Of a stretch of 64,000 bases of DNA, positions 1 through 64,000 are shown piece after piece (position 1 is the first letter of the stretch; each line of letters starts with the position of its first letter). Source of the stretch: a virus (Duplodnaviria; Caudoviricetes). Location of the stretch: positions 3,525-67,524 of the IMG/VR virus record IMGVR_UViG_3300027763_000057. The stretch is one strand, 5' to 3'. Below the pieces are notes generated by a model. The model had not been told where the DNA came from. It did no database searches and saw only the letters and a list, made by a program, of their open reading frames with translations. Position numbers and translations under genes: made by a program.

Positions 1-126
1 TTTTCTTTTTAGATTTGAAATCATTACAGCAATAGATGTATATGGGTTAGTAAATTCAATAATCTCATTCACTTCTAGCGTAGAAACCTTACTAGAAACT
101 GAATCTGGGTTAATGTGTCTTGCCAT
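1..126 (-). CDS. hypothetical protein, truncated by window edge
   Basis: ATG at 126, open to base 1 (MARHINPDSVSSKVSTLEV...), preceded by TAACTTTG -7 element. Confidence 0.6.
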   Translation of the reverse strand, partial: MARHINPDSVSSKVSTLEVNEIIEFTNPYTSIAVMISNLKRK

Positions 127-142
127 TTTTGATAATTTTTAA

Positions 143-193
143 CAAAGTTAAGTTAATTATTTTAAATTAAAAAATATTTTTAAATTAATTTTG
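143..193. promoter_or_regulatory. divergent Bacteroidota-type -7 promoter elements
   Basis: TAACTTTG on minus strand (143-150) and TAATTTTG on plus strand (186-193) match TAnnTTTG. Confidence 0.55.
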
Positions 194-842
194 TTGCCTA
201 ATAGGGCAACTTTTGTTACCAAAATGGGAACTTTGTTTCTTATTTGCATGAATTTTACATTAGATTTCATGCAATAGTTTATAAATTGGCAATATATGTC
301 TAGTTTTTGATACTAAAAACTTGACAAATTCGGAAGTGAAACTCGGACAATATCCGAATTAGTGTCACCAATTTATATAAATATGTGACAAATTAAGGGG
401 TAATTCGGTTATATCTTGTAACATATAAAGGGTAAGATTTGTTACAAAATAGGTGCAAATGAATATAAATGGGCGCAAAGTAGTAATAATACTACCCTAA
501 TAGCAAAAAATGTAAACTCTGCAAGTTTTGATAGTGTTCACTTATTTAAGTTGTTCATGTTCCGTGAACGGAGATAAAAAATGAACTGTTGTATAAAATG
601 CAACAATTACTCAATGGAGTGAGTAATTTTACTCAATGAGCCGTAAATGATTGACAATCGGCTCAAGAATGATTGATAAAGTGCCTTATAAAGCACAAAA
701 GCATATCAGAATGTGCATTTTATGACGCATTATGCAATCATTAGTGTCAAATAATGCACTTTATGGTGGATATTTTCATCGCAAATCCGCCAAACCCTTA
801 TAAACATTCGCTTTAGCGAAAAATTTTCCAGAACACTTGGAA
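193..842 (+). ncRNA. non-coding array of ~17 tandem, mutually unrelated inverted repeats; putative structured RNA or operator array
   Basis: No ORF >=60 aa; consecutive stems such as TTGCATGAA/TTCATGCAA, AATTCGGA/TCCGAATT, TTGTAACA/TGTTACAA, AATTACTCA/TGAGTAATT, TGAGCCG/CGGCTCA. Confidence 0.5.
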
Positions 843-1044
843 GGGGAGGGGGTAACGCCCAGAATCAGGGGGCGGTCGAGCGAAAGGGGAAGTCAAGCAA
901 TTCAAGGTACGGGGGGTTCGGTTTTGGTTTTCGGATTCGGTTCATGGCGTGGTATTATTAATATGTTCCCGACCTGCATACAAAGTAGTATGGTATTGAG
1001 TTTGCTATGTGGTAGCGGATTGATGAAGGGGTGATATATTACAC

Positions 1045-1143
1045 GCAATTATTGAGCGGGAAACTTGCTACGATATAGTGTTAAAATTTTAACAAAGCTT
1101 TAACTTTTGTGTTGATTGTGGTATGGGATAGGGGGTGTATATT
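1045..1143 (+). repeat. 99-bp inverted repeat, copy 1
   Basis: Exact reverse complement of 63902-64000. Confidence 0.97.
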
Positions 1144-1152
1144 AAGTTAATG

Positions 1153-1208
1153 ATGTAGCTACATTATTTGTTTTTAATTTAATTATTGTGTATATTTGTA
1201 GCTACAAA
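1153..1208 (+). promoter_or_regulatory. promoter with two palindromic TGTAGCTACA operators
   Basis: TTTG 1167-1170, 20-nt spacer, TATATTTG 1191-1198; ATGTAGCTACAT 1153-1164 and TTTGTAGCTACAAA 1195-1208. Confidence 0.75.
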
Positions 1209-1216
1209 CAATAAAT

Positions 1217-1513
1217 ATGGCAAAAAGCAAACCAATCGGAGTTAGATTTGACTTGAAAAAGTTGGAATTAATTCAAAAAGAACAGAATTTAACATCGGCA
1301 CAATCTGTTTTAAATTATTTAATGGATAATTATGGCAAAACCGAAACGAAAAGAGGCGCACCATTTAAAAATATGCCTCCTTATGACAGAAACAGCCCAA
1401 AATCAGAGGTTGGTTCCAAATTGGAACAAATACTTGTTGAAAACCATAAAACGCCGCCAAAGGGCTTAAAAGGGATAGATTTAGTTATTTGGAAATCTGA
1501 AAATTGGAAATAA
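1217..1513 (+). CDS. putative ribbon-helix-helix DNA-binding protein
   Basis: N-terminal KPIGVRFD beta-strand followed by two amphipathic helices. Confidence 0.55.
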   Translation: MAKSKPIGVRFDLKKLELIQKEQNLTSAQSVLNYLMDNYGKTETKRGAPFKNMPPYDRNSPKSEVGSKLEQILVENHKTPPKGLKGIDLVIWKSENWK

Positions 1514-1541
1514 TTAGTAATTTAGCATAAAATATATAAAT

Positions 1542-2120
1542 ATGAAAAAAACATTGGTATTAGCCTTGTTGTTATTAAGCGTAGTTGAAAATTCTTTTTC
1601 CCAACAAAAAGCGTTAAAAATCTACAATGGCAAATTTGCTTTTTGTGGTGCGTCTGGCGCTGAAAGGACAAAAGACACAATTATGGTACAGGGTAAAAAA
1701 TTCATTTTGGGCGTTTCTATATGTCCAGTTATGGAGGGTCCCTCTATTGCAAACACTATGTTAGTCGCTAATCCATCAATTACTCCTGATGGGACAGACA
1801 AAACCGTTTGGTCATTCTTTTGGTATTACGATTCAGTTCCGCAAGCTCCGTCTTGGAAAACTTTACCTACAGTTAATCGTTCTTTTGTAGTTACAAGAAA
1901 GCCGGGCGGTGGAATGAGCAATATGTTTTGTATGCCTTGTCAAGTTTTGCCAAAGAAAATAAATGGCGTTACATTGGCAAGATGTTTGGGTCCGATTAAT
2001 GAAGCAGCAGTTCCACTTCGTAGAGCAATGAGAGTATTTCCCGGCGAAACATCTATTACACAAGCCCCATTGGGTGCGACTTATCCTGTAGGAACAATTA
2101 TACCCGTTTATAAAAAATAA
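1542..2120 (+). CDS. exported Cys-rich hypothetical protein
   Basis: Sec-type signal peptide MKKTLVLALLLLSVV; five Cys. Confidence 0.65.
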   Translation: MKKTLVLALLLLSVVENSFSQQKALKIYNGKFAFCGASGAERTKDTIMVQGKKFILGVSICPVMEGPSIANTMLVANPSITPDGTDKTVWSFFWYYDSVPQAPSWKTLPTVNRSFVVTRKPGGGMSNMFCMPCQVLPKKINGVTLARCLGPINEAAVPLRRAMRVFPGETSITQAPLGATYPVGTIIPVYKK

Positions 2121-2185
2121 TTAATTTATTTTAAAAAAATACTACTTTTACAAAGTTCTGTGTTTTTTTGATTGATTTTTAGTTG

Positions 2186-2213
2186 AAGCCCTCCTTTCTA
2201 GGGGGGCTTTTTT
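2186..2213 (+). terminator. intrinsic terminator hairpin between convergent genes
   Basis: AAGCCCTCCT-TTCT-AGGGGGGCTT followed by a T run. Confidence 0.8.
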
Positions 2214-2721
2214 ATTTATTTTGATTATAATATTCAATCAATACTTGTGGTATTTTTCTTTTTTCTTCTTCGGCAATATTTGGGTATATTTTTATAAACT
2301 TTTCTATTATTTCATCAAAACAATTCATATCTATAAGGTCAATGACACTATTATCAAAATTAGTATGGCAACTATTACCCCAAAAACAAAGTTCAATCCA
2401 ATTATCTGGATGCGTGGCTATTGATGGAAATAATCTTTTTGGCAATATATGTGCTATGCTATAATGAAACTTTTCATCATCTTTTTTTGATGATGGATTA
2501 TTGCAGTTAGAACAAATCCCCTTCATTTCTTTTCTACGCTCTTTAAACCAATCCCATAATTGCTCCTTATCTTCTTTTATATTTTCGTGCCTATACTTTA
2601 TAATTCTATTAGCCGTATCCTCAAGTGTTGCGTGCTTTTTACATCTGCTTTTGCTAAAATTATAATCATAACAACCACATTTAAGTTGTTTTTTCTTAAC
2701 TATTATTGTGCTATATGTCAT
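2212..2721 (-). CDS. HNH-like Zn-binding endonuclease
   Basis: CSNC...AHILPK...NWIELC...CHTNFD. Confidence 0.7.
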   Translation of the reverse strand: MTYSTIIVKKKQLKCGCYDYNFSKSRCKKHATLEDTANRIIKYRHENIKEDKEQLWDWFKERRKEMKGICSNCNNPSSKKDDEKFHYSIAHILPKRLFPSIATHPDNWIELCFWGNSCHTNFDNSVIDLIDMNCFDEIIEKFIKIYPNIAEEEKRKIPQVLIEYYNQNK

Positions 2722-3100
2722 TTTGTTTATTATTTGCTATGTCGTTTAGTAATCTTGTTAATGGAATTAAAAATCCTTTGGAAGTGTTATTATCACCTCC
2801 GTTTTTAATAAATATGTTTTGTTTAAAATAAACTCTACATACTTCTTTTAAGGCTTTAGTTGGCAATATTAATGATGAATCAAGTTCGCTCATTCTGTAA
2901 ATCCAATAATCAGCAGTAGTGGTTGCTAGTCCACTTGGCTTATCTCTTGATTCGTATTCAATAAATAAGTTACCTGTTTTATGTATCATTCTATCGTTTT
3001 TTACTTCTATAAGTTTACCATTAGAAAACAATTCATTTATCCAATCTTCGGCTTTTTCACCAAAATTTAAGTCGTGAGTAAAACTAGATGAGTATTTCAT
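2711..3100 (-). CDS. PD-(D/E)XK-like nuclease-fold phage protein
   Basis: IEVKND...TGNLFIEYESRDKPSGLATTTADYW, a common phage family. Confidence 0.6.
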   Translation of the reverse strand: MKYSSSFTHDLNFGEKAEDWINELFSNGKLIEVKNDRMIHKTGNLFIEYESRDKPSGLATTTADYWIYRMSELDSSLILPTKALKEVCRVYFKQNIFIKNGGDNNTSKGFLIPLTRLLNDIANNKQNDI

Positions 3101-3210
3101 AAATTATTTATTTTATTTTCATCGTCATCAACTAATGGTGCATTAAGCATATCATATCCCAACTTAAACCATATAAGAATTAAACAAATCATACCATATA
3201 CTATTCCCAT
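3097..3210 (-). CDS. 37-aa membrane peptide (not in ORF track)
   Basis: MGIVYGMICLILIWFKLGY...; ATGA overlap with next gene; TACTTTTG element at 3229-3236. Confidence 0.5.
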   Translation of the reverse strand: MGIVYGMICLILIWFKLGYDMLNAPLVDDDENKINNL

Positions 3211-3228
3211 TTTATTATTATTTATATG

Positions 3229-3312
3229 CAAAAGTAATTAATTAAATTAAATAAATAAAAAATATTTTTCAAAAAATAAATTTTGCAATTAAAAATAAAG
3301 TTCATTACTTTG
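3229..3312. promoter_or_regulatory. divergent promoter region
   Basis: TACTTTTG on minus strand (3229-3236); TTTG ~3282 plus TTACTTTG ~3305-3312 on plus strand. Confidence 0.5.
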
Positions 3313-3331
3313 CCTTTCAATCAAAAAATTT

Positions 3332-3529
3332 ATGAAAAATTCAAATGTAAAAGACGAGATTCTACTCTATCTTGAACAGGAAGAACGACCACTAGCTTGG
3401 CTTTCAAGGAAAACAGAAATACCATATCCAACACTTTATTCAATTTTTATTCAAAGGATAATGAATCTTTCTGATAAAAATTTGGCTACAATTAACAAAG
3501 TGCTAGATACCGATTTTATTAACGATTAA
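3332..3529 (+). CDS. Cro/XRE-family HTH regulator
   Basis: LAWLSRKTEIPYPTLYS HTH pattern; heads the replication operon. Confidence 0.75.
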   Translation: MKNSNVKDEILLYLEQEERPLAWLSRKTEIPYPTLYSIFIQRIMNLSDKNLATINKVLDTDFIND

Positions 3530-3539
3530 TTACAAAAAG

Positions 3540-4235
3540 ATGGCTAAAAGATTTACCGACACTGAAAAGTGGAAAAAGCCCTTTATAAGGGGCTTACAAG
3601 GGGCTTATAAGCTCCTTTGGTTATATATCTGCGATGATTGCGACCACGCAGGTATTTGGCAAGTGGATATAGAGGTTGCTCAAATAAGAATTGGTGAAAA
3701 AATAGATTCAAAAGAAGCAGTTAAAAGTTTTGATGAAAAAATTATAATTTTTGATAAAGGCAATAAGTGGTTTATTCCATCTTTTTTAGAATTTCAGTAC
3801 CCATCTGGTTTAAATCCCGACAATAGAGCGCACAATTCTGTAATTATATTGCTTGAAAAATATAATTTAAAAATATCTAACAATAAGCCCCTTATAAGCC
3901 CCTCGGAAGGGTCTATGGATATGGATATGGTTAAGGATATGGATAAGGATATGGTAAAAGGAGAGAAAAAAGTAAAATTTAAAGAAAATATTTTATTGAC
4001 ACAAAAAGAGCATCTACAGCTTGTTGCAGAATTTGGCGAAAAGCATGTAATTGACTTTTATGAATATTTGTCAGGGTATAAAATAGAGAAGTCATATAAA
4101 ACAAAATCAGATTACTTAACCATAAAGAGGTGGGTTGTAGATGCTATATTGAAGCAAAATAAGACATTAGTTTCTCCAAAAAATAAGTATCAGAACGAAT
4201 TAGAAACCGCTAGAAACGCCTTTAAACCAATATAA
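3540..4235 (+). CDS. phage replication initiator / replisome organiser
   Basis: wHTH-like N-terminus (KRFTDTEKW...LWLYICDDCDHAG), MDMDMVKDMDKD linker, C-terminal YKTKSDYLTIKRW domain; upstream of helicase. Confidence 0.65.
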   Translation: MAKRFTDTEKWKKPFIRGLQGAYKLLWLYICDDCDHAGIWQVDIEVAQIRIGEKIDSKEAVKSFDEKIIIFDKGNKWFIPSFLEFQYPSGLNPDNRAHNSVIILLEKYNLKISNNKPLISPSEGSMDMDMVKDMDKDMVKGEKKVKFKENILLTQKEHLQLVAEFGEKHVIDFYEYLSGYKIEKSYKTKSDYLTIKRWVVDAILKQNKTLVSPKNKYQNELETARNAFKPI

Positions 4236-4237
4236 CG

Positions 4238-6097
4238 ATGATTACCATTTTTAAGAACATCTTTTCCAAAGAACCAAATTACATTTCTATTGAAGCTGCA
4301 TTGAAAAGAATACAGCAGGGAAAAAGTAAGGCAATAGTAGAGGAGATTAGAAAAACAATTGATAAGGAGAAAGCAAATAAAATAAAATTAAACCTTCCGT
4401 CTATTTGCTTTAGTGGAAAATTTGGAGCAGATAGAACCGATGTTCAATTAATTCAGCATAGTGGTTTTGTTGTGCTTGATTTTGATAATATTTTTGAATT
4501 ACGAGATAAGCAAACTGAAATAATATCAAATCCATTTGTTTACGCTTGTTGGATTAGCCCTTCTGGAAATGGATTGAAGGCATTGGTAAAAATAGCTAAT
4601 GGTTCAAAACATAGGGAACACTTTCAAGCCTTACAAGAAGTTTTTCCTGAAATTGACCGAAGTGGGATTAATGTAAGTCGGGTTTGTTATGAAAGTTATG
4701 ACACCGAAATTTACATAAACGAAAATGCTGAAGTATTTAAAAAAATTAAGAAAACAGAGAAGGTTGTTGTTTACGAAAAGAATGATGATGATGAAAAGAT
4801 ATTTAAAAATATCGTTACTTGGCTTTCAAATAAAAACGAAGCATTTGTAACAGGGGAAAGGAATAATTTTATTTTTAAATTAGCATCCGCTTGTTGCCGA
4901 TTTGGTATTAATGAAATGACCGCTAATTCAATGATTCATAGCGAGTTTTTGACTAATTCTGAATTTACAAAAAATGAAGCTAATAGGGCAATTCGTTCAG
5001 CATACAAAGCAAATTCGGGTAATTTTGGTAGCGCATCTTTTGATAAAGAAATATTGGTAGATAAGGTTTCAAGAAGGGAAGTTGAAGTTGAAAAAGCTGT
5101 ATTTGATGAAGGAATAAAATTGAAAGATGTAATATATGGAATTGATGTAAAAGAGCAAGCGTTACGAATTTATGATGAAGGGTATGCTAAAGTAGAAGGC
5201 GTTGGAATACCTGAATTAGATGAAAGATTTAAGCCAAAAAGAGGTGAGGTAACCGTTCTTACGGGTATTGGTAACTATGGTAAATCTTCGTTTAAAAAAT
5301 GGTATCAAGCCATGAGGATAATGTTGTACGGAGAGAAGTTTGCTACATTCTCGCCTGAAGATAATCCGCCCGAAGAATATTACCACGACTTTGTTGAGAT
5401 AATATTAGGATGTGATTGTAGCCCCGCCAATCCACACAGACCAAGTAAGCAAGTGTACGAGTATGTGTATGACTTGGTTTGTCATCATGTGTTTTATGTT
5501 TACCCAAAGGATGTATCACCTACGCCTCAATACATAATGGAAGTATTTTTAGAATTAATCGTTAAGGAGAATGTTGATGGTGTTGATATTGACCCGTTTA
5601 ACCAATTGACAAACGAATATCAAAAGTTTCAAAGAAGTGATAAGTATTTGGAGTGGGTATTGTCAGTGTTTTCAAGATTTTCTCAAATAAACAATATTTT
5701 CTTTTGGATAATTGCGCATCCAACAAAAATGCAAAAAGCGGCAGATGGTAACTATCCTTGTCCTGATGTATTTGATTTAACCGATGGAGCTATGTGGAAT
5801 AATAAAATGGATAATATCCTTGTGTACCATAGACCATTTGCGCAAACAGACCCGCAAAACCCATCTTGTGAATTTCATAGTAAAAAAATAAGAAGGCAAA
5901 AGATTGTTGGTAAAAAAGGTTTTATTTTGTTCCAAATGTTTTTCCAAACTAGAAGATTTTTATTTAATGGATTGGATTCATTGCAGAAAATTATTAACGA
6001 TAAAAATATAATTTTAAGACCAGATGTGGCAGTGCAAAAGGCGTTTGATAATTGGGTTCCTTATAAAGATGACAACGGAGAAGAAGTAAATTTTTAA
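4238..6097 (+). CDS. primase-helicase (VirE-N/BT4734-like + PriCT + SF4 Twinkle-like helicase)
   Basis: LDFD, SPSGNGLK, GERNN, Walker A TGIGNYGKS, IDPFNQL, IIAHPTK. Confidence 0.85.
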   Translation: MITIFKNIFSKEPNYISIEAALKRIQQGKSKAIVEEIRKTIDKEKANKIKLNLPSICFSGKFGADRTDVQLIQHSGFVVLDFDNIFELRDKQTEIISNPFVYACWISPSGNGLKALVKIANGSKHREHFQALQEVFPEIDRSGINVSRVCYESYDTEIYINENAEVFKKIKKTEKVVVYEKNDDDEKIFKNIVTWLSNKNEAFVTGERNNFIFKLASACCRFGINEMTANSMIHSEFLTNSEFTKNEANRAIRSAYKANSGNFGSASFDKEILVDKVSRREVEVEKAVFDEGIKLKDVIYGIDVKEQALRIYDEGYAKVEGVGIPELDERFKPKRGEVTVLTGIGNYGKSSFKKWYQAMRIMLYGEKFATFSPEDNPPEEYYHDFVEIILGCDCSPANPHRPSKQVYEYVYDLVCHHVFYVYPKDVSPTPQYIMEVFLELIVKENVDGVDIDPFNQLTNEYQKFQRSDKYLEWVLSVFSRFSQINNIFFWIIAHPTKMQKAADGNYPCPDVFDLTDGAMWNNKMDNILVYHRPFAQTDPQNPSCEFHSKKIRRQKIVGKKGFILFQMFFQTRRFLFNGLDSLQKIINDKNIILRPDVAVQKAFDNWVPYKDDNGEEVNF

Positions 6098-6113
6098 TAT
6101 AAAAAACAAAACA

Positions 6114-6455
6114 ATGATTAGAATTTCTGTAATCGGAAGATTGGGACAAGACGCAGTCGTAAACAATGTCAATGGTAAAAATGTAATTAATTTCTCTGTA
6201 GCCTACAGCGAAAAGTTTAAAAACCAACAAGGAGAAGATACCGAAAGAACAACTTGGGTTTCTTGCGCTTATTGGACAGAAAAGCTTAATGTTGCTAACT
6301 ATTTAAAGAAGGGTACATTAGTTTACACAGAAGGCAAACCTGAAGCAAAGTCTTATCAAAACAATAAGACAAATGAAAATGTTCCTCAATTACATTGTAG
6401 AGTATCAACAATACAATTATTATCAAGTAGTAATAAAGAAGAAAACAATTTTTAA
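6114..6455 (+). CDS. ssb: single-stranded DNA-binding protein
   Basis: IGRLGQDA...FSVA...TTWVSC...YLKKGTLVYTEG OB-fold; acidic tail ending in F. Confidence 0.95.
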   Translation: MIRISVIGRLGQDAVVNNVNGKNVINFSVAYSEKFKNQQGEDTERTTWVSCAYWTEKLNVANYLKKGTLVYTEGKPEAKSYQNNKTNENVPQLHCRVSTIQLLSSSNKEENNF

Positions 6456-6679
6456 TGTATATTCACGAATTAAACAACCCAATAGATGTCGAAACTCCAC
6501 TTGGATACGGAAAGGCAATTGCATGGATTGACTACGGCAGTGACACAAACACTGTTTGGAAAGTCATATTATACCACAACGGCATGGTGCGGAACTTTTA
6601 CGACGACGACATACTTGTTTACCCCAATAAAATGGACGGTGGGGAATTAGATAATGATTATTTTAAAAATAAAAAATAA
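6455..6679 (+). CDS. hypothetical phage protein
   Basis: Translationally coupled ORF in the operon. Confidence 0.7.
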   Translation: MYIHELNNPIDVETPLGYGKAIAWIDYGSDTNTVWKVILYHNGMVRNFYDDDILVYPNKMDGGELDNDYFKNKK

Positions 6680-6684
6680 AAAAA

Positions 6685-6945
6685 ATGACACATTTATTTA
6701 ACTTTTCAAAAGAATATTTTGAATTAATTAAATCAGGAGAAAAAAACTTTATATTAACAAAAAAGGATAGACCATACAAGAATGGTGACGAAATAGTAAT
6801 TCAAGAAATAGACGAGGGATTTGGTTTAACTTCAGACGAATTAAGGTTTAAAATTACTTTAGTTGAAAACGGCGAGGGAATAAAGTCAAATTATTGTATT
6901 ATTGCAATTTGTCCGCAAGATTATATTAAAAAACACGAAAATTAA
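6685..6945 (+). CDS. ASCH/PUA-like (DUF3850-type) protein
   Basis: EYFELIKSGEKNF...DRPYKNGDEIVIQE. Confidence 0.75.
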   Translation: MTHLFNFSKEYFELIKSGEKNFILTKKDRPYKNGDEIVIQEIDEGFGLTSDELRFKITLVENGEGIKSNYCIIAICPQDYIKKHEN

Positions 6946-6952
6946 ATTAAAA

Positions 6953-7213
6953 ATGAAATTTAAACCATTAAACAAAAGAGTATTAGTAAAGCTTGATGAA
7001 GCAAAAATGCAAACAGATGCGGGAATCTATCTTCCGCAAACAGCTCAAAATGATTTTTCAACGGGTAAGGTAATTGCTGTTGGAACTGAAGCTGCGCTTG
7101 TTAAAGAAGGCGATAGAATAATGTTTGCCCATAGCGTAGGGGTAGATATTGAAGTAGATGGGGAGAAGTTAAGGCTAATCCCAGACGAAAGTTATATTGA
7201 CGCTGTGATTTAA
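6953..7213 (+). CDS. groES: co-chaperonin GroES (start re-called at 6953)
   Basis: KPLNKRVLV...TDAGIYLP...GKVIAVG...VKEGDRIMF. Confidence 0.92.
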   Translation: MKFKPLNKRVLVKLDEAKMQTDAGIYLPQTAQNDFSTGKVIAVGTEAALVKEGDRIMFAHSVGVDIEVDGEKLRLIPDESYIDAVI

Positions 7214-7216
7214 TTT

Positions 7217-7250
7217 AAAAAAATGCCTTCAAAATTTTTGGGGGCATTTT
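7217..7250 (+). terminator. intrinsic terminator
   Basis: AAAATGCCTTCAA...TTGGGGGCATTTT hairpin. Confidence 0.65.
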
Positions 7251-7280
7251 AATTTTTAATAAATAAAAAAGTCTAATTTT

Positions 7281-8129
7281 ATGCCATATATGCAAGCACA
7301 ACCGGTAAATCATATTTTTTTAAGTTTAACAAAGCCTATTCAAGATACAATTAAAGTAGGTGATTTAGAGTTATACCTTGACGGGTCGTATAGACCTGAA
7401 TGGAACGCTACAGTAGTAGGTGAAATTTATGGATTGCCAAAAAATCCAAAAGGAGATAATTCAAAAGTTGTTTCTAAACTTAAAAATGGAGATAAGGTTT
7501 TGTTTGATTATTCTGTAGTTGCGGAAAGAAAATTTGAATCAGATGGTGGAAGTTTTACTGAAATAACAAAAGATAGCCCTTATTACCAAAAATTTACAAA
7601 TGGTAAAGGAGAAAGATTGCTTATTGTAGCAATGCCGGGAAAGATAACCCATATATGGGTAGGTACATTGCATGATAAAAGAGGTAACTTTGTTGATGGA
7701 TGCCAAGGGTCTGAACACGATATAAGTAGATGGAAATCTCAATTTAGTTTTGGTGAAACCCAAAGGTTTTTATTTAAAAATTTAATTGATATAAACGACA
7801 AAGATGTTTGGAAAGCTGACTACAGGGATATATATGCTAAAATAGAAAATGATGAACTTGCAACAGTTGGCGATAGAATTATTCTAGAACCAATTGATGA
7901 AAATATACCAAAAGATGTAATAAAGCAAATGGGTATTGTTGATACTATTGATGCAAAAGTTAGACTTGGAGATAGAGCAAAAGTACTATCAGCTCCCGAA
8001 GATTCTGGCTTGGAAAAAGGAGATGTTGTTGGTTTTGAACCGCAGTACCTTGAGAAATATGAATATGGAGATAAATCTTATTATTTAATAAAATCCTATA
8101 GAGCATTAGGAATTTGGGAGGAAAATTAA
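7281..8129 (+). CDS. tandem GroES-like domain protein
   Basis: Two GroES-like segments: LKNGDKVLF and TVGDRIILEP...LEKGDVVGF. Confidence 0.6.
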   Translation: MPYMQAQPVNHIFLSLTKPIQDTIKVGDLELYLDGSYRPEWNATVVGEIYGLPKNPKGDNSKVVSKLKNGDKVLFDYSVVAERKFESDGGSFTEITKDSPYYQKFTNGKGERLLIVAMPGKITHIWVGTLHDKRGNFVDGCQGSEHDISRWKSQFSFGETQRFLFKNLIDINDKDVWKADYRDIYAKIENDELATVGDRIILEPIDENIPKDVIKQMGIVDTIDAKVRLGDRAKVLSAPEDSGLEKGDVVGFEPQYLEKYEYGDKSYYLIKSYRALGIWEEN

Positions 8130-8130
8130 T

Positions 8131-8772
8131 ATGGCATACAATTTAAACGAAATATACAACTTCATGGTCTTTATTGTGCGTAAAGAAAGAGGTGTATTTG
8201 TTACAATACCTGAATTTGAGTCAACACTTGATAACGCACAAATAGAAGCTGTATCGGATTGGTTTGAATTATATGGTACAACGCAAAAAATTCATGATGC
8301 TATAAGAAAACTTCGTTCACAAGTTCAATTCACTTCTACATCAGACGGGCAAGTAGATTTTGCTTCCAATTACTTACATATGATTGGTGGTGCATATACT
8401 GTCACGGGTAGTACTATAAATTCAATAAGATTTGTAAATGAAGACGAGGTAGCATTAGCTTTAAAAAGTCAATTAAGACCGGTAAGTACTTCATTGCCAA
8501 TAGCTAGGGATACAGCAACCGGATTCCAAATATATCCACAAGTTGCTCAAACCGGTTTTTATAATTACTTAAGAAGACCATTAAAACCTGTTTATGGTTA
8601 TACTACATCAGGAAGAACAATAACATACGATAACGCTACAAGTACGCAGTTAGAATTTACAGATGTTTATATTAATAATATTATTTCAATAGCATTAAAG
8701 TTTTGGGGCATCAATATGGCTGAACAAGATATTCAGGCATTTGCACAAAATCAAACGCAAGAAACTAAATAA
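8131..8772 (+). CDS. structural protein (head-tail connector/ring-like)
   Basis: Position; YLRRP motif resembling crAss-like ring proteins. Confidence 0.55.
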   Translation: MAYNLNEIYNFMVFIVRKERGVFVTIPEFESTLDNAQIEAVSDWFELYGTTQKIHDAIRKLRSQVQFTSTSDGQVDFASNYLHMIGGAYTVTGSTINSIRFVNEDEVALALKSQLRPVSTSLPIARDTATGFQIYPQVAQTGFYNYLRRPLKPVYGYTTSGRTITYDNATSTQLEFTDVYINNIISIALKFWGINMAEQDIQAFAQNQTQETK

Positions 8773-8774
8773 AA

Positions 8775-9416
8775 ATGGCTAATAGCACTAAATACCTTTT
8801 GGCTGAACAAGTACAAACTAGATTAGCTGGTGGATTCAGGGATGCAAATCAACCTGTACAAAATGAAGATATAGTTAAAGCGATAGAGCAGATTATTAAC
8901 TCCATGTTTCAAATGCAGTATTACAATGCTACATTGCCAACAGGAGAAACTATTCCAGATAATCTAATGATAGCTTTTTATGAAAATATAACAGTAACAA
9001 CTCTTGGTGATAAATCGCAAGCAGTGTTGCCAATTGTTCCAATTTCTTTACCAAGAAATATGGGTGTTTATAGGGTTACAGACAATAAAGATAATGATTT
9101 TATTCCTGTTCCATTAGGTCAGGGGGCGTTATTGAGAGCGGATAAGTTATTAAATGATTTACTTGGTAATGTTTGGTTTGAAATAAGAAAAAACATTGTT
9201 ATTTTTTCAAAAGATATTTTATTGCTTGGTATTGATACGGTAAATATGTATTTGATTGTAATGGATATATCATTGTATTCAAATACAGAGCCATTGCCAA
9301 TACCGGCTAGTATGGAAGAAGAAATTGTCGAAAAGGCGTTTGCTAAATTTGCTACAGTTACTCCGGAAACAGGTATAGTTAACAATTATAGTTCAGCAAC
9401 ACAAAAAAATAATTAG
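8775..9416 (+). CDS. structural protein (tail ring-like)
   Basis: Position in tail operon; C-terminal PIPASMEEEIV. Confidence 0.5.
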   Translation: MANSTKYLLAEQVQTRLAGGFRDANQPVQNEDIVKAIEQIINSMFQMQYYNATLPTGETIPDNLMIAFYENITVTTLGDKSQAVLPIVPISLPRNMGVYRVTDNKDNDFIPVPLGQGALLRADKLLNDLLGNVWFEIRKNIVIFSKDILLLGIDTVNMYLIVMDISLYSNTEPLPIPASMEEEIVEKAFAKFATVTPETGIVNNYSSATQKNN

Positions 9417-9418
9417 AA

Positions 9419-10213
9419 ATGACTACAGCAAGTTTAGATTATATAGTTAAAAATTTCCTTTTAAAAAAAGGATACCCATTGCATTGGTATATGCAATTTA
9501 TGGTTTACGCATCCGATTGTCTTCGTGATATAACATTTGACGATTTGCGTGTTATAAATACAAAAATTCTTCCGGTTAATCAAGCTATTAATACAGCAGA
9601 ATTACCTGAAGATTATCAGGATTATGTTAATGTTAGCGTTATGGTTGGACAAAGAATACGACCATTGGTTCCTACATTGACATTAAATCCGTTAACAAGT
9701 TTAGATACAAATAGCAACTTTAATCCACAAGATTGGTCAGATAACTTAACGCCTCCGGATTCGAATAACGGACAAGCTCAACTATATTATGGCGCATTGC
9801 CTTATGCTCAATGGTTTACAGTTCACTATAATGATTTTGGTGAAAATATTGGTAGGTTTTTTGGTTTAGGTGCAGGGTATCAAGAAGATACTTTTCAAGT
9901 TTTTAAAGAAAGAAATCAAATCCAAATAGACCAAAAATTATATGTTGAAAATGTAGTATTACAATATATTTCAGATGGTCAGTCAGCAGATGCTGCAACA
10001 TTAGTAGACCCTTATGCAATAAAAACAATTCAAGCATATATTGACTCTCAATTAAAGGCTCATAATAGAAATTATAATATGGGTGAAAAGCAATTATCGC
10101 AAAATGAATACATTCGTGAAAGAAAGATATTGAGAGCAAGAAAAGCTGATTGGAGTGTTGAAAAAATTAAGAGGATTGTACAAAAGAATACAATGGCAGC
10201 GCCTAAATCATAA
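9419..10213 (+). CDS. structural protein (tail tubular-like)
   Basis: LPEDYQDYV...LQYISDG motifs; position. Confidence 0.55.
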   Translation: MTTASLDYIVKNFLLKKGYPLHWYMQFMVYASDCLRDITFDDLRVINTKILPVNQAINTAELPEDYQDYVNVSVMVGQRIRPLVPTLTLNPLTSLDTNSNFNPQDWSDNLTPPDSNNGQAQLYYGALPYAQWFTVHYNDFGENIGRFFGLGAGYQEDTFQVFKERNQIQIDQKLYVENVVLQYISDGQSADAATLVDPYAIKTIQAYIDSQLKAHNRNYNMGEKQLSQNEYIRERKILRARKADWSVEKIKRIVQKNTMAAPKS

Positions 10214-10218
10214 TAGAA

Positions 10219-13200
10219 ATGTTAAGAGATAAAAAATTATTTACTGGCGGAACAAATCAAGACGACTCATTGCATTTATTGGATGACGCTCAATATTTGA
10301 GGCTAATGAACGGGCGCGTGGGGGTTACGCAATATGGTAAAAATTATCGTGTAGAAGGCGTGCCGGGAACTACATCTATAACACAATCAGTATATCCTCC
10401 TTATGGAACAAATATATGTATAGGAAGCTGTGTAGATATTGAAGGTCAAAGATTGATTTGGTTTGTATATAATACATCTACTGACCACGGGATTTATGCA
10501 TTTGATTTTACAACATCTACAACATATGCCGTATTATACGATAGTCAAGTTGCAGGAGGATTAAATTTTGATAAAAATTACAGGATTGATAAAAATTGCA
10601 AGGTTAATCAAGGGTTACTTTATTGGACAGATAATTATAACGAACCTAAAAAGATTAATATTGATAGCGGTATAAAATTAAATTACCCGTCATATAATAC
10701 TGATGCTAGAGCCTACACAAGTTTAACTGACTCTTATGAGATTATGTTAATAAGAAGACCTCCTGTGTACGCTCCTTCAATAGTAAAGCAATACGACAAC
10801 CAATTTATAAATAATTTTATAGCAAATCGTTCTTGGTTATTTGCGTGGCAATATGTTTATTTTGATGGAGAAGAAAGTGTTCTTGGTGAATATTCAGTTG
10901 CTTCGATGTTAAATCTAGTAGAGTTGGGTGTGCCAGAGTTGTATAATCATATATATTGTACTTTAAATCTATTAGAAAAAATACCACAAACTGCAAGAAT
11001 AATAAGACTTGTTGCTAAAGATGAACTTACCAATTCGGCAAATGTAATTAAGACATTTGATAAATTAATAGACGAACAACCATTCATAGCTCATAATAGC
11101 GGAGCAACGCAGCTTTCTTTTGATTATTACGGCGATGTAACAGGAGCTACTATCCCTAGCTCAATTGCTTCAAAGCCATTTGATAGCGTTCCCATACTTT
11201 CAACTACAATGGAAAGCGCAACAAATAGAATGTTTTTGGCTAATAACCTATCTGGTTATGACACCCCAACTACAACTTCGTTAGCTGTAACTCAAACAAC
11301 GGCAATAGCCGGTGCTAATAAAAGATTTTTTAAAAGCGAATCTTCTTATCAATTGGGTGTTGCTTTTTATGATAAAGCAAGAAGAAAGTGCGGTGTTGTA
11401 ACAAAAAATAATAATATTACGACTACTCCAGAAAAAGTATATACCCCAAATAGTAATTTTAATGTAATTCCTATAATAGCAAATTACGATTTTGCTGTTG
11501 ACAATAACTTTGAATTTAGTATAGCACAATTAGGTAATTTTACCGCAAGCGGCGGGGGTCCCGGAAATGGTAGGGCATTTACCGCTACAGCAGCTTTAAC
11601 TGCTAATATATATGTAAATATAATTGGCAGTGTAACGGCATTAACACCTCCATATACAATATTTAGGATAAGAATACTTAAAAATTACGGTGTTATAATA
11701 GCAGAGCAATTTATTGATACAGCATCAATGGGCTTGCCGTATTATTTTAATTCTACTTTGACTTTAAGCAACTATTCTATATTAATTGGTGATGTATTTC
11801 AAGTTCAATTTATAAGTGCGGGTATTTGCGAATTGGAGTGTTATGGCGGCTCTCCTTTTACAATAGCATCATCTAGTACCGCATCAAGTAATGTATTAAC
11901 ACTTAATTGGGCATTAAACAATAACAATAGGTTAAATGAAATACCTAGTTGGGCTTATTATTATTCTATTTTAAGAACAGGAAATTTAAAAACAAGATAT
12001 TTTATAGATTCTTATAGTAAGACTAACAAATATGCATCTAAAAACTTATCATTAACATCTCCTAACTTTGCTACTTATACTTATTCGGATACTTGGAGCG
12101 CTACTACAACCAATGCGATAGCGATAGATACAACTGTATTATTACAATCCGGATTAGGGTATAATTATACAGAAGGTGATGTGTGTGTGCTTATTAATAG
12201 CAGTAGTGTAAGATATGAGTTGCCGGTTATAGGTCAAGATGGAGCGTATATATTATTAAAATCAGCCTATTTAGTAAACTCATTATTAAATATTCCGTAC
12301 ATATACGAAATATATACTCCATACATAAGAGGAGAAAATGAACCTTTTTACGAGGTTGGTAATGTGTACGCAGTAACAAATGCAGGAACAGTCAATAGGC
12401 AATATTCTACATTGTCTGGTAGTTTAATAGGGGATATTTTTGTATTTCAAAGACAATTTAATAATAGCATATATTATTATGTAGAAGCAATGTCGCCAAA
12501 TGACCTTTTTTTTAGAAATTGGTTTACTGATGAGGGGTTTGTTAATTTTGTTATTTTATTAGGACAAAATAGAAATGAACACGAAATTAGATATTCTAAT
12601 GTGTTTACAGCCGGAACTCAAAATAATGGATTAAGCACATTTGAGGCTTTAAATTATAAAACAATTCCATTAGGCACAGGTAGCATACAAAAACTACAAT
12701 TAGCGTCAAAAACGACAGAGCAAGGCGTTGTAATGTTATCTATTGGTTCTTTCCAAACTGCATCATGCTATTTGGGTGAAACTCAATTGGTTGGAGCAGC
12801 AGCTAACTCTTCTATAATTGCAGACACCTCTGTAATAGGTACAGTTAATGTATTAAAAGGAATGTTTGGAACTACCGCTCCAGAAACGGTAGTTGAATAT
12901 TTGGGTGTAATATTTTGGTATGATTTAAATAATGGAACTATTGTTCAATATAGCTCAAACGGGCTATTCCCGATAAGTTCTTATAAACAAGAGAAGTTAT
13001 TTAAAAATTACGCAAAAGGTTATTTAGCAGCAAGCGACGGTAATTTAGATAATATCAATGGATTTCATCATATACCAACATACGTTGACCCTTATCACAA
13101 AGAACTTGGTGTAACATTGCCGGGATTAATTTATGAAAATTATGCTGATACATTACCTAGTTATTCTTTAGTCCCATCTTACGCATCTTCTATTATTAAT

Positions 13201-13773
13201 AGATTTGATATGTCTGATGGGTTAGCTAAAACCGTGACTTTTAATATTCAAGAAAACAAATGGATAAGTGATTATCAATTTATTGCAGAACAATATGATT
13301 ATTTTGACAACAGAATGTTTGGATGGAAAAATGGCGCTTTATATGAATTTAATACAAATAGCTCTACATGGAACACTTGGTTTGGACAACAATACCCTGT
13401 GAGAATATGTTGGGTTTTGAATAAGCCATTGAGCGGATTAAAGGATATGGCTGAAATTGTAATAGAAGGTAGTCAAGCGCCTAATTTTACGGTCATCTAC
13501 ACAACATTACCAAATACTCAAATTACTGATTTGACAAGTTCTGATTTTACAAATCAAGAAGGTATTTTGTATGCTAGAATATTGAGGGATAGGTTATCTC
13601 CAAATACAACAGGAACGGCAGACCAAAAGCTTAATACCGGAGATGTTGTGCTTTCTCAAATCCCGCAAATTATGACTGAATTTCAATCTTACAACTCAAT
13701 AATTTATGTTAATTTTGTTGATGTAGGGTTTAATTTATCAAGAGGACAAAATTTTATTCTAGGAAATCAATAA
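10219..13773 (+). CDS. tail stabilisation/nozzle protein
   Basis: Beta-rich, LYWTDNYNEPKKIN, NRMFLAN, YQLGVAFYD motifs typical of crAss-like stabilisation proteins. Confidence 0.7.
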   Translation: MLRDKKLFTGGTNQDDSLHLLDDAQYLRLMNGRVGVTQYGKNYRVEGVPGTTSITQSVYPPYGTNICIGSCVDIEGQRLIWFVYNTSTDHGIYAFDFTTSTTYAVLYDSQVAGGLNFDKNYRIDKNCKVNQGLLYWTDNYNEPKKINIDSGIKLNYPSYNTDARAYTSLTDSYEIMLIRRPPVYAPSIVKQYDNQFINNFIANRSWLFAWQYVYFDGEESVLGEYSVASMLNLVELGVPELYNHIYCTLNLLEKIPQTARIIRLVAKDELTNSANVIKTFDKLIDEQPFIAHNSGATQLSFDYYGDVTGATIPSSIASKPFDSVPILSTTMESATNRMFLANNLSGYDTPTTTSLAVTQTTAIAGANKRFFKSESSYQLGVAFYDKARRKCGVVTKNNNITTTPEKVYTPNSNFNVIPIIANYDFAVDNNFEFSIAQLGNFTASGGGPGNGRAFTATAALTANIYVNIIGSVTALTPPYTIFRIRILKNYGVIIAEQFIDTASMGLPYYFNSTLTLSNYSILIGDVFQVQFISAGICELECYGGSPFTIASSSTASSNVLTLNWALNNNNRLNEIPSWAYYYSILRTGNLKTRYFIDSYSKTNKYASKNLSLTSPNFATYTYSDTWSATTTNAIAIDTTVLLQSGLGYNYTEGDVCVLINSSSVRYELPVIGQDGAYILLKSAYLVNSLLNIPYIYEIYTPYIRGENEPFYEVGNVYAVTNAGTVNRQYSTLSGSLIGDIFVFQRQFNNSIYYYVEAMSPNDLFFRNWFTDEGFVNFVILLGQNRNEHEIRYSNVFTAGTQNNGLSTFEALNYKTIPLGTGSIQKLQLASKTTEQGVVMLSIGSFQTASCYLGETQLVGAAANSSIIADTSVIGTVNVLKGMFGTTAPETVVEYLGVIFWYDLNNGTIVQYSSNGLFPISSYKQEKLFKNYAKGYLAASDGNLDNINGFHHIPTYVDPYHKELGVTLPGLIYENYADTLPSYSLVPSYASSIINRFDMSDGLAKTVTFNIQENKWISDYQFIAEQYDYFDNRMFGWKNGALYEFNTNSSTWNTWFGQQYPVRICWVLNKPLSGLKDMAEIVIEGSQAPNFTVIYTTLPNTQITDLTSSDFTNQEGILYARILRDRLSPNTTGTADQKLNTGDVVLSQIPQIMTEFQSYNSIIYVNFVDVGFNLSRGQNFILGNQ

Positions 13774-13798
13774 ATTGTTTAATTTTAAATAAAAAATT

Positions 13799-14371
13799 AT
13801 GTCATTAATAGGAGCAGGAGCAATACTAGGCGGAGTCGGAGCATTGGGTAAATCAATATATGGTATTACTCAAATGGGTAAGGCTAATAAAATAAATCCA
13901 GTATTTGCTAAATATGAAAAAAATCCATTAGCAGAACAAAATTTAGGAGCTGCAAGTAATTTGTTTTACGGTAGAAATCGTGCGTTTACACAAGCACAGG
14001 CTAATATCGGACAAGCTCAAGCAAACCGAATGGCTAACGCTCAACGAAATGCAACCGATTCGGCTACTTTATTAGCTACAGGAGCGGACGCAGCCGGACA
14101 AACTGAACTTGCTTTTTCAAATTTAGCTGGTTCGGAAGCTCAACAACAAGCAGGAGTTTTAGATAATTTAAGTAGAGCTTACGCAATGTCTATTAACGAG
14201 GGTGACAAAGTGCAAGCAAATAAAATGATGAAATTTCAAATTGACGCTCAAGCTCAATCGGCATTAAGAGAATCCGGCATGGGTAATATATTTGGCGGCG
14301 TTAGTGATATTGCTGGCGGGCTAATGCAGTATGGCAATTATAAGAATATAGCAGACGCTTTAAAAAAATAA
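13799..14371 (+). CDS. putative ejection/pilot protein
   Basis: Gly/Ala-rich hydrophobic ends with Ala/Gln helical core. Confidence 0.55.
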   Translation: MSLIGAGAILGGVGALGKSIYGITQMGKANKINPVFAKYEKNPLAEQNLGAASNLFYGRNRAFTQAQANIGQAQANRMANAQRNATDSATLLATGADAAGQTELAFSNLAGSEAQQQAGVLDNLSRAYAMSINEGDKVQANKMMKFQIDAQAQSALRESGMGNIFGGVSDIAGGLMQYGNYKNIADALKK

Positions 14372-14373
14372 AT

Positions 14374-15930
14374 ATGGCAGAGAATTTAGGTAGTTACGCA
14401 GTAAATCTTCCAAAAATATTTCAATCGCCGGGAGAAGCCTTGCAATCCGCAACAGGAACGGCAGAAAGATTATTGCAAATGAAGCAAGCCGAAGACGCAA
14501 GAAGTCAAGCGGCAGCCGAAAGAAAAGCAAGAGAATTAGAAAGTGATAGATTAAGGGGTATGGCGATAATTGAGTCTGGTGTTAAATTAGATAAATTACC
14601 TCCTGATGAACAGGCTTATCTTGTAGGTCAAGAAGCTGTGTCTAAATTAAAATCTAATTTAATGACACAATTAAATAATAAAACAATTGACCCTATTGCA
14701 TTGCAAACTCAAGTAGATAATGGAATGAAGGGTATTACAAATGCATCAAATACATTTATTTTAGAGTATAATCAAGCCGATGAGATTGCAAATCAATTAG
14801 CAAAAGATAATCCTTCAATAGACATAGCAGCGCTTAAAAATGATTTAAGAGGCGATGTTAGAAATAGAAGAATTGCGCAAGGACAATTTATTGACCCAAC
14901 GCAAGTACAACCATCTTCTCTTATATCTCAAGTAACAAATCCAGAAAATTTATCCAAATATATTACAGAATACAATGCCTTGGATAAAGTCATGAGTAGC
15001 AAGCAATCTAGTGCGCCTATTAGGGCTAAACTTGGTACACCTCAAGAACATACTATTTATGGAGGACAAGTTGGATTTTGGGCTAAACCAACATTTGAAA
15101 CAGACCCTATGGGTTTTATAAAAAAAGGTGGAAAAACTCCATCTATGACGGATACTGGTACAGAGATAAGAAACGAGCCGCTTCCTGCTAATTCATTAAA
15201 AGGGGTTGATAAACCATTAGATATGGTTCCAGAGGGCGTGTATCAAAAATTTACAACCGATGGCGGGAATCAAAGTAAATCTGAAATTATCGCATTAGCA
15301 CAAAAGCAATTCCCAACTTATAAAAACTTTTCTCCGCAAGAAAAAGAATTTGCTAATAGAAATGCTTTGTATAATTATTTGAAAAATAAAGATAGAGATG
15401 GTTTTGCAGGAATAGGGGAAGTTTCATATAATCCTCCTCCATCATATGCAGGGCAAAAGTCAACAGAAGGAGAAAGAAAAGCAGCTAAAATTGGACAATA
15501 TTTAGATACATTTACAAATGCTATTAAATCCAATGACGTAGATAATATAAAAGCTTTGGCTGGTAAACTTTATGGTTTAGGTGGCGGTAAATCAAAGTTT
15601 TCTAAAATAGAGATTTATAAAAGACCGGATGGAACAGTTACTGGAGTGCAATTAAAGTATGTAGATAGCAAAGGCAAAATGGCGGGTGGCGATATTATTA
15701 AAGCGGATGACCCGTATTTAAGAGATAAGCTTCAAGGTTCTTATCAGCAAATATCAGGTAGCGAAAGCGCAGCTGAAATTGAAAATTTACCGGAATCGGG
15801 GGGAAAAACAAAGCCAAAACCATCTGCGAATAATAAAATTACCGTAATTTTAGATGGTGAAGAAGGTGTTATAGATGCATCTAAATGGGAGGCTTTTAGA
15901 AAGAAATATCCAACAGCAAAAAGAAAATAA
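14374..15930 (+). CDS. putative internal virion/ejection protein
   Basis: Helical; lies between pilot-like gene and giant gene. Confidence 0.5.
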   Translation: MAENLGSYAVNLPKIFQSPGEALQSATGTAERLLQMKQAEDARSQAAAERKARELESDRLRGMAIIESGVKLDKLPPDEQAYLVGQEAVSKLKSNLMTQLNNKTIDPIALQTQVDNGMKGITNASNTFILEYNQADEIANQLAKDNPSIDIAALKNDLRGDVRNRRIAQGQFIDPTQVQPSSLISQVTNPENLSKYITEYNALDKVMSSKQSSAPIRAKLGTPQEHTIYGGQVGFWAKPTFETDPMGFIKKGGKTPSMTDTGTEIRNEPLPANSLKGVDKPLDMVPEGVYQKFTTDGGNQSKSEIIALAQKQFPTYKNFSPQEKEFANRNALYNYLKNKDRDGFAGIGEVSYNPPPSYAGQKSTEGERKAAKIGQYLDTFTNAIKSNDVDNIKALAGKLYGLGGGKSKFSKIEIYKRPDGTVTGVQLKYVDSKGKMAGGDIIKADDPYLRDKLQGSYQQISGSESAAEIENLPESGGKTKPKPSANNKITVILDGEEGVIDASKWEAFRKKYPTAKRK

Positions 15931-15932
15931 AA

Positions 15933-18900
15933 ATGCCAGAAGAACAAAATAATCCGTTTGCAGAATTTGGTGGCGAGGTAGTAAAAAAAGAAACAAATCC
16001 GTTTGCAGAATTTGGTGGAGAATTAAAAAAAAAAGACAAAGCTACACGTTCAGGATATTCGGTTACACCATTACCATCTCAAGATAAATTTGATATAGGA
16101 GAAGAAGTGGCTACTATTGGATATAAAAGTCCAATAGGTAAAGCTATTCAGAAAGACAAAATTAAAGGTAGCAATGTAGCCGGAGTGTATAATACATTAG
16201 TCGGAAGTTTATCGTCAATTATGGGAGGCGGCGCTTATATGGCTGATATACTTGGCGCTCAACCTTATATGCCATTAAGCGTTAGAATCGCTAATGCTGA
16301 CGCAGATAGAAAAAAAGCTGTTAGTTTTATAGAACAGGCTAGAATAGAAAAAGGTTTTCCATTAATAACTCCAACAGGAGTAGATTGGATTGGCTCAAGC
16401 AAGCAATTTGAACAGCAACAAAGTGAGTTTGATGTTACTCCAAAAGAAGGTGGAGGATTGTTTAGTGGAGTAGATTTTGAAGATGTTAGAGGGTTAGCTT
16501 TTCAAGCGCCTAAAACACTAGTAGAAATGGCTGCGGGTGGATTATCTGGTGGTTTGACATTTGCCCAACAATCAATTAATGATAATGCAAAAGAATTAGA
16601 AGAAAGTGGAGCTGGTGATAAATTAACTGATGTTCAAAAAGTAGGATATTTATTTACTCAAGCGGCAGCTCAAGCAGCTCTTGAAAAATTTTCTATAGAT
16701 AAAATATTAAAAAATACAGGTTTAGCTAAAAGTATAGAAAAGAAAATTACTGCAGAGGTTATTGAGGAATTTGCTCAAAAAGGCATAAAAGCTACTGCAA
16801 AAGAGGTTCAAGATGAGATGGTTAAAAAAGCAGCTAAACTATCTACTAAATTAAAAAATGTAGGAGTAAAAGGATTGCAAAGTGCTTTTGTAGAAGGAAG
16901 CACAGAGGGGATTCAGCAAGCGGCTTCTGATGCTATAAAAGTAACAACTAATAAAATAGCAAAAAATGAAGTTTTCGATGAAGAGGATATAAATAAAAAT
17001 TTTTGGAAGAATGTTGTAAATAATACTGTTATGGGCGCTGCAATGGGAGGAGTCGCAGGCGCCGGGCTGCAAGGCTTAAGTAGTACAGATAAGGCAATTA
17101 GACAAGAAATTGCAAATGAAACTGATTTACAAAATATACAAGAGCAAATAAGCAAGCAGGTAGAAGAAGGTAATTTAACTCCGGAAGATGCAGAAGCGGC
17201 AAATATCACAGCGCAACAATACGCAGAAATTGCAGGGAAGATTCCTACAACAGTGTCAAAAGAAGATAAGTATAAAATTATAGGTGGTATTTCGCAAAGA
17301 AATAGCTTGCAGCAAGATTTGCAAAAAGCTCGTGAAGAGATGATGGATGTTGACCCTATATTTAGAAAAGAAAAGCAAGACCAAGTTGATTTAATACAAG
17401 CTAAAATAGATGAAACAGGTGATTATTTAGAAGGTCTTGCAACAGGAAAGAAGCCAAGATACATTAAAAGAGATGGTAGAAAAGGAGAAGAAACTACCTA
17501 TTATAAAGTTGATGAAAATGGAGATAGCACTCCAATAAGTCAAGCTCGTTATGATTTAGCTAAAGCAATTAAAAAAGAAGATAGTAGAAAGAAAGCTCCT
17601 GTTGATGAAAACAGACGCAGAAGAGTAGAGCAATTTGATATATTATATGGTGTTAAATCAAACAATCCAGAATTTGATTTTCCTAATTCATTTGAAGAGT
17701 TTAATAAGAAAATAGATAGCGACCCTAACTATTTATCTGATTTATACAAAAGAGCAAAAAAGTACAAAGAAACAGGAGAAATTGCTGAAGACGAAATGGG
17801 TACAGAAGCGTCTTTCATAGATGCTATAAATCCGCCTGTAGAAAAGGATATTACAATAGGCGAGATTGTAGATAAAAAAGGTACATACAAAAACGAAAAA
17901 GGAACTTTCTTACAAGAGGGTGGTAATATCGTATTTAAAAATGAAGCTTCAGGAGAAAAATATGAAGTAGGTAAGGCGGCTGAAATACAAGAGAAGCCAG
18001 CGTCAGAATTTGATATTAAATATGACGAGTCTTTAGTTGCAATTGACGATAAAGGCAATATAAGTGTAAGAGAAAAGCCTTACATAAACAGATATTCAAA
18101 TCCATTAAAGGCTATTAATAAAGATGAAAATGGAAATATAGTTTCCGTTAATTTGGAAACAGCTGATGGTAAAAAGAGAACATTTAAGGGAAGTATAGCT
18201 GAAGATATAGCTTATCAAATAAACTTAAAAGAAAAAAGCAAAGAAGCACCTAAAGTTGAACCTAAAACCGAACCGGTTGTTGAAAAGCCTGTTCAGGTAA
18301 TTAAGCCGGTTAAACCAGTTGTTGAAGTAAAAGAAAAAATTGAAGAAGAAGTCAAACCGGTTGAGGTAAAGGAAAAACCTAAAACTAAAGTTGAGGAAAT
18401 TAAAACTAAAATAAAATCTAAATTAGAAAGTTTTAAAGAAAGGTTTGCTCCTGTAAAAAAAACATCTACGCAAGGTGAAAAAATTGCTGAAGCTAAAGAT
18501 GTTTATAAGAAAGTAAAAGAAATGGATGCTCCTTCTGACGGAGCGGAGATTGGGTTAAGGTATTTAGCGGATGGTGGTATAGTTAGTCAGGCTACTGTTG
18601 ATGAAATTGCAGGTACTACTGCTAATGTTAGAGCTACATTAAATACCGGAAGAAAAGTTAAAACAAAATCAGAGGAAAGCAAGTCTAGAGATTATGTTAG
18701 CGGTAACGAGTCGTTAGATGATTTAGTGCATAGATTATGGGAGGTAAATAAACAAAGGATTGATATAGATGATATTAAGGAGGCTTTGATGGATGAAATT
18801 GGAAATAATAATACAAGATTTGATGCAGCTAAAGCTTATTTAGAAAGATATAGTCCAGAATATACTCAAAAGTCATATGAGGACAGAATGAGCGAGCAGA

Positions 18901-21900
18901 TGCAAGCTGAAGAAGAAGAGTTTAGAAGAAAATTAGAAGAAGAAGGATTGGAAGAAGCTCCATTTGCTGTTAGAGAAGCAACCACAGAAGATGTAGAAGC
19001 AATGCAAGAAATTGTGGCTGATTATGTAAAAGATGGAGTTACGGCATTGGATGATATTAAAAGAGAGGTAGCAAAAGAATTAGGATACAACACAAAAGCA
19101 TTAAGACAAATTGTTGAGGATGCTTATAATAGATATACTACAACAACAGAGGTTGCCCCTTCAGAGGTTTTAGGCGCTATTGCAGATAGAGTTGGCAATA
19201 AGATGAAGCAGATGTTTGGCAAAGCAGCTCAAGCGCCGGTTATACTTGATGATGCTAATTCTATGCTTGATAAGGCAGCTGAATTGGGGGCAGATGGCGC
19301 AGTTATAGAATTCCAAAAAGAACAAGCAAAACAACAAAAAGGCGCATCCGTATCAGATAAAACTGCTATGAATGATTTAAGGTCAAAGACAGAAGATAAA
19401 GCTAAAATTAGCATTATTGATGCAGCTGAAAAAATGATAACAACCTTAAAGTCGGTGTTGCCTAATTTTGATATTGTAATACATGGTAGCGATGAAAGTT
19501 ATAACGCAGCCATGAAAGATGCTGAAATTGACGGTGTAGTTGGGGGCGTTGGTAATTTTAGTTATTCTAAAAAGAAAGGTGAATATTCAGGTCGTATTGA
19601 TATTAACTTGAACAAAGCAAATAATAAGACATTAGCGCACGAGGTAGCTCATGGAGTTATGTTGAAGGCATTTGGCGATAACCCAAAATTATTTAAAGAA
19701 TTTAGGGAGAAGATAGCATCTGTACTAAATGAAAGTGATAATCAAACATTAATCGATTTTGCTGATAGGGCTACTTATGCAAAAAATGATACTTACGAAG
19801 AATATTTAGCGGAATTAACAGCTATGTTAGCTGAACAAGAAACTAAATTATCTACAAGTACATTCCAAAAAATTGCTGCTATTATAAATGATATAATAGA
19901 AAAGATAACAAATGGTGCATTTAAGCCATTTGAAGGTATTAAGAGAACAAAACAAATTGTTGACTTTTTTAATGATATATCAGAGTCTATTCGTAAAGGA
20001 GAGGCAATAAAGATTGAAAATATTAAAACCGCAGAGGAATTAAAAAAGCAGGCTAAACTAGAATTAGAGGATTTTGAAAGAATTGCCACAGAAAGCATTG
20101 CGGATATTGCTAGGATGTTTGGTATGGATTTGGGTAATCCAGTAGCTTCAAAAGCTCAAGTTCCTGTTGAAAAGCTTCCTAGACCAGTTATTAATGGATT
20201 TGATGTTTTAAAGAAAAAGCTTGGCGAAACTGCAGCTAAAAAAGTAAGAGAGAAAATCCCATTTGCATTAGATTACCCTACTGAATTTATTGATTTTGTA
20301 ACAGTAAAAATACCGGCAAAAGAAGATATTCCATTTATCGTAGATAAGATGGCGGATAGGTTAGATGGTTTATTTAGAATAGCAGTTGATAAGAATATTG
20401 AAACCGCAGATGCGAAAGGAAAGACTCCAGAAGAATTATCAAAGGAGGCGGGGTATGTATTTCATAGAACCGAAAAGCCAGATGATGTATTGGTATTTAA
20501 AAAAGATTTTGCAAATGGTGAAGTGTTATGTACATATAATGATGTAGAGGGTAGAATGTATAATAATTTAGTTTTTTGGTTAAGAAGAAGTGAGGCAGAA
20601 ACAGTATTGCATGCAAATGATTTAACACAAGAGTATTTAAAAGAGGAATCGGAAGGTGCTGTTTTATGGCGTAATTATTTAGATGGGAAAGGACAAAAAA
20701 ACAATGATGGGTCATATAATTTATCAGATGTAAGACCATCAAGACAAGACCCTTATGGAACATCTTCAATGAGTGTTCAAATAGGAAAAAGAGGCGGCGA
20801 TATTTCAATAAAAAATAGATATAATCATAGTGTAAATAACCCAGATGCTACATTTGGTAATGACTTAAATTCTATAGTAGACGGTCTTCATGACGCTGTA
20901 TATAATATAGAAGGAGTACCAAAGAAAAGGCAAGAAGCGCGCCTTCCTGACAATATAGTAGCAGATGACAAGGGTAGATTATTTAAATATGATAGAGAGA
21001 TTAATGATATTTATATAAGTAAAAATGGATATATAGATAACGGGGTTCTTAATCTAATAGATAAATCTACACAAAAAATAATTGATAATTATTTAATTGA
21101 TTCAAAAAATAAATCAGCTAAATCTTTAACAAACAGCAGTAACCAACTTATACCTGATATTAATAAAATTTCTTTTGACAAGAATACCATTAAAATTCAA
21201 TCAGATAAGGGTTCTTTAAATCTTGAACTTGTTGACGGATTGCTTGATAAGTTAAGTGGTGATATTACAAGAATAGAAGGTAGATTTTTAAATTTTAACG
21301 AATCCCTGACTAGTATTGATTTGCCATCAGTTAAATACATTGGTCAAGATTTCCTTTACATTAATAAATCTTTAAAAAGCATTAATTTGCCATTAGTCGA
21401 AACAATTGGTGATGAATTTCTTTATTATAATCAATCTTTAAAAGATATTGATTTACCATCAGCTAGTGCTATTGGTGACCAATTCCTTCGTAAAAATGAA
21501 ATTTTAGAAAATATTAATTTACCTTCAGCGGTAATTATAGGTTCAAATTTTTTAAGCGATAATATATCTATAAAAGATATTGATTTGCCATTAGTTCAAA
21601 TGGTGGGGTATAATTTTATTTTTGATAATGATATTTTAGAAAGTGTTAATTTGCCAAATATTAGGTCTATAAGTGATAGCTTTCTTGCTAGAAACAAAAG
21701 TTTAAAAAATATTGATTTACCATTAGTTAATAGCATAGGAAATTCTTTTTTACTTTATAATCAAGCTATAGAAGAAGTAAATCTTCCGTTAATAAAACAA
21801 ATTGGTTCAAGTTTTTTAAATTTTCATCAAAATTTAAAAAAAATAGATTTTCCTTTATTGAAATCTGTTGAAAGTGAATTTCTTTTTAGTAACATTAAAT

Positions 21901-24900
21901 TAGAAAGTGTTAATTTGCCTTTATTAGAAAGAATAGGTTCCGAATTTCTTAAAAATAATGAATCATTAACAACAATAAGTTTACCTTCTGTTAAAAATAT
22001 TGGTCCTAGATTTATGCAAAATAGTCTTTTGACTAGCATAGATTTGCCATTAGTTGAAACCGTTGACTTTAATTTTCTTGGAGATAATCGTAGGTTAGAA
22101 AGTATTAATTTGCCAAATGCTGTATACGTTGGGGATAAATTTTTAGGTAATAATCAATATATAGCAAGTGTTGAATTGCCTTTAGTAAAAGACATAAGTA
22201 GTTCTTTTTTATATAATGCTCAAGATTTAGTAAGCATAAAATTGCCATCAGTTGAAACAATTAGTAGTAAATTTCTTTTTGAAAATAAATCAATAACTAG
22301 TATTGATTTGCCTTTGGTTAGATATATTGGAGATAGATTTTTATATAACAATCAGTCTTTGTCAAAAATTAATTTACCATTGGTTGAAACAATTGAAACT
22401 GGTTTTCTTTATGATAATCAATCTTTAACAAGCTTGGATTTACCATCGGTTAAAAAAATAGGTTATGATTTTATTTATGAAAATAAATCTTTAGCAAAAA
22501 TAAATCTTCCGTTAGTAGAAAAAGTTGGAAGTGCATTTCTTAAAAATAATGAATCATTAACTAAAATTGATTTACCATTAATTAAATATATTGGGAATCA
22601 ATTTTTATTTTTTAATGAATCTTTAAAAGACATTAATTTGCCACTTGTTACTGATATAAGTAATGATTTTCTTTATGGCAATCAATCTTTAGAAACTCTA
22701 AAATTACCGGAACTTGTAACTGTTGGAAGTGATTTTCTTCTTTATAACAATGCTTTAACAACTTTAGAATTACCAAAAATAAACTACATAGGTAGTGATT
22801 TTCTTTTTAATAATACAACTTTAGAGAATTTTGAGTTGCCATCCGATATGAGATATTTTAGTCCTGATGGTTTCTTTTCTAAAAACAAAGCTTTAGCAAA
22901 TAAAATAGCAACAGCAAGCATGGAATCCGGCGTTAGGTCAAAAGCACAAATGCCAATGTTTATGGCTAATCAAAATGGCGAAGATATATTAGGCTTTTCT
23001 TATGACAATAGAATGTATTTAAATGGAGAGAAACTTAATCCTAACACCATAATACACGAAGCAGGTCATATTTGGACAGAGTGGATAAAGGGCAATGATA
23101 CTAAATTGTATGATAAGGGTATGGAATTGGTTGAAAAGTCACCATACTTGCAAAAAGCAAAGAATAGTAAATTTTACCAAGAACAAGCAGATAAATTAGC
23201 TACAGAAGAGCAAAGAGAGGCTTACTTTAAACACGAAGCATTAGCTATGGCTATTGGTGATAAAGGCGCTCAATTTGTATTAGAAAGCAAAAAAGAATCA
23301 TTCCAAGATTGGCTAAAGACTTTGTGGACTAAAATAAAGAACTTAACAGGATTTAAAGATTTAACAGCAGAAGAGTTCCAAAACTTAACTTTTGACCAAT
23401 TTTCTAAAATGGCTGTTAAGGAAATATTAGGAACAGAAGGCGCAGTTGAAAAGTTAAATTCAATAAAGAGTTTTAGGAATAAAAAGAAATTTATAAAAGA
23501 CAACCTAAAATACGAATCAAATAAAAATGCAATAGACGAACTTGATTTTACAGAAGAAGATTTCATTGAAATAGCAAAGTCAAATTTTGATTTATCAACC
23601 TTTAAAAATATAAAAGATGCCGTACAAAAGCGAAGCACAAAGAAAGTATTTCAACCAAAACAAGGAGAAGTTGGAGAAGCAGGGGGTGGACGTAGACGAG
23701 TGGAACCAAGAATCGAAGGGGAAGGAATTACCGGAGAAGAAGGCGAAGCCGCACAGCCCCAAGGTACTACGCAAATCCCAGAAGAAATTCAAAATATAGG
23801 GTTAGAAAATCAAGACGTAGATTATGTCCGCATAACAAAAGCGGAATTAAGCAAATTAAGAGAAAGTCTTGGACTACCTGCATACAAAGGATTGCCTATT
23901 GAGAATCGTGAGATGTTGAGAGAAGCAGCTCAAGAAATGATTAAAAAAGGTGTAAGTGTTGAATCTTTGTATGATAAGATAAAATTAGGAAATGTCTTAT
24001 CCAACTACGAAAATGCATTTATGTCCGAATACAGGGCTGCATTGGATGTGGAGTTGAAGAACAATCCTTCTCAAGAGTTATTAGCCAAGATTACTGAATT
24101 TGCTGATGTATTTCAAAAAAGTGCATCTCAAACCGGTAAAGCATTGGAAAGTTTGAAAATAATGAAGAAACTCAACGAGGCTAACACATTATCTAACTTT
24201 TTATTGACTAGGCAAGAAGATAAAGGGTTTCCGCTGACTCCTAAAATGATGGTAGAAGAAACTGCTAAATTTGAAAAAGTACAAAAAGCTAAAAAAGAAT
24301 TAAAAGAATCTGTTGAAAATGATATTATAAACCAAGTTAAAACAGAAGCTGAAAATGAATTAAAGAAAGAGGGCAAAGCAAAAGTTAAAAAATCTCACGA
24401 AGAATTTGTAAAAGAAAGAAAAGCAGCATTAGTAGCCGCAAAAGAAGCTTTGAAAAAATTAAGAAGTGGAGAGCAAGGATTAATGGTTTCTGCGCCGGGA
24501 TTAAATGAGTTAGTTGCAATAGCGCCGCATATAAATAAATATGTTAAAAGTTTATTTGCAGAAGGTGTTTCTAAATTAGATGATATTGTTACTGAAGTTC
24601 ATAAAGAATTTTCAGAATTAGTTGACGGCTTGACAAAAAGAGATGTATTAGATGTAATTGCCGGTAAACATAATCTTAAAAAAATAACGCCTAATGAAAT
24701 AAATGCAGGGTTAAGATTGTTGCGCAGAGAAGCCGATTTGTTAGGTTTATTAGAAAAGGCTAGACTAGGAGAAGATAGAGCTAAATCTGAAAGTCAAATG
24801 GCTGAAAAGAGTAAAAGAGTGCAGGAGTTGGAAAAAAAGATAAAAGAAGTTAAAGAATTAAATAGAGTTAAAGAATTAGCAGAACAAGGTGTTGAAGAAA

Positions 24901-26585
24901 AATCACCGACCATTGGTAAAGACGGAGTAACCGATGCTGATTATAATCAAAAAAGACAAAAATATTTAGATAGAAAAATTAAAAAATTAGAAGACAATTT
25001 AAAAAATAAAAATTACGATAAAGAAGAAAAGGAAACTATAAAATATAAGGTTTCCGATAAAACCAAAAAAATGACAGATAGGGTGGTGGAGCTTGAAAAA
25101 GCGATTGCTCTAGATAGATATAAAGACCAGACTAATAAATTAAGCAAATGGGAGAAAGCTTGGGATAAAATTCAAAGCGTATTAGGAGTAAGAAGGATTG
25201 TTCAAACTGCTATAGATGCTTCTATTTGGTTTAGACAATTGGCAAAATTAACATTGAACCCTCTAAAATGGAGTATTGCAAGGAAATTTATATTTGCGGG
25301 GGCGCAATCTGTATTTAGTCAGAAAAATTACGATAGATTAATGTACGGAATACATCAGGCACCTGATTTTGAAGAATCAGTAAAAGATGGTATTAGATAC
25401 AATGAGCTAGATAGCATTGACCCTAAAAAGCAAAACGAAATGTTCCCTAAAAGTTTTGTATTTAAAATACCTATTTTAAGGGAATTAATAACCGCATCAC
25501 AAAGAATAGCGGATGCGTCTTTAAATGTCGCTCGATATGAATTGTATAATAAATACAAAAGGGAATTATTAAGAAAAGGAATAACTAGAGAAAGCGACCC
25601 TAATGAATACGAGCAGATGGCTAAACTTGTTATGAATAGTACGGGTAGTGGAAATATGCTTGAAATTTTAGAATCAAGAAAGGCAGAAAAAGTTATGGGT
25701 TCTTTATTTTATGGAGCTAGATTGATGGCTGCAAATATGAATACTCTGAATCCGATTTACTATGTTAGGATGCCTAAAGAAGTTAGAAAAATGGCAATGA
25801 AGGATTTAGCATCATATACAACTACCGTAATAGCTACAACATTAGCTTTTGCAGCAGCGGGTGGTGCTGTATCAATGGACCCAGATGACCCTGAATTCTT
25901 GCAAGTTAGATTTAATGGTAAAGTTTATGACTTTACAGCAGGGCAAGCTGCTTATATTAGAACATTTTTAAGATGGGTTGAATTTGGTTATGCTAGAGCC
26001 GTTAAAAGTAAATTTGAAGCCGGTGAAGCAGGAGCTTTTGCTTGGAGGTCAACTTTAAGCTTTTTTAGAAATAAATTAGCTCCAAATACCGCTTATTTAA
26101 TAAATGCGTTTGTTGGTAAAAATTCTATTGGTCAAGATTTTGAACCAATGGAAATAGTTCATGTATATCCAATGTATGCTGACGATGCTTATGAAGCTGC
26201 AAAAGAAGATGGCTTTGTATCATTATTAACCGTGCTGATGCCAAATATTTTAGGAATAGGGTATTCTAGTTATTATTCAGACAAGGCAATGAAGCCTATT
26301 GATGAGGTAGTAAATAGAGCGCAAAATAGTGATGAATTAGACCCCGAATCAGTTAAAAAGGGAATAACTAAAAAAGAATTCGAAGAATTTGCTAAATTGC
26401 GTGATAAATTAATTGCAGAAAAAATAAAAGAATTGTATGAAGAAGGTGTATATGATACGGAAATAGGCGAATATGTGCCAATTAAAAAATCAACACCGGA
26501 AAGTATTACAGCGGCTATTATGAAGGCAAAATCAGCCGCAACAAAAGAAGCTAAATCTGAATTTAACGCCGATGATGAAGAATAA
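15933..26585 (+). CDS. giant polyvalent virion/ejection protein with two zincin (HExxH) domains and a BspA-like LRR block
   Basis: LAHEVAH (~19640), IIHEAGH (~23055), ~24 22-aa repeats, coiled coils. Confidence 0.75.
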   Translation: MPEEQNNPFAEFGGEVVKKETNPFAEFGGELKKKDKATRSGYSVTPLPSQDKFDIGEEVATIGYKSPIGKAIQKDKIKGSNVAGVYNTLVGSLSSIMGGGAYMADILGAQPYMPLSVRIANADADRKKAVSFIEQARIEKGFPLITPTGVDWIGSSKQFEQQQSEFDVTPKEGGGLFSGVDFEDVRGLAFQAPKTLVEMAAGGLSGGLTFAQQSINDNAKELEESGAGDKLTDVQKVGYLFTQAAAQAALEKFSIDKILKNTGLAKSIEKKITAEVIEEFAQKGIKATAKEVQDEMVKKAAKLSTKLKNVGVKGLQSAFVEGSTEGIQQAASDAIKVTTNKIAKNEVFDEEDINKNFWKNVVNNTVMGAAMGGVAGAGLQGLSSTDKAIRQEIANETDLQNIQEQISKQVEEGNLTPEDAEAANITAQQYAEIAGKIPTTVSKEDKYKIIGGISQRNSLQQDLQKAREEMMDVDPIFRKEKQDQVDLIQAKIDETGDYLEGLATGKKPRYIKRDGRKGEETTYYKVDENGDSTPISQARYDLAKAIKKEDSRKKAPVDENRRRRVEQFDILYGVKSNNPEFDFPNSFEEFNKKIDSDPNYLSDLYKRAKKYKETGEIAEDEMGTEASFIDAINPPVEKDITIGEIVDKKGTYKNEKGTFLQEGGNIVFKNEASGEKYEVGKAAEIQEKPASEFDIKYDESLVAIDDKGNISVREKPYINRYSNPLKAINKDENGNIVSVNLETADGKKRTFKGSIAEDIAYQINLKEKSKEAPKVEPKTEPVVEKPVQVIKPVKPVVEVKEKIEEEVKPVEVKEKPKTKVEEIKTKIKSKLESFKERFAPVKKTSTQGEKIAEAKDVYKKVKEMDAPSDGAEIGLRYLADGGIVSQATVDEIAGTTANVRATLNTGRKVKTKSEESKSRDYVSGNESLDDLVHRLWEVNKQRIDIDDIKEALMDEIGNNNTRFDAAKAYLERYSPEYTQKSYEDRMSEQMQAEEEEFRRKLEEEGLEEAPFAVREATTEDVEAMQEIVADYVKDGVTALDDIKREVAKELGYNTKALRQIVEDAYNRYTTTTEVAPSEVLGAIADRVGNKMKQMFGKAAQAPVILDDANSMLDKAAELGADGAVIEFQKEQAKQQKGASVSDKTAMNDLRSKTEDKAKISIIDAAEKMITTLKSVLPNFDIVIHGSDESYNAAMKDAEIDGVVGGVGNFSYSKKKGEYSGRIDINLNKANNKTLAHEVAHGVMLKAFGDNPKLFKEFREKIASVLNESDNQTLIDFADRATYAKNDTYEEYLAELTAMLAEQETKLSTSTFQKIAAIINDIIEKITNGAFKPFEGIKRTKQIVDFFNDISESIRKGEAIKIENIKTAEELKKQAKLELEDFERIATESIADIARMFGMDLGNPVASKAQVPVEKLPRPVINGFDVLKKKLGETAAKKVREKIPFALDYPTEFIDFVTVKIPAKEDIPFIVDKMADRLDGLFRIAVDKNIETADAKGKTPEELSKEAGYVFHRTEKPDDVLVFKKDFANGEVLCTYNDVEGRMYNNLVFWLRRSEAETVLHANDLTQEYLKEESEGAVLWRNYLDGKGQKNNDGSYNLSDVRPSRQDPYGTSSMSVQIGKRGGDISIKNRYNHSVNNPDATFGNDLNSIVDGLHDAVYNIEGVPKKRQEARLPDNIVADDKGRLFKYDREINDIYISKNGYIDNGVLNLIDKSTQKIIDNYLIDSKNKSAKSLTNSSNQLIPDINKISFDKNTIKIQSDKGSLNLELVDGLLDKLSGDITRIEGRFLNFNESLTSIDLPSVKYIGQDFLYINKSLKSINLPLVETIGDEFLYYNQSLKDIDLPSASAIGDQFLRKNEILENINLPSAVIIGSNFLSDNISIKDIDLPLVQMVGYNFIFDNDILESVNLPNIRSISDSFLARNKSLKNIDLPLVNSIGNSFLLYNQAIEEVNLPLIKQIGSSFLNFHQNLKKIDFPLLKSVESEFLFSNIKLESVNLPLLERIGSEFLKNNESLTTISLPSVKNIGPRFMQNSLLTSIDLPLVETVDFNFLGDNRRLESINLPNAVYVGDKFLGNNQYIASVELPLVKDISSSFLYNAQDLVSIKLPSVETISSKFLFENKSITSIDLPLVRYIGDRFLYNNQSLSKINLPLVETIETGFLYDNQSLTSLDLPSVKKIGYDFIYENKSLAKINLPLVEKVGSAFLKNNESLTKIDLPLIKYIGNQFLFFNESLKDINLPLVTDISNDFLYGNQSLETLKLPELVTVGSDFLLYNNALTTLELPKINYIGSDFLFNNTTLENFELPSDMRYFSPDGFFSKNKALANKIATASMESGVRSKAQMPMFMANQNGEDILGFSYDNRMYLNGEKLNPNTIIHEAGHIWTEWIKGNDTKLYDKGMELVEKSPYLQKAKNSKFYQEQADKLATEEQREAYFKHEALAMAIGDKGAQFVLESKKESFQDWLKTLWTKIKNLTGFKDLTAEEFQNLTFDQFSKMAVKEILGTEGAVEKLNSIKSFRNKKKFIKDNLKYESNKNAIDELDFTEEDFIEIAKSNFDLSTFKNIKDAVQKRSTKKVFQPKQGEVGEAGGGRRRVEPRIEGEGITGEEGEAAQPQGTTQIPEEIQNIGLENQDVDYVRITKAELSKLRESLGLPAYKGLPIENREMLREAAQEMIKKGVSVESLYDKIKLGNVLSNYENAFMSEYRAALDVELKNNPSQELLAKITEFADVFQKSASQTGKALESLKIMKKLNEANTLSNFLLTRQEDKGFPLTPKMMVEETAKFEKVQKAKKELKESVENDIINQVKTEAENELKKEGKAKVKKSHEEFVKERKAALVAAKEALKKLRSGEQGLMVSAPGLNELVAIAPHINKYVKSLFAEGVSKLDDIVTEVHKEFSELVDGLTKRDVLDVIAGKHNLKKITPNEINAGLRLLRREADLLGLLEKARLGEDRAKSESQMAEKSKRVQELEKKIKEVKELNRVKELAEQGVEEKSPTIGKDGVTDADYNQKRQKYLDRKIKKLEDNLKNKNYDKEEKETIKYKVSDKTKKMTDRVVELEKAIALDRYKDQTNKLSKWEKAWDKIQSVLGVRRIVQTAIDASIWFRQLAKLTLNPLKWSIARKFIFAGAQSVFSQKNYDRLMYGIHQAPDFEESVKDGIRYNELDSIDPKKQNEMFPKSFVFKIPILRELITASQRIADASLNVARYELYNKYKRELLRKGITRESDPNEYEQMAKLVMNSTGSGNMLEILESRKAEKVMGSLFYGARLMAANMNTLNPIYYVRMPKEVRKMAMKDLASYTTTVIATTLAFAAAGGAVSMDPDDPEFLQVRFNGKVYDFTAGQAAYIRTFLRWVEFGYARAVKSKFEAGEAGAFAWRSTLSFFRNKLAPNTAYLINAFVGKNSIGQDFEPMEIVHVYPMYADDAYEAAKEDGFVSLLTVLMPNILGIGYSSYYSDKAMKPIDEVVNRAQNSDELDPESVKKGITKKEFEEFAKLRDKLIAEKIKELYEEGVYDTEIGEYVPIKKSTPESITAAIMKAKSAATKEAKSEFNADDEE
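21250..22890 (+). repeat. ~24 tandem 66-bp/22-aa leucine-rich repeats (BspA/LRR_5-like)
   Basis: Consensus FLYNNxSLxxIxLPLVxxIGxx. Confidence 0.9.
23617..23799 (+). CDS. nested +1-frame small basic protein
   Basis: MPYKSEAQRKYF...EW...KGKELPEK resembles a small phage protein family (recalled, not searched); A-rich leader. Confidence 0.6.
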   Translation: MPYKSEAQRKYFNQNKEKLEKQGVDVDEWNQESKGKELPEKKAKPHSPKVLRKSQKKFKI

Positions 26586-26598
26586 CTAAAAACAAAAC

Positions 26599-26910
26599 AT
26601 GGAAACACTAGAAGAACTAAAACACAAACTTTCACTTTATGAACAAAATGGCGCAGCCAAATTATTTTACGCTTTAAATAGGAAAGCGAATGAGATGGCT
26701 GACTTATTGAATAAAACCAATATAAGTCATTTGTTACTTGACGACCCTAAAGACAAAACATTTGAAAGACTAAAAGTTATCTGGAATGACAGCGCTAGTA
26801 TTTCCGCAGCTATAAAAGAGTTAGGAATTTCGGCGGGTGTTACCGGAGATGAGCAGAAAGATATAGTCAAAAAACCATTTGTTGAAACTATAGCAGAGTC
26901 AAGAAAATAA
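26599..26910 (+). CDS. putative terminase small subunit
   Basis: Small helical ORF overlapping the terL start. Confidence 0.5.
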   Translation: METLEELKHKLSLYEQNGAAKLFYALNRKANEMADLLNKTNISHLLLDDPKDKTFERLKVIWNDSASISAAIKELGISAGVTGDEQKDIVKKPFVETIAESRK

Positions 26911-28958
26911 TGTTTGATAAAATAAAAATATACGGGGTAGAAATTAATCTACCTCCCGTCCCTGATGAGGTTGAGAATTGGGGAACTGATATTGCTAGTG
27001 AGCAGTATTGGAGAAGAAGAGAATTGCCTAAATTTTTTGAATCGGTAGAATACGATAAAGAGGGTAATGCATTATTGGATTTAGAACAATCTTATTTTGC
27101 AGGAAGAGAAGTGGATAGATGTAAGAAAGGTTTTTGGTTTTATAACAATGGAGTGCCAACTTTTCTTACAGGTAAACACTATTTTTATTTGCAATGGTGG
27201 AAATTAGAGGATGATATTTATGGCGATTTTAGAGATGCAGACAGGCGTTATTTTTTGTTTTTAGACCATTGGGAAAAAACGCCTTGGTGTTTAGGTGTTG
27301 TTAGAGGTAAAAAACGTAGAGAAGGTGCGACATCGCAGGCGACATCAAATATCGTTTATGAGTGTATCTTCTATAAAAATAGCTTTTGCGGATTGACGAG
27401 CAAAACGCAGATAGATGCCAAGGCTGCATTTACAAACATGATTTCTTTTGGGTATAGGCAATTGCCCGTGTTCTTAAAGCCAAAACAATTAAACAACAAA
27501 GACAGCGTAAGTGAACTTGTATTTGCCCATAAATCTGTAGAGATAAAAGGCGGCAAGGGAAGTACAATTGATACAGATACAGGGCATAGGTCTAGAATTG
27601 ATTATAGAGCGCCTTCTTTGAACTCTTATGACTCTGGTAGAATAAGTCGTGGGTTATTTGATGAAGGCGGAAAATGGGCAAAAGAAACGCCATTTTCAAC
27701 ATTCATATCAATCGTAAGTAAAACACTTGTAAAAGGCGCTAAAAGAGTGGGTTTTATAGAATGTCCTTCAACATCAAACTCGATGACTACGGGAGGAGAG
27801 GAATTTAAGATTGTTTGGGATAATGCAGACCATACTAAATATCCAAAGACTCCTAATAGGCTTGCTAAATACTTTTCTCCGGCTTATGATGGTTACTTGG
27901 GTTTTATAGATAGGTATGGGATGAGCGTTATTGAGTCACCAAATGAAGAGCAATATAAATTTCTAGTTGAAAACTATGTAGGCGCAGGTGACCTGAATGA
28001 AGAGGATATTAAACTAGGCGCAAAAGAATATTTACAGCAGAAAAGAAAGATTTTAGAAAGCGTACAATTAGAGGAAGAGATAAGAATGAACCCCTTTGAT
28101 GAAAGGGAGATGTTTATGCTTCGGAATAATAATTGTCATTTTGATGCCGTATTACTTAACGATTTGTATGAAATATCTAAAATAAACGAAAAAGAAGTAT
28201 TAGAATATGGTAATTGGATGTGGAAAGATGGTAAACCTTTTACAGATGTTGAATGGCATCCTACAACAAAAGAGAATGGCAGATGGACTATAGCCAAAAA
28301 CTTTAAACGACCAGAAGGTGAAACATACATAACTAGGGGGTCTTTGTTTTTACCTAAAAACCCTGTTCAATTTATTATGGGATGTGACCCGTTTCAGAAT
28401 TCAGTTGTTGAATATGGCGAAGGCTCTAAAGCCACAAGCTTGGTGTTAAATAGGTATGATATTGGTATTAACGACCCTGTGTATAACATGATGTTCGTTA
28501 GCAAATATCATGCAAGACCTAGAATGGTAGAGTTATTTCACATGGATATGGTTTTGCAATGCTTTGCTTATGGTGGACAAATATTGATAGAAGCTAAAAT
28601 GGATGGCGGCTTGCGTAAGTTTTTTATAGACAACAATTGCGAACCCTTCCTGATGAGATTGCCCGAAAAAGCAAATTATGGTATTGACCCTAACTCTGAT
28701 AACAAAGCTCTTATGGTAAACCTATGGGAACAATATATTTTGACGCATGGGAAAGAAGGCAAATTGATATACCCAGAAATGATAGACGATAAGTACGATG
28801 GGCTTCTTAAATTCAATGTGAATGAAACCGAAGTAAGTGACCTTGTAATGGGTGGAGGATGGACACTTGTTGCTGACTATTTCAAACGAGCTATTTTCAA
28901 GAAATCAGAAGATAGAATTAAAATTACAGACTTTTTTAAACAAACAAAAATAGCATAA
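26910..28958 (+). CDS. terL: terminase large subunit
   Basis: KKRREGAT Walker A variant, FDEGGK Walker B, ST motif, GCDP nuclease motif. Confidence 0.9.
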   Translation: MFDKIKIYGVEINLPPVPDEVENWGTDIASEQYWRRRELPKFFESVEYDKEGNALLDLEQSYFAGREVDRCKKGFWFYNNGVPTFLTGKHYFYLQWWKLEDDIYGDFRDADRRYFLFLDHWEKTPWCLGVVRGKKRREGATSQATSNIVYECIFYKNSFCGLTSKTQIDAKAAFTNMISFGYRQLPVFLKPKQLNNKDSVSELVFAHKSVEIKGGKGSTIDTDTGHRSRIDYRAPSLNSYDSGRISRGLFDEGGKWAKETPFSTFISIVSKTLVKGAKRVGFIECPSTSNSMTTGGEEFKIVWDNADHTKYPKTPNRLAKYFSPAYDGYLGFIDRYGMSVIESPNEEQYKFLVENYVGAGDLNEEDIKLGAKEYLQQKRKILESVQLEEEIRMNPFDEREMFMLRNNNCHFDAVLLNDLYEISKINEKEVLEYGNWMWKDGKPFTDVEWHPTTKENGRWTIAKNFKRPEGETYITRGSLFLPKNPVQFIMGCDPFQNSVVEYGEGSKATSLVLNRYDIGINDPVYNMMFVSKYHARPRMVELFHMDMVLQCFAYGGQILIEAKMDGGLRKFFIDNNCEPFLMRLPEKANYGIDPNSDNKALMVNLWEQYILTHGKEGKLIYPEMIDDKYDGLLKFNVNETEVSDLVMGGGWTLVADYFKRAIFKKSEDRIKITDFFKQTKIA

Positions 28959-29584
28959 TGGCATGGACTGACTTTTTTACGAAAATATTCGTTATAAATT
29001 TACCAGAAAGAACTGATAGGTTATTAGACATAGCCGGAGAGCTAAATAAATGGAGTATCCCATATGAACTAATTAATGCTATTAAGCATGAAAAAGGAGC
29101 AGAAGGATTACGCCTTACTGTGCAGGGGATATTTGAAAAGGCTGTTGAAAATAAATGGGATTCGGTATTGATTTTTGAAGATGACGCAATGTTTGTTGAA
29201 TCATGCGGCAATCCTAATGAAACAATGGAAATGGTAGTAAAACAACTACCCGAAGCTTGGCATATATTATTATTAGGAGCGCAAGTTACTGGTGGTTTTA
29301 AAGCAAGAATATCCCCTAATATATTACGAGTAGAGAAAGCTTTTGCCACTCACGCTTGGGCTTTATCATTGCAGGGAATGAAAGAGATATTGATTCAGGG
29401 TTTATATGCCCCAATAGATAATTGCATTGTTGAAAAAATACAACCTATGCAAGAAACTTACATAACATACCCGTTGCTTTGCACACAGAAAGAGGGAATG
29501 TCTGACATAGGCGGTCAATTTATAGATTGGCGACCATTCATAGAAAATAGATATTATCAAAAACTAGGAGAAGTACAATTATGA
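28958..29584 (+). CDS. glycosyltransferase family 25
   Basis: FVINLPERTDR...LIFEDDA. Confidence 0.85.
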   Translation: MAWTDFFTKIFVINLPERTDRLLDIAGELNKWSIPYELINAIKHEKGAEGLRLTVQGIFEKAVENKWDSVLIFEDDAMFVESCGNPNETMEMVVKQLPEAWHILLLGAQVTGGFKARISPNILRVEKAFATHAWALSLQGMKEILIQGLYAPIDNCIVEKIQPMQETYITYPLLCTQKEGMSDIGGQFIDWRPFIENRYYQKLGEVQL

Positions 29585-30276
29585 GAACATTATCAATCTG
29601 CATACCTACTTGGAATAGAGTAGAAATGACATTAAATAGTTTTAAAGATGTTTATAATGATGATAGGGTAGAAGCTATTATTATCGTAGATGACGCAAGC
29701 GAAATGCATATTTATAACAAATTAAAGGAGGAGTGTGATAAATTATCTAAAGTTAAGTTATATAGAAATTTGACTAATAGAGATTGTTATGCTAATAAAT
29801 ATGTATCCATTAGCTTATCCCCCACCGACTATTGCATTATATTAGACTCTGATAATCAAATAGATACATCGTACCTTGATAAAATTTTTGAACAAGAATG
29901 GGCAAAAGATATGATTTTAGCTCCTGATTGGGCAAAGCCAACATTTAATTATACAGAATACTCGGATTTAATAATCAGCAAAGACAATCTAAAAGAATAC
30001 ATAGATAAGCCAATGTTTGAAACTTGTTTAAATTGTATGAATTATTTTGTAAACAAAAATGCTTATTGTGATGTTTGGGATGCTACAACAGACCCCGTAA
30101 CAAGTGATAGCTTATTTCAAAATTACAATTGGCTAATGTCAGATAAGTATATTCATATTGTTCACGGATTAAGGTATAATCATTTGGTTCATAATCAATC
30201 TCATTATATAAATAATGTTCAAAGAACAGGTGATTTTAGAGAAATATTATTAGAAAAAATTAGGAAGTTAAATTAA
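29581..30276 (+). CDS. glycosyltransferase family 2
   Basis: SICIPTWNR...IIVDDAS...ILDSD. Confidence 0.88.
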   Translation: MRTLSICIPTWNRVEMTLNSFKDVYNDDRVEAIIIVDDASEMHIYNKLKEECDKLSKVKLYRNLTNRDCYANKYVSISLSPTDYCIILDSDNQIDTSYLDKIFEQEWAKDMILAPDWAKPTFNYTEYSDLIISKDNLKEYIDKPMFETCLNCMNYFVNKNAYCDVWDATTDPVTSDSLFQNYNWLMSDKYIHIVHGLRYNHLVHNQSHYINNVQRTGDFREILLEKIRKLN

Positions 30277-30293
30277 ATTAATTAATTTTACAT

Positions 30294-31031
30294 ATGGTAT
30301 CTTTTACAAATGCGGGAAGAATGGGTAATTGGCTTTTTGAAGCGGCTACAGCAATGGCTTACGCTTTAAAGCATGATTTAGATTTTACTGTTCCAAATGT
30401 AAGCAGCAATCCAAAATGGAATCCTATTTATTGTTTACATTTAGTAAACTCTAGTTACAATCCTGATATTGAAAAAATACAATTATGGGAAGGGAAGCAC
30501 TCGTATGAAGAGTTGCCTTTTGAAGAATCTTGGAGGGATAAAAATATAATAGTTGAAGGTTACAGGCAAACTGCAAAATACTTTGATGAATACAGAAGTG
30601 AGATTTTATATTTGTTAAAATTTGACTGGGTAAAGAAAGAGGGATATGTTGCAGTTCATGTTAGACGAGGAGATTATGTTACTTTAAGAGAAAAGCATCC
30701 TGAAGTTACTATTGAATGGTATGAAAAAGCTATGGCTATGTTTCCTGATTATAAATTCAAGTTTTTTTCTGATGACATTGCTTGGTGTATGGATGCGTTT
30801 AAGCATAGAAATGATTGCGAGTATTCCGGAAACACAGATGAACAAAGTGATTTAATAGAAATGAGTTGGTGTGAGCATCAAATATGTTCGCCTTCAACAT
30901 TTTCATGGTGGGGAGCTTATTTAAATAGAAACGAAAATAAAAAAGTAATATTCCCGCAATTTTGGTTTAGCGCAGGATGGTGCGGATTAGATACAAGCGA
31001 TATTGTAAACCCTGAATGGATAAAATTATGA
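30294..31031 (+). CDS. alpha-1,2-fucosyltransferase-like, GT11
   Basis: GRMGNWLF, HVRRGDY, FSDD, STFSWWGAYL. Confidence 0.92.
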   Translation: MVSFTNAGRMGNWLFEAATAMAYALKHDLDFTVPNVSSNPKWNPIYCLHLVNSSYNPDIEKIQLWEGKHSYEELPFEESWRDKNIIVEGYRQTAKYFDEYRSEILYLLKFDWVKKEGYVAVHVRRGDYVTLREKHPEVTIEWYEKAMAMFPDYKFKFFSDDIAWCMDAFKHRNDCEYSGNTDEQSDLIEMSWCEHQICSPSTFSWWGAYLNRNENKKVIFPQFWFSAGWCGLDTSDIVNPEWIKL

Positions 31032-31615
31032 TTCAATTAACTATGTTTGATTTTCAGCATTTCTATCAAAGGATTGCAAAAGAGCTTCCAGATGATTGCA
31101 AAGTTTGTGAAGTTGGTGTTGCTGATGGCGATAGTGCCATTTACCTAGCACAAGAAATAAATAGGCTTGGCAAGAAATTTAAGTTGTATATGGTAGATAA
31201 CATGGATTATGGTGGTTATCTGCAAATGAAGACTATTTACCAAAATATTATAAAAAGCGGTTTAGGAGAGTTTATTGAAGTAGTTCCGTTTGCAAGTTTA
31301 GAAGCAGTAAAATTATTCAATGATGGTTACCTTGATTTTTGCTTTATTGATTCGTCACATACTTACGATGATACAAAAAAAGAAATAAAAGCTTGGTATC
31401 CAAAAGTAAAAGACGAAAGTATATTAGCAGGGCATGATTACAATGCTTCTGATGTAAGAAAAGCGGTTGATGAAATTGTTCCGAAAGCATTTGTAAGAGA
31501 TGATGTTAACGAGCAAAGTTTTAATCCAGAAATTGTGTTACATTCTGAAGATACTTTAAATGAATGGGGTTTATGGTGGTTTAAAAAGCAATGGTATTTA
31601 AAATTAAATAAATAA
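31016..31615 (+). CDS. class I SAM methyltransferase (Methyltransf_24-like)
   Basis: EVGVADGDS, FIDSSHTY, GHDY. Confidence 0.88.
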   Translation: MDKIMIQLTMFDFQHFYQRIAKELPDDCKVCEVGVADGDSAIYLAQEINRLGKKFKLYMVDNMDYGGYLQMKTIYQNIIKSGLGEFIEVVPFASLEAVKLFNDGYLDFCFIDSSHTYDDTKKEIKAWYPKVKDESILAGHDYNASDVRKAVDEIVPKAFVRDDVNEQSFNPEIVLHSEDTLNEWGLWWFKKQWYLKLNK

Positions 31616-31617
31616 TT

Positions 31618-32625
31618 ATGAAAACAGCATGTGTATTAGGTGGACACGGGATGATAGGTATGCAACTTGTAAACAGACTAAAGAAAGAAGGTTTTTGGGT
31701 TCGTTCAGTAGACATTAAGTTTCCTGAATTTTCAGAGTCAACCGCAAATGATGTTTTGATAGCTGATTTAAGAAATATAAGCGAAGTTTCGAAAGCATTA
31801 TATGCGCCAAATCAAACTAGCATCTTTGACAAGGTTGGTAGTTTTGATGAGGTTTATATGTTAGCTGCTCAAATGGGTGGCGCTTTATATGTATTTACAG
31901 GAGATAATGATGCTGATATTATATACGATTCAACTATAATGAATTTAAATGTAGCAAAGAAAGCGTCAGAATTTAGCGTAAAGAAATTATTTTTTTCTTC
32001 TAGTGCTTGCGCTTATTCGGAAAGATTACAAGAGGATTTGAATAGTGCATCTTTGAAAGAAAATACAGCTTGGGATGGTAAACCTGATAGTGTTTATGGT
32101 ATAGAGAAGCTAATATCAGAGCAAGTTTACGATTCATTTAGAAGGAATAAAGGTTTAGATATTAGAATAGGTAGATTTCACAATATATTTTCTCCAGAAT
32201 GTACTTACAAAGGCGGCAGGGAAAAAGCTCCGGCTGCTGTATGTAGAAAAGTTGCAGAAGCAGATACCGAAATAGAAATATTTGGAGATGGATTACAGCA
32301 AAGAAGTTTCTTATATATTGATGAATGTTTAGATGGTATTAGAAAATTAATGGATAGCGAATATGTTTATCCGGTAAATATAGGTTCTGATGAAATGATT
32401 TCTATTAACGACTTGGCTAAAATGGTTATTGAGATATCGGGAAAGAAATTATCAATTAAAAATGTATCATCAAATGCATTAGGTGTTAGAGGTAGAAACT
32501 CTAACAATGAATTAATACACGAAGTAACGAGTTGGCGACCTACTCAATCTTTAAAAAAGGGAATGGAGAAGTTATACCATTGGGTAAGTGCAGAAGTAAA
32601 TCAATATAAAAGCAAAGGCATATGA
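31618..32625 (+). CDS. GDP-mannose 3,5-epimerase-like extended SDR
   Basis: GGHGMIG, LAAQMGG, SSSAC, YGIEK, GGREKAPAAVCRK, GVRGRNSNN. Confidence 0.9.
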   Translation: MKTACVLGGHGMIGMQLVNRLKKEGFWVRSVDIKFPEFSESTANDVLIADLRNISEVSKALYAPNQTSIFDKVGSFDEVYMLAAQMGGALYVFTGDNDADIIYDSTIMNLNVAKKASEFSVKKLFFSSSACAYSERLQEDLNSASLKENTAWDGKPDSVYGIEKLISEQVYDSFRRNKGLDIRIGRFHNIFSPECTYKGGREKAPAAVCRKVAEADTEIEIFGDGLQQRSFLYIDECLDGIRKLMDSEYVYPVNIGSDEMISINDLAKMVIEISGKKLSIKNVSSNALGVRGRNSNNELIHEVTSWRPTQSLKKGMEKLYHWVSAEVNQYKSKGI

Positions 32626-33257
32626 TGATATCATTTGACTACCTAGTCGAAAAACACAAATTGGATATAAAGGGAGTATTGCATTTAGGGGCTTCCACAG
32701 GACAAGAAAGAAATGCCTATGACACCTATTGTAAAGGTTGGGTAATTTGGGTAGAAGCTATACCTAAAGTTTATTTAGACCTTCAGCAAAATATAAAATC
32801 ATACCCACAACAAACAGCTTATAATGCTTGTTTAAGTAATGTAGATGGTAGCGATGTGATATTTAATGTGTCAAATAATGAAAGCCAAAGTTCATCAATT
32901 TTAGAATTGGGCGTTCATGCATTGATTCATCCTGAAGTGCATTATGTAGAGCAAATAGCTATGAAAACACAAAGAGTAGATACGCTATTAAAAGATGTAG
33001 ATGTATCTACTATTAATTTTCTAAATGTAGACTTGCAAGGGGCAGAGCATTTGGCAATAGAAGGAATGGGAGAATTGATTAAAAATATTGACTACGCATT
33101 GCTTGAGGTAAATAAAAAGGAAACCTATAAAGGGTGTATGTTGATAGAGGAGCTTGATTATTTTATGTTACAAAGGGGATTTGAGAGGGTTGAAACGGGG
33201 GAATGGGTAGCTGAAACATGGACAGATGCACTATATATCCGTAAATACAAAATATGA
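32622..33257 (+). CDS. FkbM-family methyltransferase
   Basis: HLGA...WVEA...SSSIL...NVDLQGAE...LEV. Confidence 0.88.
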   Translation: MMISFDYLVEKHKLDIKGVLHLGASTGQERNAYDTYCKGWVIWVEAIPKVYLDLQQNIKSYPQQTAYNACLSNVDGSDVIFNVSNNESQSSSILELGVHALIHPEVHYVEQIAMKTQRVDTLLKDVDVSTINFLNVDLQGAEHLAIEGMGELIKNIDYALLEVNKKETYKGCMLIEELDYFMLQRGFERVETGEWVAETWTDALYIRKYKI

Positions 33258-34072
33258 TACATATACCAGAAGAATTTACTCCCACAATAAACACAATATA
33301 CCCTTGGGAAAATGATATTATATTTGAAGATTGGGTTTCACACGAGCATATCGCAAACACAGAAAGGCAATACCTCCCAATTCAATGGACAGCATATCAT
33401 GTAAATAACAATTACGGGAATAACCCCATAGCAAGAAAGCAATTACAAGACTATGTAGATAAGTTACCTAAAGATTTGAAATATTGGACTATTTGCCAAT
33501 ACGATGACGGGGTGATGACTGATTTTAAAGATTTGGATATCTTGGTCTTTAGTATGAGTAAAAAAACAGGGGTGGAAATACCTTTATTGTGTAAGCCACA
33601 CTCGTACAAGTGGAATGGGAAGAAGTCAATATTTGCATCTTTCATTGGGACGCATACACATCCAATTAGGGAAAATGTATTTAATATAAAAAATAGGGAT
33701 TATTATGTTTCCGACAAAGTGCATAACATACAGGATTTTTGTGATATAATTTCTCATTCATTATTTGGATTATGTCCAAGAGGATATGGATTAAATAGCT
33801 TTAGAATAGGGGAATGTATGCAATACGAAACTATCCCCGTATATATATCGGATGAATTTATTAGTTGTTTTGATGCTAATTTTGAAAACTACGGCATTAT
33901 AATAGAAGAAAGGGATTCAAATAAAATAGAAGAAATTTTAAAAAGCTACACTGATTTACAAATAGTAGATAAGCAGTTAAAAATCAAGGAGATATACAAT
34001 GAATATTATACATACGAAGGAGCTTTTAACAAGATTAAAAACATTTTAAATGCAGATAGCAGTAATTCATAA
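33254..34072 (+). CDS. exostosin-like glycosyltransferase (GT47)
   Basis: FGLCPRGYGLNSFRIGECMQYETIPVYISD. Confidence 0.85.
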   Translation: MIHIPEEFTPTINTIYPWENDIIFEDWVSHEHIANTERQYLPIQWTAYHVNNNYGNNPIARKQLQDYVDKLPKDLKYWTICQYDDGVMTDFKDLDILVFSMSKKTGVEIPLLCKPHSYKWNGKKSIFASFIGTHTHPIRENVFNIKNRDYYVSDKVHNIQDFCDIISHSLFGLCPRGYGLNSFRIGECMQYETIPVYISDEFISCFDANFENYGIIIEERDSNKIEEILKSYTDLQIVDKQLKIKEIYNEYYTYEGAFNKIKNILNADSSNS

Positions 34073-34595
34073 TTTTGATTCACATACTAGATTTGATATG
34101 TTAATGCAGGAATTTAAGACTCAAGGCATAAAGGATTTTAAATTTTTTCCGGCAGTTCACGATAGTTATTCAGTCAAAAAGTCTATAAATTTAGCGCACA
34201 AGCAATGCATTAGATATGCATTAGATAATGATTTACCTGAAATATGCGTAATGGAAGATGATGTTCATTTTACTAACAAAAATAGTTTTTCTTATTTTTT
34301 AGAGCATAAACCTAAAGATTTTGATGTATATTTAAGTGGTATTTATTTAGGGGAAATCTTGGAGGATAATTCAGTAAAAGAGTTTTCCGGATTTCATTGT
34401 TATATTGTAAATAAAAAATTCTATGAAACTTACCTCTCCTTACCGGATGATGCTCACATTGACAGGGCATTGGCAGGTCTTGGAAAGTATTATGTATCTA
34501 GTCCTTTTATAGCAATTCAGCACAATGGATTTTCTTATAATACAAAAATGGAAATGAATTACGATGACCTTTTGATAGGTAGAGAATTATATTAA
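34050..34595 (+). CDS. GT25-like glycosyltransferase
   Basis: FPAV...NLAHK...VMEDD...FHCYIV. Confidence 0.75.
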   Translation: MQIAVIHNFDSHTRFDMLMQEFKTQGIKDFKFFPAVHDSYSVKKSINLAHKQCIRYALDNDLPEICVMEDDVHFTNKNSFSYFLEHKPKDFDVYLSGIYLGEILEDNSVKEFSGFHCYIVNKKFYETYLSLPDDAHIDRALAGLGKYYVSSPFIAIQHNGFSYNTKMEMNYDDLLIGRELY

Positions 34596-34667
34596 TTTAA
34601 TTAATAAATATATTTTGTTTTTTTTATTTACTTTTAATTAATTTTGGTAATAAATTTTATTTAGTTA

Positions 34668-37040
34668 ATGCAACAAGCTACAAATACATACCCTAATCAA
34701 CAGATTGACCCAAGGGAAAAGGGATATGATTGGATACTTCAATATTGCAAAGCGGCATGGGGTGATTCCCGTGGTTATGTGCCAAATAATATGTTGAATT
34801 TTGGTCAATCTAAAATGAATGAAATTAAAGAGTATGCATTAGGAAGACAAAGTACTTCAAAGTATAAAAAACTTTTAAATGTAGATGAGCAAACAGATAA
34901 AACATGGCTTAATACAGATTGGACTCCGCCATCATTTTTAACAAAGTATAGAGAGATAGCTATTTCAAAACTTGTTCAAAGGCGTTATGATTTGCAAGCG
35001 TTTGCAGTTGACCCTTTAGCTAAAAGTGAAGAAGATGAACGCTTTAATGAAATGAAAGTTAAGGTGATGATGCGTGAAGCTGCAATGAAGGCGGGTAATG
35101 AAGAATTAGCTAATAGCCCTGTGTTAAAACCAATGGAAGGTGAGCCTGAAGATATGGAGCAGTTGTTGATGGAACAACAATTTGGTTACAAACATGTTAT
35201 GGCAATGGAAGCAGAATGTGCTATTGCTTTGACAATGTATAAAAATAAATTTGACGAAAAAAGAAAAAGAACTCTTGAAAATTTATTTGATTTTGGTATT
35301 GGTGGATATACTGAATATATAGATGAGAATGGTGCTGTAAATGTAAGAGATATTAATCCCGAAAATTTAGTATTATCGTATTGCGCAAAAAATGACTTTT
35401 CCGATTTGGTACATTTTGGAGAAGTTAGAGAAGTATATGTAGGGGACCTAGCACCTTATTTTTCCCCCGACCAATTAAATTTGATAGTTCAATCTGTAGC
35501 CGGACGTTTTGGTAACCCATCTAATTTTATGTATGGCACAGACTATTCAAAGTATTGGAATCGTTTTAAGGTGCTTATTTTAGATTTTGAATTCCTATCA
35601 TGGAATGATTACACTTATAAAGAAGAAGTAGATAACAGAGGCAATGCTCGTTTTGGTAAAACAAAGTATCAGGATTCAAGCAAAATGGACTTGGCGGTTA
35701 ATGAGAAGGGAACAATTGAAAAATTTGACTACGCAGGGTCTGTGCCTAGTTTAGTTGACTCAAAGAGTAAAGGGCAAGCCGAGCCTGTATATATGCCTGT
35801 TACTAAAAAGGTTGTTTATAAGTGCAAATGGTTAATTCAAACTGATTATATGTATGATTGGGGTATGTCTGAAAATCAAATTAGACAACCTTCGTCTTGG
35901 TGGGATACAAAATTAAACATCCAATTATACTCATGGAATTTCTATAAGATGCGTTTTGCAGGTATTACAGAAAGATTGATTCCTTTAGAAGATAAAGCAT
36001 GTTTAGCTTGGTTTAGGCTTCAAAATATGTCTAACAAATTAATTCCGTATTTAATAAATATAGATTTAAACGCATTAGAAGGTGTTGATTTTGGAGGAGG
36101 TGGAGATAAGATGAACCCAACAAAGGTTATGGATTTTATATTTTCTAATTTTGTTGTTCCTTATCGTTCAACAGATTTATTAAGTCAAAATCCAAACTAT
36201 AAGCCGGTAAGCATTGAAGCTTCAGGACAATTAGCTGTATTTAGCCAATTGTATCAAGAGTTGCAAAATACTATTGATATGATGCGTCAAATATCAGGAT
36301 TAAATGAATTGACAGATGGCTCTACTCCAAATGCAAAAACGTTAGTTCCAGTTGCAAATGCTGCAATGGAAAGTACTAATAATGCTTTATACTTGTTAAG
36401 CTTTGCTGACAAGCAATTGGTGCAAAATGTTGCAGATGCTATTGTTGCAAAAGTACAGATAGCTGTTAAATTAGGTAAGGTAGAAGGTTATGGTAGAGCG
36501 TTAGGTACGGAAACTGTTAAATTTTTCCAAATTAATCCTGACTTGTCTATTCATGAATTTGGTATATTTATTGAAGATAGCCCATCTGATTACGAAAGAC
36601 AGCAATTAATACAAGAGTTAAATATTAGAGATTCTCAAGGATTAATTGAGCCTGAAGATAAAATACTTGTAATGAGTTGCCGTAATTTAAAAATGGCATC
36701 AATGATACTTGCATATAAGATTAAGAAGCGTAGAGAGAAGATGCAAGAATACGAATTACAGAAAGTAAGAGAAGCTTCTCAAGGTAATGCAATGGCAGTT
36801 CAAACAGCTGAACAAGAAAAGCGTATCACATTGCAAGACCAATTAAATGCAGATATAGCTAAAATTAACGCTGAAAAACAATGGGAATATATTATTCAAA
36901 TGGGTAAGAAGGATAAAGATATTCAAGAAGCTGAAATACAAAAAGAAGCAAAAGTTATTGCTCAAAGAATAGCAGCAGATGCTAGAATAGCGGTAAGCGA
37001 CAAGAAGCAAGTACAAACAATGACATCCAAAACAAAATAA
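34668..37040 (+). CDS. portal protein
   Basis: 790 aa, ISGLNELTDG motif, C-terminal coiled coil; lies between terL and scaffold/MCP; TAATTTTG upstream at 34639. Confidence 0.85.
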   Translation: MQQATNTYPNQQIDPREKGYDWILQYCKAAWGDSRGYVPNNMLNFGQSKMNEIKEYALGRQSTSKYKKLLNVDEQTDKTWLNTDWTPPSFLTKYREIAISKLVQRRYDLQAFAVDPLAKSEEDERFNEMKVKVMMREAAMKAGNEELANSPVLKPMEGEPEDMEQLLMEQQFGYKHVMAMEAECAIALTMYKNKFDEKRKRTLENLFDFGIGGYTEYIDENGAVNVRDINPENLVLSYCAKNDFSDLVHFGEVREVYVGDLAPYFSPDQLNLIVQSVAGRFGNPSNFMYGTDYSKYWNRFKVLILDFEFLSWNDYTYKEEVDNRGNARFGKTKYQDSSKMDLAVNEKGTIEKFDYAGSVPSLVDSKSKGQAEPVYMPVTKKVVYKCKWLIQTDYMYDWGMSENQIRQPSSWWDTKLNIQLYSWNFYKMRFAGITERLIPLEDKACLAWFRLQNMSNKLIPYLINIDLNALEGVDFGGGGDKMNPTKVMDFIFSNFVVPYRSTDLLSQNPNYKPVSIEASGQLAVFSQLYQELQNTIDMMRQISGLNELTDGSTPNAKTLVPVANAAMESTNNALYLLSFADKQLVQNVADAIVAKVQIAVKLGKVEGYGRALGTETVKFFQINPDLSIHEFGIFIEDSPSDYERQQLIQELNIRDSQGLIEPEDKILVMSCRNLKMASMILAYKIKKRREKMQEYELQKVREASQGNAMAVQTAEQEKRITLQDQLNADIAKINAEKQWEYIIQMGKKDKDIQEAEIQKEAKVIAQRIAADARIAVSDKKQVQTMTSKTK

Positions 37041-37041
37041 A

Positions 37042-37536
37042 ATGGTAAAATCTTTATTATCGAAAAGTATGAAAAGCGTCTTGCAAGAGGCGTTATATTT
37101 AGAATTATATCAATCTAATCTTTGGAAGGCTTTGGCTAACCAAATGCAACGATATGGTTTTTTTGGTACACAAAAGTATTTCTTGGCAGAAAGCGAAGAA
37201 GAATTAACACATTACCAAATTCATGTTGAGTTTCAAAATGATATGGGTGATTGCGCTGATATGCCTTCAATAGAAGCTATTAAAGATAAAGTAAAAACTA
37301 TTGGAGAATCTTTGGAAATAGGTTATGAAATGGAGCTTGAGGTTTACAATAAATATAAAGAATTTTACAAAATGGCAGAAGATGAGGATTGCGTTGTAGG
37401 ACAATTCTTACTTCAATTTTTAGAAATACAAAGAAAGGCGGTAGGTCATTATGGTGATTTACTTGCAAAATATGCAACAGCTGAAGCAACTAAAGAAATA
37501 TTAGAATTTGACCAACATATCAACGATGTTCCTTAA
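37042..37536 (+). CDS. ferritin-like protein
   Basis: Four-helix bundle with ferroxidase-type residues: ELY, EEELTH, ELEV, FLEIQ. Confidence 0.85.
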   Translation: MVKSLLSKSMKSVLQEALYLELYQSNLWKALANQMQRYGFFGTQKYFLAESEEELTHYQIHVEFQNDMGDCADMPSIEAIKDKVKTIGESLEIGYEMELEVYNKYKEFYKMAEDEDCVVGQFLLQFLEIQRKAVGHYGDLLAKYATAEATKEILEFDQHINDVP

Positions 37537-37586
37537 ATTTTTTTATTTAATTTAATTTATATAATTTCGTAACGAAAAACACAAAT

Positions 37587-38711
37587 ATGTCAGAAGAACA
37601 AAATCAACAATCAACACAGGAAGAAGCAAAACCGGTTTACAAAGCTAGCACGGGTATCCCAAGCGTAGAAGATTACAGAGAGGCTGAAAGTAATAACTTT
37701 CAATCCGAAGGAGAACCGTTAGTAGAACCGCAAAATGTTCAAAATGAGTCAGTTGATAATGCGCCACTTGAAGATAACGCATCATCTTTCTCAATGCCAT
37801 CACTTGATGGAGAAGAAGAAGTAGAATCCAATTCAGCAAGTGCCGTAATTTCGGATTGGAAAGAAGAGTTAAAAAAAGCAAATCCAAAAGATATTTTAAA
37901 AGAATTAGGATATGATGATTTTTTAGCTGAATTCGCAGAGTATAGAAAGAATGGAGGAGATGCATATAAATATTTAGAAGCAAGAGCGTTTGATTGGGAT
38001 ACTGTATCGCATCAGGATTTGATTTTAGATGAATTAAAGTCGCAATACCCACATCTAACTGAAGATAAAGTTGAGAGGCTATATCAGGCTAAATACAAGC
38101 AATCTGACATGGCATCTGATGACGACAGAGAAGTTGGATTAATTCAATTGGAAGCAGACGCAGAACTTGTAAGACAAAAAAGAGTTACCGAACAGAGGCA
38201 GTTCCAAATACCAGAGCCTGCAAGAATGCAAGAGGCAAATACACAGGCAATGTATGAGGAGCAGCGGAAGTTAGAAATAGACCAATCACAAAAGATTATT
38301 CAATTTTTTCAGGAACATGAAGCCACTAAAAACTTATATCAAAGCAAGAGAGTTGCTATTGATTTGGGTGATAATGGTAAATTCAATTTTAACATTGATA
38401 AACCTGAAAATCTAATGTCAGTAGCGTTAGATTCGGAAAAATGGCAAAGAGCAATATCAGTAAATCCGCAAGAGGCAGATGTGAGCAAGCTTATTCCAGA
38501 TGTCGCTAAATTGCAAAAAATTGCATTAGTGGCAATGAATCCAAACTATGAGAGAGATTTAGTGAACTATGGTAAATCATTGGGGCTGAAAGCTATTGTG
38601 GAAGAAGGGCAGAACGCACGAAGACCAATAGGTAATACACCTGCCCAACCCAATGAATCGTTTTCTGAAGCTATTAAAACAAGAGCTAAAGTAAGCACAC
38701 TAGGCAGGTAA
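37587..38711 (+). CDS. putative capsid scaffolding protein
   Basis: Acidic, disordered N-terminus and helical body directly upstream of MCP. Confidence 0.65.
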   Translation: MSEEQNQQSTQEEAKPVYKASTGIPSVEDYREAESNNFQSEGEPLVEPQNVQNESVDNAPLEDNASSFSMPSLDGEEEVESNSASAVISDWKEELKKANPKDILKELGYDDFLAEFAEYRKNGGDAYKYLEARAFDWDTVSHQDLILDELKSQYPHLTEDKVERLYQAKYKQSDMASDDDREVGLIQLEADAELVRQKRVTEQRQFQIPEPARMQEANTQAMYEEQRKLEIDQSQKIIQFFQEHEATKNLYQSKRVAIDLGDNGKFNFNIDKPENLMSVALDSEKWQRAISVNPQEADVSKLIPDVAKLQKIALVAMNPNYERDLVNYGKSLGLKAIVEEGQNARRPIGNTPAQPNESFSEAIKTRAKVSTLGR

Positions 38712-38742
38712 AAAATTATTTTACTTTTTAAAACCAAAAAAA

Positions 38743-40098
38743 ATGGCAAACAATATTGGTAATATAACCAAATCCTACGTCAGTGCTATTGACCCAGTAC
38801 TTGACACGAGAGAGATTAACAAATTAGTTACAGACATCCAAAACGAAGATGCGTTAACTGATATTTTATGGTTGGGAGATAGAAAAAAACCAATCGCAAC
38901 AGGTCAACCTTTGTACTACACATTTGTAAACGAAAGTTTATTCAAATTGTTAGATACAACAGGCGGAACAGTTAATGGTACAGGTACAACTTCATTAAAC
39001 TTCACTTGTACAGCAGCGACTTCAGGTCAAGCTCGTAAAGATGATTTAGTGTTAGTTCCTACTGGTGCTATTTCTGCAATCGTTACAAACGTAGTATCTA
39101 CTTCAGGTGTTGATACAGTTTACATTAAGACAGTTTCTGGAGCTAATGCTACTTTGACTGCTGGAGATAAATTATCTTTATTCTCTGTAGCTGTTGGTGA
39201 GAATTCAATTTCTCAAACAAACTTACGTTTCGGCTTGACTCGTTACACTAACAAGTATCAAATCTTTAGAGAAATCTCTAAAATTACAGACGTACAAAAC
39301 GCTGCTACAATCGAGGTTGAATTTAACGGACAAAACAAGTTTATCGTTAAAGACCATTTAGAGAAAGCAATCCGTTTAAAAGGACAAATCAATGCTGCTT
39401 ATATCGCAGGTGATATGTCAGTTACTACTTTCAGTGATACAAACCCAATCTTAACAGATGGTAATAGCGATGCTACCGATGGTGGTGGAGCAGTTCAAAC
39501 TACTCGTGGTTTAAACAAATACATTGAAATGTACGGTTCTACATTGGTAAATGGTACTTTAGGTACAGTTCAACAAACAAATATTAATAACGCTTTGGAT
39601 GTGTTGATTTCTCAACGTTCTCCTAAAGATTATTTAGTATTTGGTTCTTCTGCTGCAAAGCGTGCGCATGATACATATTGGAAGGCTTTAGGTTCTTCTG
39701 GTGTTCAATCAGTTCGTATCGTTGTTGATGGTAAAGAATTAGATTTAACTGTAGATAAAGTTAGCTACGGCGGATTTGATTTACATTACATGACAATGCC
39801 AATTCAAGACCAACCGGTATTATTCAGCCAAACTACTATCAATAAGAGTGTTTACTACATTCCTTATAACAATAGAGTTAAAGTTGAAGGCGGTGGTTAT
39901 GATTCAGCAATGCGTGTAAGATACGTACCTGCACAAACCAAGTATGGTAATGACATGATTGGTGAAATCCATACAGGAGCATTATCTCCTGTTAATCCTA
40001 ACGGAGATGCGATGAACTGGACTTGTTCTTGGACAACTGCTCAAGGTCTTGAGTGTTTAGGTGTTCAACATTTCTTGCGTCAACAAGTATTATCTTAA
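38743..40098 (+). CDS. major capsid protein
   Basis: 451 aa, strongly biased codon use, N..QIFRE and TTRGL motifs, followed by a terminator. Confidence 0.85.
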   Translation: MANNIGNITKSYVSAIDPVLDTREINKLVTDIQNEDALTDILWLGDRKKPIATGQPLYYTFVNESLFKLLDTTGGTVNGTGTTSLNFTCTAATSGQARKDDLVLVPTGAISAIVTNVVSTSGVDTVYIKTVSGANATLTAGDKLSLFSVAVGENSISQTNLRFGLTRYTNKYQIFREISKITDVQNAATIEVEFNGQNKFIVKDHLEKAIRLKGQINAAYIAGDMSVTTFSDTNPILTDGNSDATDGGGAVQTTRGLNKYIEMYGSTLVNGTLGTVQQTNINNALDVLISQRSPKDYLVFGSSAAKRAHDTYWKALGSSGVQSVRIVVDGKELDLTVDKVSYGGFDLHYMTMPIQDQPVLFSQTTINKSVYYIPYNNRVKVEGGGYDSAMRVRYVPAQTKYGNDMIGEIHTGALSPVNPNGDAMNWTCSWTTAQGLECLGVQHFLRQQVLS

Positions 40099-40106
40099 TA
40101 CAAACT

Positions 40107-40140
40107 AAAAGGGGCGGTGTAAAAAGCCGCCCTTTATTTT
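40107..40140 (+). terminator. intrinsic terminator after MCP
   Basis: GGGCGG...CCGCCC stem followed by TTTATTTT. Confidence 0.8.
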
Positions 40141-40160
40141 TATAATAAAAAACACACAAT

Positions 40161-41063
40161 ATGCAAGTAGTTGGAAAATTCAACGCAATTTCAGAGGAAT
40201 TAAAAAAGCAAATTCCTGAATTGGAAGTTGGTCAAACAATCACTTTTGAAATGCTTACCGGTCAAAAAAATAATGACCCTGATGAAAAAGAAAGACAAAA
40301 AAGCCCTATGCTTTATCCTAAAGCAAATATTCCTTTAAGAGATAGAGTTAAAGACCCTTATATAAAAGAAGGAAGTTCTTGGGTAGATATCGTAGTTGCT
40401 GATTCATGGGATAGAGATGGTAATCCTTTGGAAAGATTTTTTATGCCCGGAATTAGTGATGGCTCTGGGGATTTTAAATTTGGAGGTAAATTTTCACTAA
40501 CAGGTGGAAATCAAAAAGATGAAGAATTATATGAATTTTTAATGATTTCAAATTGGAATCAAGATAGTATTTTAGGAGAAGCCGGAAGAGATAAAAGCAA
40601 AATTCCTATGTGCAAGGTAATCAACCAAAAAGCTACAAGCCAAAAGGTTATGACTGGCTTTAATACATTAAAAGAGGCAATTAATATTGTTACTAAATTA
40701 AAACCTGCCGAAGCTCGTCAAATTGGTGCATCATTGAATTGGAATGAATTTACTGATGATGAAGTTATTTTAGCTCAAGTAGCTGATTTAGCTCGTACCA
40801 AACCTGAAGAGTTTTTAAAAGTTTATAATGACCCTAATAAACCAATTAAGGCTTCTATTAGAAAAGCATTAGATACCGATGTTCTTAAATTTGATATTGC
40901 AACAGGAAAGGTTAGTCTTGGTTCTCAAGAAATAACTACTATATCAAAAGAGGAAAGAGGAAATGTTACAGAAGCTTTAACTCAATTTATTAATTCTGCA
41001 AAGAATGGTAAACAAGTTTTAGATAATATTAATAAACAATTAACTGAACCAGAAGTGGTATAG
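40161..41063 (+). CDS. hypothetical protein (post-capsid gene)
   Basis: Long ORF with A-rich leader. Confidence 0.7.
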   Translation: MQVVGKFNAISEELKKQIPELEVGQTITFEMLTGQKNNDPDEKERQKSPMLYPKANIPLRDRVKDPYIKEGSSWVDIVVADSWDRDGNPLERFFMPGISDGSGDFKFGGKFSLTGGNQKDEELYEFLMISNWNQDSILGEAGRDKSKIPMCKVINQKATSQKVMTGFNTLKEAINIVTKLKPAEARQIGASLNWNEFTDDEVILAQVADLARTKPEEFLKVYNDPNKPIKASIRKALDTDVLKFDIATGKVSLGSQEITTISKEERGNVTEALTQFINSAKNGKQVLDNINKQLTEPEVV

Positions 41064-41085
41064 AATTAATTTAATTATTTACAAG

Positions 41086-41120
41086 AAAGCTCTTACTTAA
41101 AAAAAAGTAGGAGCTTTTTA
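41086..41120 (+). terminator. intrinsic terminator
   Basis: AAAGCTCTTACTT...AAGTAGGAGCTTTT. Confidence 0.75.
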
Positions 41121-41165
41121 TTTATAATACTATTATTTTTTGGTATTTTTGATAAAAGTTATATT

Positions 41166-41702
41166 ATGCCATTTATAGAAAATTTTACCGCAACGCAATA
41201 TATTTCAGTACCTAATTTGATTGTGATTACGGATACAAGCACCGGTACAGACGCAGCCATTACAAGCAGGAGAGTATATATGCGAAAATCAGATGGAACA
41301 TATCTTGTTGAAGAAGGAACAACTACGAATTATGAACTATTCCCTTTAGCAACTGGTAATATAATTAGTTATGATGTTCTTGATAAAGATTACGCATTAA
41401 CTATTACCGTAGAATGGGGAAGTGTTACTTCTACAATTGGAGATTACCTTGTGTTACATAGTAAAACAGTTGATTATGGTTTTTCAACTTACGCAAAAAT
41501 ATATGATGTAAAATTATCTAAAGCTCAAGTTTCAAGTCCATCTTTATTAGATGGCGATAATTGGTTATCAACAAAATTTGCATTAACAACATATATTAGA
41601 GCGGCAGATGATGCTATATCATTAGGAGCCGGTATAACAATTGCTCAATTATCTTTAAATAAAGCGAAATTCATTATTGACAATCCTAAACTTGTATTCT
41701 AA
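41166..41702 (+). CDS. putative structural protein
   Basis: Thr-rich beta N-terminus; TATTTTTG element at ~41144. Confidence 0.55.
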   Translation: MPFIENFTATQYISVPNLIVITDTSTGTDAAITSRRVYMRKSDGTYLVEEGTTTNYELFPLATGNIISYDVLDKDYALTITVEWGSVTSTIGDYLVLHSKTVDYGFSTYAKIYDVKLSKAQVSSPSLLDGDNWLSTKFALTTYIRAADDAISLGAGITIAQLSLNKAKFIIDNPKLVF

Positions 41703-42217
41703 TGCCAAGTACAGCAGATGTTATAGAGATAGCGAAGGTTTCAATATCATTGATGATTAAGGCTATTGAAAACCAACAAGAAAATGATTTAAATTTACCT
41801 AAAAAATTATCTACAGAAGTTTATTTGCTTCAGTGGGTATATTCTAATAGTTATACAGGAATAAATATAAATGGTTTTACTAATTATGTTTACGGAATGT
41901 GTGGTGGGTATGCTTATGAAGCAGAAGGGTTAATTGGTACAGGTGGTATCGTTGTCAATCCGGCATCAGGTGGTGCATTAGTTCCAATACCATTAGGACA
42001 ATACGCAGGTACTGGAAATACTTCAATAACATTTTCACAAGGAATTAATAAATCACTACTTTCCGCCACTCGTGGTGGTCAAGGTGTTGGTGAAATTATA
42101 TTTAATGGCACACCTACAGGAAATGATATTAAATGGGATAGCACAACGGGTACATTAACAGTTGCATCTACTGTTCCTTTTCAAACTGGAGAATTTGTTA
42201 GAATTTTAGTTTATTAA
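41702..42217 (+). CDS. putative tail-fibre-associated protein
   Basis: Gly/Thr-rich; directly upstream of fibre. Confidence 0.55.
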   Translation: MPSTADVIEIAKVSISLMIKAIENQQENDLNLPKKLSTEVYLLQWVYSNSYTGININGFTNYVYGMCGGYAYEAEGLIGTGGIVVNPASGGALVPIPLGQYAGTGNTSITFSQGINKSLLSATRGGQGVGEIIFNGTPTGNDIKWDSTTGTLTVASTVPFQTGEFVRILVY

Positions 42218-42231
42218 GAAAAAAAATTTAA

Positions 42232-45200
42232 ATGGCTATTCAATCACTCATTACGGGGGATATAAAAATAAGAAATGAAAACGGAGTTTTAGTTGCCGTT
42301 AATGGTATTGTGTCAGCCGATACTTCAGGAACTATAGGAACTTCAGGAAGTTCTGGGACGAGCGGTAGCTCTGGTAGCTCTGGCAGTTCAAGTACTTCTG
42401 GTACTACAGGAACTAGTGGTACTACAGGAACTTCTGGCACTAGTGGAACACGTGGAACAAGTGGAACGACAGGCACAAGTGGAACAACGGGAACATCGGG
42501 AACATCTGGAACAACAGGTACAAGTGGAACTAGCGGAACTTCAGGCACATCTGGAACAACAGGAACTTCAGGCACATCTGGGAGCAGCGGAACATCTGGA
42601 ACTTCAGCAACAAGTGGAACAAGTGGAACTACGGGAACATCTGGAAGCAGTGGTACTAGTGGTAGTTCTGGAACTTCAGGTACAACAGGAACTTCCGGAA
42701 CAAGTGGAACAAACGGAACAGGTGGCACATCTGGAACAACAGGTACTTCTGGTTCAAGCGGAACTTCAGGTTCAAGCGGAACGAGTGGTACAACAGGAAC
42801 TTCAGGAACAACAGGTACTAGTGGCAGTTCAGGAACAAGCGGATTAAATGGTACAAATGGAACAAGCGGCGTTAATGGTTCAAGTGGAACAAGCGGCATT
42901 TCGGGAACCTCTGGCACTTCAGGTGCTAACGGAACGAACGGAACAAGCGGCACTTCGGGTACAGCAGGAATTAGTGGTACTAGCGGAACCTCTGGCACTT
43001 CAGGAACGACTGGAACAAGCGGCACAAGTGGTACATCAGGTAGTTCAGGAACTTCAGGAACAAATGGAAGTGCTGGTACAAGTGGTACAGCAGGAACAGC
43101 GGGTACATCAGGTCGTAATGGTATAGATGGTTCTTCAGGAGCTTCAATTGCTAACTGGTATGGTGCGTTTACAAGTACAGCTACTCAAGTGGTTACAGCG
43201 GCAAATACACCAACAGCAATCACATACACAAATGATGAATATAGTAATGGTATTGTTTTCAGTGGTTCACAACTTACTGTTCAACATACTGGTATCTATG
43301 AAATTGCATATTCATTACAAATTGAACATACAGGTGGTGGAGGTGCAGATGTTAATATTTGGTTAAGGAAAAATGGTACTAATATTATTAGAACTGATTC
43401 TATTTTAGGTTTAAGAAGCCAAAGTGCAAAACAATTACCATTTGTTTCTATTATAGATAGTGCAAATGCTAATGATTATTACCAAGTTTATTTTGAAGCA
43501 AATGCCTCTGATGTACAAGTAACAGCAGTAGCAGCAACAGGAACGATACCAGCAGCACCATCAATAATTACCAACATAAAACAAATTGGTATAGCTGTAG
43601 GTACAACTTCAGGAACAAGCGGTAGTGCTGGTTCATCTGGTAGCTCTGGTACTTCTGGTACTTCAGGAACTAGTGGCACTAGCGGTACATCAGGATATTC
43701 AGGAGATAAATATTATACAACATCAACAACAACTTTTACTCTTGGTAATGCAGGAACTTTAACAGTTGGAACAGGGTTGGCTTACTCTCCTGCTCAATCA
43801 ATAATCGTAGTTTATAATGCTTTAAACTTCCAAGAGTGCGAGGTTATTTCATATAATAGTGGAACAGGTGCTTTGCAATTTGCAGCTCCAACAAGAACTG
43901 TAGGTAGTGGAACTTATTCTGCATGGACAGTTAACCTAGATGGTGCTAGTGGTGGTGATGGTTCTTCAGGAACCTCTGGAACAAGTGGATTAAGTGGCAC
44001 ATCGGGAACTTCAGGATTAAGTGGTACATCTGGCACAAGCGGTACTACTGGTACTTCGGGTACAAGTGGTTTAAGCGGCACATCAGGAACTACTGGAACA
44101 AGCGGTTCTTCAGGAACTAGCGGTACAAGTGGTACAAATGGTACAGGTGGAACTTCAGGTACTTCAGGTTCAACAGGAACTAGCGGTTCTTCAGGAACTA
44201 CGGGAACTAGCGGAAGCTCTGGTACTAGTGGCTTAAGTGGTTCTAGCGGTTCTTCGGGAACTTCAGGAACAAGCGGCACAAATGGAACGGGTGGTACTTC
44301 GGGAACTAGTGGTACTAGCGGCTTAAGTGGTACATCAGGCACTTCAGGTTTATCAGGTTCTAGCGGAACAAGTGGTCTTTCAGGCACTTCAGGTTCTAGC
44401 GGAACAACAGGAACATCGGGTAGTTCAGGAACTAGTGGAAGTAGCGGAACAGCAGGAACAACGGGAACTAGTGGAACAAGCGGTATTAATGGAACAAGTG
44501 GTTCTTCGGGTACTACAGGTACTTCTGGCTCTAGTGGGACAAGTGGTTCAAGTGGAACAAGCGGTTCTTCAGGAACAAGTGGTACAGCGGGTACTAGTGG
44601 TACTGCGGGAACGAGTGGTACTAGCGGACTTTTAGGTTCATTAACTACTATAGGGACAAGTGGTGTAGCTACATTAATAGCTAATGTTTTGAATGTTCCT
44701 AATTATGGAAGTGCTTTAACGGGATATGTTCCATATACAGGTGCTACTGCTGATGTTAATTTAGGTATTTATACATTAACTGCATCGGGTATAGATTCAG
44801 TAGGATATGTTGCTCGTGGTAGTGGAACTTTAAGTGGTTATTTAATACTTAAACAAGGCACTACATTTCTTGGTAATGTTGTAGGTTATAATAGTATTAA
44901 TGCAAATGCAAGAAAATATGTATTTATTTCGGATGTAGATGGTACAAATTACAAATCAGCAATTTTTGAATTAAGTTCATTAACTAATAATACTGATAGA
45001 ACTTACACGCTACCTGATGCAAGTGGAACAATAGCTTTAGTTGGTGGTAGTGGTGTAGGAACAGTTACAAGCGTAGCTGCTTTAACAATAGGTACAAGTG
45101 GAACGGATTTAAGTTCAACAGTTGCAACAAGTACAACAACTCCTGTAATTACTTTAAATGTACCAACTGCAAGTGCAACGAATCGTGGGGCATTATCAAG

Positions 45201-47346
45201 TGCCGATTGGACAACATTTAACAATAAGCAAAGTGCTTTAACTAATCCTGTAACAGGAACAGGAACTACCAACTACCTACCTAAATTTACAGGTGCAAGT
45301 ACAATAGGGAATAGTATTATTAGTGAAAGTGGTGGAGCTATTTCAGTTGCAGGTAATATACAAACTGATGGTAATGCTAATAGATATGTAAAATCAACAG
45401 GTTTTATTTCTAATCAATTAGGGCAGTTATCTGATTTTGGTGTTAGTGATGCAGGATATTATTTTGTAGCAGGTGGTGGTATTCAATTTGTTTCAGGTGG
45501 AGCAAATAGGATGTTACTTACATCTTCAGGCAATTTAGGATTAGGAGTTACACCGAGTGCGTGGAGTGGAGTAAATGCATTACAAGTAGTAGCTGCTTGT
45601 TTATCTTCAAATACTGCGACAAGTGGTATGTTTTTATCTGCAAATGCATTTTTTGATGGTTCAACAGATAGGTATATAAATACTAAACAAGCTACAAGAT
45701 ATTATCAATTAGAAGGTAACCACGTTTGGCAAATAGCTCCTTCAGGAACGGCAGGTAACGCTATAACCTTTACCCAAGCAATGACCTTAACGGCAGCAGG
45801 GAGTTTGGGATTAGGAATTGCTACACCAAGCACATTATTACATATAGCTTCAAGTAGTGCTTCATTTTTTACTATTGATGCAGGTACATCAAGTAATTCG
45901 GGAATTAGTTTTTATAGGGCAGGTTCTCCATTTGGTGCAATATATTATTTATCAACAAATACAATGAGATTTGATGTAAATAATGCTATTGCAATGTTGA
46001 TTGATTCAAATGCAAATACTTCTATTGGCTATACTACTAACCCTTCTTTATACAAGCTAGATGTTAATGGTACAGGAAGGTTTAGTGTTTCATCTACAAG
46101 TCAAAATCAATTAAGAGTATATTCAACTGATGGAACTGCTACATTAAAAAGCTATTCTACTTCAGATGGGGATGGTCTTATTTTAAACCAATATTATGCA
46201 GTTGCAGGTAATCCATATTTAAGAAGTGCTGACTTTGTAGCAAGTATGGGTGATGTTTCATCTACTCAAATGAGATTTTTTACTAAAGCATATGCTTCAA
46301 ATCCTGCTGTTGCTCTTACCATAGCATCCACAGGAGCAGCTACATTCTCTGCCGCTACTTCAGGAAACACAGTAACAATTAATGGAACTGCTGGTTCTTT
46401 TGCTACAAGAGTAAATGGTAGTTCAACTACAGGTAGTTCTTATGGAATAGGAATATTTGCAGGTACAAATTCAAGTGATGATTCATTTAGAGTACATAAT
46501 TATAGTGGTACTGAATATTTTAGAGTTAGAGGAGATGGCAATGTAGGTATAGGAACTACATCGCCAACAGGTTTATTGCATTTATACGGAGCAGACCCTG
46601 CATTTAGAATACAAAGTTCTACCACAGGAAATATGCAGTTTGGTCAATGGGATGGTACTAATAATAGAATACAAGCATCAGGTAGAGATTTTCTACTTAC
46701 TGTGCAAGATTCTTATAATATGCTTTTTAATACCAATGCTACCGAAAGAATGCGTATTACAAGTGGAGGTCAAGTAGGCATAGGAGTTACACCATCAGCT
46801 TGGAGTTCAGCAACTTTTCCTAATGTTCTACAAGTAGGTTATGCATCATTAATTACAAATGGAGGTGCTTTTGCTCAATTGAGTAGCAATCTTTATTATG
46901 ATGGTACTGCATATAAATACATATCAACAAATGGTGCATCTCGTATTATTCTTGATTCGGATGGCGCTATTACATTTAATAATGCAGCATCGGGAACAAG
47001 TGGTACTACCGTTACTACTTCCGAAAGATTGCGTATATCTAACACAGGTGCAGCTACCTTTTCAAGTTCAGTTACCGCAACATCATTCTTTGAAAGTTCC
47101 GATAGCAGATTAAAAACACTTATCCAAGATAACTACCAAACAAAAGGCATAGCATCAATAACCCCTAAACTTTACACTAAAAACGGAAAGGTTGAACTAG
47201 GTTATTATGCTCAAGATTTTATTGGGATATTAGATAGTGCGGTTTCAAAAGGTAGTGATGATATGTTAAGCCTATCTTATCGTGAAGTATTAGTTGCAAA
47301 AGTGTACGCATTAGAGCAAAGAATTAAAGAACTAGAAAATAAATAA
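42232..47346 (+). CDS. tail fibre with (SGT)n repeats, a C1q/BclA-like domain and a C-terminal S74-type chaperone
   Basis: G-X-X repeats; GNVGIGTTSP and ERMRITS modules; SDSRLK...GYYAQD...LEQRIKELE. Confidence 0.88.
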   Translation: MAIQSLITGDIKIRNENGVLVAVNGIVSADTSGTIGTSGSSGTSGSSGSSGSSSTSGTTGTSGTTGTSGTSGTRGTSGTTGTSGTTGTSGTSGTTGTSGTSGTSGTSGTTGTSGTSGSSGTSGTSATSGTSGTTGTSGSSGTSGSSGTSGTTGTSGTSGTNGTGGTSGTTGTSGSSGTSGSSGTSGTTGTSGTTGTSGSSGTSGLNGTNGTSGVNGSSGTSGISGTSGTSGANGTNGTSGTSGTAGISGTSGTSGTSGTTGTSGTSGTSGSSGTSGTNGSAGTSGTAGTAGTSGRNGIDGSSGASIANWYGAFTSTATQVVTAANTPTAITYTNDEYSNGIVFSGSQLTVQHTGIYEIAYSLQIEHTGGGGADVNIWLRKNGTNIIRTDSILGLRSQSAKQLPFVSIIDSANANDYYQVYFEANASDVQVTAVAATGTIPAAPSIITNIKQIGIAVGTTSGTSGSAGSSGSSGTSGTSGTSGTSGTSGYSGDKYYTTSTTTFTLGNAGTLTVGTGLAYSPAQSIIVVYNALNFQECEVISYNSGTGALQFAAPTRTVGSGTYSAWTVNLDGASGGDGSSGTSGTSGLSGTSGTSGLSGTSGTSGTTGTSGTSGLSGTSGTTGTSGSSGTSGTSGTNGTGGTSGTSGSTGTSGSSGTTGTSGSSGTSGLSGSSGSSGTSGTSGTNGTGGTSGTSGTSGLSGTSGTSGLSGSSGTSGLSGTSGSSGTTGTSGSSGTSGSSGTAGTTGTSGTSGINGTSGSSGTTGTSGSSGTSGSSGTSGSSGTSGTAGTSGTAGTSGTSGLLGSLTTIGTSGVATLIANVLNVPNYGSALTGYVPYTGATADVNLGIYTLTASGIDSVGYVARGSGTLSGYLILKQGTTFLGNVVGYNSINANARKYVFISDVDGTNYKSAIFELSSLTNNTDRTYTLPDASGTIALVGGSGVGTVTSVAALTIGTSGTDLSSTVATSTTTPVITLNVPTASATNRGALSSADWTTFNNKQSALTNPVTGTGTTNYLPKFTGASTIGNSIISESGGAISVAGNIQTDGNANRYVKSTGFISNQLGQLSDFGVSDAGYYFVAGGGIQFVSGGANRMLLTSSGNLGLGVTPSAWSGVNALQVVAACLSSNTATSGMFLSANAFFDGSTDRYINTKQATRYYQLEGNHVWQIAPSGTAGNAITFTQAMTLTAAGSLGLGIATPSTLLHIASSSASFFTIDAGTSSNSGISFYRAGSPFGAIYYLSTNTMRFDVNNAIAMLIDSNANTSIGYTTNPSLYKLDVNGTGRFSVSSTSQNQLRVYSTDGTATLKSYSTSDGDGLILNQYYAVAGNPYLRSADFVASMGDVSSTQMRFFTKAYASNPAVALTIASTGAATFSAATSGNTVTINGTAGSFATRVNGSSTTGSSYGIGIFAGTNSSDDSFRVHNYSGTEYFRVRGDGNVGIGTTSPTGLLHLYGADPAFRIQSSTTGNMQFGQWDGTNNRIQASGRDFLLTVQDSYNMLFNTNATERMRITSGGQVGIGVTPSAWSSATFPNVLQVGYASLITNGGAFAQLSSNLYYDGTAYKYISTNGASRIILDSDGAITFNNAASGTSGTTVTTSERLRISNTGAATFSSSVTATSFFESSDSRLKTLIQDNYQTKGIASITPKLYTKNGKVELGYYAQDFIGILDSAVSKGSDDMLSLSYREVLVAKVYALEQRIKELENK
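42322..44630 (+). repeat. three blocks of 9-bp-period Ser-Gly-Thr repeats
   Basis: Approx. 42322-43140, 43600-43700 and 43960-44630 encode (SGT/SGS/TGT)n. Confidence 0.95.
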
Positions 47347-47347
47347 T

Positions 47348-47572
47348 ATGCCAAGTACTTGGGCGGCAACCGCAGGTAATCAATTAATAACAGGAGCAGC
47401 ATTAAGAGATGGTGCAACTGCAACAGGATTCTATACAGTTGATGTAGCTATTCCGACAGGGGATAATTTATTAATAACAAGTTCAGCATATATAGCAGCA
47501 CACACAACCGCATTAGGTGTGGTTACTGCTTTACAATGTCCAACAAAAGATACTTTTTTAAGTCAATTCTAA
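47348..47572 (+). CDS. small tail-associated protein
   Basis: Coupled to fibre gene. Confidence 0.55.
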   Translation: MPSTWAATAGNQLITGAALRDGATATGFYTVDVAIPTGDNLLITSSAYIAAHTTALGVVTALQCPTKDTFLSQF

Positions 47573-47582
47573 AATAAAAAAT

Positions 47583-47963
47583 ATGAAACAAATCTCTCCT
47601 ATCCAAAGTTGGATAAACGGAAAATCAGTAACTGCAACAATCTTTAATCTTTACCCTATTGGTGGAGAGTTATTTAAGTATGCTAGATTCTACTATGCTT
47701 TATTAGATGAAAATATGGGAGTATGTGCTAGTGGTAATCTTGATATGACAGGCGAAGCGTATCAAGCGTGGGGTAACAACGATGAGTATGCCTATACTTG
47801 GAGTGCATCACCTGAAGTACTTAACCTTACAATCATAGGGGATTATGTTCCGCCAATGCCTGAACCAATAGTACCTACCGAACCTACTGAACCTTTAAAT
47901 TCAATTTTAGCAGATTTAAGACAAGATGCTCCTATTGATGAAATTTTAGGGGAAATGAACTAA
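47583..47963 (+). CDS. putative tail fibre assembly protein
   Basis: GNLDMTGEAYQAWG motif; follows fibre. Confidence 0.55.
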   Translation: MKQISPIQSWINGKSVTATIFNLYPIGGELFKYARFYYALLDENMGVCASGNLDMTGEAYQAWGNNDEYAYTWSASPEVLNLTIIGDYVPPMPEPIVPTEPTEPLNSILADLRQDAPIDEILGEMN

Positions 47964-47982
47964 TTTTGGCAAAACCAATATT

Positions 47983-48222
47983 ATGAAAACAACAATGCAA
48001 CAAGCAATAGCATTAGTAAAAAAATATGAAAATAGATTGATACCAATGGGAGTTTTATCATATAATTTAGAATTATTACTTGAAAAAGAAAAAGAGCAGA
48101 TAATGAATGCTTATTGTGATGGTGCTAAAGGTGGGGCAAATGGTACTAAAGGTCAACACGAGAACGGATGGGTATCTATACAAATGAGAAATAAATATTA
48201 CAACCAAACCTATAACAATTAA
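47983..48222 (+). CDS. hypothetical protein (EKEQIxxAY family)
   Basis: LEKEKEQIMNAY...YYNQTY; TAATTTTG at 47961. Confidence 0.6.
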   Translation: MKTTMQQAIALVKKYENRLIPMGVLSYNLELLLEKEKEQIMNAYCDGAKGGANGTKGQHENGWVSIQMRNKYYNQTYNN

Positions 48223-48234
48223 CATATATTATGT

Positions 48235-48275
48235 TGTAGCTACATTTGGAAAATTAAATTAATTAATTATCTTTG
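48235..48275 (+). promoter_or_regulatory. promoter with TGTAGCTACA operator
   Basis: TGTAGCTACA 48235-48244, TTTG 48245-48248, 19-nt spacer, TATCTTTG 48268-48275. Confidence 0.7.
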
Positions 48276-48290
48276 TAAAAATTATAAACT

Positions 48291-48632
48291 ATGAAATCAA
48301 TTGAATTAAAAGTAGCCAAAGAAAACATTAGCGGAAGGGACACATTTTTAACCACTTATGACCTATTAAAATCAGCTATTAACAGCCCTACAAAAGAGGG
48401 CTTTAGTGTAGATGAAATGATTAAAAGAGTTCGCCTATTAGGTGAAGTGGATAAGCATAAATCCACATTTGAAATAGAAGAGGGTAAATTTGATGACTCC
48501 TTGTTAGAAAGAAAAGCCACATTAGAACTAGAAGATGCTGACTTTTTAAAACTAAAAGAGCTATTCAAGGAAATGAAATGGGGGGTGGTGTCAAAGACAA
48601 TTATTGAAATACATAACGAATTTGATAAATAA
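48291..48632 (+). CDS. hypothetical protein
   Basis: ORF with its own promoter. Confidence 0.7.
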   Translation: MKSIELKVAKENISGRDTFLTTYDLLKSAINSPTKEGFSVDEMIKRVRLLGEVDKHKSTFEIEEGKFDDSLLERKATLELEDADFLKLKELFKEMKWGVVSKTIIEIHNEFDK

Positions 48633-48658
48633 GCATTTTTTCCCCAAAAGATAAAAAC

Positions 48659-48685
48659 AAGCAGGCTTAAATACCTGCTTTTTTT
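48659..48685. terminator. terminator at convergent junction
   Basis: AAGCAGG-8nt-CCTGCTT followed by a T run. Confidence 0.7.
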
Positions 48686-50676
48686 ATTGCGTCTATAACC
48701 ATACTAGCGGGTATTGTCCTTTGACATTCAAAGTCTTTATTTCTAGGACACCACAACCAATGCGGGTCTAATTTAATATTTGGGTCATTCCAACATCCAT
48801 GACATACATCTGGTTTGGTTATTCTATAACATTCAAACTCATGGTCTGATTCTGTAAAGTTAGAAATCATAACTATTTTTTGATTTAAAGCATAGGCTAG
48901 CCAAGACAAACCACTAGATAATCCTATAAATAGTTTAGCTCCTGCGATTACATCCATTGTATTTCTAATATCAGTATTGGTTATTTTGGTGCAATTATCA
49001 AATGGGTTATCTTCCTTTGAAACATTATATACATCGTACCCCAATCCATGCATGTAATTTATTACTTCTTGCCATCCTTCTCTAGTCCAAAACTTACATT
49101 CCATTGTGGAATTTGTGGCAATAGCTACATACTTCCAACTAGGTATTCTAAATTGATTTGAATGGTTTAATTTAGGTCGTAATGGCTTATAATCAAGTCC
49201 TAATATATTAGTAGCTGCTTGTTGTAAAGGGATGGTATTGCATAGCACAGGTTCTTTATTCTCATCCCACTTCCATCCTATTCTATAAAGGGCATAACAA
49301 TTTACCGTAGTCCCCGGCTCTACCAATTCTAATTCTGGATAATCTAATATATGGTTCCAATAGGTAGATAAAACAACTTGGCAATTATGCTTCTTTTGGA
49401 ATTCTAGGGCGTATCCTGTCCATGCAATTGAATCTCCTAGTGATTTACTATCCAATACTATAAAGACGGTCTTATTTGCCAAATTTAGAGTGTTTTTGTA
49501 GATGAGATGACCATCTTGCCAAACCTTTGCAGTCCATTTGGTAAAATATTGCCTATTCAAACGCACCCAAGAATTAGATTTAATGGTGTTTTCATAGTGG
49601 CATTTACCTTGTTCATCATAAAATTTAACCTCAAAATCACTATCCGACTCCCCCTTGATTTCCAAAAAAGCACCATCTACAAAATGCTGGTTAATGGATA
49701 TCTTTTGTTTTTGTGCAGGCATTTGTAATAATTTTCTATAAGCTTCTTCGTGTTTAAAGGCAAATATTGGTGCGGTATTGTCCGTTGGTATTTCGTAATT
49801 AGCTTTAATGATATATAAATCACTATCAATTGGCTGTAAATAATCTGTAAACATATCGCCATATTGAGGTAGATTCCTAGCTATAATAGGTAATCCATAA
49901 CTAATCGCTTCACGCAAGACTAATGGGTTACATTCCCAAGTAGAGTTAAACATAAAAATATTAGCTGTTTCCATCCAAGCACCTATGTCATTTCTTTCTC
50001 CCCACACCTTAACATTCGGTGGCAAATCTTTCATTAATGGTTCCCAATATTCTTTAAAATTCCCAGCTTGATTGCCAACAAAATTAAAAGCATAGTCAGG
50101 ATATTTTCTTGCAATTTCAATTCCTTCACCTTGATTCTTTCCCGGAGTCCATAATCCTACATTTAAAACACTTCTAGCATTACGCATACTAAAATTCTGT
50201 TTTTTATCTATTGGATATTCTATTGTAACAAATTTAGATTCCATATTGGCAAATGTTTGCTCGTGATATGGAGTACAAAATGCATACAAGTCTGGATGAA
50301 ATATTTTTTCGTTATCTGGATTGAATATAATATCATGGCAAGTTTCTACAATTCTGTATTTCCTATCAGAACTATAAAGCTTTTTAATCATATCCCTATC
50401 CAATCTTTCTGATGGTTCATCTATATGGATAATATCGGGTTGCCATTCTTCAATGACCTTGAATAGCTCCATTTTATTCTCATAAAGGGTAGTAAAATTA
50501 CTACCAATTATTTCTTTTATAGCATTGCGCTGCACTACAAAATCCAAGCTATGGCATTGATACTCTACTACATAATACTCATTATCAGTATATTCTTTAA
50601 GACTTTGGATTCTTTTAAGTATAAATTGCGGGCATCCACCTGTTGATAAGTGTGGTGCTAAAAATAATATCCTCAT
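48667..50676 (-). CDS. GT4-like domain fused to an Aah/TibC-like protein O-glycosyltransferase (GT-B)
   Basis: N-term HLSTGG, KNQ, ECNPLVLREA; C-term SLGDSIAW, FIGLSSGLSWLA, CHGCWND...WCP...FEC. Confidence 0.85.
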   Translation of the reverse strand: MRILFLAPHLSTGGCPQFILKRIQSLKEYTDNEYYVVEYQCHSLDFVVQRNAIKEIIGSNFTTLYENKMELFKVIEEWQPDIIHIDEPSERLDRDMIKKLYSSDRKYRIVETCHDIIFNPDNEKIFHPDLYAFCTPYHEQTFANMESKFVTIEYPIDKKQNFSMRNARSVLNVGLWTPGKNQGEGIEIARKYPDYAFNFVGNQAGNFKEYWEPLMKDLPPNVKVWGERNDIGAWMETANIFMFNSTWECNPLVLREAISYGLPIIARNLPQYGDMFTDYLQPIDSDLYIIKANYEIPTDNTAPIFAFKHEEAYRKLLQMPAQKQKISINQHFVDGAFLEIKGESDSDFEVKFYDEQGKCHYENTIKSNSWVRLNRQYFTKWTAKVWQDGHLIYKNTLNLANKTVFIVLDSKSLGDSIAWTGYALEFQKKHNCQVVLSTYWNHILDYPELELVEPGTTVNCYALYRIGWKWDENKEPVLCNTIPLQQAATNILGLDYKPLRPKLNHSNQFRIPSWKYVAIATNSTMECKFWTREGWQEVINYMHGLGYDVYNVSKEDNPFDNCTKITNTDIRNTMDVIAGAKLFIGLSSGLSWLAYALNQKIVMISNFTESDHEFECYRITKPDVCHGCWNDPNIKLDPHWLWCPRNKDFECQRTIPASMVIDAIKKAGI

Positions 50677-52025
50677 AGTTTTATAAATTCATTAATTTTT
50701 TCAATATTTTTTTCTCCATGAAAGAATAATAATTGTCTTTCTGTAGCAGGTATTTTTACCCAATCTGAAATCAAATTGTTATATCCTGTAAATATTAAAT
50801 TCTTTCTTAACCCATTAACGTAGCAATAGGGTAATCCTTTGTATTGCTTGTATTTCCAAAGAAGGCAGTTGGCTATTGTTTCTTCGTTAAATGGGGCGTA
50901 CCAACCATTATTCCTCATTATTGATGGGTGTTGACATAACCATGACCATTCTGCCAACCAATCCAAACAATTCTGTCCCGCTACAAAATAACCAGTTTGT
51001 TTATACATTCCACGATTCTGCTGATTTATGCCAAATAATTTACAAGCCGGAGCTTCCAATGTGCCACTTAAATCATCTCTACTATCAGCTCCACCTCTGC
51101 CATTAACCAATAAATATTCATATATCCCTTCTGTAAAGTAAGGGTAGGCAGAATCAACATCAAAATAATCAAAGATTGAATCTACATTTTTTGTAGCTAC
51201 ACTATCAGTATCTATATAAGCCACCACTTCAGCATAGTTTTCAAGTGCATGATGTAGTATTTTGGGGCGTTCAATGAGTAATTTGTATATCTGCTTATCC
51301 TCCCTATCAATAAAATCTTTTCTTTTGTTTAAATGTATTACATCACAATCCCATCTTATTGTAATGGTATTCATGACACTTACTTTCTTATCTGAATTAA
51401 GCATATAAACCAATATAGGAATATCATTGCTATTTCTAATAGAACGACAACAAGCATCCACAAGGTCAAAATAGGAATCATCAGCGTAAAGGATAAAAGC
51501 TTTTTCATATTTTGGTTTTTTGTTTATGTAATAGCCATAATACTCATTGCCATAAAGAAATCCCAATTCTGGGTATCTTTGTTTCATTATTTCAGGCGTA
51601 AGGTCAGGCTGTAAATGGGTTTCATGGATATTGCCCTCATGCTCTCCTTGTTCCATTTGATATGGAATTGCTACAATAAAATATTTACAATGTTTAGATA
51701 TATCTTTTATTAATCTTTGACCATCTTCAATGTTTAAATGCTCTAAAATATCTCCAAGTATGCACATATCATAGTTTTCAAGAGTAGGTGCATATACATC
51801 AAGTACATCCATTTCCATTACAACATCATATTTATCTTTAAGATTATACTTTTTTATGTATGGTTCCCATATTTCTATAGCATCCATTTTATACCCATAA
51901 TCCCGTAATAAATTGCTATAAGTTCCGCATCCTGCACCAATATCTAATATTTTAGCATCTAAAGATACATTCTCTAATATCCAATTTTTAATTGAATCTT
52001 TGTATAATTGATAACTTGTTGGCAT
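50673..52025 (-). CDS. SAM methyltransferase fused to a GT-A glycosyltransferase-like domain
   Basis: ILDIGAGCG, GDILEHL; YIDTDS DxD motif, NEETIAN. Confidence 0.75.
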   Translation of the reverse strand: MPTSYQLYKDSIKNWILENVSLDAKILDIGAGCGTYSNLLRDYGYKMDAIEIWEPYIKKYNLKDKYDVVMEMDVLDVYAPTLENYDMCILGDILEHLNIEDGQRLIKDISKHCKYFIVAIPYQMEQGEHEGNIHETHLQPDLTPEIMKQRYPELGFLYGNEYYGYYINKKPKYEKAFILYADDSYFDLVDACCRSIRNSNDIPILVYMLNSDKKVSVMNTITIRWDCDVIHLNKRKDFIDREDKQIYKLLIERPKILHHALENYAEVVAYIDTDSVATKNVDSIFDYFDVDSAYPYFTEGIYEYLLVNGRGGADSRDDLSGTLEAPACKLFGINQQNRGMYKQTGYFVAGQNCLDWLAEWSWLCQHPSIMRNNGWYAPFNEETIANCLLWKYKQYKGLPYCYVNGLRKNLIFTGYNNLISDWVKIPATERQLLFFHGEKNIEKINEFIKL

Positions 52026-52075
52026 ATTTTTTGAGCAAAGTTATATAATTAATTTAATTAAATTATCTTTATTAC

Positions 52076-52447
52076 ATGAAAATAGAAGTAAGCATAGGGG
52101 AAGTGGTAGATAAATATACCATTCTAACCATCAAAAAGCTATTCATACATGATAGCGAAAAGTTAGCAAATGTAGATAAGGAGTGGAAAATAATAAAATC
52201 CGCCCTATCAAGAAAGTATCCAGAAACATTAGCCGAGCCATTAACCCAAGAGCTTTACGACATAAACAAAAAGCTATGGAAGGTGGAAGATGACCTACGG
52301 GATTGCGAGCATAAAAGTTACTTTGGAGAGAGATTTTTGGAGTTAGCACGAGAAGTGTACCAATTAAATGATGTGAGAGCTATTATTAAAAAACAAATTA
52401 ATATAAAATACGGCTCCGAATTGGTAGAAGAGAAGTCATACAAATAA
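52076..52447 (+). CDS. DUF6165-like protein
   Basis: VSIGEVVDKYTIL...LWKVED...EEKSY. Confidence 0.75.
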   Translation: MKIEVSIGEVVDKYTILTIKKLFIHDSEKLANVDKEWKIIKSALSRKYPETLAEPLTQELYDINKKLWKVEDDLRDCEHKSYFGERFLELAREVYQLNDVRAIIKKQINIKYGSELVEEKSYK

Positions 52448-52503
52448 AATGTGCAAATTGGTAAATATAATTGAATATTAATTATATTTGATAAAAAATT
52501 GAC

Positions 52504-52689
52504 ATGACTCAACATAATTTAGCGGACACATCGGCATCAATAAGCATACTATCGGCAGTCGTTACTATCAGTTCCATTCAGCCATATGTTAGCTTAACTG
52601 CGGGTTTGGTTGCTATTGTTTCGGGTATTTTTGCAATAAGGTACTATTATTGGAAAACCAAAAACCTTAAAAAAGATGGCAAGCGCTAA
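52504..52689 (+). CDS. putative holin
   Basis: Two hydrophobic segments, basic C-terminus, in lysis cluster; TATATTTG at 52483. Confidence 0.6.
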   Translation: MTQHNLADTSASISILSAVVTISSIQPYVSLTAGLVAIVSGIFAIRYYYWKTKNLKKDGKR

Positions 52690-53227
52690 AAATATATTAA
52701 TACTTTTATTAATATTAGTTTTACTTTTTTTTGTATTAGGTGATTCCACTTACATAAAAGGCGACCACATAATAACGAGGGTAGATACCTTAATAAAGGA
52801 TACTACAATATACAAATATAAGAAAGGGAAAGACATCCCTTTTGTCGTTTTAGATACAATCCATCAAGTAGATGAGATTCACGATACAATCAAAATTATA
52901 TCCGATTATAGCCGCACATATGCGTATTACGATACGCTAAAAATAGATTCAGCTCAATATGTTTATGTGAGCGATACTATTAGTCAAAACAAAATTTTAG
53001 GCAGAGGTTATGGCGGACATTTTGTACAAAAAACAATCACAATAAAGAACGACATCTACCGTAAGCCTAAAAATGAATTATATCTAGGGTTTGTAGGCGA
53101 TTACAGAAGATTTGACCAAAAACTAGGAGTTGGAGTAGGGGTTATTTATAAAAAGCAAAAAGAGAGTTACACTTTTAATTATACCACAAATCAGATAAGC
53201 GTAGGAATTTATAAAAAGTTATTCTAA
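52676..53227 (+). CDS. membrane-anchored protein (spanin-like)
   Basis: N-terminal TM, DT-rich segment, beta C-terminus. Confidence 0.5.
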   Translation: MASAKNILILLLILVLLFFVLGDSTYIKGDHIITRVDTLIKDTTIYKYKKGKDIPFVVLDTIHQVDEIHDTIKIISDYSRTYAYYDTLKIDSAQYVYVSDTISQNKILGRGYGGHFVQKTITIKNDIYRKPKNELYLGFVGDYRRFDQKLGVGVGVIYKKQKESYTFNYTTNQISVGIYKKLF

Positions 53228-53619
53228 TGACACAAGAAGATAGAAACGAAAAGATTGCTGAAACATTAGCAGCGAATCAGTCTAAATCAGGTTTAGTTGA
53301 AAAGCTAGTCTTTACACTTTTACCTATATGCGTATCTGCTATTGGATGGTTATTAACCCAAGTAAGCACTTTAAACAATCAAATAACTGTCTTAAATAAC
53401 AAGATTGCGGTGGTAGTAACTGCTGAAAATAAAGCTATCCCCCCACAGGGAACGACTATTGAAATGGAAGCAATTAGGGCAGCGGCAGCACAAAGTAGGG
53501 CAGATATGAAGATGGAAATCCTTGATAGAATGACAAACATAAAAGAATCAGCAGCATCAGAAAGAGCAGAAATCAAACAAAGATTAGCAGTTTTAGAATA
53601 TAAAAATAAATTAAAATGA
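53227..53619 (+). CDS. membrane protein with coiled coil
   Basis: Single TM followed by coiled coil, in lysis cluster. Confidence 0.55.
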   Translation: MTQEDRNEKIAETLAANQSKSGLVEKLVFTLLPICVSAIGWLLTQVSTLNNQITVLNNKIAVVVTAENKAIPPQGTTIEMEAIRAAAAQSRADMKMEILDRMTNIKESAASERAEIKQRLAVLEYKNKLK

Positions 53620-53840
53620 AACAATTTTTTTGTGAAGATAATGGAAGGTTATCTATGAAGCGTTTATGTGGTTTGATGTGTGTTTTAGCGTTATGTATTA
53701 CAATGTATCACAATTCATTTAGTGAGTTAAATAAAGCACCTAGTGAAGCATTAGTTTATGCGGTTGCTAGTTTGGCTTTTGGATGCCTAGGTTTAACTAC
53801 AGCAGAAAAGATATTTAAAAAAGAAGAACCAAAATCATAA
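53616..53840 (+). CDS. putative holin
   Basis: GRLSMKR plus two TMs, upstream of endolysin. Confidence 0.6.
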   Translation: MKQFFCEDNGRLSMKRLCGLMCVLALCITMYHNSFSELNKAPSEALVYAVASLAFGCLGLTTAEKIFKKEEPKS

Positions 53841-53843
53841 TAT

Positions 53844-54314
53844 ATGAAAATTTCAGAACATTTAGATTTATCAGAAGTTATCCGTAGCGAAACCGCAAAG
53901 CGTCATGGCATTTCAAATATGCCAACAGAAGAACATATAGCTAACTTTAAATTGTTAGCAGAAAATGTATTTGAAAAAGTAAGGAATCATTTCCGTTGTC
54001 CTATCCACATTAGTTCTGGATACAGAAGCAAAGAGCTTAATGCTTGTACGCCGGGGGCATCACCTACATCACAGCATAGCACAGGTGAAGCAATTGATAT
54101 AGATATGGATGGTAGTGCAAATGGGGTTACCAACACAATGGTATTTATTTACATTAAAGATAATTTAGAATTTGACCAATTAATATGGGAGTTTGGTACT
54201 AATGAGAATCCCGATTGGGTTCATGTTTCGTATGAGAGTACGGGTAAACAAAGAAAGCAAATTTTAAAAGCTACAAGAGTAAACGGGAAGCCTCACTACC
54301 AAACATACAAATAG
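53844..54314 (+). CDS. endolysin, peptidase M15A family
   Basis: SSGYRS...SQHSTGEAID...WVHVSY. Confidence 0.92.
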   Translation: MKISEHLDLSEVIRSETAKRHGISNMPTEEHIANFKLLAENVFEKVRNHFRCPIHISSGYRSKELNACTPGASPTSQHSTGEAIDIDMDGSANGVTNTMVFIYIKDNLEFDQLIWEFGTNENPDWVHVSYESTGKQRKQILKATRVNGKPHYQTYK

Positions 54315-54318
54315 CTTT

Positions 54319-55311
54319 ATGCAAAATGGCAACGCAAAAATAGCAAGAGAATATAGAACAAAACACCCCGACTTCCCTACTAAAAAATTAGCAAGGATAA
54401 TGTACGCTGAAAATAATTTAACATTCACAAATGAGGAAAGCGCAAGGACTTGTTTGAGATATATTGAGGGGAAAAAAGGTAATCTTGAAAGAAAATTCGC
54501 TTCTCCAGAATTATTTAAAGAAGGCGAACGCCCTAGAAATCCATACAATTTACCGACATCAGATGAAACTGCTTTTGAACCATACATATTTAAAGGGCAT
54601 AAAAAAATTCTAATATTATCTGATATCCATGTCCCTTACCATAGCATAGATGCAATTACTGCTGCCATCCAATACGCAAAGAAATCAAAACCCGATGCGT
54701 TACTATTGAACGGAGATACCATTGACTGCCATAGATTGAGCAGATTTATAAAAGACCCAAAGAAAAGAAACTTTAAGCTAGAGTTAGATACATTTAGAGC
54801 ATTGTTTGATGTCTTTGAAAAGGAACTAAAGTGTAAGATATATTTTAAAATAGGCAACCACGAAGAAAGATACGAGCATTTTCTTTTTGAGAAAGCCGCT
54901 GAATTAGTGGGAGTAGAAGAATTTGACTTTGAAAATATTATTAGAGCAAGAGCCAGAGGCATAGAAATGATAGGGGACAAGCGACCAATGAAGTTTAATA
55001 ATCTATGGGGCATACATGGTCATGAATATGTGGGTGGAATTTCAGCACCCGTAAACCCTGCAAGGGGATTATTTTTAAAAGCAAAGGTCAGTACCTTTCA
55101 AGGACATAACCACCAAACATCGGAACACACAGAACCTACCCTTACGGGCAAAATGGTAACTACTTGGTCATTGGGTTGCCTTTCGGAATTACATCCCCAA
55201 TACATGCCTCTAAATAAGTGGAATCATGGTTTTGCAGAGGTAGAGCTTGACTCGAACGGGGAAGACTTTGAATTTAATAATAAACGTATATTTAAGGGTA
55301 AAATAGTATAA
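54319..55311 (+). CDS. calcineurin-like metallophosphoesterase
   Basis: DIH, GD, GNHE, HGH, GHNH motifs. Confidence 0.9.
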   Translation: MQNGNAKIAREYRTKHPDFPTKKLARIMYAENNLTFTNEESARTCLRYIEGKKGNLERKFASPELFKEGERPRNPYNLPTSDETAFEPYIFKGHKKILILSDIHVPYHSIDAITAAIQYAKKSKPDALLLNGDTIDCHRLSRFIKDPKKRNFKLELDTFRALFDVFEKELKCKIYFKIGNHEERYEHFLFEKAAELVGVEEFDFENIIRARARGIEMIGDKRPMKFNNLWGIHGHEYVGGISAPVNPARGLFLKAKVSTFQGHNHQTSEHTEPTLTGKMVTTWSLGCLSELHPQYMPLNKWNHGFAEVELDSNGEDFEFNNKRIFKGKIV

Positions 55312-55312
55312 T

Positions 55313-55585
55313 GTGCGAATTAAAATTATATATCGTAAGTTAGGTAAAGAACAAGCCTATGGGATTTCATCAAGTGATGGCGTTATTGAGATTGATAGTC
55401 GGCTTCGTTCTAAAAAATTACTAGAGGTGCTTATACATGAAATTTTTCACCTTTTGCAGCCTCAAGACACCGAAGAGGAAATTATTAAGAAATCAGTAAC
55501 TTTAACAAAGCTATTGTGGAAGGAGGGATATAGACGAATTGACCAAGCAAAAGATTACGAACCTTTACAAGATGGTAGTAAATGA
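55313..55585 (+). CDS. small HExxH zincin-like protein
   Basis: LIHEIFH...EE; GTG start. Confidence 0.65.
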   Translation: MRIKIIYRKLGKEQAYGISSSDGVIEIDSRLRSKKLLEVLIHEIFHLLQPQDTEEEIIKKSVTLTKLLWKEGYRRIDQAKDYEPLQDGSK

Positions 55586-55616
55586 AACGCCCCCTAGAAA
55601 GGAGGCGAGTTTTTTT
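55585..55616. terminator. terminator between late and early modules
   Basis: CGCCCCCT-AGAA-AGGAGGCG with T run; pairs better (G-U) on minus strand. Confidence 0.75.
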
Positions 55617-55650
55617 ACTATCTATAATCTATAACATGAACACAAAGATA

Positions 55651-55845
55651 CTATATTTCGGGTATTTCGGGTTTAATAATTAATTCGTAACAATCTTTTC
55701 CATCGGGTTTGATTTCAATCATCCATATCTTATAAATTCTCCTTCTATTATAACTATCATTATATCGGTATTCTCTTATTAATTTATCGTTCTTGAATAG
55801 ATACATTTTTCCTTTCGCTCGATACCATTCTTTCTCTTTTTTCAT
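55651..55845 (-). CDS. hypothetical protein
   Basis: Early-region ORF. Confidence 0.5.
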   Translation of the reverse strand: MKKEKEWYRAKGKMYLFKNDKLIREYRYNDSYNRRRIYKIWMIEIKPDGKDCYELIIKPEIPEI

Positions 55846-55952
55846 CTTGTAGCTTTTTTATCTCCAATTTTAATTCTTTTACACGCTCTCTTAAAGTTTC
55901 ATTTTCTATGGACAATAACATTGTTTGCTTTAATTCATAGTTATTTTTCATA

Positions 55953-56171
55953 TTATATAATTTCTAAAAAAGCTCTTTTATTGACAAAAGATTCTATGAT
56001 TTCACATTCTATTTCGTGCATCTCTTTTTCATCAGTATTATCCTTCATAAGTCTAAATCTAAATAATCCTATAAGTACTTCACAGCAATCAAGCTGTTCG
56101 TTGTTAGTACATGAATTAATGCAATTAAGTATCCATTCTACATTTCTTTGATTGTAATTTTCTTTGTTCAT
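55953..56171 (-). CDS. hypothetical protein
   Basis: Early-region ORF with A-rich leader. Confidence 0.65.
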   Translation of the reverse strand: MNKENYNQRNVEWILNCINSCTNNEQLDCCEVLIGLFRFRLMKDNTDEKEMHEIECEIIESFVNKRAFLEII

Positions 56172-56188
56172 TTAGTTTATATTTTAAA

Positions 56189-56392
56189 TTAAAAATTCGC
56201 CAACACGGTTATAACATGGATTTTCCCTATTCTGTTATATTTCACCACTTCTGGCAACGGCATCCCGTTTTTAATCCTGTACTTTACGGCTTGTTGTGTT
56301 ATTTGTTGATTAGGAAATTTTCTATTAGCCCTAAAGTGAGAAGGGTTTATTTTTTGAGAATATTCCATTAAACTAATTTGTTTAGTTTTCAT
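56189..56392 (-). CDS. putative HTH DNA-binding protein
   Basis: SLMEYS...ITQQAVKYRIKNG. Confidence 0.55.
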   Translation of the reverse strand: MKTKQISLMEYSQKINPSHFRANRKFPNQQITQQAVKYRIKNGMPLPEVVKYNRIGKIHVITVLANF

Positions 56393-56578
56393 TTATTTTT
56401 CTATTGTTTTAATGGTTTCCTTTATTGTCCCCGTAGGGTTATCTTTTAATAAATCAAAAAATCCTTCAGCTTGTTTTAAATTTTCAGTAGCAGTATTGCT
56501 TACATATTTGCCATCCATTTCAACGGAATACAAAATTGTTCCGTTTATTTTTGTTTCTTTTACTAATTCTAATTTCAT
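56393..56578 (-). CDS. hypothetical protein
   Basis: Early-region ORF. Confidence 0.65.
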   Translation of the reverse strand: MKLELVKETKINGTILYSVEMDGKYVSNTATENLKQAEGFFDLLKDNPTGTIKETIKTIEK

Positions 56579-56598
56579 TTTTTTGGTTTTTGTTTTTT

Positions 56599-57258
56599 TT
56601 AAAATTTATATACTTTTGTTTCTTTTCTACATTTTACTTGCCAATCGTGGTTATTTAATTCTTGAAATCCAAAAGTTAATTTGCTATCAATTTTTTTAAT
56701 AACCAATCCTTCATACATATCAACTTTAACAATGTCTTGATACAATTTAGAAAACCCGTTCATATACGTAGGTGCTTTATATATATTGTTCAAATTAGTT
56801 AGGCAAAGGTGTTCGTAATATTCCAAGCCATCACGGGTTATTCTTCCCCTTTCGGATGGATATGTTTCTTCAAGTAGGTTTAATCTTGTCATTAAGTCGT
56901 CCCCTATTAGATATTGGTCTGCCCATACAAGTATATCCCATATAATAAACTTATCCTTTTCTTTAGTGCCATTTTCCCCTAATTTACCCTTGTTAAGATA
57001 CTCACCCGTATATACATACCATTGGTCGGAGTGTGCCAATCCCTTAAAATCTATATCAGCACTATACCAAGATAAAGGTTGTTTGTGTCGGTTGTAGACA
57101 TACAAATCAGTCCCATTAGTGAATACGATACAACAAGTTCCATTGTACTTCGGTTGTACCACATATTCGCCATTGTCAAAAGTATGCAAGTCCTTCGGGG
57201 GTATCTTAAATTCTGGACGGGGCGGGTATATGTAATTAAAATTTAAATAAGGTATCAT
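56599..57258 (-). CDS. ATP-dependent ligase-like nucleotidyltransferase (adenylation domain only)
   Basis: Motifs I QPKYNG, III TGEY, IIIa IWDIL, IV EGLVIK, V WQVKCR. Confidence 0.8.
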   Translation of the reverse strand: MIPYLNFNYIYPPRPEFKIPPKDLHTFDNGEYVVQPKYNGTCCIVFTNGTDLYVYNRHKQPLSWYSADIDFKGLAHSDQWYVYTGEYLNKGKLGENGTKEKDKFIIWDILVWADQYLIGDDLMTRLNLLEETYPSERGRITRDGLEYYEHLCLTNLNNIYKAPTYMNGFSKLYQDIVKVDMYEGLVIKKIDSKLTFGFQELNNHDWQVKCRKETKVYKF

Positions 57259-57494
57259 ATAAAATATTTATCAAAAATTTCGTTAAAAATGTTTTGTCTA
57301 TTAGATGCTACACAATTTACTTCTTCAATAAATTCTTCCCATTGGTCGTCTGCTATACGAATATCCCATCTATCTGCTAATGATTGCCACATTACCATAA
57401 AGTCTTCCATATCTAAATAAGGTAGGTGGTTATCTTTAAACATTACATACATAGTTTCCCTTAACATTTGGTGTTTACTTAATTTCTTGTCCAT
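57255..57494 (-). CDS. hypothetical protein
   Basis: Coupled ORF. Confidence 0.6.
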   Translation of the reverse strand: MDKKLSKHQMLRETMYVMFKDNHLPYLDMEDFMVMWQSLADRWDIRIADDQWEEFIEEVNCVASNRQNIFNEIFDKYFI

Positions 57495-57622
57495 TGTATT
57501 ATTCTTTTAAGTTCAAAAAATAGATTCATGGTGCAAAGAAGTATAATTGCAATCGGTAATCCAATGACTAATAATTTAATCATTTCGTACATAAATATTG
57601 AGGTTGCTTTAATCATCTTCAT
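57479..57622 (-). CDS. small membrane protein (start re-called at 57622)
   Basis: One TM helix; upstream frame is occupied by another small gene. Confidence 0.5.
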   Translation of the reverse strand: MKMIKATSIFMYEMIKLLVIGLPIAIILLCTMNLFFELKRIIQWTRN

Positions 57623-57761
57623 AAGTTTTAACATTAACAAATTCAATATGTACTTCGGGGCTATTGTAAGATATTCCCAAGCAATCGCATATATCTTTCC
57701 ATATATAAGTTTTCTCAAAGTCTTCGGGGTATAATGTTAATTTTTTTATTGTATCGCTCAT
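57609..57761 (-). CDS. 50-aa hypothetical protein, paralogue of 59838-60005 (not in ORF track)
   Basis: MSDTIKKLTLYPEDFEKTYIWKDICDCLGI... Confidence 0.65.
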   Translation of the reverse strand: MSDTIKKLTLYPEDFEKTYIWKDICDCLGISYNSPEVHIEFVNVKTYEDD

Positions 57762-57765
57762 ATAA

Positions 57766-58350
57766 TTATTTTTTAAGTGCTATAATAGGGTTAATTAATT
57801 CAAAAACCTGTTCGGGGTTATCATACTGCATTAAGCGGTCTATACTTCCCTTTGCCACTGAAAAAGTCTTCTCGCCACTAATAAGGTTACCTTTATCCAT
57901 ATCGTCAATGGCGGGGCTATTAAGTATAAGTTCACTTAATACTTGTCCGTATTTTTCTACTAATTCAGCATTAAATTTATACACTACATTTTCAGCCAAT
58001 AACCCGCCAAAGTTTGCCAATATACCCGCCTTTGTTTCATCAACAATAGTGTATTTATCCATTACAATAAGCATACAAGTATTACCCGTTTCGTCTTGAA
58101 TCTTAAAATTATCGGGTGTACTTTTTTGTTGTCGGTATTCCTTCATAAATAAGTCTTTACCTACTGACTTGATGTCCCCTTCAATCATTTTTAGTTCCCC
58201 CGTAGCGGAGTCTATTATTTGTTTGAGGTCTGCATATCGTTTTACTTTATCTGCCAATAAAGGGGCTTTAATGACCTTTTTATCGGTCTTTTTAATTGTT
58301 TCTTTAACTTTTGTTGCGGTTGCAAATAAGTTGGTTGTTTGTGTGTTCAT
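57766..58350 (-). CDS. hypothetical protein
   Basis: 194-aa ORF with its own promoter. Confidence 0.75.
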   Translation of the reverse strand: MNTQTTNLFATATKVKETIKKTDKKVIKAPLLADKVKRYADLKQIIDSATGELKMIEGDIKSVGKDLFMKEYRQQKSTPDNFKIQDETGNTCMLIVMDKYTIVDETKAGILANFGGLLAENVVYKFNAELVEKYGQVLSELILNSPAIDDMDKGNLISGEKTFSVAKGSIDRLMQYDNPEQVFELINPIIALKK

Positions 58351-58376
58351 TTGTTTTTTTAGTTTTTTAATTTAAT

Positions 58377-58407
58377 CAAAGGTATAATGTTATTTTGATT
58401 TAGCAAA
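58377..58407 (-). promoter_or_regulatory. Bacteroidota sigmaA-type promoter
   Basis: TTTG (58404-58407), 19-nt spacer, TACCTTTG (58377-58384). Confidence 0.75.
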
Positions 58408-58412
58408 ATAAA

Positions 58413-58574
58413 TTAAATTAATTCTTCCAATTCGTTACAATGGTCTTCAACTACATAATCATAGGCACATTCTTTTATAGCTTCCCTTTCCTTGTCGCTA
58501 CTTGTGTACCATTCAATAAAGTTTTCAATAATCATTAGTTTTAAATCTTCCGATTTGGTTAGTTTTCTTTTCAT
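58413..58574 (-). CDS. 53-aa hypothetical protein (not in ORF track)
   Basis: MKRKLTKSEDLKLMIIENFIEWY...; fills operon gap. Confidence 0.6.
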   Translation of the reverse strand: MKRKLTKSEDLKLMIIENFIEWYTSSDKEREAIKECAYDYVVEDHCNELEELI

Positions 58575-58584
58575 AGTTTAGTTT

Positions 58585-58758
58585 TTAATCATTTATTAAT
58601 TTAATACTGATACATTCAAAGTTCATATCATTGGTAGCCTCAAAAAATTCATAGGCTTGTTCTTCATCTTTGGCATAGAAGGGTTTAGTCTTTCCAATTT
58701 GGTATCCGTCAAATCCTTCGTGTTCGTGGTAGCCATAAGTTACAACATACTTTTTCAT
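58585..58758 (-). CDS. 57-aa hypothetical protein (not in ORF track)
   Basis: MKKYVVTYGYHEHEGFDG...; fills operon gap. Confidence 0.6.
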   Translation of the reverse strand: MKKYVVTYGYHEHEGFDGYQIGKTKPFYAKDEEQAYEFFEATNDMNFECISIKLIND

Positions 58759-58768
58759 AGTTTAATTT

Positions 58769-59221
58769 TTATTTGTTAATTAATTTATAATATCCATATA
58801 CGCATCTTGTTCCTTCTCTTGAGCAGTCATAAGTATCATTTATTATGCCATCAATTACGCAAGTAAAATGCTTACTAACATTTACAATTAGTTTGCCTTT
58901 AGGTAATTCATCAGCCAATAGGTGTACTTTACAACCCTGTCCAATAAGCATTGTCGGTGTCCATTTAAAACCAAGCAAATCCATGTAGTCAGCAAACCAT
59001 TTGCGTTTGGTATTGATACCCTTTGATGCAGTTCTTTTACCCGCTTTACTGCCTTCTCTTTTACCTTTCCTTTGTGTAGCATTGCCATTAGAAAGTGCAT
59101 CATAAACTTCTTGGTAGGGTTTGCCTGTTGCTATACAAATTGCTCTGCATACACAATCACCCGTTTGACCTTTGTAACCCGCTTGTAATCTACCCCCATC
59201 ATTGTAATTAAATTTTTCCAT
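58769..59221 (-). CDS. conserved phage protein (GDCVxRAI family)
   Basis: NDGGR...GDCVCRAI...KHFTCVIDG...DTYDCS. Confidence 0.7.
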   Translation of the reverse strand: MEKFNYNDGGRLQAGYKGQTGDCVCRAICIATGKPYQEVYDALSNGNATQRKGKREGSKAGKRTASKGINTKRKWFADYMDLLGFKWTPTMLIGQGCKVHLLADELPKGKLIVNVSKHFTCVIDGIINDTYDCSREGTRCVYGYYKLINK

Positions 59222-59249
59222 GATTTATATTTTGTGGTTTTTAATACTA

Positions 59250-59349
59250 CAAAGTTACATAGTCAATCCTTAAAGAAATGTTAAAAAAAATAATGAAAAG
59301 TTAAAGTTTCGTTAAAATTTGTTAAAAAGTTAAAGTTTTGTTAAAATTT
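59250..59349 (-). promoter_or_regulatory. early promoter with phased TTAAC boxes
   Basis: TAACTTTG 59250-59257; GTTAA at 59280, 59300, 59311, 59321, 59329, 59340. Confidence 0.65.
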
Positions 59350-59617
59350 CAGCATCACTATTTTCATAAATTAAATCAGTATCTTTTTCACAATAAAGTT
59401 CTAAAGTAGAATTTCCTTCATTATCTTCGGGTTGTAATTCGGTTAAGCTATCGTACAAAAAATCACTATCATAAAAATCAATTTCTTCCCTATCTTTTGT
59501 TACCATAAATATTGCCATATCTTTTGCTTCTTCCAATGTTTCGGCTTCAATACTAAATTTTAGCCTATTCCATATCATTACTCTTTCATCAATGTAAAAA
59601 TCAAATTCTTGTTTCAT
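59330..59617 (-). CDS. acidic hypothetical protein, paralogue of 60756-61052
   Basis: Shared IEAETLEEA/ISAESKEDA and EDNxGxxTxELY. Confidence 0.7.
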   Translation of the reverse strand: MKQEFDFYIDERVMIWNRLKFSIEAETLEEAKDMAIFMVTKDREEIDFYDSDFLYDSLTELQPEDNEGNSTLELYCEKDTDLIYENSDAEILTKL

Positions 59618-59618
59618 G

Positions 59619-59831
59619 TTAATCGTTTAATTGGTTATAAAATAAAATACTTTCTAATTTATTATTGGTTTCGGCATCAAATAAATCTTCACATACTCCC
59701 GTAATAAGTTCCACATCACTATCAAAATCAGTTCGGTAATGCAAGGCTATGTTATTAAGTTCAATCCCATAATCTTGCAATTCAGTTAAATAGTCAAAAA
59801 GTTCTTGGGCGTTCAAAATTTTCTTTCTCAT
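59619..59831 (-). CDS. hypothetical protein
   Basis: Early-region ORF. Confidence 0.65.
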   Translation of the reverse strand: MRKKILNAQELFDYLTELQDYGIELNNIALHYRTDFDSDVELITGVCEDLFDAETNNKLESILFYNQLND

Positions 59832-59837
59832 AGTTTT

Positions 59838-60005
59838 TTAGTTTATATTGGTTAAAAAGTTTGTTTCTTTTGCATCTGCGTACTTAATTTTAGTTAATTC
59901 AATATCAATTATCAATGTATTATGTGGTACATTTAATTGGTCGCATATATCGTACCAAAAATTAATATTATCAAAATCGTCATAGTAAAGGGTTAAAAAT
60001 TTCAT
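59838..60005 (-). CDS. 55-aa hypothetical protein (not in ORF track)
   Basis: MKFLTLYYDDFDNINFWYDICDQLNV... Confidence 0.65.
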   Translation of the reverse strand: MKFLTLYYDDFDNINFWYDICDQLNVPHNTLIIDIELTKIKYADAKETNFLTNIN

Positions 60006-60535
60006 TATATATTGATTAATTGGTTATCAAATAGTATATAACAAGACTCCCCTTCCCATTCAGTCCAATAATTATCAATATTGCCATTATCTTCTGCTTC
60101 ATACATATCTTGCCATTCTTTGGGGGTATAAACTTCGTGTAAACATTTTGGGGTACAATAATATTCTACGCCACCTTCAATAACATAACCTTCGTTCATT
60201 CCGCAACCACATTTATCGCATATCCGAGCATAATTTATTCCATTGGCAATAATATATTCTCTAAAAGTTTCAATAATGGCATCATATTCTTCTTCGGTTG
60301 GGTTTTCTTCGGTCATTATGTTATTGGGTTCATCAACCCAACATTCATATTCATCATTTTCTGCCCATATATTATCTGCATCTATTGTTCTACTTACTTC
60401 TGCATAATACTTTCCGTTTACACTCTTAACTATTTCAATAGTTGTAAAAACTTCATAAGTTCTTTCGTGTTTAAATTCTTTTTTCGTTATGTAGCGTTCT
60501 TCATCTTGTAATAATGTAGCGTTGTAATCTTTCAT
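60005..60535 (-). CDS. acidic protein with Zn-finger-like motif
   Basis: CDKCGCGMNEGY...YYCTPKC. Confidence 0.7.
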   Translation of the reverse strand: MKDYNATLLQDEERYITKKEFKHERTYEVFTTIEIVKSVNGKYYAEVSRTIDADNIWAENDEYECWVDEPNNIMTEENPTEEEYDAIIETFREYIIANGINYARICDKCGCGMNEGYVIEGGVEYYCTPKCLHEVYTPKEWQDMYEAEDNGNIDNYWTEWEGESCYILFDNQLINI

Positions 60536-60540
60536 AAAAT

Positions 60541-60759
60541 TTAATTTATTTGTTTAATTTCATTAATAAAACATAATTCAATGGCAATTATACATTTTTC
60601 ATTAATTGCATCTTTAAAATCATTTTCGGTATTTATTAGGTGTTCACTTTCATCATCATATATAGCATATAATTCAAAATCTTGTGATTGCCATAAACTT
60701 TCTGCTATATTGGTAACATCTGCCCATAAAAACCCGTCATTTGCTTGTAATACTTTCAT
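60541..60759 (-). CDS. hypothetical protein
   Basis: Early-region ORF. Confidence 0.65.
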   Translation of the reverse strand: MKVLQANDGFLWADVTNIAESLWQSQDFELYAIYDDESEHLINTENDFKDAINEKCIIAIELCFINEIKQIN

Positions 60760-61052
60760 ATTTCAGTATTATTTAAATTGTCTATAATAAATTCTCTATC
60801 CTTATCTGCAAAAGTTCCATCAAAATACAATTCACAAGTAGCAAATCCAAGATTATCTTCTACGCTCATTTTCGTATCAGTATCAAATAATTGGTCTTGT
60901 TCTACATAGGTGTCAGTATCTTCTAATTCATCTAATTTAAATCCAACAATCATTTGCTTTATTGCATCTTCTTTTGATTCTGCTGATATTGAATGAAGTT
61001 CCCTTACCCAAGTACTTATTCTTCTTTCTACATTAAAATAAAATTGTTCCAT
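60756..61052 (-). CDS. acidic hypothetical protein, paralogue of 59330-59617
   Basis: Visible similarity along the whole length. Confidence 0.7.
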   Translation of the reverse strand: MEQFYFNVERRISTWVRELHSISAESKEDAIKQMIVGFKLDELEDTDTYVEQDQLFDTDTKMSVEDNLGFATCELYFDGTFADKDREFIIDNLNNTEI

Positions 61053-61063
61053 TTTTATATTTT

Positions 61064-61237
61064 TTAATTTGTATAAATGTTGTTTTCAATTATAAACTTT
61101 TGCCTTTTTTCATCATTTTCAAACCAATGGCAATCAAAACTATATCCTTCTTCATCTAATATTTCTAACCCAAATTGTAGGTTATCATTATTACCTTGAT
61201 AATCTAATTCAGTCCATTTTATTTTTTCTGCTTTCAT
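61064..61237 (-). CDS. 57-aa hypothetical protein (not in ORF track)
   Basis: MKAEKIKWTELDYQGNNDNLQFG... Confidence 0.6.
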   Translation of the reverse strand: MKAEKIKWTELDYQGNNDNLQFGLEILDEEGYSFDCHWFENDEKRQKFIIENNIYTN

Positions 61238-61241
61238 AAAA

Positions 61242-61496
61242 TTAATTTAATTGGTTTTCAGTTCTGCATAAGGCATAAAATTCTTCATCTTGAACGACTG
61301 CATAAAAATCTTCTCCATTCAAGGTAACCCCATCTTTCCAAGTTAAACCAACGCAGTAACCCGTTTTGCATACAATAAGAAACTGCCCAATTCTATCTTT
61401 AATTACTTCATACATAGGATTGCCACAATAAACTTTATATCCTTTTTCAATGGCTAATCTAATTTCAATGGCATTGTCAAGTTTTAATTCTTTCAT
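61242..61496 (-). CDS. hypothetical protein
   Basis: Early-region ORF. Confidence 0.7.
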   Translation of the reverse strand: MKELKLDNAIEIRLAIEKGYKVYCGNPMYEVIKDRIGQFLIVCKTGYCVGLTWKDGVTLNGEDFYAVVQDEEFYALCRTENQLN

Positions 61497-61514
61497 TTTA
61501 TTTAATTTAATTGG

Positions 61515-61769
61515 TTATGTTGTAAAATAAAGTTCTCCATTATTAGCATACACTTTTTCTACATTGTTTTCAACAATAGTAACTAAAGTGCCATTACGCA
61601 ATCCGTCTGCATAAAATTTTGCGTATTGGTCGGACAAGCCATCTAATACCTTGATAAATGGCTCTGCATTAATTCTTTTACAACCATAAATGGGTGTATG
61701 CGTAAATGCAATTCGTACTTCGGGAAATTCATTAAGTAATTGGCGGTAATAACCTTTTGTTGGATTCAT
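61515..61769 (-). CDS. hypothetical protein
   Basis: Early-region ORF. Confidence 0.65.
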   Translation of the reverse strand: MNPTKGYYRQLLNEFPEVRIAFTHTPIYGCKRINAEPFIKVLDGLSDQYAKFYADGLRNGTLVTIVENNVEKVYANNGELYFTT

Positions 61770-61779
61770 TTTGTTTAAT

Positions 61780-62268
61780 TTAATTGTTTAAAAATTGTTG
61801 TGGTATATTGGTATTTAATAGTTTATATCCTTTATCCTTGTACTTATCAAGTTTTTCAATTAAGGTTTTCTTAAAATAATCGGGGTGTTTTTCCCACATT
61901 TCCCTTAATGGTAAATTAAAACTGATTATTTGGTATTTGTTATTATCACCTATCAAAATAGCTTTTTGCATTTCTTTGTTCATTTTTTTTGCAATGGCAT
62001 CATTTTCTTTCTTTGTTGCCAATTCACAAGCTAAAGTGTCAAGATAATTATATAAGGTTGTGCCGTTTGTTTCACAAAATCCTTCTGCATCTGCAATTAA
62101 TTCCCTACTTCTTGCAGTTCCTTCGTGCCAATAACTTGAGCAACCGCCTTTACCACTATTTTGTGCTTGTCCACATTTAACGCCATTTACCCATATATTC
62201 CCGACAAAGGCTAAAGTTTCTTCGCTCAATCGGTCATAAAATCTAAAGTTTTTTAGTTCAATTTTCAT
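61780..62268 (-). CDS. conserved hypothetical phage protein
   Basis: LSEETLAF...NSGKGG motif. Confidence 0.7.
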   Translation of the reverse strand: MKIELKNFRFYDRLSEETLAFVGNIWVNGVKCGQAQNSGKGGCSSYWHEGTARSRELIADAEGFCETNGTTLYNYLDTLACELATKKENDAIAKKMNKEMQKAILIGDNNKYQIISFNLPLREMWEKHPDYFKKTLIEKLDKYKDKGYKLLNTNIPQQFLNN

Positions 62269-62406
62269 AGTTTTTAATTTAATTGTTTATTTAATTTTCA
62301 TTAATGCAATAATATTGTTTGTTTTTATGTCTATACATACACAACCTTCAGTAAAATATATCCATTTGCTAATACTTGTTAATTCCATAAAATTTAATTT
62401 AATTGT

Positions 62407-62574
62407 TTAATTAGATAGGTAGTTTTCCCAATTATATAGGTCTATTTCAATTTTAAGCCTATTTTTTAGGCTTTTAATCTTGTTTTGAACTGCATACACA
62501 TTTTTTACTTTGCCGTCTGCAATTCGCTTGTTTAATGCTCTTATTTGGGCGGTTAATTTGTTAATTTTTTGCAT
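62407..62574 (-). CDS. 55-aa basic helical protein (not in ORF track)
   Basis: MQKINKLTAQIRALNKRIADG...; TAATTTTG at 62594-62601. Confidence 0.6.
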   Translation of the reverse strand: MQKINKLTAQIRALNKRIADGKVKNVYAVQNKIKSLKNRLKIEIDLYNWENYLSN

Positions 62575-62638
62575 TTGATTGTTATTTAGAATTCAAAATT
62601 AAGTTAATTATTTATAGGTTGTTGTTAATGAAAAGTTA

Positions 62639-62668
62639 AAAATAGGGGGATATTTCACTCCCTTATTT
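62639..62668 (-). terminator. intrinsic terminator after ardC
   Basis: AAATAGGGGGA...TCCCTTATTT stem; T run on minus strand. Confidence 0.65.
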
Positions 62669-62670
62669 GT

Positions 62671-63588
62671 TTATTCTTCGTGTGTTTCTTCTTGCTTGTT
62701 AAGGATATATTTAGCTGATTTACTTGCTCTTTGACTTGCCATAAGGAAAAGTTTTTTATCCCCTTTTATGGCGTTTTTCCAATTCTTTAAGTAGGCTATT
62801 GAATTGCGTTCGGTGTTTTCGTTACTGATGCCAATTTCAGCACATATAAAGGCACTCGTTAATTCTGCGGTCAATTCTTCCGTGCCATAATCACATGAAC
62901 CGAAAAAACTTGTTTCTACTACTTCCTTACGATTAAGGCGGTTTTTGTGTCCCGTGCTATGGCTAATTTCGTGGAAAAAAGTACTATAAAATGATTGCGA
63001 ACTATTAAATTGATTTAGCAATGGCATTGTAATACTATCGGTTGATGGTTGATAATATGCCCTATCGCTTTCCTTAATATTGTAGCGTATTGCTTCCCGT
63101 GTTTGGTAGCTGTCGACAATATTTTGTGCAATATCAATTTTTTCGTTTTCGCTGTACTCGGTTGCGGGTGCTGTAACTTCGTCCCCTTTAATTGTTACAT
63201 TGTCGCATTGTTCTAAATTGAACACATTATAATAGCGTAATAAAGGAACTTTTTTCGTTTCGTCTTGTTGGGTGGTGGTGTTTAATTTAGTATATTCATT
63301 CACCTTCCAAAATACTATCATAGTGGATTTTTCGCCCTTTCTAACATTCCCGCCTAACTGCTCAACTTGTTTATAAGTTAGCCAATATTGAGAGGTGTAA
63401 TCGTGCATAGATAAAAGGAAAAAATTAATCCCTTCATAGCGTTTTTTACTGATGCCGTTCATTGGAAAAGCGTTTGTCCCCTGTTTGGTTTTCCATTCTT
63501 TAACCCAATTCAATTTACCCGTTTTCTCAATTTCATCAAGAATTTTTTGGGTTACTACTTCGTAAAGGTCAAAATTTGTGTTTTTCAT
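62671..63588 (-). CDS. ardC: ArdC-family antirestriction ssDNA-binding protein with zincin domain
   Basis: WVKEW...YEGIN...WLTYKQ...VRKGEK...YNVFNLEQ; HEISHSTGH; EELTAE. Confidence 0.92.
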   Translation of the reverse strand: MKNTNFDLYEVVTQKILDEIEKTGKLNWVKEWKTKQGTNAFPMNGISKKRYEGINFFLLSMHDYTSQYWLTYKQVEQLGGNVRKGEKSTMIVFWKVNEYTKLNTTTQQDETKKVPLLRYYNVFNLEQCDNVTIKGDEVTAPATEYSENEKIDIAQNIVDSYQTREAIRYNIKESDRAYYQPSTDSITMPLLNQFNSSQSFYSTFFHEISHSTGHKNRLNRKEVVETSFFGSCDYGTEELTAELTSAFICAEIGISNENTERNSIAYLKNWKNAIKGDKKLFLMASQRASKSAKYILNKQEETHEE

Positions 63589-63594
63589 AAATTG

Positions 63595-63867
63595 TTATTT
63601 TTTGATATGATTATAAATGTTTACTTCGAAATCTGTTAAGACATCTTTAGCCGTTTTACCTTTCAATCCGTAATAATTTTTAAGGTCTTTCAATTTTACT
63701 TGTTTGTTCCCAATACCTTTAGCCATAAGTTTAAGGTAAAAATGATGGACACTAATTTGATAAGCAAAGTAATTAATTTCCTTACTTCCGTAATTTACTG
63801 AAGGCGTTTCGAGTGTGCCGTTTTGTACGCTGATAATCGCTTGTTGAAATGGTGTTAAGTTTTGCAT
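63595..63867 (-). CDS. hypothetical protein, first early gene
   Basis: Downstream of TATATTTG (63900-63907). Confidence 0.65.
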   Translation of the reverse strand: MQNLTPFQQAIISVQNGTLETPSVNYGSKEINYFAYQISVHHFYLKLMAKGIGNKQVKLKDLKNYYGLKGKTAKDVLTDFEVNIYNHIKK

Positions 63868-63901
63868 TGTTATTTTGTTTTAGCAAATTAAATAATAAGC
63901 A

Positions 63902-64000
63902 AATATACACCCCCTATCCCATACCACAATCAACACAAAAGTTAAAGCTTTGTTAAAATTTTAACACTATATCGTAGCAAGTTTCCCGCTCAATAATTGC
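63902..64000 (-). repeat. inverted repeat, copy 2 (runs off the window)
   Basis: Exact reverse complement of 1045-1143. Confidence 0.97.

Follow-up and report, generated by a model that had tools for sequence, protein, structure and literature searches.

The non-coding array near the left end of a 64,000-nucleotide stretch of phage DNA (the window) is best read as a shared decoy cassette, whose palindromes would titrate autoregulatory defence proteins of the host and so serve as a counter-defence. A probability of roughly 0.6 is assigned to this reading, which is drawn from sequence comparisons. Host matches, obtained for about half of the units, lie at defence or toxin-antitoxin genes of bacteria of the Chitinophagaceae, the likely host family. 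The families matched are three AbiE subfamilies, SoFic-like Fic, AAA-DUF4143 (PDC-S01), RhuM-Fic and, weakly, a DUF4160-HTH pair; for about half of the units a host match was not found in the loci compared. The first-pass annotation had offered a cassette of different palindromic operators for host regulators or defence as one of two options, and the matches at host AbiE, Fic, PDC-S01 and RhuM-Fic genes favor that option. A broader statement, that freshwater Bacteroidota phages trade a protein-free and RNA-free library of decoy operators, set in helical phase, which disarms many unrelated abortive-infection and toxin-antitoxin systems, is judged slightly better than an even bet.

All 17 of the stems listed by the first-pass annotation were found where it had placed them, with seven to nine Watson-Crick pairs in the first seven to ten positions for most stems and five or six in the shortest. 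The mismatches were also as described, four being T-G (199/204, 592/600, 704/713 and 767/789) and one C-A (685/692). The density of inverted repeats exceeds that of shuffled controls. Positions 193-842 contain eight perfect inverted repeats with a stem of at least 7 (1.8 +/- 1.3, maximum 6, in 300 dinucleotide shuffles) and 16 with a stem of at least 6 (6.3 +/- 2.6 in the same number of shuffles). The array is overlapped by the two densest 650-nt intervals of the 67.5-kb contig, with 12 and 9 inverted repeats against a mean of 1.9. Folding z-scores, from 20 shuffles each, were -8.9 for RNA of the plus strand, -6.1 for RNA of the minus strand and -11.8 for DNA. The proposed extent of 193-842 holds for hairpins generally, but the last two (807-842) are absent from cassettes in other contexts. 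The description of the units as mutually unrelated holds only in part, as half-sites recur and are interleaved at 22-bp spacing. A CRISPR array had been excluded, and indeed no repeat family has more than three short copies in positions 1-1500. A tRNA scan, and a blastn search of the array region against GenBank phages, gave no match. The units are collected in Table 1.

Table 1. Units of the array and related features of the window, with the closest host sites (identical positions/aligned positions)
Feature	Positions	Strand	Remarks
Operator-like cassette (whole)	193..795	none	Double-stranded DNA, both orientations across phages; inside inverted terminal repeat
GTTGCC-N6-GGCAAC unit	193..214	none	17/22 to L478 and L475, palindrome before DUF4160 + HTH_3 two-gene modules; weak; terminator-like hairpin on plus strand
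TGCATGAA-N12/13-TTCATGCA unit	243..275	none	Upstream DNA of AbiEi subfamily 3: L290 25/33, L289 24/33, L293 24/33
TGTCTAG-N16-CTTGACA unit	295..330	none	Palindrome before AbiEi subfamily 2 genes: L279 31/36, L285 28/36
Half-site	321..335	none	L198 14/15, palindrome before genes of an AAA_14-DUF4143 subfamily; overlap with 295..330 unit; weak
TCGGA-N5-TCCGA	343..357	none	Fits Bacteroidota LexA-like box GGA-N5-TCC; sole such site in contig; assignment uncertain
TGTCAC-N16-GTGACA unit	361..394 (to 396 in longer alignment)	none	Paired palindromes before DUF6088/AbiEi-AbiEii operons: L272 29/34, 31/36
TGTAACA-N16-TGTTACA unit	414..447	none	Upstream repeat of a PDC-S01 subfamily, L219 17/23 and 25/36
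GTGCAAA/GCGCAAA repeat, GTAGTA-N4-TACTAC, TAGCAAAA..TTTTGATA and GTTCAC/GTGAAC cluster	452..581	none	Conserved across arrays
AACTGTTGTA-N5-TGCAACAATT unit	582..608	none	Palindrome inside RhuM-Fic genes (PADLOC PDC-S23/S05): L263 23/27, L262 22/27
TTACTCA-N6-TGAGTAA-NN-TTACTCA unit	605..637	none	22-bp-periodic sites at start of ~394-aa AAA_14-DUF4143 genes (PADLOC PDC-S01): L148 27/33
TGAGCCG-N15-CGGCTCA unit	636..666	none	Paired palindromes overlapping DUF4172-Fic gene start (PADLOC SoFic model): L242 24/31
Interleaved 22-bp direct repeat (TGATTGA; TGAGCGA in other strains) with N8-spaced palindromes	647..760	none	No host match found
Unit like tandem sites before another DUF4143 subfamily	762..781	none	L204 16/20; weak
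Two hairpins, G+C-rich inner terminal repeat	807..842	none	807-820 terminator-like on minus strand; outside shared cassette
Inner end of ~4.8-kb inverted terminal repeat	1045..1143	+	Exact reverse complement of the last 99 nt of the contig
Second copy of the repeat's inner end	63902..64000	-	Supplies TATATTTG element before early genes (ArdC-like gene)

The evidence points to a DNA element rather than a structured RNA, because compensatory changes are lacking, the units are phased at 10.6 bp with overlapping half-sites, and blocks of units are gained, lost and inverted among relatives. The 28 related loci gave 21 distinct arrays, including that of this phage, and complete arrays range from 273 to 811 nt; because the copies are related to each other, figures pooled over arrays cannot be treated as independent. 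Among 10 units compared in 25 arrays there were 43 departures from pairing, namely 19 breaks, 13 G-T, 10 A-C and one two-sided change, and the latter is a switch between two arm types that are both present in hosts. The numbers of G-T and A-C departures show no strand bias. A G+C content period of 10.3-10.8 bp, reached by none of 60 shuffles, was seen in 17 of 20 arrays (the exceptions are L011, L027 and L028). For the array of this phage the normalised power of the G+C period is 16.7, where the genome median, taken over 427 intervals, is 2.8, and 5-mer direct repeats at 22 bp number six against 0.3 expected. The arms of the TGTCAC-N16 unit are fixed while its spacers vary, with 13 spacers in 21 arrays. 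The comparison of relatives for gain or loss of units, which had been proposed as a check, showed all of these events en bloc. For example, five relatives (L109, L110, L113, L114 and L115) carry the same units in the same order, inverted relative to the 65-aa gene and outside the terminal repeat. Inverted cassettes make up seven of 55 loci, a count that includes repeats of the same contigs.

The other option of the first-pass annotation, namely a long, structured non-coding RNA with a promoter of its own, is opposed by the absence of covariation and of strand bias, the 10.6-bp phasing, the inversion of the cassette relative to the promoter and the terminator-like hairpins that flank it. An inward-facing hairpin of this kind lies on either side of the cassette in the same five relatives (the right side from a terminator scan in L113 and L114, the left side from folding), and we infer that the cassette is transcriptionally silent. 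An Rfam search gave no family at gathering score in the window, with only E>1 matches in positions 1-1300. The proposed promoter sequence TAATTTTG is present at 186-193, but does not fit the role of the array's own promoter: comparison with L027 and L110 suggests that it straddles the point of joining between the cassette and the flanking DNA, and directly after it, at 193-214, comes a terminator-like hairpin that has a run of T. In the relatives L109 (4370-4450) and L110 (5225-5290), with coordinates given for the terminus placed at the left, and in L113, L114, L115 and L108, an TATATTTG element lies about 65 nt ahead of a terminator-like hairpin whose loop is often GTTTCTAC. This pair is possibly a small RNA divergent from the 65-aa gene, and the candidate has been lost in this phage.

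Pattern searches for single units covered 151 genomes of the family of genome G002, with the reversed pattern as control, and host gene families were named via Pfam and PADLOC. The TGAGCCG-N15-CGGCTCA unit was found in 68 genomes against 18 for the control at one mismatch or fewer, and exact sites in hosts are often paired, 44 bp apart. Of the 20 loci fetched for this unit six contained an exact site; four of these six, together with one mismatched site, lie at the start of a DUF4172-Fic gene, the product of which scores best against the PADLOC SoFic model. TTACTCA-N6-TGAGTAA was found in 14 genomes (control 5), and its 14 loci comprise eight tandem arrangements at the starts of ~394-aa AAA_14-DUF4143 (PDC-S01) genes, three tandem arrangements without an intact gene in the stretch and three chance-like sites. 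An unsteered blastn search of the array against plasmids returned two records, one of them a Bacteroides finegoldii plasmid that matches at 607-638, the match there preceding an ATP-binding protein gene by 12 bp. TGTTGCA-W5-TGCAACA occurred in three genomes and none for the control, with two of the three sites inside RhuM-Fic genes. The first unit (193..214) was found in four of 201 genomes (control 2), twice before DUF4160 + HTH_3 pairs; DUF4160/DUF2442 is listed as a dhiTA module (PMC8198452). The 414..447 unit, besides its match in Table 1, also matches the arrangement between two AbiEi palindromes of L179.

Several searches were null. TGTYAC-N16-GTRACA was not enriched genome-wide (38 genomes against 41 for the control), the exact TGCATGAA pattern gave only two unrelated coding matches in the 151 genomes, and none of five TGCAC-N8-GTGCA matches was at a defence gene. 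Those units of 452..581 that were tried matched nothing in the fetched host loci. The TCGGA-N5-TCCGA site was found in one of five genomes, as was its control; the LexA-like motif given for Chitinophagaceae, CTAA-N5-TTAG, differs from the Bacteroidota box GGA-N5-TCC that it fits (PMC8565304). Three more specific proposals found no support. First, a verbatim capture of the part containing the Fic-type site and the direct repeats was discarded, the composite string being in no bacterial genome searched. Secondly, the 22-bp repeats were considered as LytTR or WYL sites, and for WYL none of five loci matched. Third, the N8 palindromes as HipB-type sites were unsupported by both pattern search and locus comparison.

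A reverse test was also performed, in which loci were chosen by protein family rather than by motif and the upstream 125 nt were scored against the array. A score of at least 24 was reached by 10 of 25 AbiEi/DUF6088 regions, two of 24 DUF4143 regions, two of 26 Fic regions and one of 210 other upstream regions. The AbiEi matches include three of 12 strong and seven of 13 weak family hits. The upstream test used 25 of the 30 DUF6088 loci (without L287-L291), and the whole-locus test used all 30. One control, L151, was dropped as it had been fetched via the TTACTCA pattern; the single control match, L150, had been fetched likewise. The reverse test found 361-396 as the first AbiE-type site (31/36 to L272) and 295-330 as the second (31/36 to L279), and whole-locus scoring added the third AbiEi subfamily (L289, L290 and L293) for 243-275. 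In whole-locus scoring 12 of 30 DUF6088 loci matched, against six of 124 with the reversed or complemented array, while Schlafen (1/12), HipA (1/8), WYL (0/5), ORF6N (0/10) and RhuM (0/9) loci stayed at background. In an earlier, smaller version the bulk shift was non-significant for DUF4143 (p 0.07) and Fic (p 0.15) upstream regions, and the signal for these two families appears confined to a few subfamilies. Both AbiEi and AbiEii were confirmed for L178, L272, L285 and L289, the downstream partners being AbiEii.

The phage units at AbiE-type sites appear to be orphan copies that lie outside any cognate operon promoter. A TAnnTTTG element accompanies the gene-proximal host site in all five AbiE loci and only one of 22 phage AbiEi-type units; the TGTCAC-N16-GTGACA unit, for example, is without it. 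The Fic, DUF4143, AbiEi, RhuM and Bro-N host proteins gave no tblastn match in the contig at E<0.1, where a cognate phage gene could be missing since the contig is rated 63% complete.

Two further observations concern the host genes. A palindrome internal to Bro-N genes was found in eight of 151 genomes (control 2), five times inside Bro-N-like genes, and it matches a unit of the relatives' cassettes that is missing from this phage. Host Bro-N and RhuM-Fic genes (L188-L191, L193, L262 and L263) contain a perfect palindrome within the coding sequence which is copied in phage cassettes, and this suggests intragenic autoregulatory sites. In addition, every AAA_14-DUF4143 gene (L196-L225) has a tandem palindrome or repeat of its own upstream of the start codon, and these differ between subfamilies, as would be expected of a fast-diversifying protein-DNA code.

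The host sites are probably operators, given their position, their tandem repetition and the analogy with AbiEi and SoFic. AbiEi represses its own operon via promoter inverted repeats (PMC7319586), and SoFic binds the 100-bp stretch before its own start, as a dimer (10.64898/2026.07.09.737422). The phage copies may likewise bind the host defence proteins. As phage DNA multiplies, many copies of the sites would arise in the cell and the self-regulating DNA-binding proteins of the host would be titrated. With AbiE and DUF4160-HTH, which are two-gene modules, the antitoxin-repressor would be drawn away from the host promoter by the decoys, antitoxin synthesis would rise before host shut-off, and DNA-bound antitoxin would be shielded from proteolysis, so that the toxin would stay neutralised. 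AbiEi induces auto-phosphorylation of AbiEii, which inactivates it (10.64898/2026.01.19.700257), and for the MqsA antitoxin DNA binding may protect from degradation (10.1101/2020.03.02.972737). In one-gene systems (Fic, PDC-S01, RhuM-Fic) the effector would be tethered on phage DNA, away from its target. Each phage lineage would retain the units suited to the systems of its host population.

The decoy reading is awkward for the one-gene systems, because titration would raise expression of the effector and the DNA-binding dimer of SoFic, which has been described as an abortive-infection toxin (PMC12249575), is also its AMPylating form (10.64898/2026.07.09.737422). It is further weakened by the half of the units that lack a host match and the several null pattern tests. 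Lastly, it is weakened in that PDC-S01 and PDC-S23 rank only as candidate systems, the host assignment is itself indirect, and the AbiE of S. agalactiae did not protect E. coli against 32 coliphages (10.64898/2026.01.19.700257).

The Fic-type site was found in at least 119 viral loci, and about 580 stored viral stretches are estimated to contain it. Among the 119 listed viral loci, those with one or more other unit types within 450 nt number 44, and 29 of the loci have two or more; the corresponding counts for control motifs were two and none. The cassette was found in several gene contexts: in the family of this phage, before another large terminase, downstream of a conserved 172-aa gene, and in the vicinity of a virion structural gene or of a nuclease gene. 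The terminase beside one cassette belongs to another PHROG family and is unrelated to that of this phage (BLASTP E=1.6). These contexts, including the unrelated terminase, make it likely that the cassette is exchanged among phages which share hosts. The cassette holds no fixed position relative to the genome end, as it lies in the terminal repeat here, in the interior in five relatives and beside other genes in unrelated phages. The pattern AATTACTCA-N4-8-TGAGTAATT was found at 25 loci in viral contigs, mostly by chance, and only L047, L049, L051 and L061 align to the array. No array was found upstream of relatives of the first early gene in the six loci inspected. In some strains a nuclease-like gene (its product starting ..YFIK/VYIIKQSDYVKIGYT..) is inserted at or beside the cassette (right of the array in L011; L419).

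The contig represents a tailed phage, with a terminase, a portal and an ArdC-like gene (62671-63588). The array is read as part of a ~4.8-kb inverted terminal repeat on four grounds: the 99-nt reverse complement (Table 1), a separate 4,814-nt contig (L006) that is identical from 1143 outward, two junctions in relatives, where the terminal segment abuts either the early genes or the gene at 1217, and a second long contig (L069/L070) with the same fold-back. Since the cassette is inside this repeat, it is likely present twice per genome in this phage. The inverted terminal repeats of L109-L115 are about 1.5-2 kb. The outer end of the repeat holds a RusA gene and a site that we take to be dif-like; an A+T-rich palindrome, which at the start of L118 is perfect and 52 nt long, lies about 30-60 nt from this site. 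The dif-like pattern matched 20 genome loci, of which 15 have Bacteroidota titles, two of these being Chitinophagaceae; of 13 viral loci 12 lie within 100 nt of a contig end. The host-family genome G002 and more distant relatives were obtained from these matches, and the host probably belongs to the Chitinophagaceae. The genome appears to be linear with ~4.8-kb inverted terminal repeats. Neither a protelomerase nor a tyrosine recombinase was matched in the contig, and the ends of L006, L069/L070, L013 and L118 suggest hairpin or head-to-head termini resolved by RusA and/or host XerCD, a poxvirus-like arrangement for a tailed phage.

Several other features of this region were noted. The segment 843-1045 of the inner repeat is G+T-skewed and rich in G runs, and distant relatives are alike in composition and not in sequence; it is possibly a packaging or replication signal. 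Two TGTAGCTACA palindromes at 1152-1205 precede a 98-aa gene (1217-1513), with which they are conserved in the L109-L115 relatives, and are probably the operator of that gene; its product is ribbon-helix-helix-like by eye and has no Pfam or PHROG match. Repeats of TTTTAACAAAACTTTAACTTT at 59385-59300 (minus strand) resemble the elements 134-158 and 1084-1107, which lie ahead of promoter-like sites, and may possibly be an early-promoter motif of the phage.

Among the other explanations the strongest, although unlikely, is that the same proteins are titrated in order to switch on host defence operons and so keep out competing phages (superinfection exclusion), the phage perhaps persisting in a carrier or plasmid-like state. 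Titration of an autorepressor directly raises expression of its operon, as established for autoregulated modules, the toxic form of SoFic is the DNA-binding form, and the dif-like site with palindromic ends would permit a non-lytic state. However, the cell that hosts the carrier phage would itself be killed by abortive systems, and the very different phages that carry the cassette would each need immunity to every primed system. Searches of the contig for an integrase, a protelomerase and an HTH_3 repressor also gave no match.

Use of the sites by the phage as sensors, with host defence regulators bound to the cassette controlling neighboring phage genes, is improbable. The cassette does adjoin the leftward promoter of the 65-aa gene operon in this phage family, but it occurs in both orientations and beside different neighbors (terminase, structural and nuclease genes), terminator-like hairpins separate it from the promoter in relatives, and most units are hundreds of bases from any promoter-like site. 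A marginally poorer case can be made for docking sites of phage-encoded proteins, or for a packaging or ejection signal like the T5 injection-stop region. This would suit the place of the cassette in this phage, close to where its long terminal repeat has its inner end; the cassettes of L109, L110, L113, L114 and L115 are instead in the genome interior, the units match host defence-gene sites and keep the host spacing, and tblastn with five host proteins found no cognate homologue in the contig.

Neutral debris, that is, host promoter fragments captured by recombination and passed among phages without function, is very improbable. Units are freely lost, as the range of array lengths indicates, yet the palindromes alone are common to phage and host, with no flanking gene sequence; the arms are constant where the spacers vary, half-sites belonging to different units are interleaved in phase with the DNA helix, and distant phages keep the order of units. 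Least probable of all is the long non-coding RNA, or hairpin RNAs processed from it, which would account for the strong folding score, slightly better on the plus strand, and for the TAATTTTG element, but must contend with the departures from pairing, the inversion relative to the promoter and the empty Rfam search noted above, with many "loops" of fixed length (13-18 nt), and with a DNA folding score that is equally strong, as palindromes would give.

If the decoy reading is correct, an array of host operators in a phage genome would be a further kind of counter-defence, invisible to gene-centred annotation; to our knowledge, the known phage counter-defences are proteins, modified bases or RNAs. 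The element is already widespread in one habitat, freshwater, by the estimate for its Fic-type unit given above. Its list of units would also be a catalogue, written by phages, of defence-relevant host genes, including the candidates PDC-S01 and PDC-S23, and the units that lack a host match could serve as baits for finding further systems. Short DNA probes could address two questions, namely whether operator occupancy controls when autoregulated defence proteins fire in infection, and whether the AAA-DUF4143 and RhuM-Fic genes act as defences against phages. A literature search, with subscription journals largely outside its coverage, gave no report of a natural operator-decoy array in a phage. 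The host sites resemble autoregulatory operators that are already known, and what appears new is a detached, multi-family and mobile operator array in phage genomes.

The cassette can be compared with four known kinds of element. First, as in AbiE operators and SoFic promoter sites, the host matches are palindromes at the starts of AbiEi-AbiEii and wHTH-Fic genes, often paired or in tandem. In contrast, the phage sites are detached from the cognate gene, packed with sites of other families and mostly without an overlapping promoter element. Secondly, the T5 injection-stop region is a palindrome-rich segment of a terminal repeat, and the cassette resembles it in being non-coding, rich in palindromes and, in this phage, close to the inner end of a long terminal repeat; unlike that region, its position is not conserved and its palindromes match host defence-gene sites. 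Third, phage sponge proteins (Tad, Acb2) and DNA-mimic proteins (Ocr) are counter-defences by stoichiometric sequestration, as the cassette would be. The cassette differs in having no protein product; its sink would be the replicating genome and its target the DNA-binding domain of the defence protein. Lastly, the pseudo-ToxI repeats of phage PhiTE act against ToxIN, and RNA anti-CRISPRs are likewise nucleic-acid mimics. In these cases too, non-coding copies of a host defence element are kept by the phage, gained and lost, and blunt that same defence; those mimics, however, are RNA directed against one system, whereas the cassette is likely double-stranded DNA directed against at least five protein families.

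What the first reader, a model, noticed from the sequence alone, without database searches (positions are those of the whole stretch)
23617..23799. Overprinted gene nested in the +1 frame of the giant gene
Seen: a 60-aa ORF (MPYKSEAQRKYFNQNKEKLEKQGVDVDEWNQESKGKELPEKK...) with an A-rich leader and A at -3. It lies where the host frame turns into a low-complexity linker (DAVQKRSTKKV...GEVGEAGGGRRR). From memory it resembles a widespread stand-alone small phage protein (MPFKSxAQRR...EW...KGKKLPEK). Inference: a real dual-coding gene that gene callers miss, and that shapes the linker sequence.
Basis: partly seen in the sequence, partly recalled or inferred. Interest (0 to 1): 0.7.

Follow-up and report, generated by a model that had tools for sequence, protein, structure and literature searches.

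The report
Hidden small gene inside giant gene
A 60-residue protein gene lies hidden in a second reading frame of a phage's 3550-residue virion-region gene, and comparison with related lake phages shows that both readings are kept intact, so this stretch of DNA very probably codes for two proteins.

Summary
The ORF at 23617-23799 (60 aa) lies in the +1 frame of the 3550-aa ORF 15933-26585.

- **A real family.** It has no Pfam or PHROG name. There were 156 small homologues in one search and 400 clusters in another. In about 120 of the 150 listed hits the module starts at residue 1, in proteins of 55-1022 aa.
- **Nesting is conserved.** In 16 distinct relatives the gene is nested the same way, always +1. 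All 13 orthologues retrieved through the giant's C-terminal domain keep it intact.
- **Selection.** The small frame is under purifying selection (0.26, and 0.21 within orthologues). The host-frame residues drift (1.2) but never acquire a stop. Free copies average 3.2 stops in that frame.
- **Composition and start.** Nested copies are 16 GC points richer than their flanks; free copies are not. The start region is A-rich and unstructured, like this phage's real gene starts.
- **One copy per genome.** Syntenic relatives carry one copy, either free just after the giant-region gene or nested.

Translation is not shown and the function is unknown; a virion or portal-linked role is inferred. First readers of this scan flagged the same nested ORF in two other genomes. 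This is a new variant of a known kind.

The parts
23617..23799 (+). Nested small gene (60 aa plus TAG). It consists of a conserved core of about 41 residues, predicted as three short helices, followed by a basic tail.
   Evidence: The ORF and its translation are. The AF2 model has pLDDT 79.6 with helices at 6-14, 16-21 and 26-33. Purifying selection on this frame is shown.
23587..23616 (+). Presumed translation initiation region of the nested gene. It is A-rich, lacks a Shine-Dalgarno sequence, has A at -3, and has no other ATG within +/-30 nt.
   Evidence: Sequence is. Composition compared with 37 real starts and 220 internal ATGs is. Predicted folding energy over -30..+30 is -2.8 kcal/mol. 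Real starts give -3.05 +/- 1.82 and the 216 internal ATGs give -7.55 +/- 3.18.
23611..23613 (+). TAA stop in the small frame, two codons upstream of the ATG. It bounds the nested frame at its 5' side.
   Evidence: Read directly from the sequence.
15933..26585 (+). Host gene: a 3550-aa giant protein in the virion gene block, just upstream of a 103-aa gene and the large terminase. It carries BspA-type LRRs and two HExxH motifs.
   Evidence: ORF and translation are. The only Pfam hit is LRR_5. Neighbours are annotated. Giant orthologues are called as single genes in several sources.
23616..23801 (+). Host-frame linker (residues 2562-2623) that reads the same DNA as the nested gene. It is Gly/Glu/Arg-rich, its residues evolve neutrally, and it is always free of stops.
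   Evidence: Searches give sequence and composition. Host-frame ratio is 1.2. Nested copies have 0 stops in this frame, against a mean of 3.2 in free copies.
23901..26582 (+). C-terminal domain of the giant protein (894 aa). In some relatives it is a separate gene, with the free small gene starting 4-11 nt after its stop.

Best explanation
Positions 23617-23799 are a functional protein-coding gene fully embedded, in the +1 frame, in a linker of the giant virion-region gene.

**The product.** It is a member of an old and widespread phage family that has no name. The family has a conserved core of about 41 residues, predicted as three short helices, followed by a basic tail. Elsewhere the family occurs as a free small gene, or as the extreme N-terminal module of long mosaic proteins.

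**How the overlap evolves.** In this phage lineage the giant gene reads through the small gene in another frame. The small frame carries the amino-acid constraint. The host frame only has to stay open, which forces GC-rich codon choices on the small gene in an AT-rich genome and yields a Gly/Glu/Arg-rich linker.

**How it is expressed (inferred).** Ribosomes start internally at the ATG on an A-rich, unstructured stretch with no Shine-Dalgarno sequence and A at -3. This is the mode of initiation described for Bacteroidetes.

**What it does (inferred, about 35% confidence).** It is a small virion-associated protein acting with the portal or the giant ejection-type protein. The basis is linkage alone: the gene is always found inside or next to those genes.
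For: **Family membership**
- 156 small homologues, E down to 1e-28.
- 400 cluster representatives at E<=1e-3, 132 of them at E<=1e-10.
- All 12 invariant positions are present in the window's copy.

**Conserved nesting**
- Among 54 unique cores from 80 viral loci, 16 are nested, always with small = host +1.
- The host proteins are mosaic and mostly unrelated outside the overlap. The nested gene sits at host residue 41 to 2561.
- Unbiased retrieval through the host's C-terminal domain gave 13 of 13 intact nested ORFs.
- A wider retrieval gave 19 nested, 3 free-adjacent, 1 truncated and 2 absent, out of 25.

**Selection**
- Mean pairwise differences at small-frame codon positions 1/2/3 are 9.5/5.4/14.0 over 41 codons, and invariant sites number 17/24/7.
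- An OLGenie-style count gives small-frame pNN/pSN 0.26 (bootstrap 0.17-0.38) and host-frame pNN/pNS 1.2 (0.79-2.2).
- Within the orthologous nested clade alone the values are 0.21 (0.12-0.35) and 1.2.
- Window against L014, over the 41-codon core: small frame 73% identical and host frame 49%. The host C-terminal part is about 33% identical.

**The host frame is kept open on purpose**
- The 40 non-nested cores average 3.2 stops in the equivalent frame, and 5 of the 40 have none. Nested cores have 0.
- GC of the core minus its flanks is +0.16 in nested copies and 0.00 in free copies.

**One copy per genome, free or nested**
- L148, L151 and L156 have the free gene after the C-terminal-domain gene.
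- Their syntenic relative L147 has it nested in the upstream giant gene and has no free copy.
- The window's genome has one copy.

**Start signals**
- (see the parts list).
- 14 of 16 nested leaders have A at -3.
- Free copies in GC-richer phages carry GGAGG-like motifs.
- The abstract of Baez et al. 2019 (PMC6847099) states that Bacteroidetes lack SD, and that initiation is tuned by mRNA structure and by A at -3.

**Virion link**
- Of 10 neighbours of free copies, 4 are portal and 1 is the large terminase.
- In L059 and L079 the free copy starts 4 nt after a 1888-aa gene.

**RNA libraries**
- Contigs of three metatranscriptome libraries cover the nested ORF. This shows presence only.
Against: **No direct evidence of translation.** There is no ribosome profiling and no peptide data. 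The RNA evidence is contigs only: it gives no 5' ends and no strand, and DNA carry-over is not excluded.

**The start signals are typical, not unique.** About 4.5% of internal ATGs, roughly ten, are as A-rich or as unstructured. A-richness may also partly reflect the Lys/Asn-rich host protein.

**The gene is not indispensable everywhere.** L158 has only a 25-aa truncated copy, and L160 and L161 have none within +/-10 kb or the contig end.

**The selection ratios are rough.** They use uncorrected pairwise proportions over related sequences, the SN class is close to saturation (0.63), and SS sites are too few to use.

**Many loci are not independent.** Several are near-identical or come from the same contigs, so independent lineages number perhaps nine, not dozens.

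**The function rests on gene neighbourhood alone.**
- No fold match was found.
- There is no Pfam family.
- No cultured phage carries a close homologue.
Confidence: 0.8

Rival explanations
1. Silent relic. A once-free small gene was swallowed when neighbouring genes fused or recombined. It is no longer translated, and it looks like a gene only because the capture was recent.
For: - Free copies exist in syntenic relatives, so capture did happen.
- L158 shows that the gene can decay.
- There is no direct proof of translation.
Against: - Within the clade that inherited the nested state, host identity falls to about 33%. The small frame nevertheless keeps its ATG, its length (57-62 aa) and a ratio of 0.21.
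- 13 of 13 orthologues are intact.
- L147, which has the nested copy, has lost the free copy rather than keeping both.
- The start region stays open and A-rich.
Confidence: 0.08
2. Frameshift product. Ribosomes that start at the nested ATG slip -1 into the host frame. This would make the conserved module fused to the C-terminal ~930 residues, like the in-frame fusions seen in other phages.
For: - In many relatives the module is the N-terminus of long proteins of 300-1022 aa.
- The host frame is the -1 frame of the small gene in every nested locus.
Against: - There is no conserved X XXY YYZ heptamer. 10 of 16 nested loci, the window included, have none in frame.
- The nested ORFs end in basic tails like those of free copies. 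The tail motif is conserved in the small frame, even in L026 with a different host protein.
Confidence: 0.03
3. The conservation belongs to the host protein or to the nucleic acid itself, for example a recombination linker between modules or an RNA structure. On this view the +1 ORF is a by-product.
For: - The overlap is the only segment shared by otherwise unrelated mosaic hosts, as a recombination joint would be.
- A TTAAAA-like element 13-18 nt upstream recurs in most nested loci.
Against: - Variation peaks at small-frame third positions. It is lowest at small-frame second positions, which are the host's third positions. That is the opposite of host-frame constraint, and it is not what nucleotide-level constraint gives.
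- Host-frame ratio is 1.2.
- The same protein exists as free genes whose alternative frames are full of stops.
Confidence: 0.04
4. Chance ORF in an alternative frame.
For: Forty- to sixty-codon alternative-frame ORFs occur elsewhere in the giant gene.
Against: E-values of 1e-13 to 1e-28 against billions of proteins.
Confidence: 0.01

Closest known systems
Phage lambda Rz1 embedded in Rz (two-component spanin genes). Kongari et al. 2018, PMC6139136: I saw only the search listing and abstract. That Rz1 lies in the +1 frame is recalled.
   Same: A small gene lies wholly inside a larger gene of the same strand in another frame. Both frames are maintained across many phages. Alternative architectures (embedded, overlapped, separate) occur in relatives.
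   Different: - The partner here is a 3550-aa virion-region protein, not a lysis protein.
- The embedded gene is the older, widely distributed one, and the host-frame reading is the derived, unconstrained one.
- No physical or functional pairing of the two products is shown.
- Expression is inferred, not demonstrated.
Overprinted genes of viruses in general. Pavesi 2021 review, PMC8227390, and Sabath et al. 2012, PMC3494269: abstracts seen in the listings.
   Same: Two proteins are read from one DNA stretch. The derived frame has a biased, disorder-prone composition. The selection pressures on the two frames are asymmetric.
   Different: In classical overprinting a new ORF is born inside an old gene. 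Here the evidence indicates that an old small gene was engulfed by a larger reading frame, through module exchange or fusion. The central module of the L147 host is unrelated to that of its orthologue in L148.
Small virion proteins encoded beside the portal gene: T7 gp6.7 and gp7.3, and lambda gpW (annotations).
   Same: Sizes are similar (68-99 aa there, about 45-65 aa here). The position beside the portal or large-terminase gene matches that of free family members. T7 gp6.7 is annotated as injected from the virion into the host cell.
   Different: No sequence relationship was found: hhalign probability is under 1% for all three. The resemblance is positional only.
Polyvalent proteins of phages and conjugative elements. 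Iyer et al. 2017, PMC5512222: passages read.
   Same: The host gene is a giant multi-module protein in a virion gene block with a portal-terminase system. Its module content is mosaic between relatives.
   Different: - Pfam recognises only LRR_5 in the host protein. The metallopeptidase domains are read from HExxH motifs only.
- The paper's main text has 0 occurrences of 'overlapping' and 0 of 'frameshift'. Its two occurrences of 'nested' both describe a hairpin fold. No embedded gene is described there.

Membership tests
Unnamed small phage protein / N-terminal module family (motif MPYKS..Q...F...GV.V.EW...LP; no Pfam or PHROG name) | Significant sequence similarity to many independent members | tested here: met
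   One search found 156 hits, with E from 1e-28 to about 1e-11 among the 120 listed. One search found 400 hits at E<=1e-3. One search gave an HMM match with E 1e-31.
Unnamed small phage protein / N-terminal module family (motif MPYKS..Q...F...GV.V.EW...LP; no Pfam or PHROG name) | Invariant residues of the core (M1 P2 S5 Q8 F12 G23 V24 V26 E28 W29 L38 P39) | tested here: met
   In the alignment, all 12 are present in the window's protein.
Unnamed small phage protein / N-terminal module family (motif MPYKS..Q...F...GV.V.EW...LP; no Pfam or PHROG name) | The module begins at the initiator Met of its protein | tested here: met
   In about 120 of the 150 hits listed the match starts at residue 1. 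In the window a stop lies 6 nt upstream of the ATG.
Unnamed small phage protein / N-terminal module family (motif MPYKS..Q...F...GV.V.EW...LP; no Pfam or PHROG name) | Lys/Arg-rich tail after the core in stand-alone members | tested here: met
   The window's last 18 residues hold 7 Lys/Arg.
Fully embedded same-strand overlapping gene (Rz1-in-Rz type) | The whole ORF lies inside a longer ORF of the same strand in another frame | tested here: met
Fully embedded same-strand overlapping gene (Rz1-in-Rz type) | Both frames stay open in relatives, with purifying selection on the embedded frame | tested here: met
Fully embedded same-strand overlapping gene (Rz1-in-Rz type) | Independent translation of the embedded gene is shown | not testable with these tools
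   Only indirect signals are available: the leader composition and low predicted structure and coverage by RNA-library contigs.
Fully embedded same-strand overlapping gene (Rz1-in-Rz type) | The two products work together | tested here: inconclusive
   Only genomic linkage was found. The free copies abut the giant-region gene. No binding test of this pair was run.
Polyvalent proteins (host gene) | Recognised effector or MPTase domains strung together in one polypeptide | tested here: inconclusive
   Pfam finds LRR_5 only. Two HExxH motifs are visible in the translation.
DUF3008 (PF11450) | Match to the Pfam model | tested here: not met
   No hit at E<=10 for the window protein or for any of the 25 members scanned. 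The only lead was a weak Atlas row: score 0.84, with 15% of the members carrying the family.
T7 gp6.7 (DUF5476), T7 gp7.3, lambda gpW | Detectable profile-sequence similarity | tested here: not met
   hhalign probability is 0.04%, 0.27% and 0.05%.
Programmed -1 ribosomal frameshift cassette | A conserved in-frame slippery heptamer before the small-frame stop | tested here: not met
   10 of 16 nested loci have none, and positions differ among the rest.

The most novel reading that the evidence does not exclude
Gene engulfment as a way to build giant phage proteins. An ancient free small gene becomes the junction between modules of a mosaic giant gene. The giant gene's linker is simply the small gene read one base out of frame. 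On this reading, three further things would follow:
- The conserved small-gene DNA serves as a portable joint at which modules are exchanged between phages.
- The small protein is a dedicated partner (assembly, packaging or ejection helper) of the giant protein, made in fixed proportion from the same mRNA.
- The arrangement is possible because the hosts' ribosomes start without a Shine-Dalgarno sequence on any open, A-rich stretch. That would explain why all 16 nested copies sit in AT-rich phages whose leaders lack SD, while free copies in GC-richer phages use SD-like motifs.
Probability: 0.3. Interest if true: 0.8.

Novelty: new variant of a known kind. Interest (0 to 1): 0.66.

Why it matters
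- **A well-supported nested gene in double-stranded DNA phages.** Cases supported by more than one genome appear to be few (my impression, not surveyed). This one comes with many natural replicates, in which the same gene is free in some genomes and nested in others. That makes it a natural experiment on how two reading frames share one DNA stretch.
- **The usual direction of overprinting can be reversed.** Here the embedded gene is the old, constrained one, and the host's linker is the new, free one.
- **A missed family.** It flags an abundant uncharacterised small-protein family of uncultivated phages that standard annotation may drop whenever it is nested.
- **A testable link.** It ties that family to the portal and to giant ejection-type proteins.
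- **A caution for annotation.** An odd, GC-rich, low-complexity linker in a giant phage protein can be the shadow of a hidden gene.

Tried and rejected
**Searches that found nothing**
- **Pfam and PHROGs on the peptide:** no Pfam family. One weak PHROG hit of unknown function, E 0.12.
- **tblastn against 50,697 phage records:** only five weak matches for the window peptide and none for a typical free member. The best weak match is an unannotated 35-aa ORF in Phage C75C1. The Acinetobacter phage match lies inside an unrelated 406-aa protein and was dropped.
- **blastn of 2.5 kb around the site against phages:** no match.
- **Foldseek of the AF2 model against BFVD and PDB:** nothing at E<=0.001.
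- **ESM Atlas:** only unnamed viral clusters.

**Tests that gave no support**
- **-1 frameshift fusion:** no conserved slippery site.
- **SD-like GAGGAGG upstream of the nested start in L035:** other genes of that locus show no SD use, so I treat it as coincidence.
- **Single origin of the nested state:** the 42-column tree is unresolved. It needs 7 changes against 13.2 for shuffled labels. The AU test does not reject one clade, p 0.15. The number of origins stays open.
- **Complex prediction, portal plus small protein:** score 0.00, verdict 'no answer'. It counts neither for nor against binding.
- **Laid RNA-library contigs:** they cannot show a transcript start, the strand or the level of an RNA, so they do not test for a separate mRNA.
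- **hhalign against T7 gp6.7, T7 gp7.3 and lambda gpW:** no similarity.

**Literature**
- I ran five searches and found no paper describing this family or a gene nested in a giant phage virion protein.
- Supplements were not consulted and could hold small-gene family lists that include it.

**Rows dropped**
- Four of 80 loci (L042, L056, L063, L064) had no match to my regular expression and were left out.
- Duplicate cores were collapsed before counting.
- L122 was dropped from the portal alignment.
Full report
**1. The observation**

The window comes from a 67.5-kb uncultivated virus record. The ORF at 23617-23799 on the + strand exists and gives the quoted 60-aa peptide. It lies wholly inside the ORF 15933-26585 (3550 aa), one base to the right of the host frame. 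A TAA at 23611-23613 closes the small frame two codons before the ATG.

The host gene sits in the virion block. Upstream are a 1184-aa structural protein and a 518-aa gene. Downstream are a 103-aa gene, the large terminase and, further on, the portal. Pfam recognises only BspA-type LRRs in the host protein.

**2. The peptide belongs to a large, unnamed family**

Pfam gave nothing, and PHROGs gave one weak hit of unknown function.

- The 5.8-billion-protein search found 156 proteins of 33-105 aa, with E down to 1e-28.
- The exhaustive HMMER scan of 1.84 billion representatives found 400 hits at E<=1e-3 and 132 at E<=1e-10.
- An alignment of 25 members has 12 invariant positions, all present in the window's copy, followed by a variable Lys/Arg-rich tail.
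- In about 120 of the 150 listed representatives the match starts at residue 1, in proteins of 55 to 1022 aa.
- The long proteins are low-complexity mosaics that carry, for example, NUDIX or DUF6321.
- AF2 predicts three short helices and a disordered tail, with pLDDT 79.6. Foldseek found no match.
- Cultured phages lack close homologues.

**3. Genomic contexts**

A scan of IMG/VR matched 598 stretches, of which 345 were confirmed; I received the best 80 loci. From the 76 loci that my pattern recognised, plus the window's own locus L003, there are 54 unique cores.

- 14 are fully nested in a long same-strand ORF.
- 2 more (L039, L055) are nested 41-49 codons after the start of the host gene.
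- In all 16, the small gene is +1 relative to the host.
- The rest are free small genes or in-frame N-terminal modules.

Free copies in GC-richer phages are preceded by GGAGG-like motifs and are packed tightly in operons. Of ten neighbours that I annotated, four are portal proteins and one is the large terminase. Five are unannotated or of unknown function.

**4. Both frames are maintained, but for different reasons**

*Substitution pattern.* Among 17 nested sequences, substitutions follow the small frame's periodicity. Mean pairwise differences at codon positions 1/2/3 are 9.5/5.4/14.0. The host's third position, which is the small frame's second, is the most conserved.

*Selection ratios.* An OLGenie-style count gives small-frame pNN/pSN = 0.26 (bootstrap 0.17-0.38). 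The host-frame pNN/pNS is 1.2 (0.79-2.2). Restricted to the nine orthologous sequences that share the nested state by descent, the values are 0.21 (0.12-0.35) and 1.2.

*Identity comparison.* Against L014 the 41-codon core is 73% identical in the small frame and 49% in the host frame. The host's C-terminal part is about 33% identical.

*The host frame never closes.* Nested cores have no stop in the host frame. The 40 other cores average 3.2 stops in the equivalent frame, and 5 of them have none.

*GC content.* Nested cores are 16 GC points richer than their flanks, and free copies are not. In the window the local GC is 0.46 against 0.32. I read this as the cost of avoiding host-frame stops in an AT-rich genome. 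The host linker is 60% G/E/R/P/Q against 25% elsewhere in the protein.

**5. Unbiased tests of the refutation criterion**

- Retrieval through the giant's C-terminal 894 aa, without reference to the small ORF, gave 13 loci at 64-94% identity. All 13 hold an intact nested ORF of 59-62 aa.
- A profile of that domain gave 25 loci with +/-10 kb of flank. Of these, 19 are nested. Three have a free copy starting 4-11 nt after the stop of the C-terminal-domain gene. One has a truncated 25-aa copy at that place. Two have none.
- There is one hit per locus, and one in the window's genome.

The free and nested states replace each other in syntenic genomes. L148, L151 and L156 have the free gene. L147 has it nested in the upstream giant gene and has no free copy. 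The L147 host shares its N- and C-terminal thirds (64% identity) with the L148 orthologue but has an unrelated central module, and that module holds the nested gene.

Hosts of nested copies are otherwise mosaic, and often only the overlap is shared. The linker occurs in 27 giant proteins of 2525-3684 aa that various pipelines called as single genes.

**6. Expression signals**

- The phage's 37 gene starts have A-rich leaders without a Shine-Dalgarno sequence. Their A fraction is 0.54 +/- 0.11, and the nested leader's is 0.60. Only 4.5% of the 220 internal ATGs reach that value.
- Predicted structure over -30..+30 is -2.8 kcal/mol for the nested start. Real starts give -3.05 +/- 1.82. The 216 internal ATGs give -7.55 +/- 3.18, and 4.6% of them are as open.
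- 14 of 16 nested leaders have A at -3.
- This fits the initiation mode described for Bacteroidetes in the abstract of PMC6847099. That the host is a Bacteroidota bacterium is my inference.
- Contigs from three metatranscriptome libraries cover the ORF, in relatives with about 6-8% differing letters. This shows presence in RNA libraries and nothing more.

**7. Rivals**

- A -1 frameshift fusion lacks a conserved slippery site.
- A silent relic is hard to square with sections 4 and 5.
- Constraint on the host protein or on the nucleotide sequence is contradicted by the codon-position pattern.
- Chance is excluded by the homology.

**8. Function**

Function is unknown; my commitment is to a small virion- or assembly-associated protein tied to the portal or to the giant ejection-type protein. 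This rests on neighbourhood alone. T7 gp6.7, T7 gp7.3 and lambda gpW are positional analogues without sequence similarity.

**9. Novelty**

Embedded same-strand genes are known: lambda Rz1 in Rz (recalled, with the listing) and overprinted viral genes (abstracts). What is new here:

- the family itself;
- its embedding in giant virion-region genes across many uncultivated phages;
- the polarity, with an old, constrained embedded gene and a derived, unconstrained host linker;
- the free-or-nested alternation between syntenic genomes.

Five literature searches found no description. The polyvalent-protein paper has no passage on overlapping or frameshifted genes. First readers of this scan flagged the same nested ORF in two other genomes, not followed up.

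**10. Caveats**

- Many loci are near-duplicates or share contigs.
- The selection ratios are uncorrected.
- The tree cannot settle how often nesting arose.
- Supplements were not consulted.

Noticed in passing
L001 1498-1605 (Phage C75C1, OQ984151.1): An unannotated 35-aa ORF begins with a related MPFKS..Q motif. It sits in the gap between two annotated small genes, among several very basic small proteins upstream of a gene annotated 'head closure'. It is a possible distant relative in a deposited phage genome.
   Followed up: partly
L158 13038 onward: A 25-aa truncated version of the small gene, with the core deleted, sits exactly where syntenic relatives have the 54-aa free gene. No other copy lies within +/-10 kb. 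The gene may be dispensable in some phages, or a copy may lie elsewhere.
   Followed up: partly
Nested loci, 13-18 nt upstream of the small-gene ATG (window 23599-23605): A TTAAAA-like element, read as Leu/Phe-Lys in the host frame, recurs in most nested loci even though the host sequences are otherwise unrelated. It could be part of the initiation region or a host-protein constraint. In several loci it also supplies the small frame's upstream TAA.
   Followed up: partly
Proteins P0124-P0268; L021 6001-7356: Long proteins that begin with this module are chains of short recurring modules joined by Gly-rich hydrophobic segments. The modules include a Cys-containing RCW.GYE.VPGK motif, DUF6321, NUDIX and an HELTHA..D metalloprotease-like motif. 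They look like cargo polyproteins.
   Followed up: partly
window 34668-37040 compared with 15933-26585: Among relatives the portal is 80-98% identical. The giant gene's C-terminal part is 64-94% identical in the close set and about 25% in others. The giant gene therefore evolves and recombines much faster than the head genes.
   Followed up: partly
I did not test whether this is a shared processing or recognition site.
   Followed up: no
L035 5977-5990: A GAGGAGG lies 9 nt upstream of the nested start, in a phage whose other genes show no Shine-Dalgarno use. It is probably coincidental (host frame Ser-Glu-Glu-Gly).
   Followed up: yes
L039 5425-5871, L044 7520-7966, L055 5392-5838: A homologue of the window's ferritin-like gene (37042-37536) lies directly beside the genes that host the nested copy. 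In the window the ferritin-like gene follows the portal instead. The gene order of this block is permuted between relatives.
   Followed up: no
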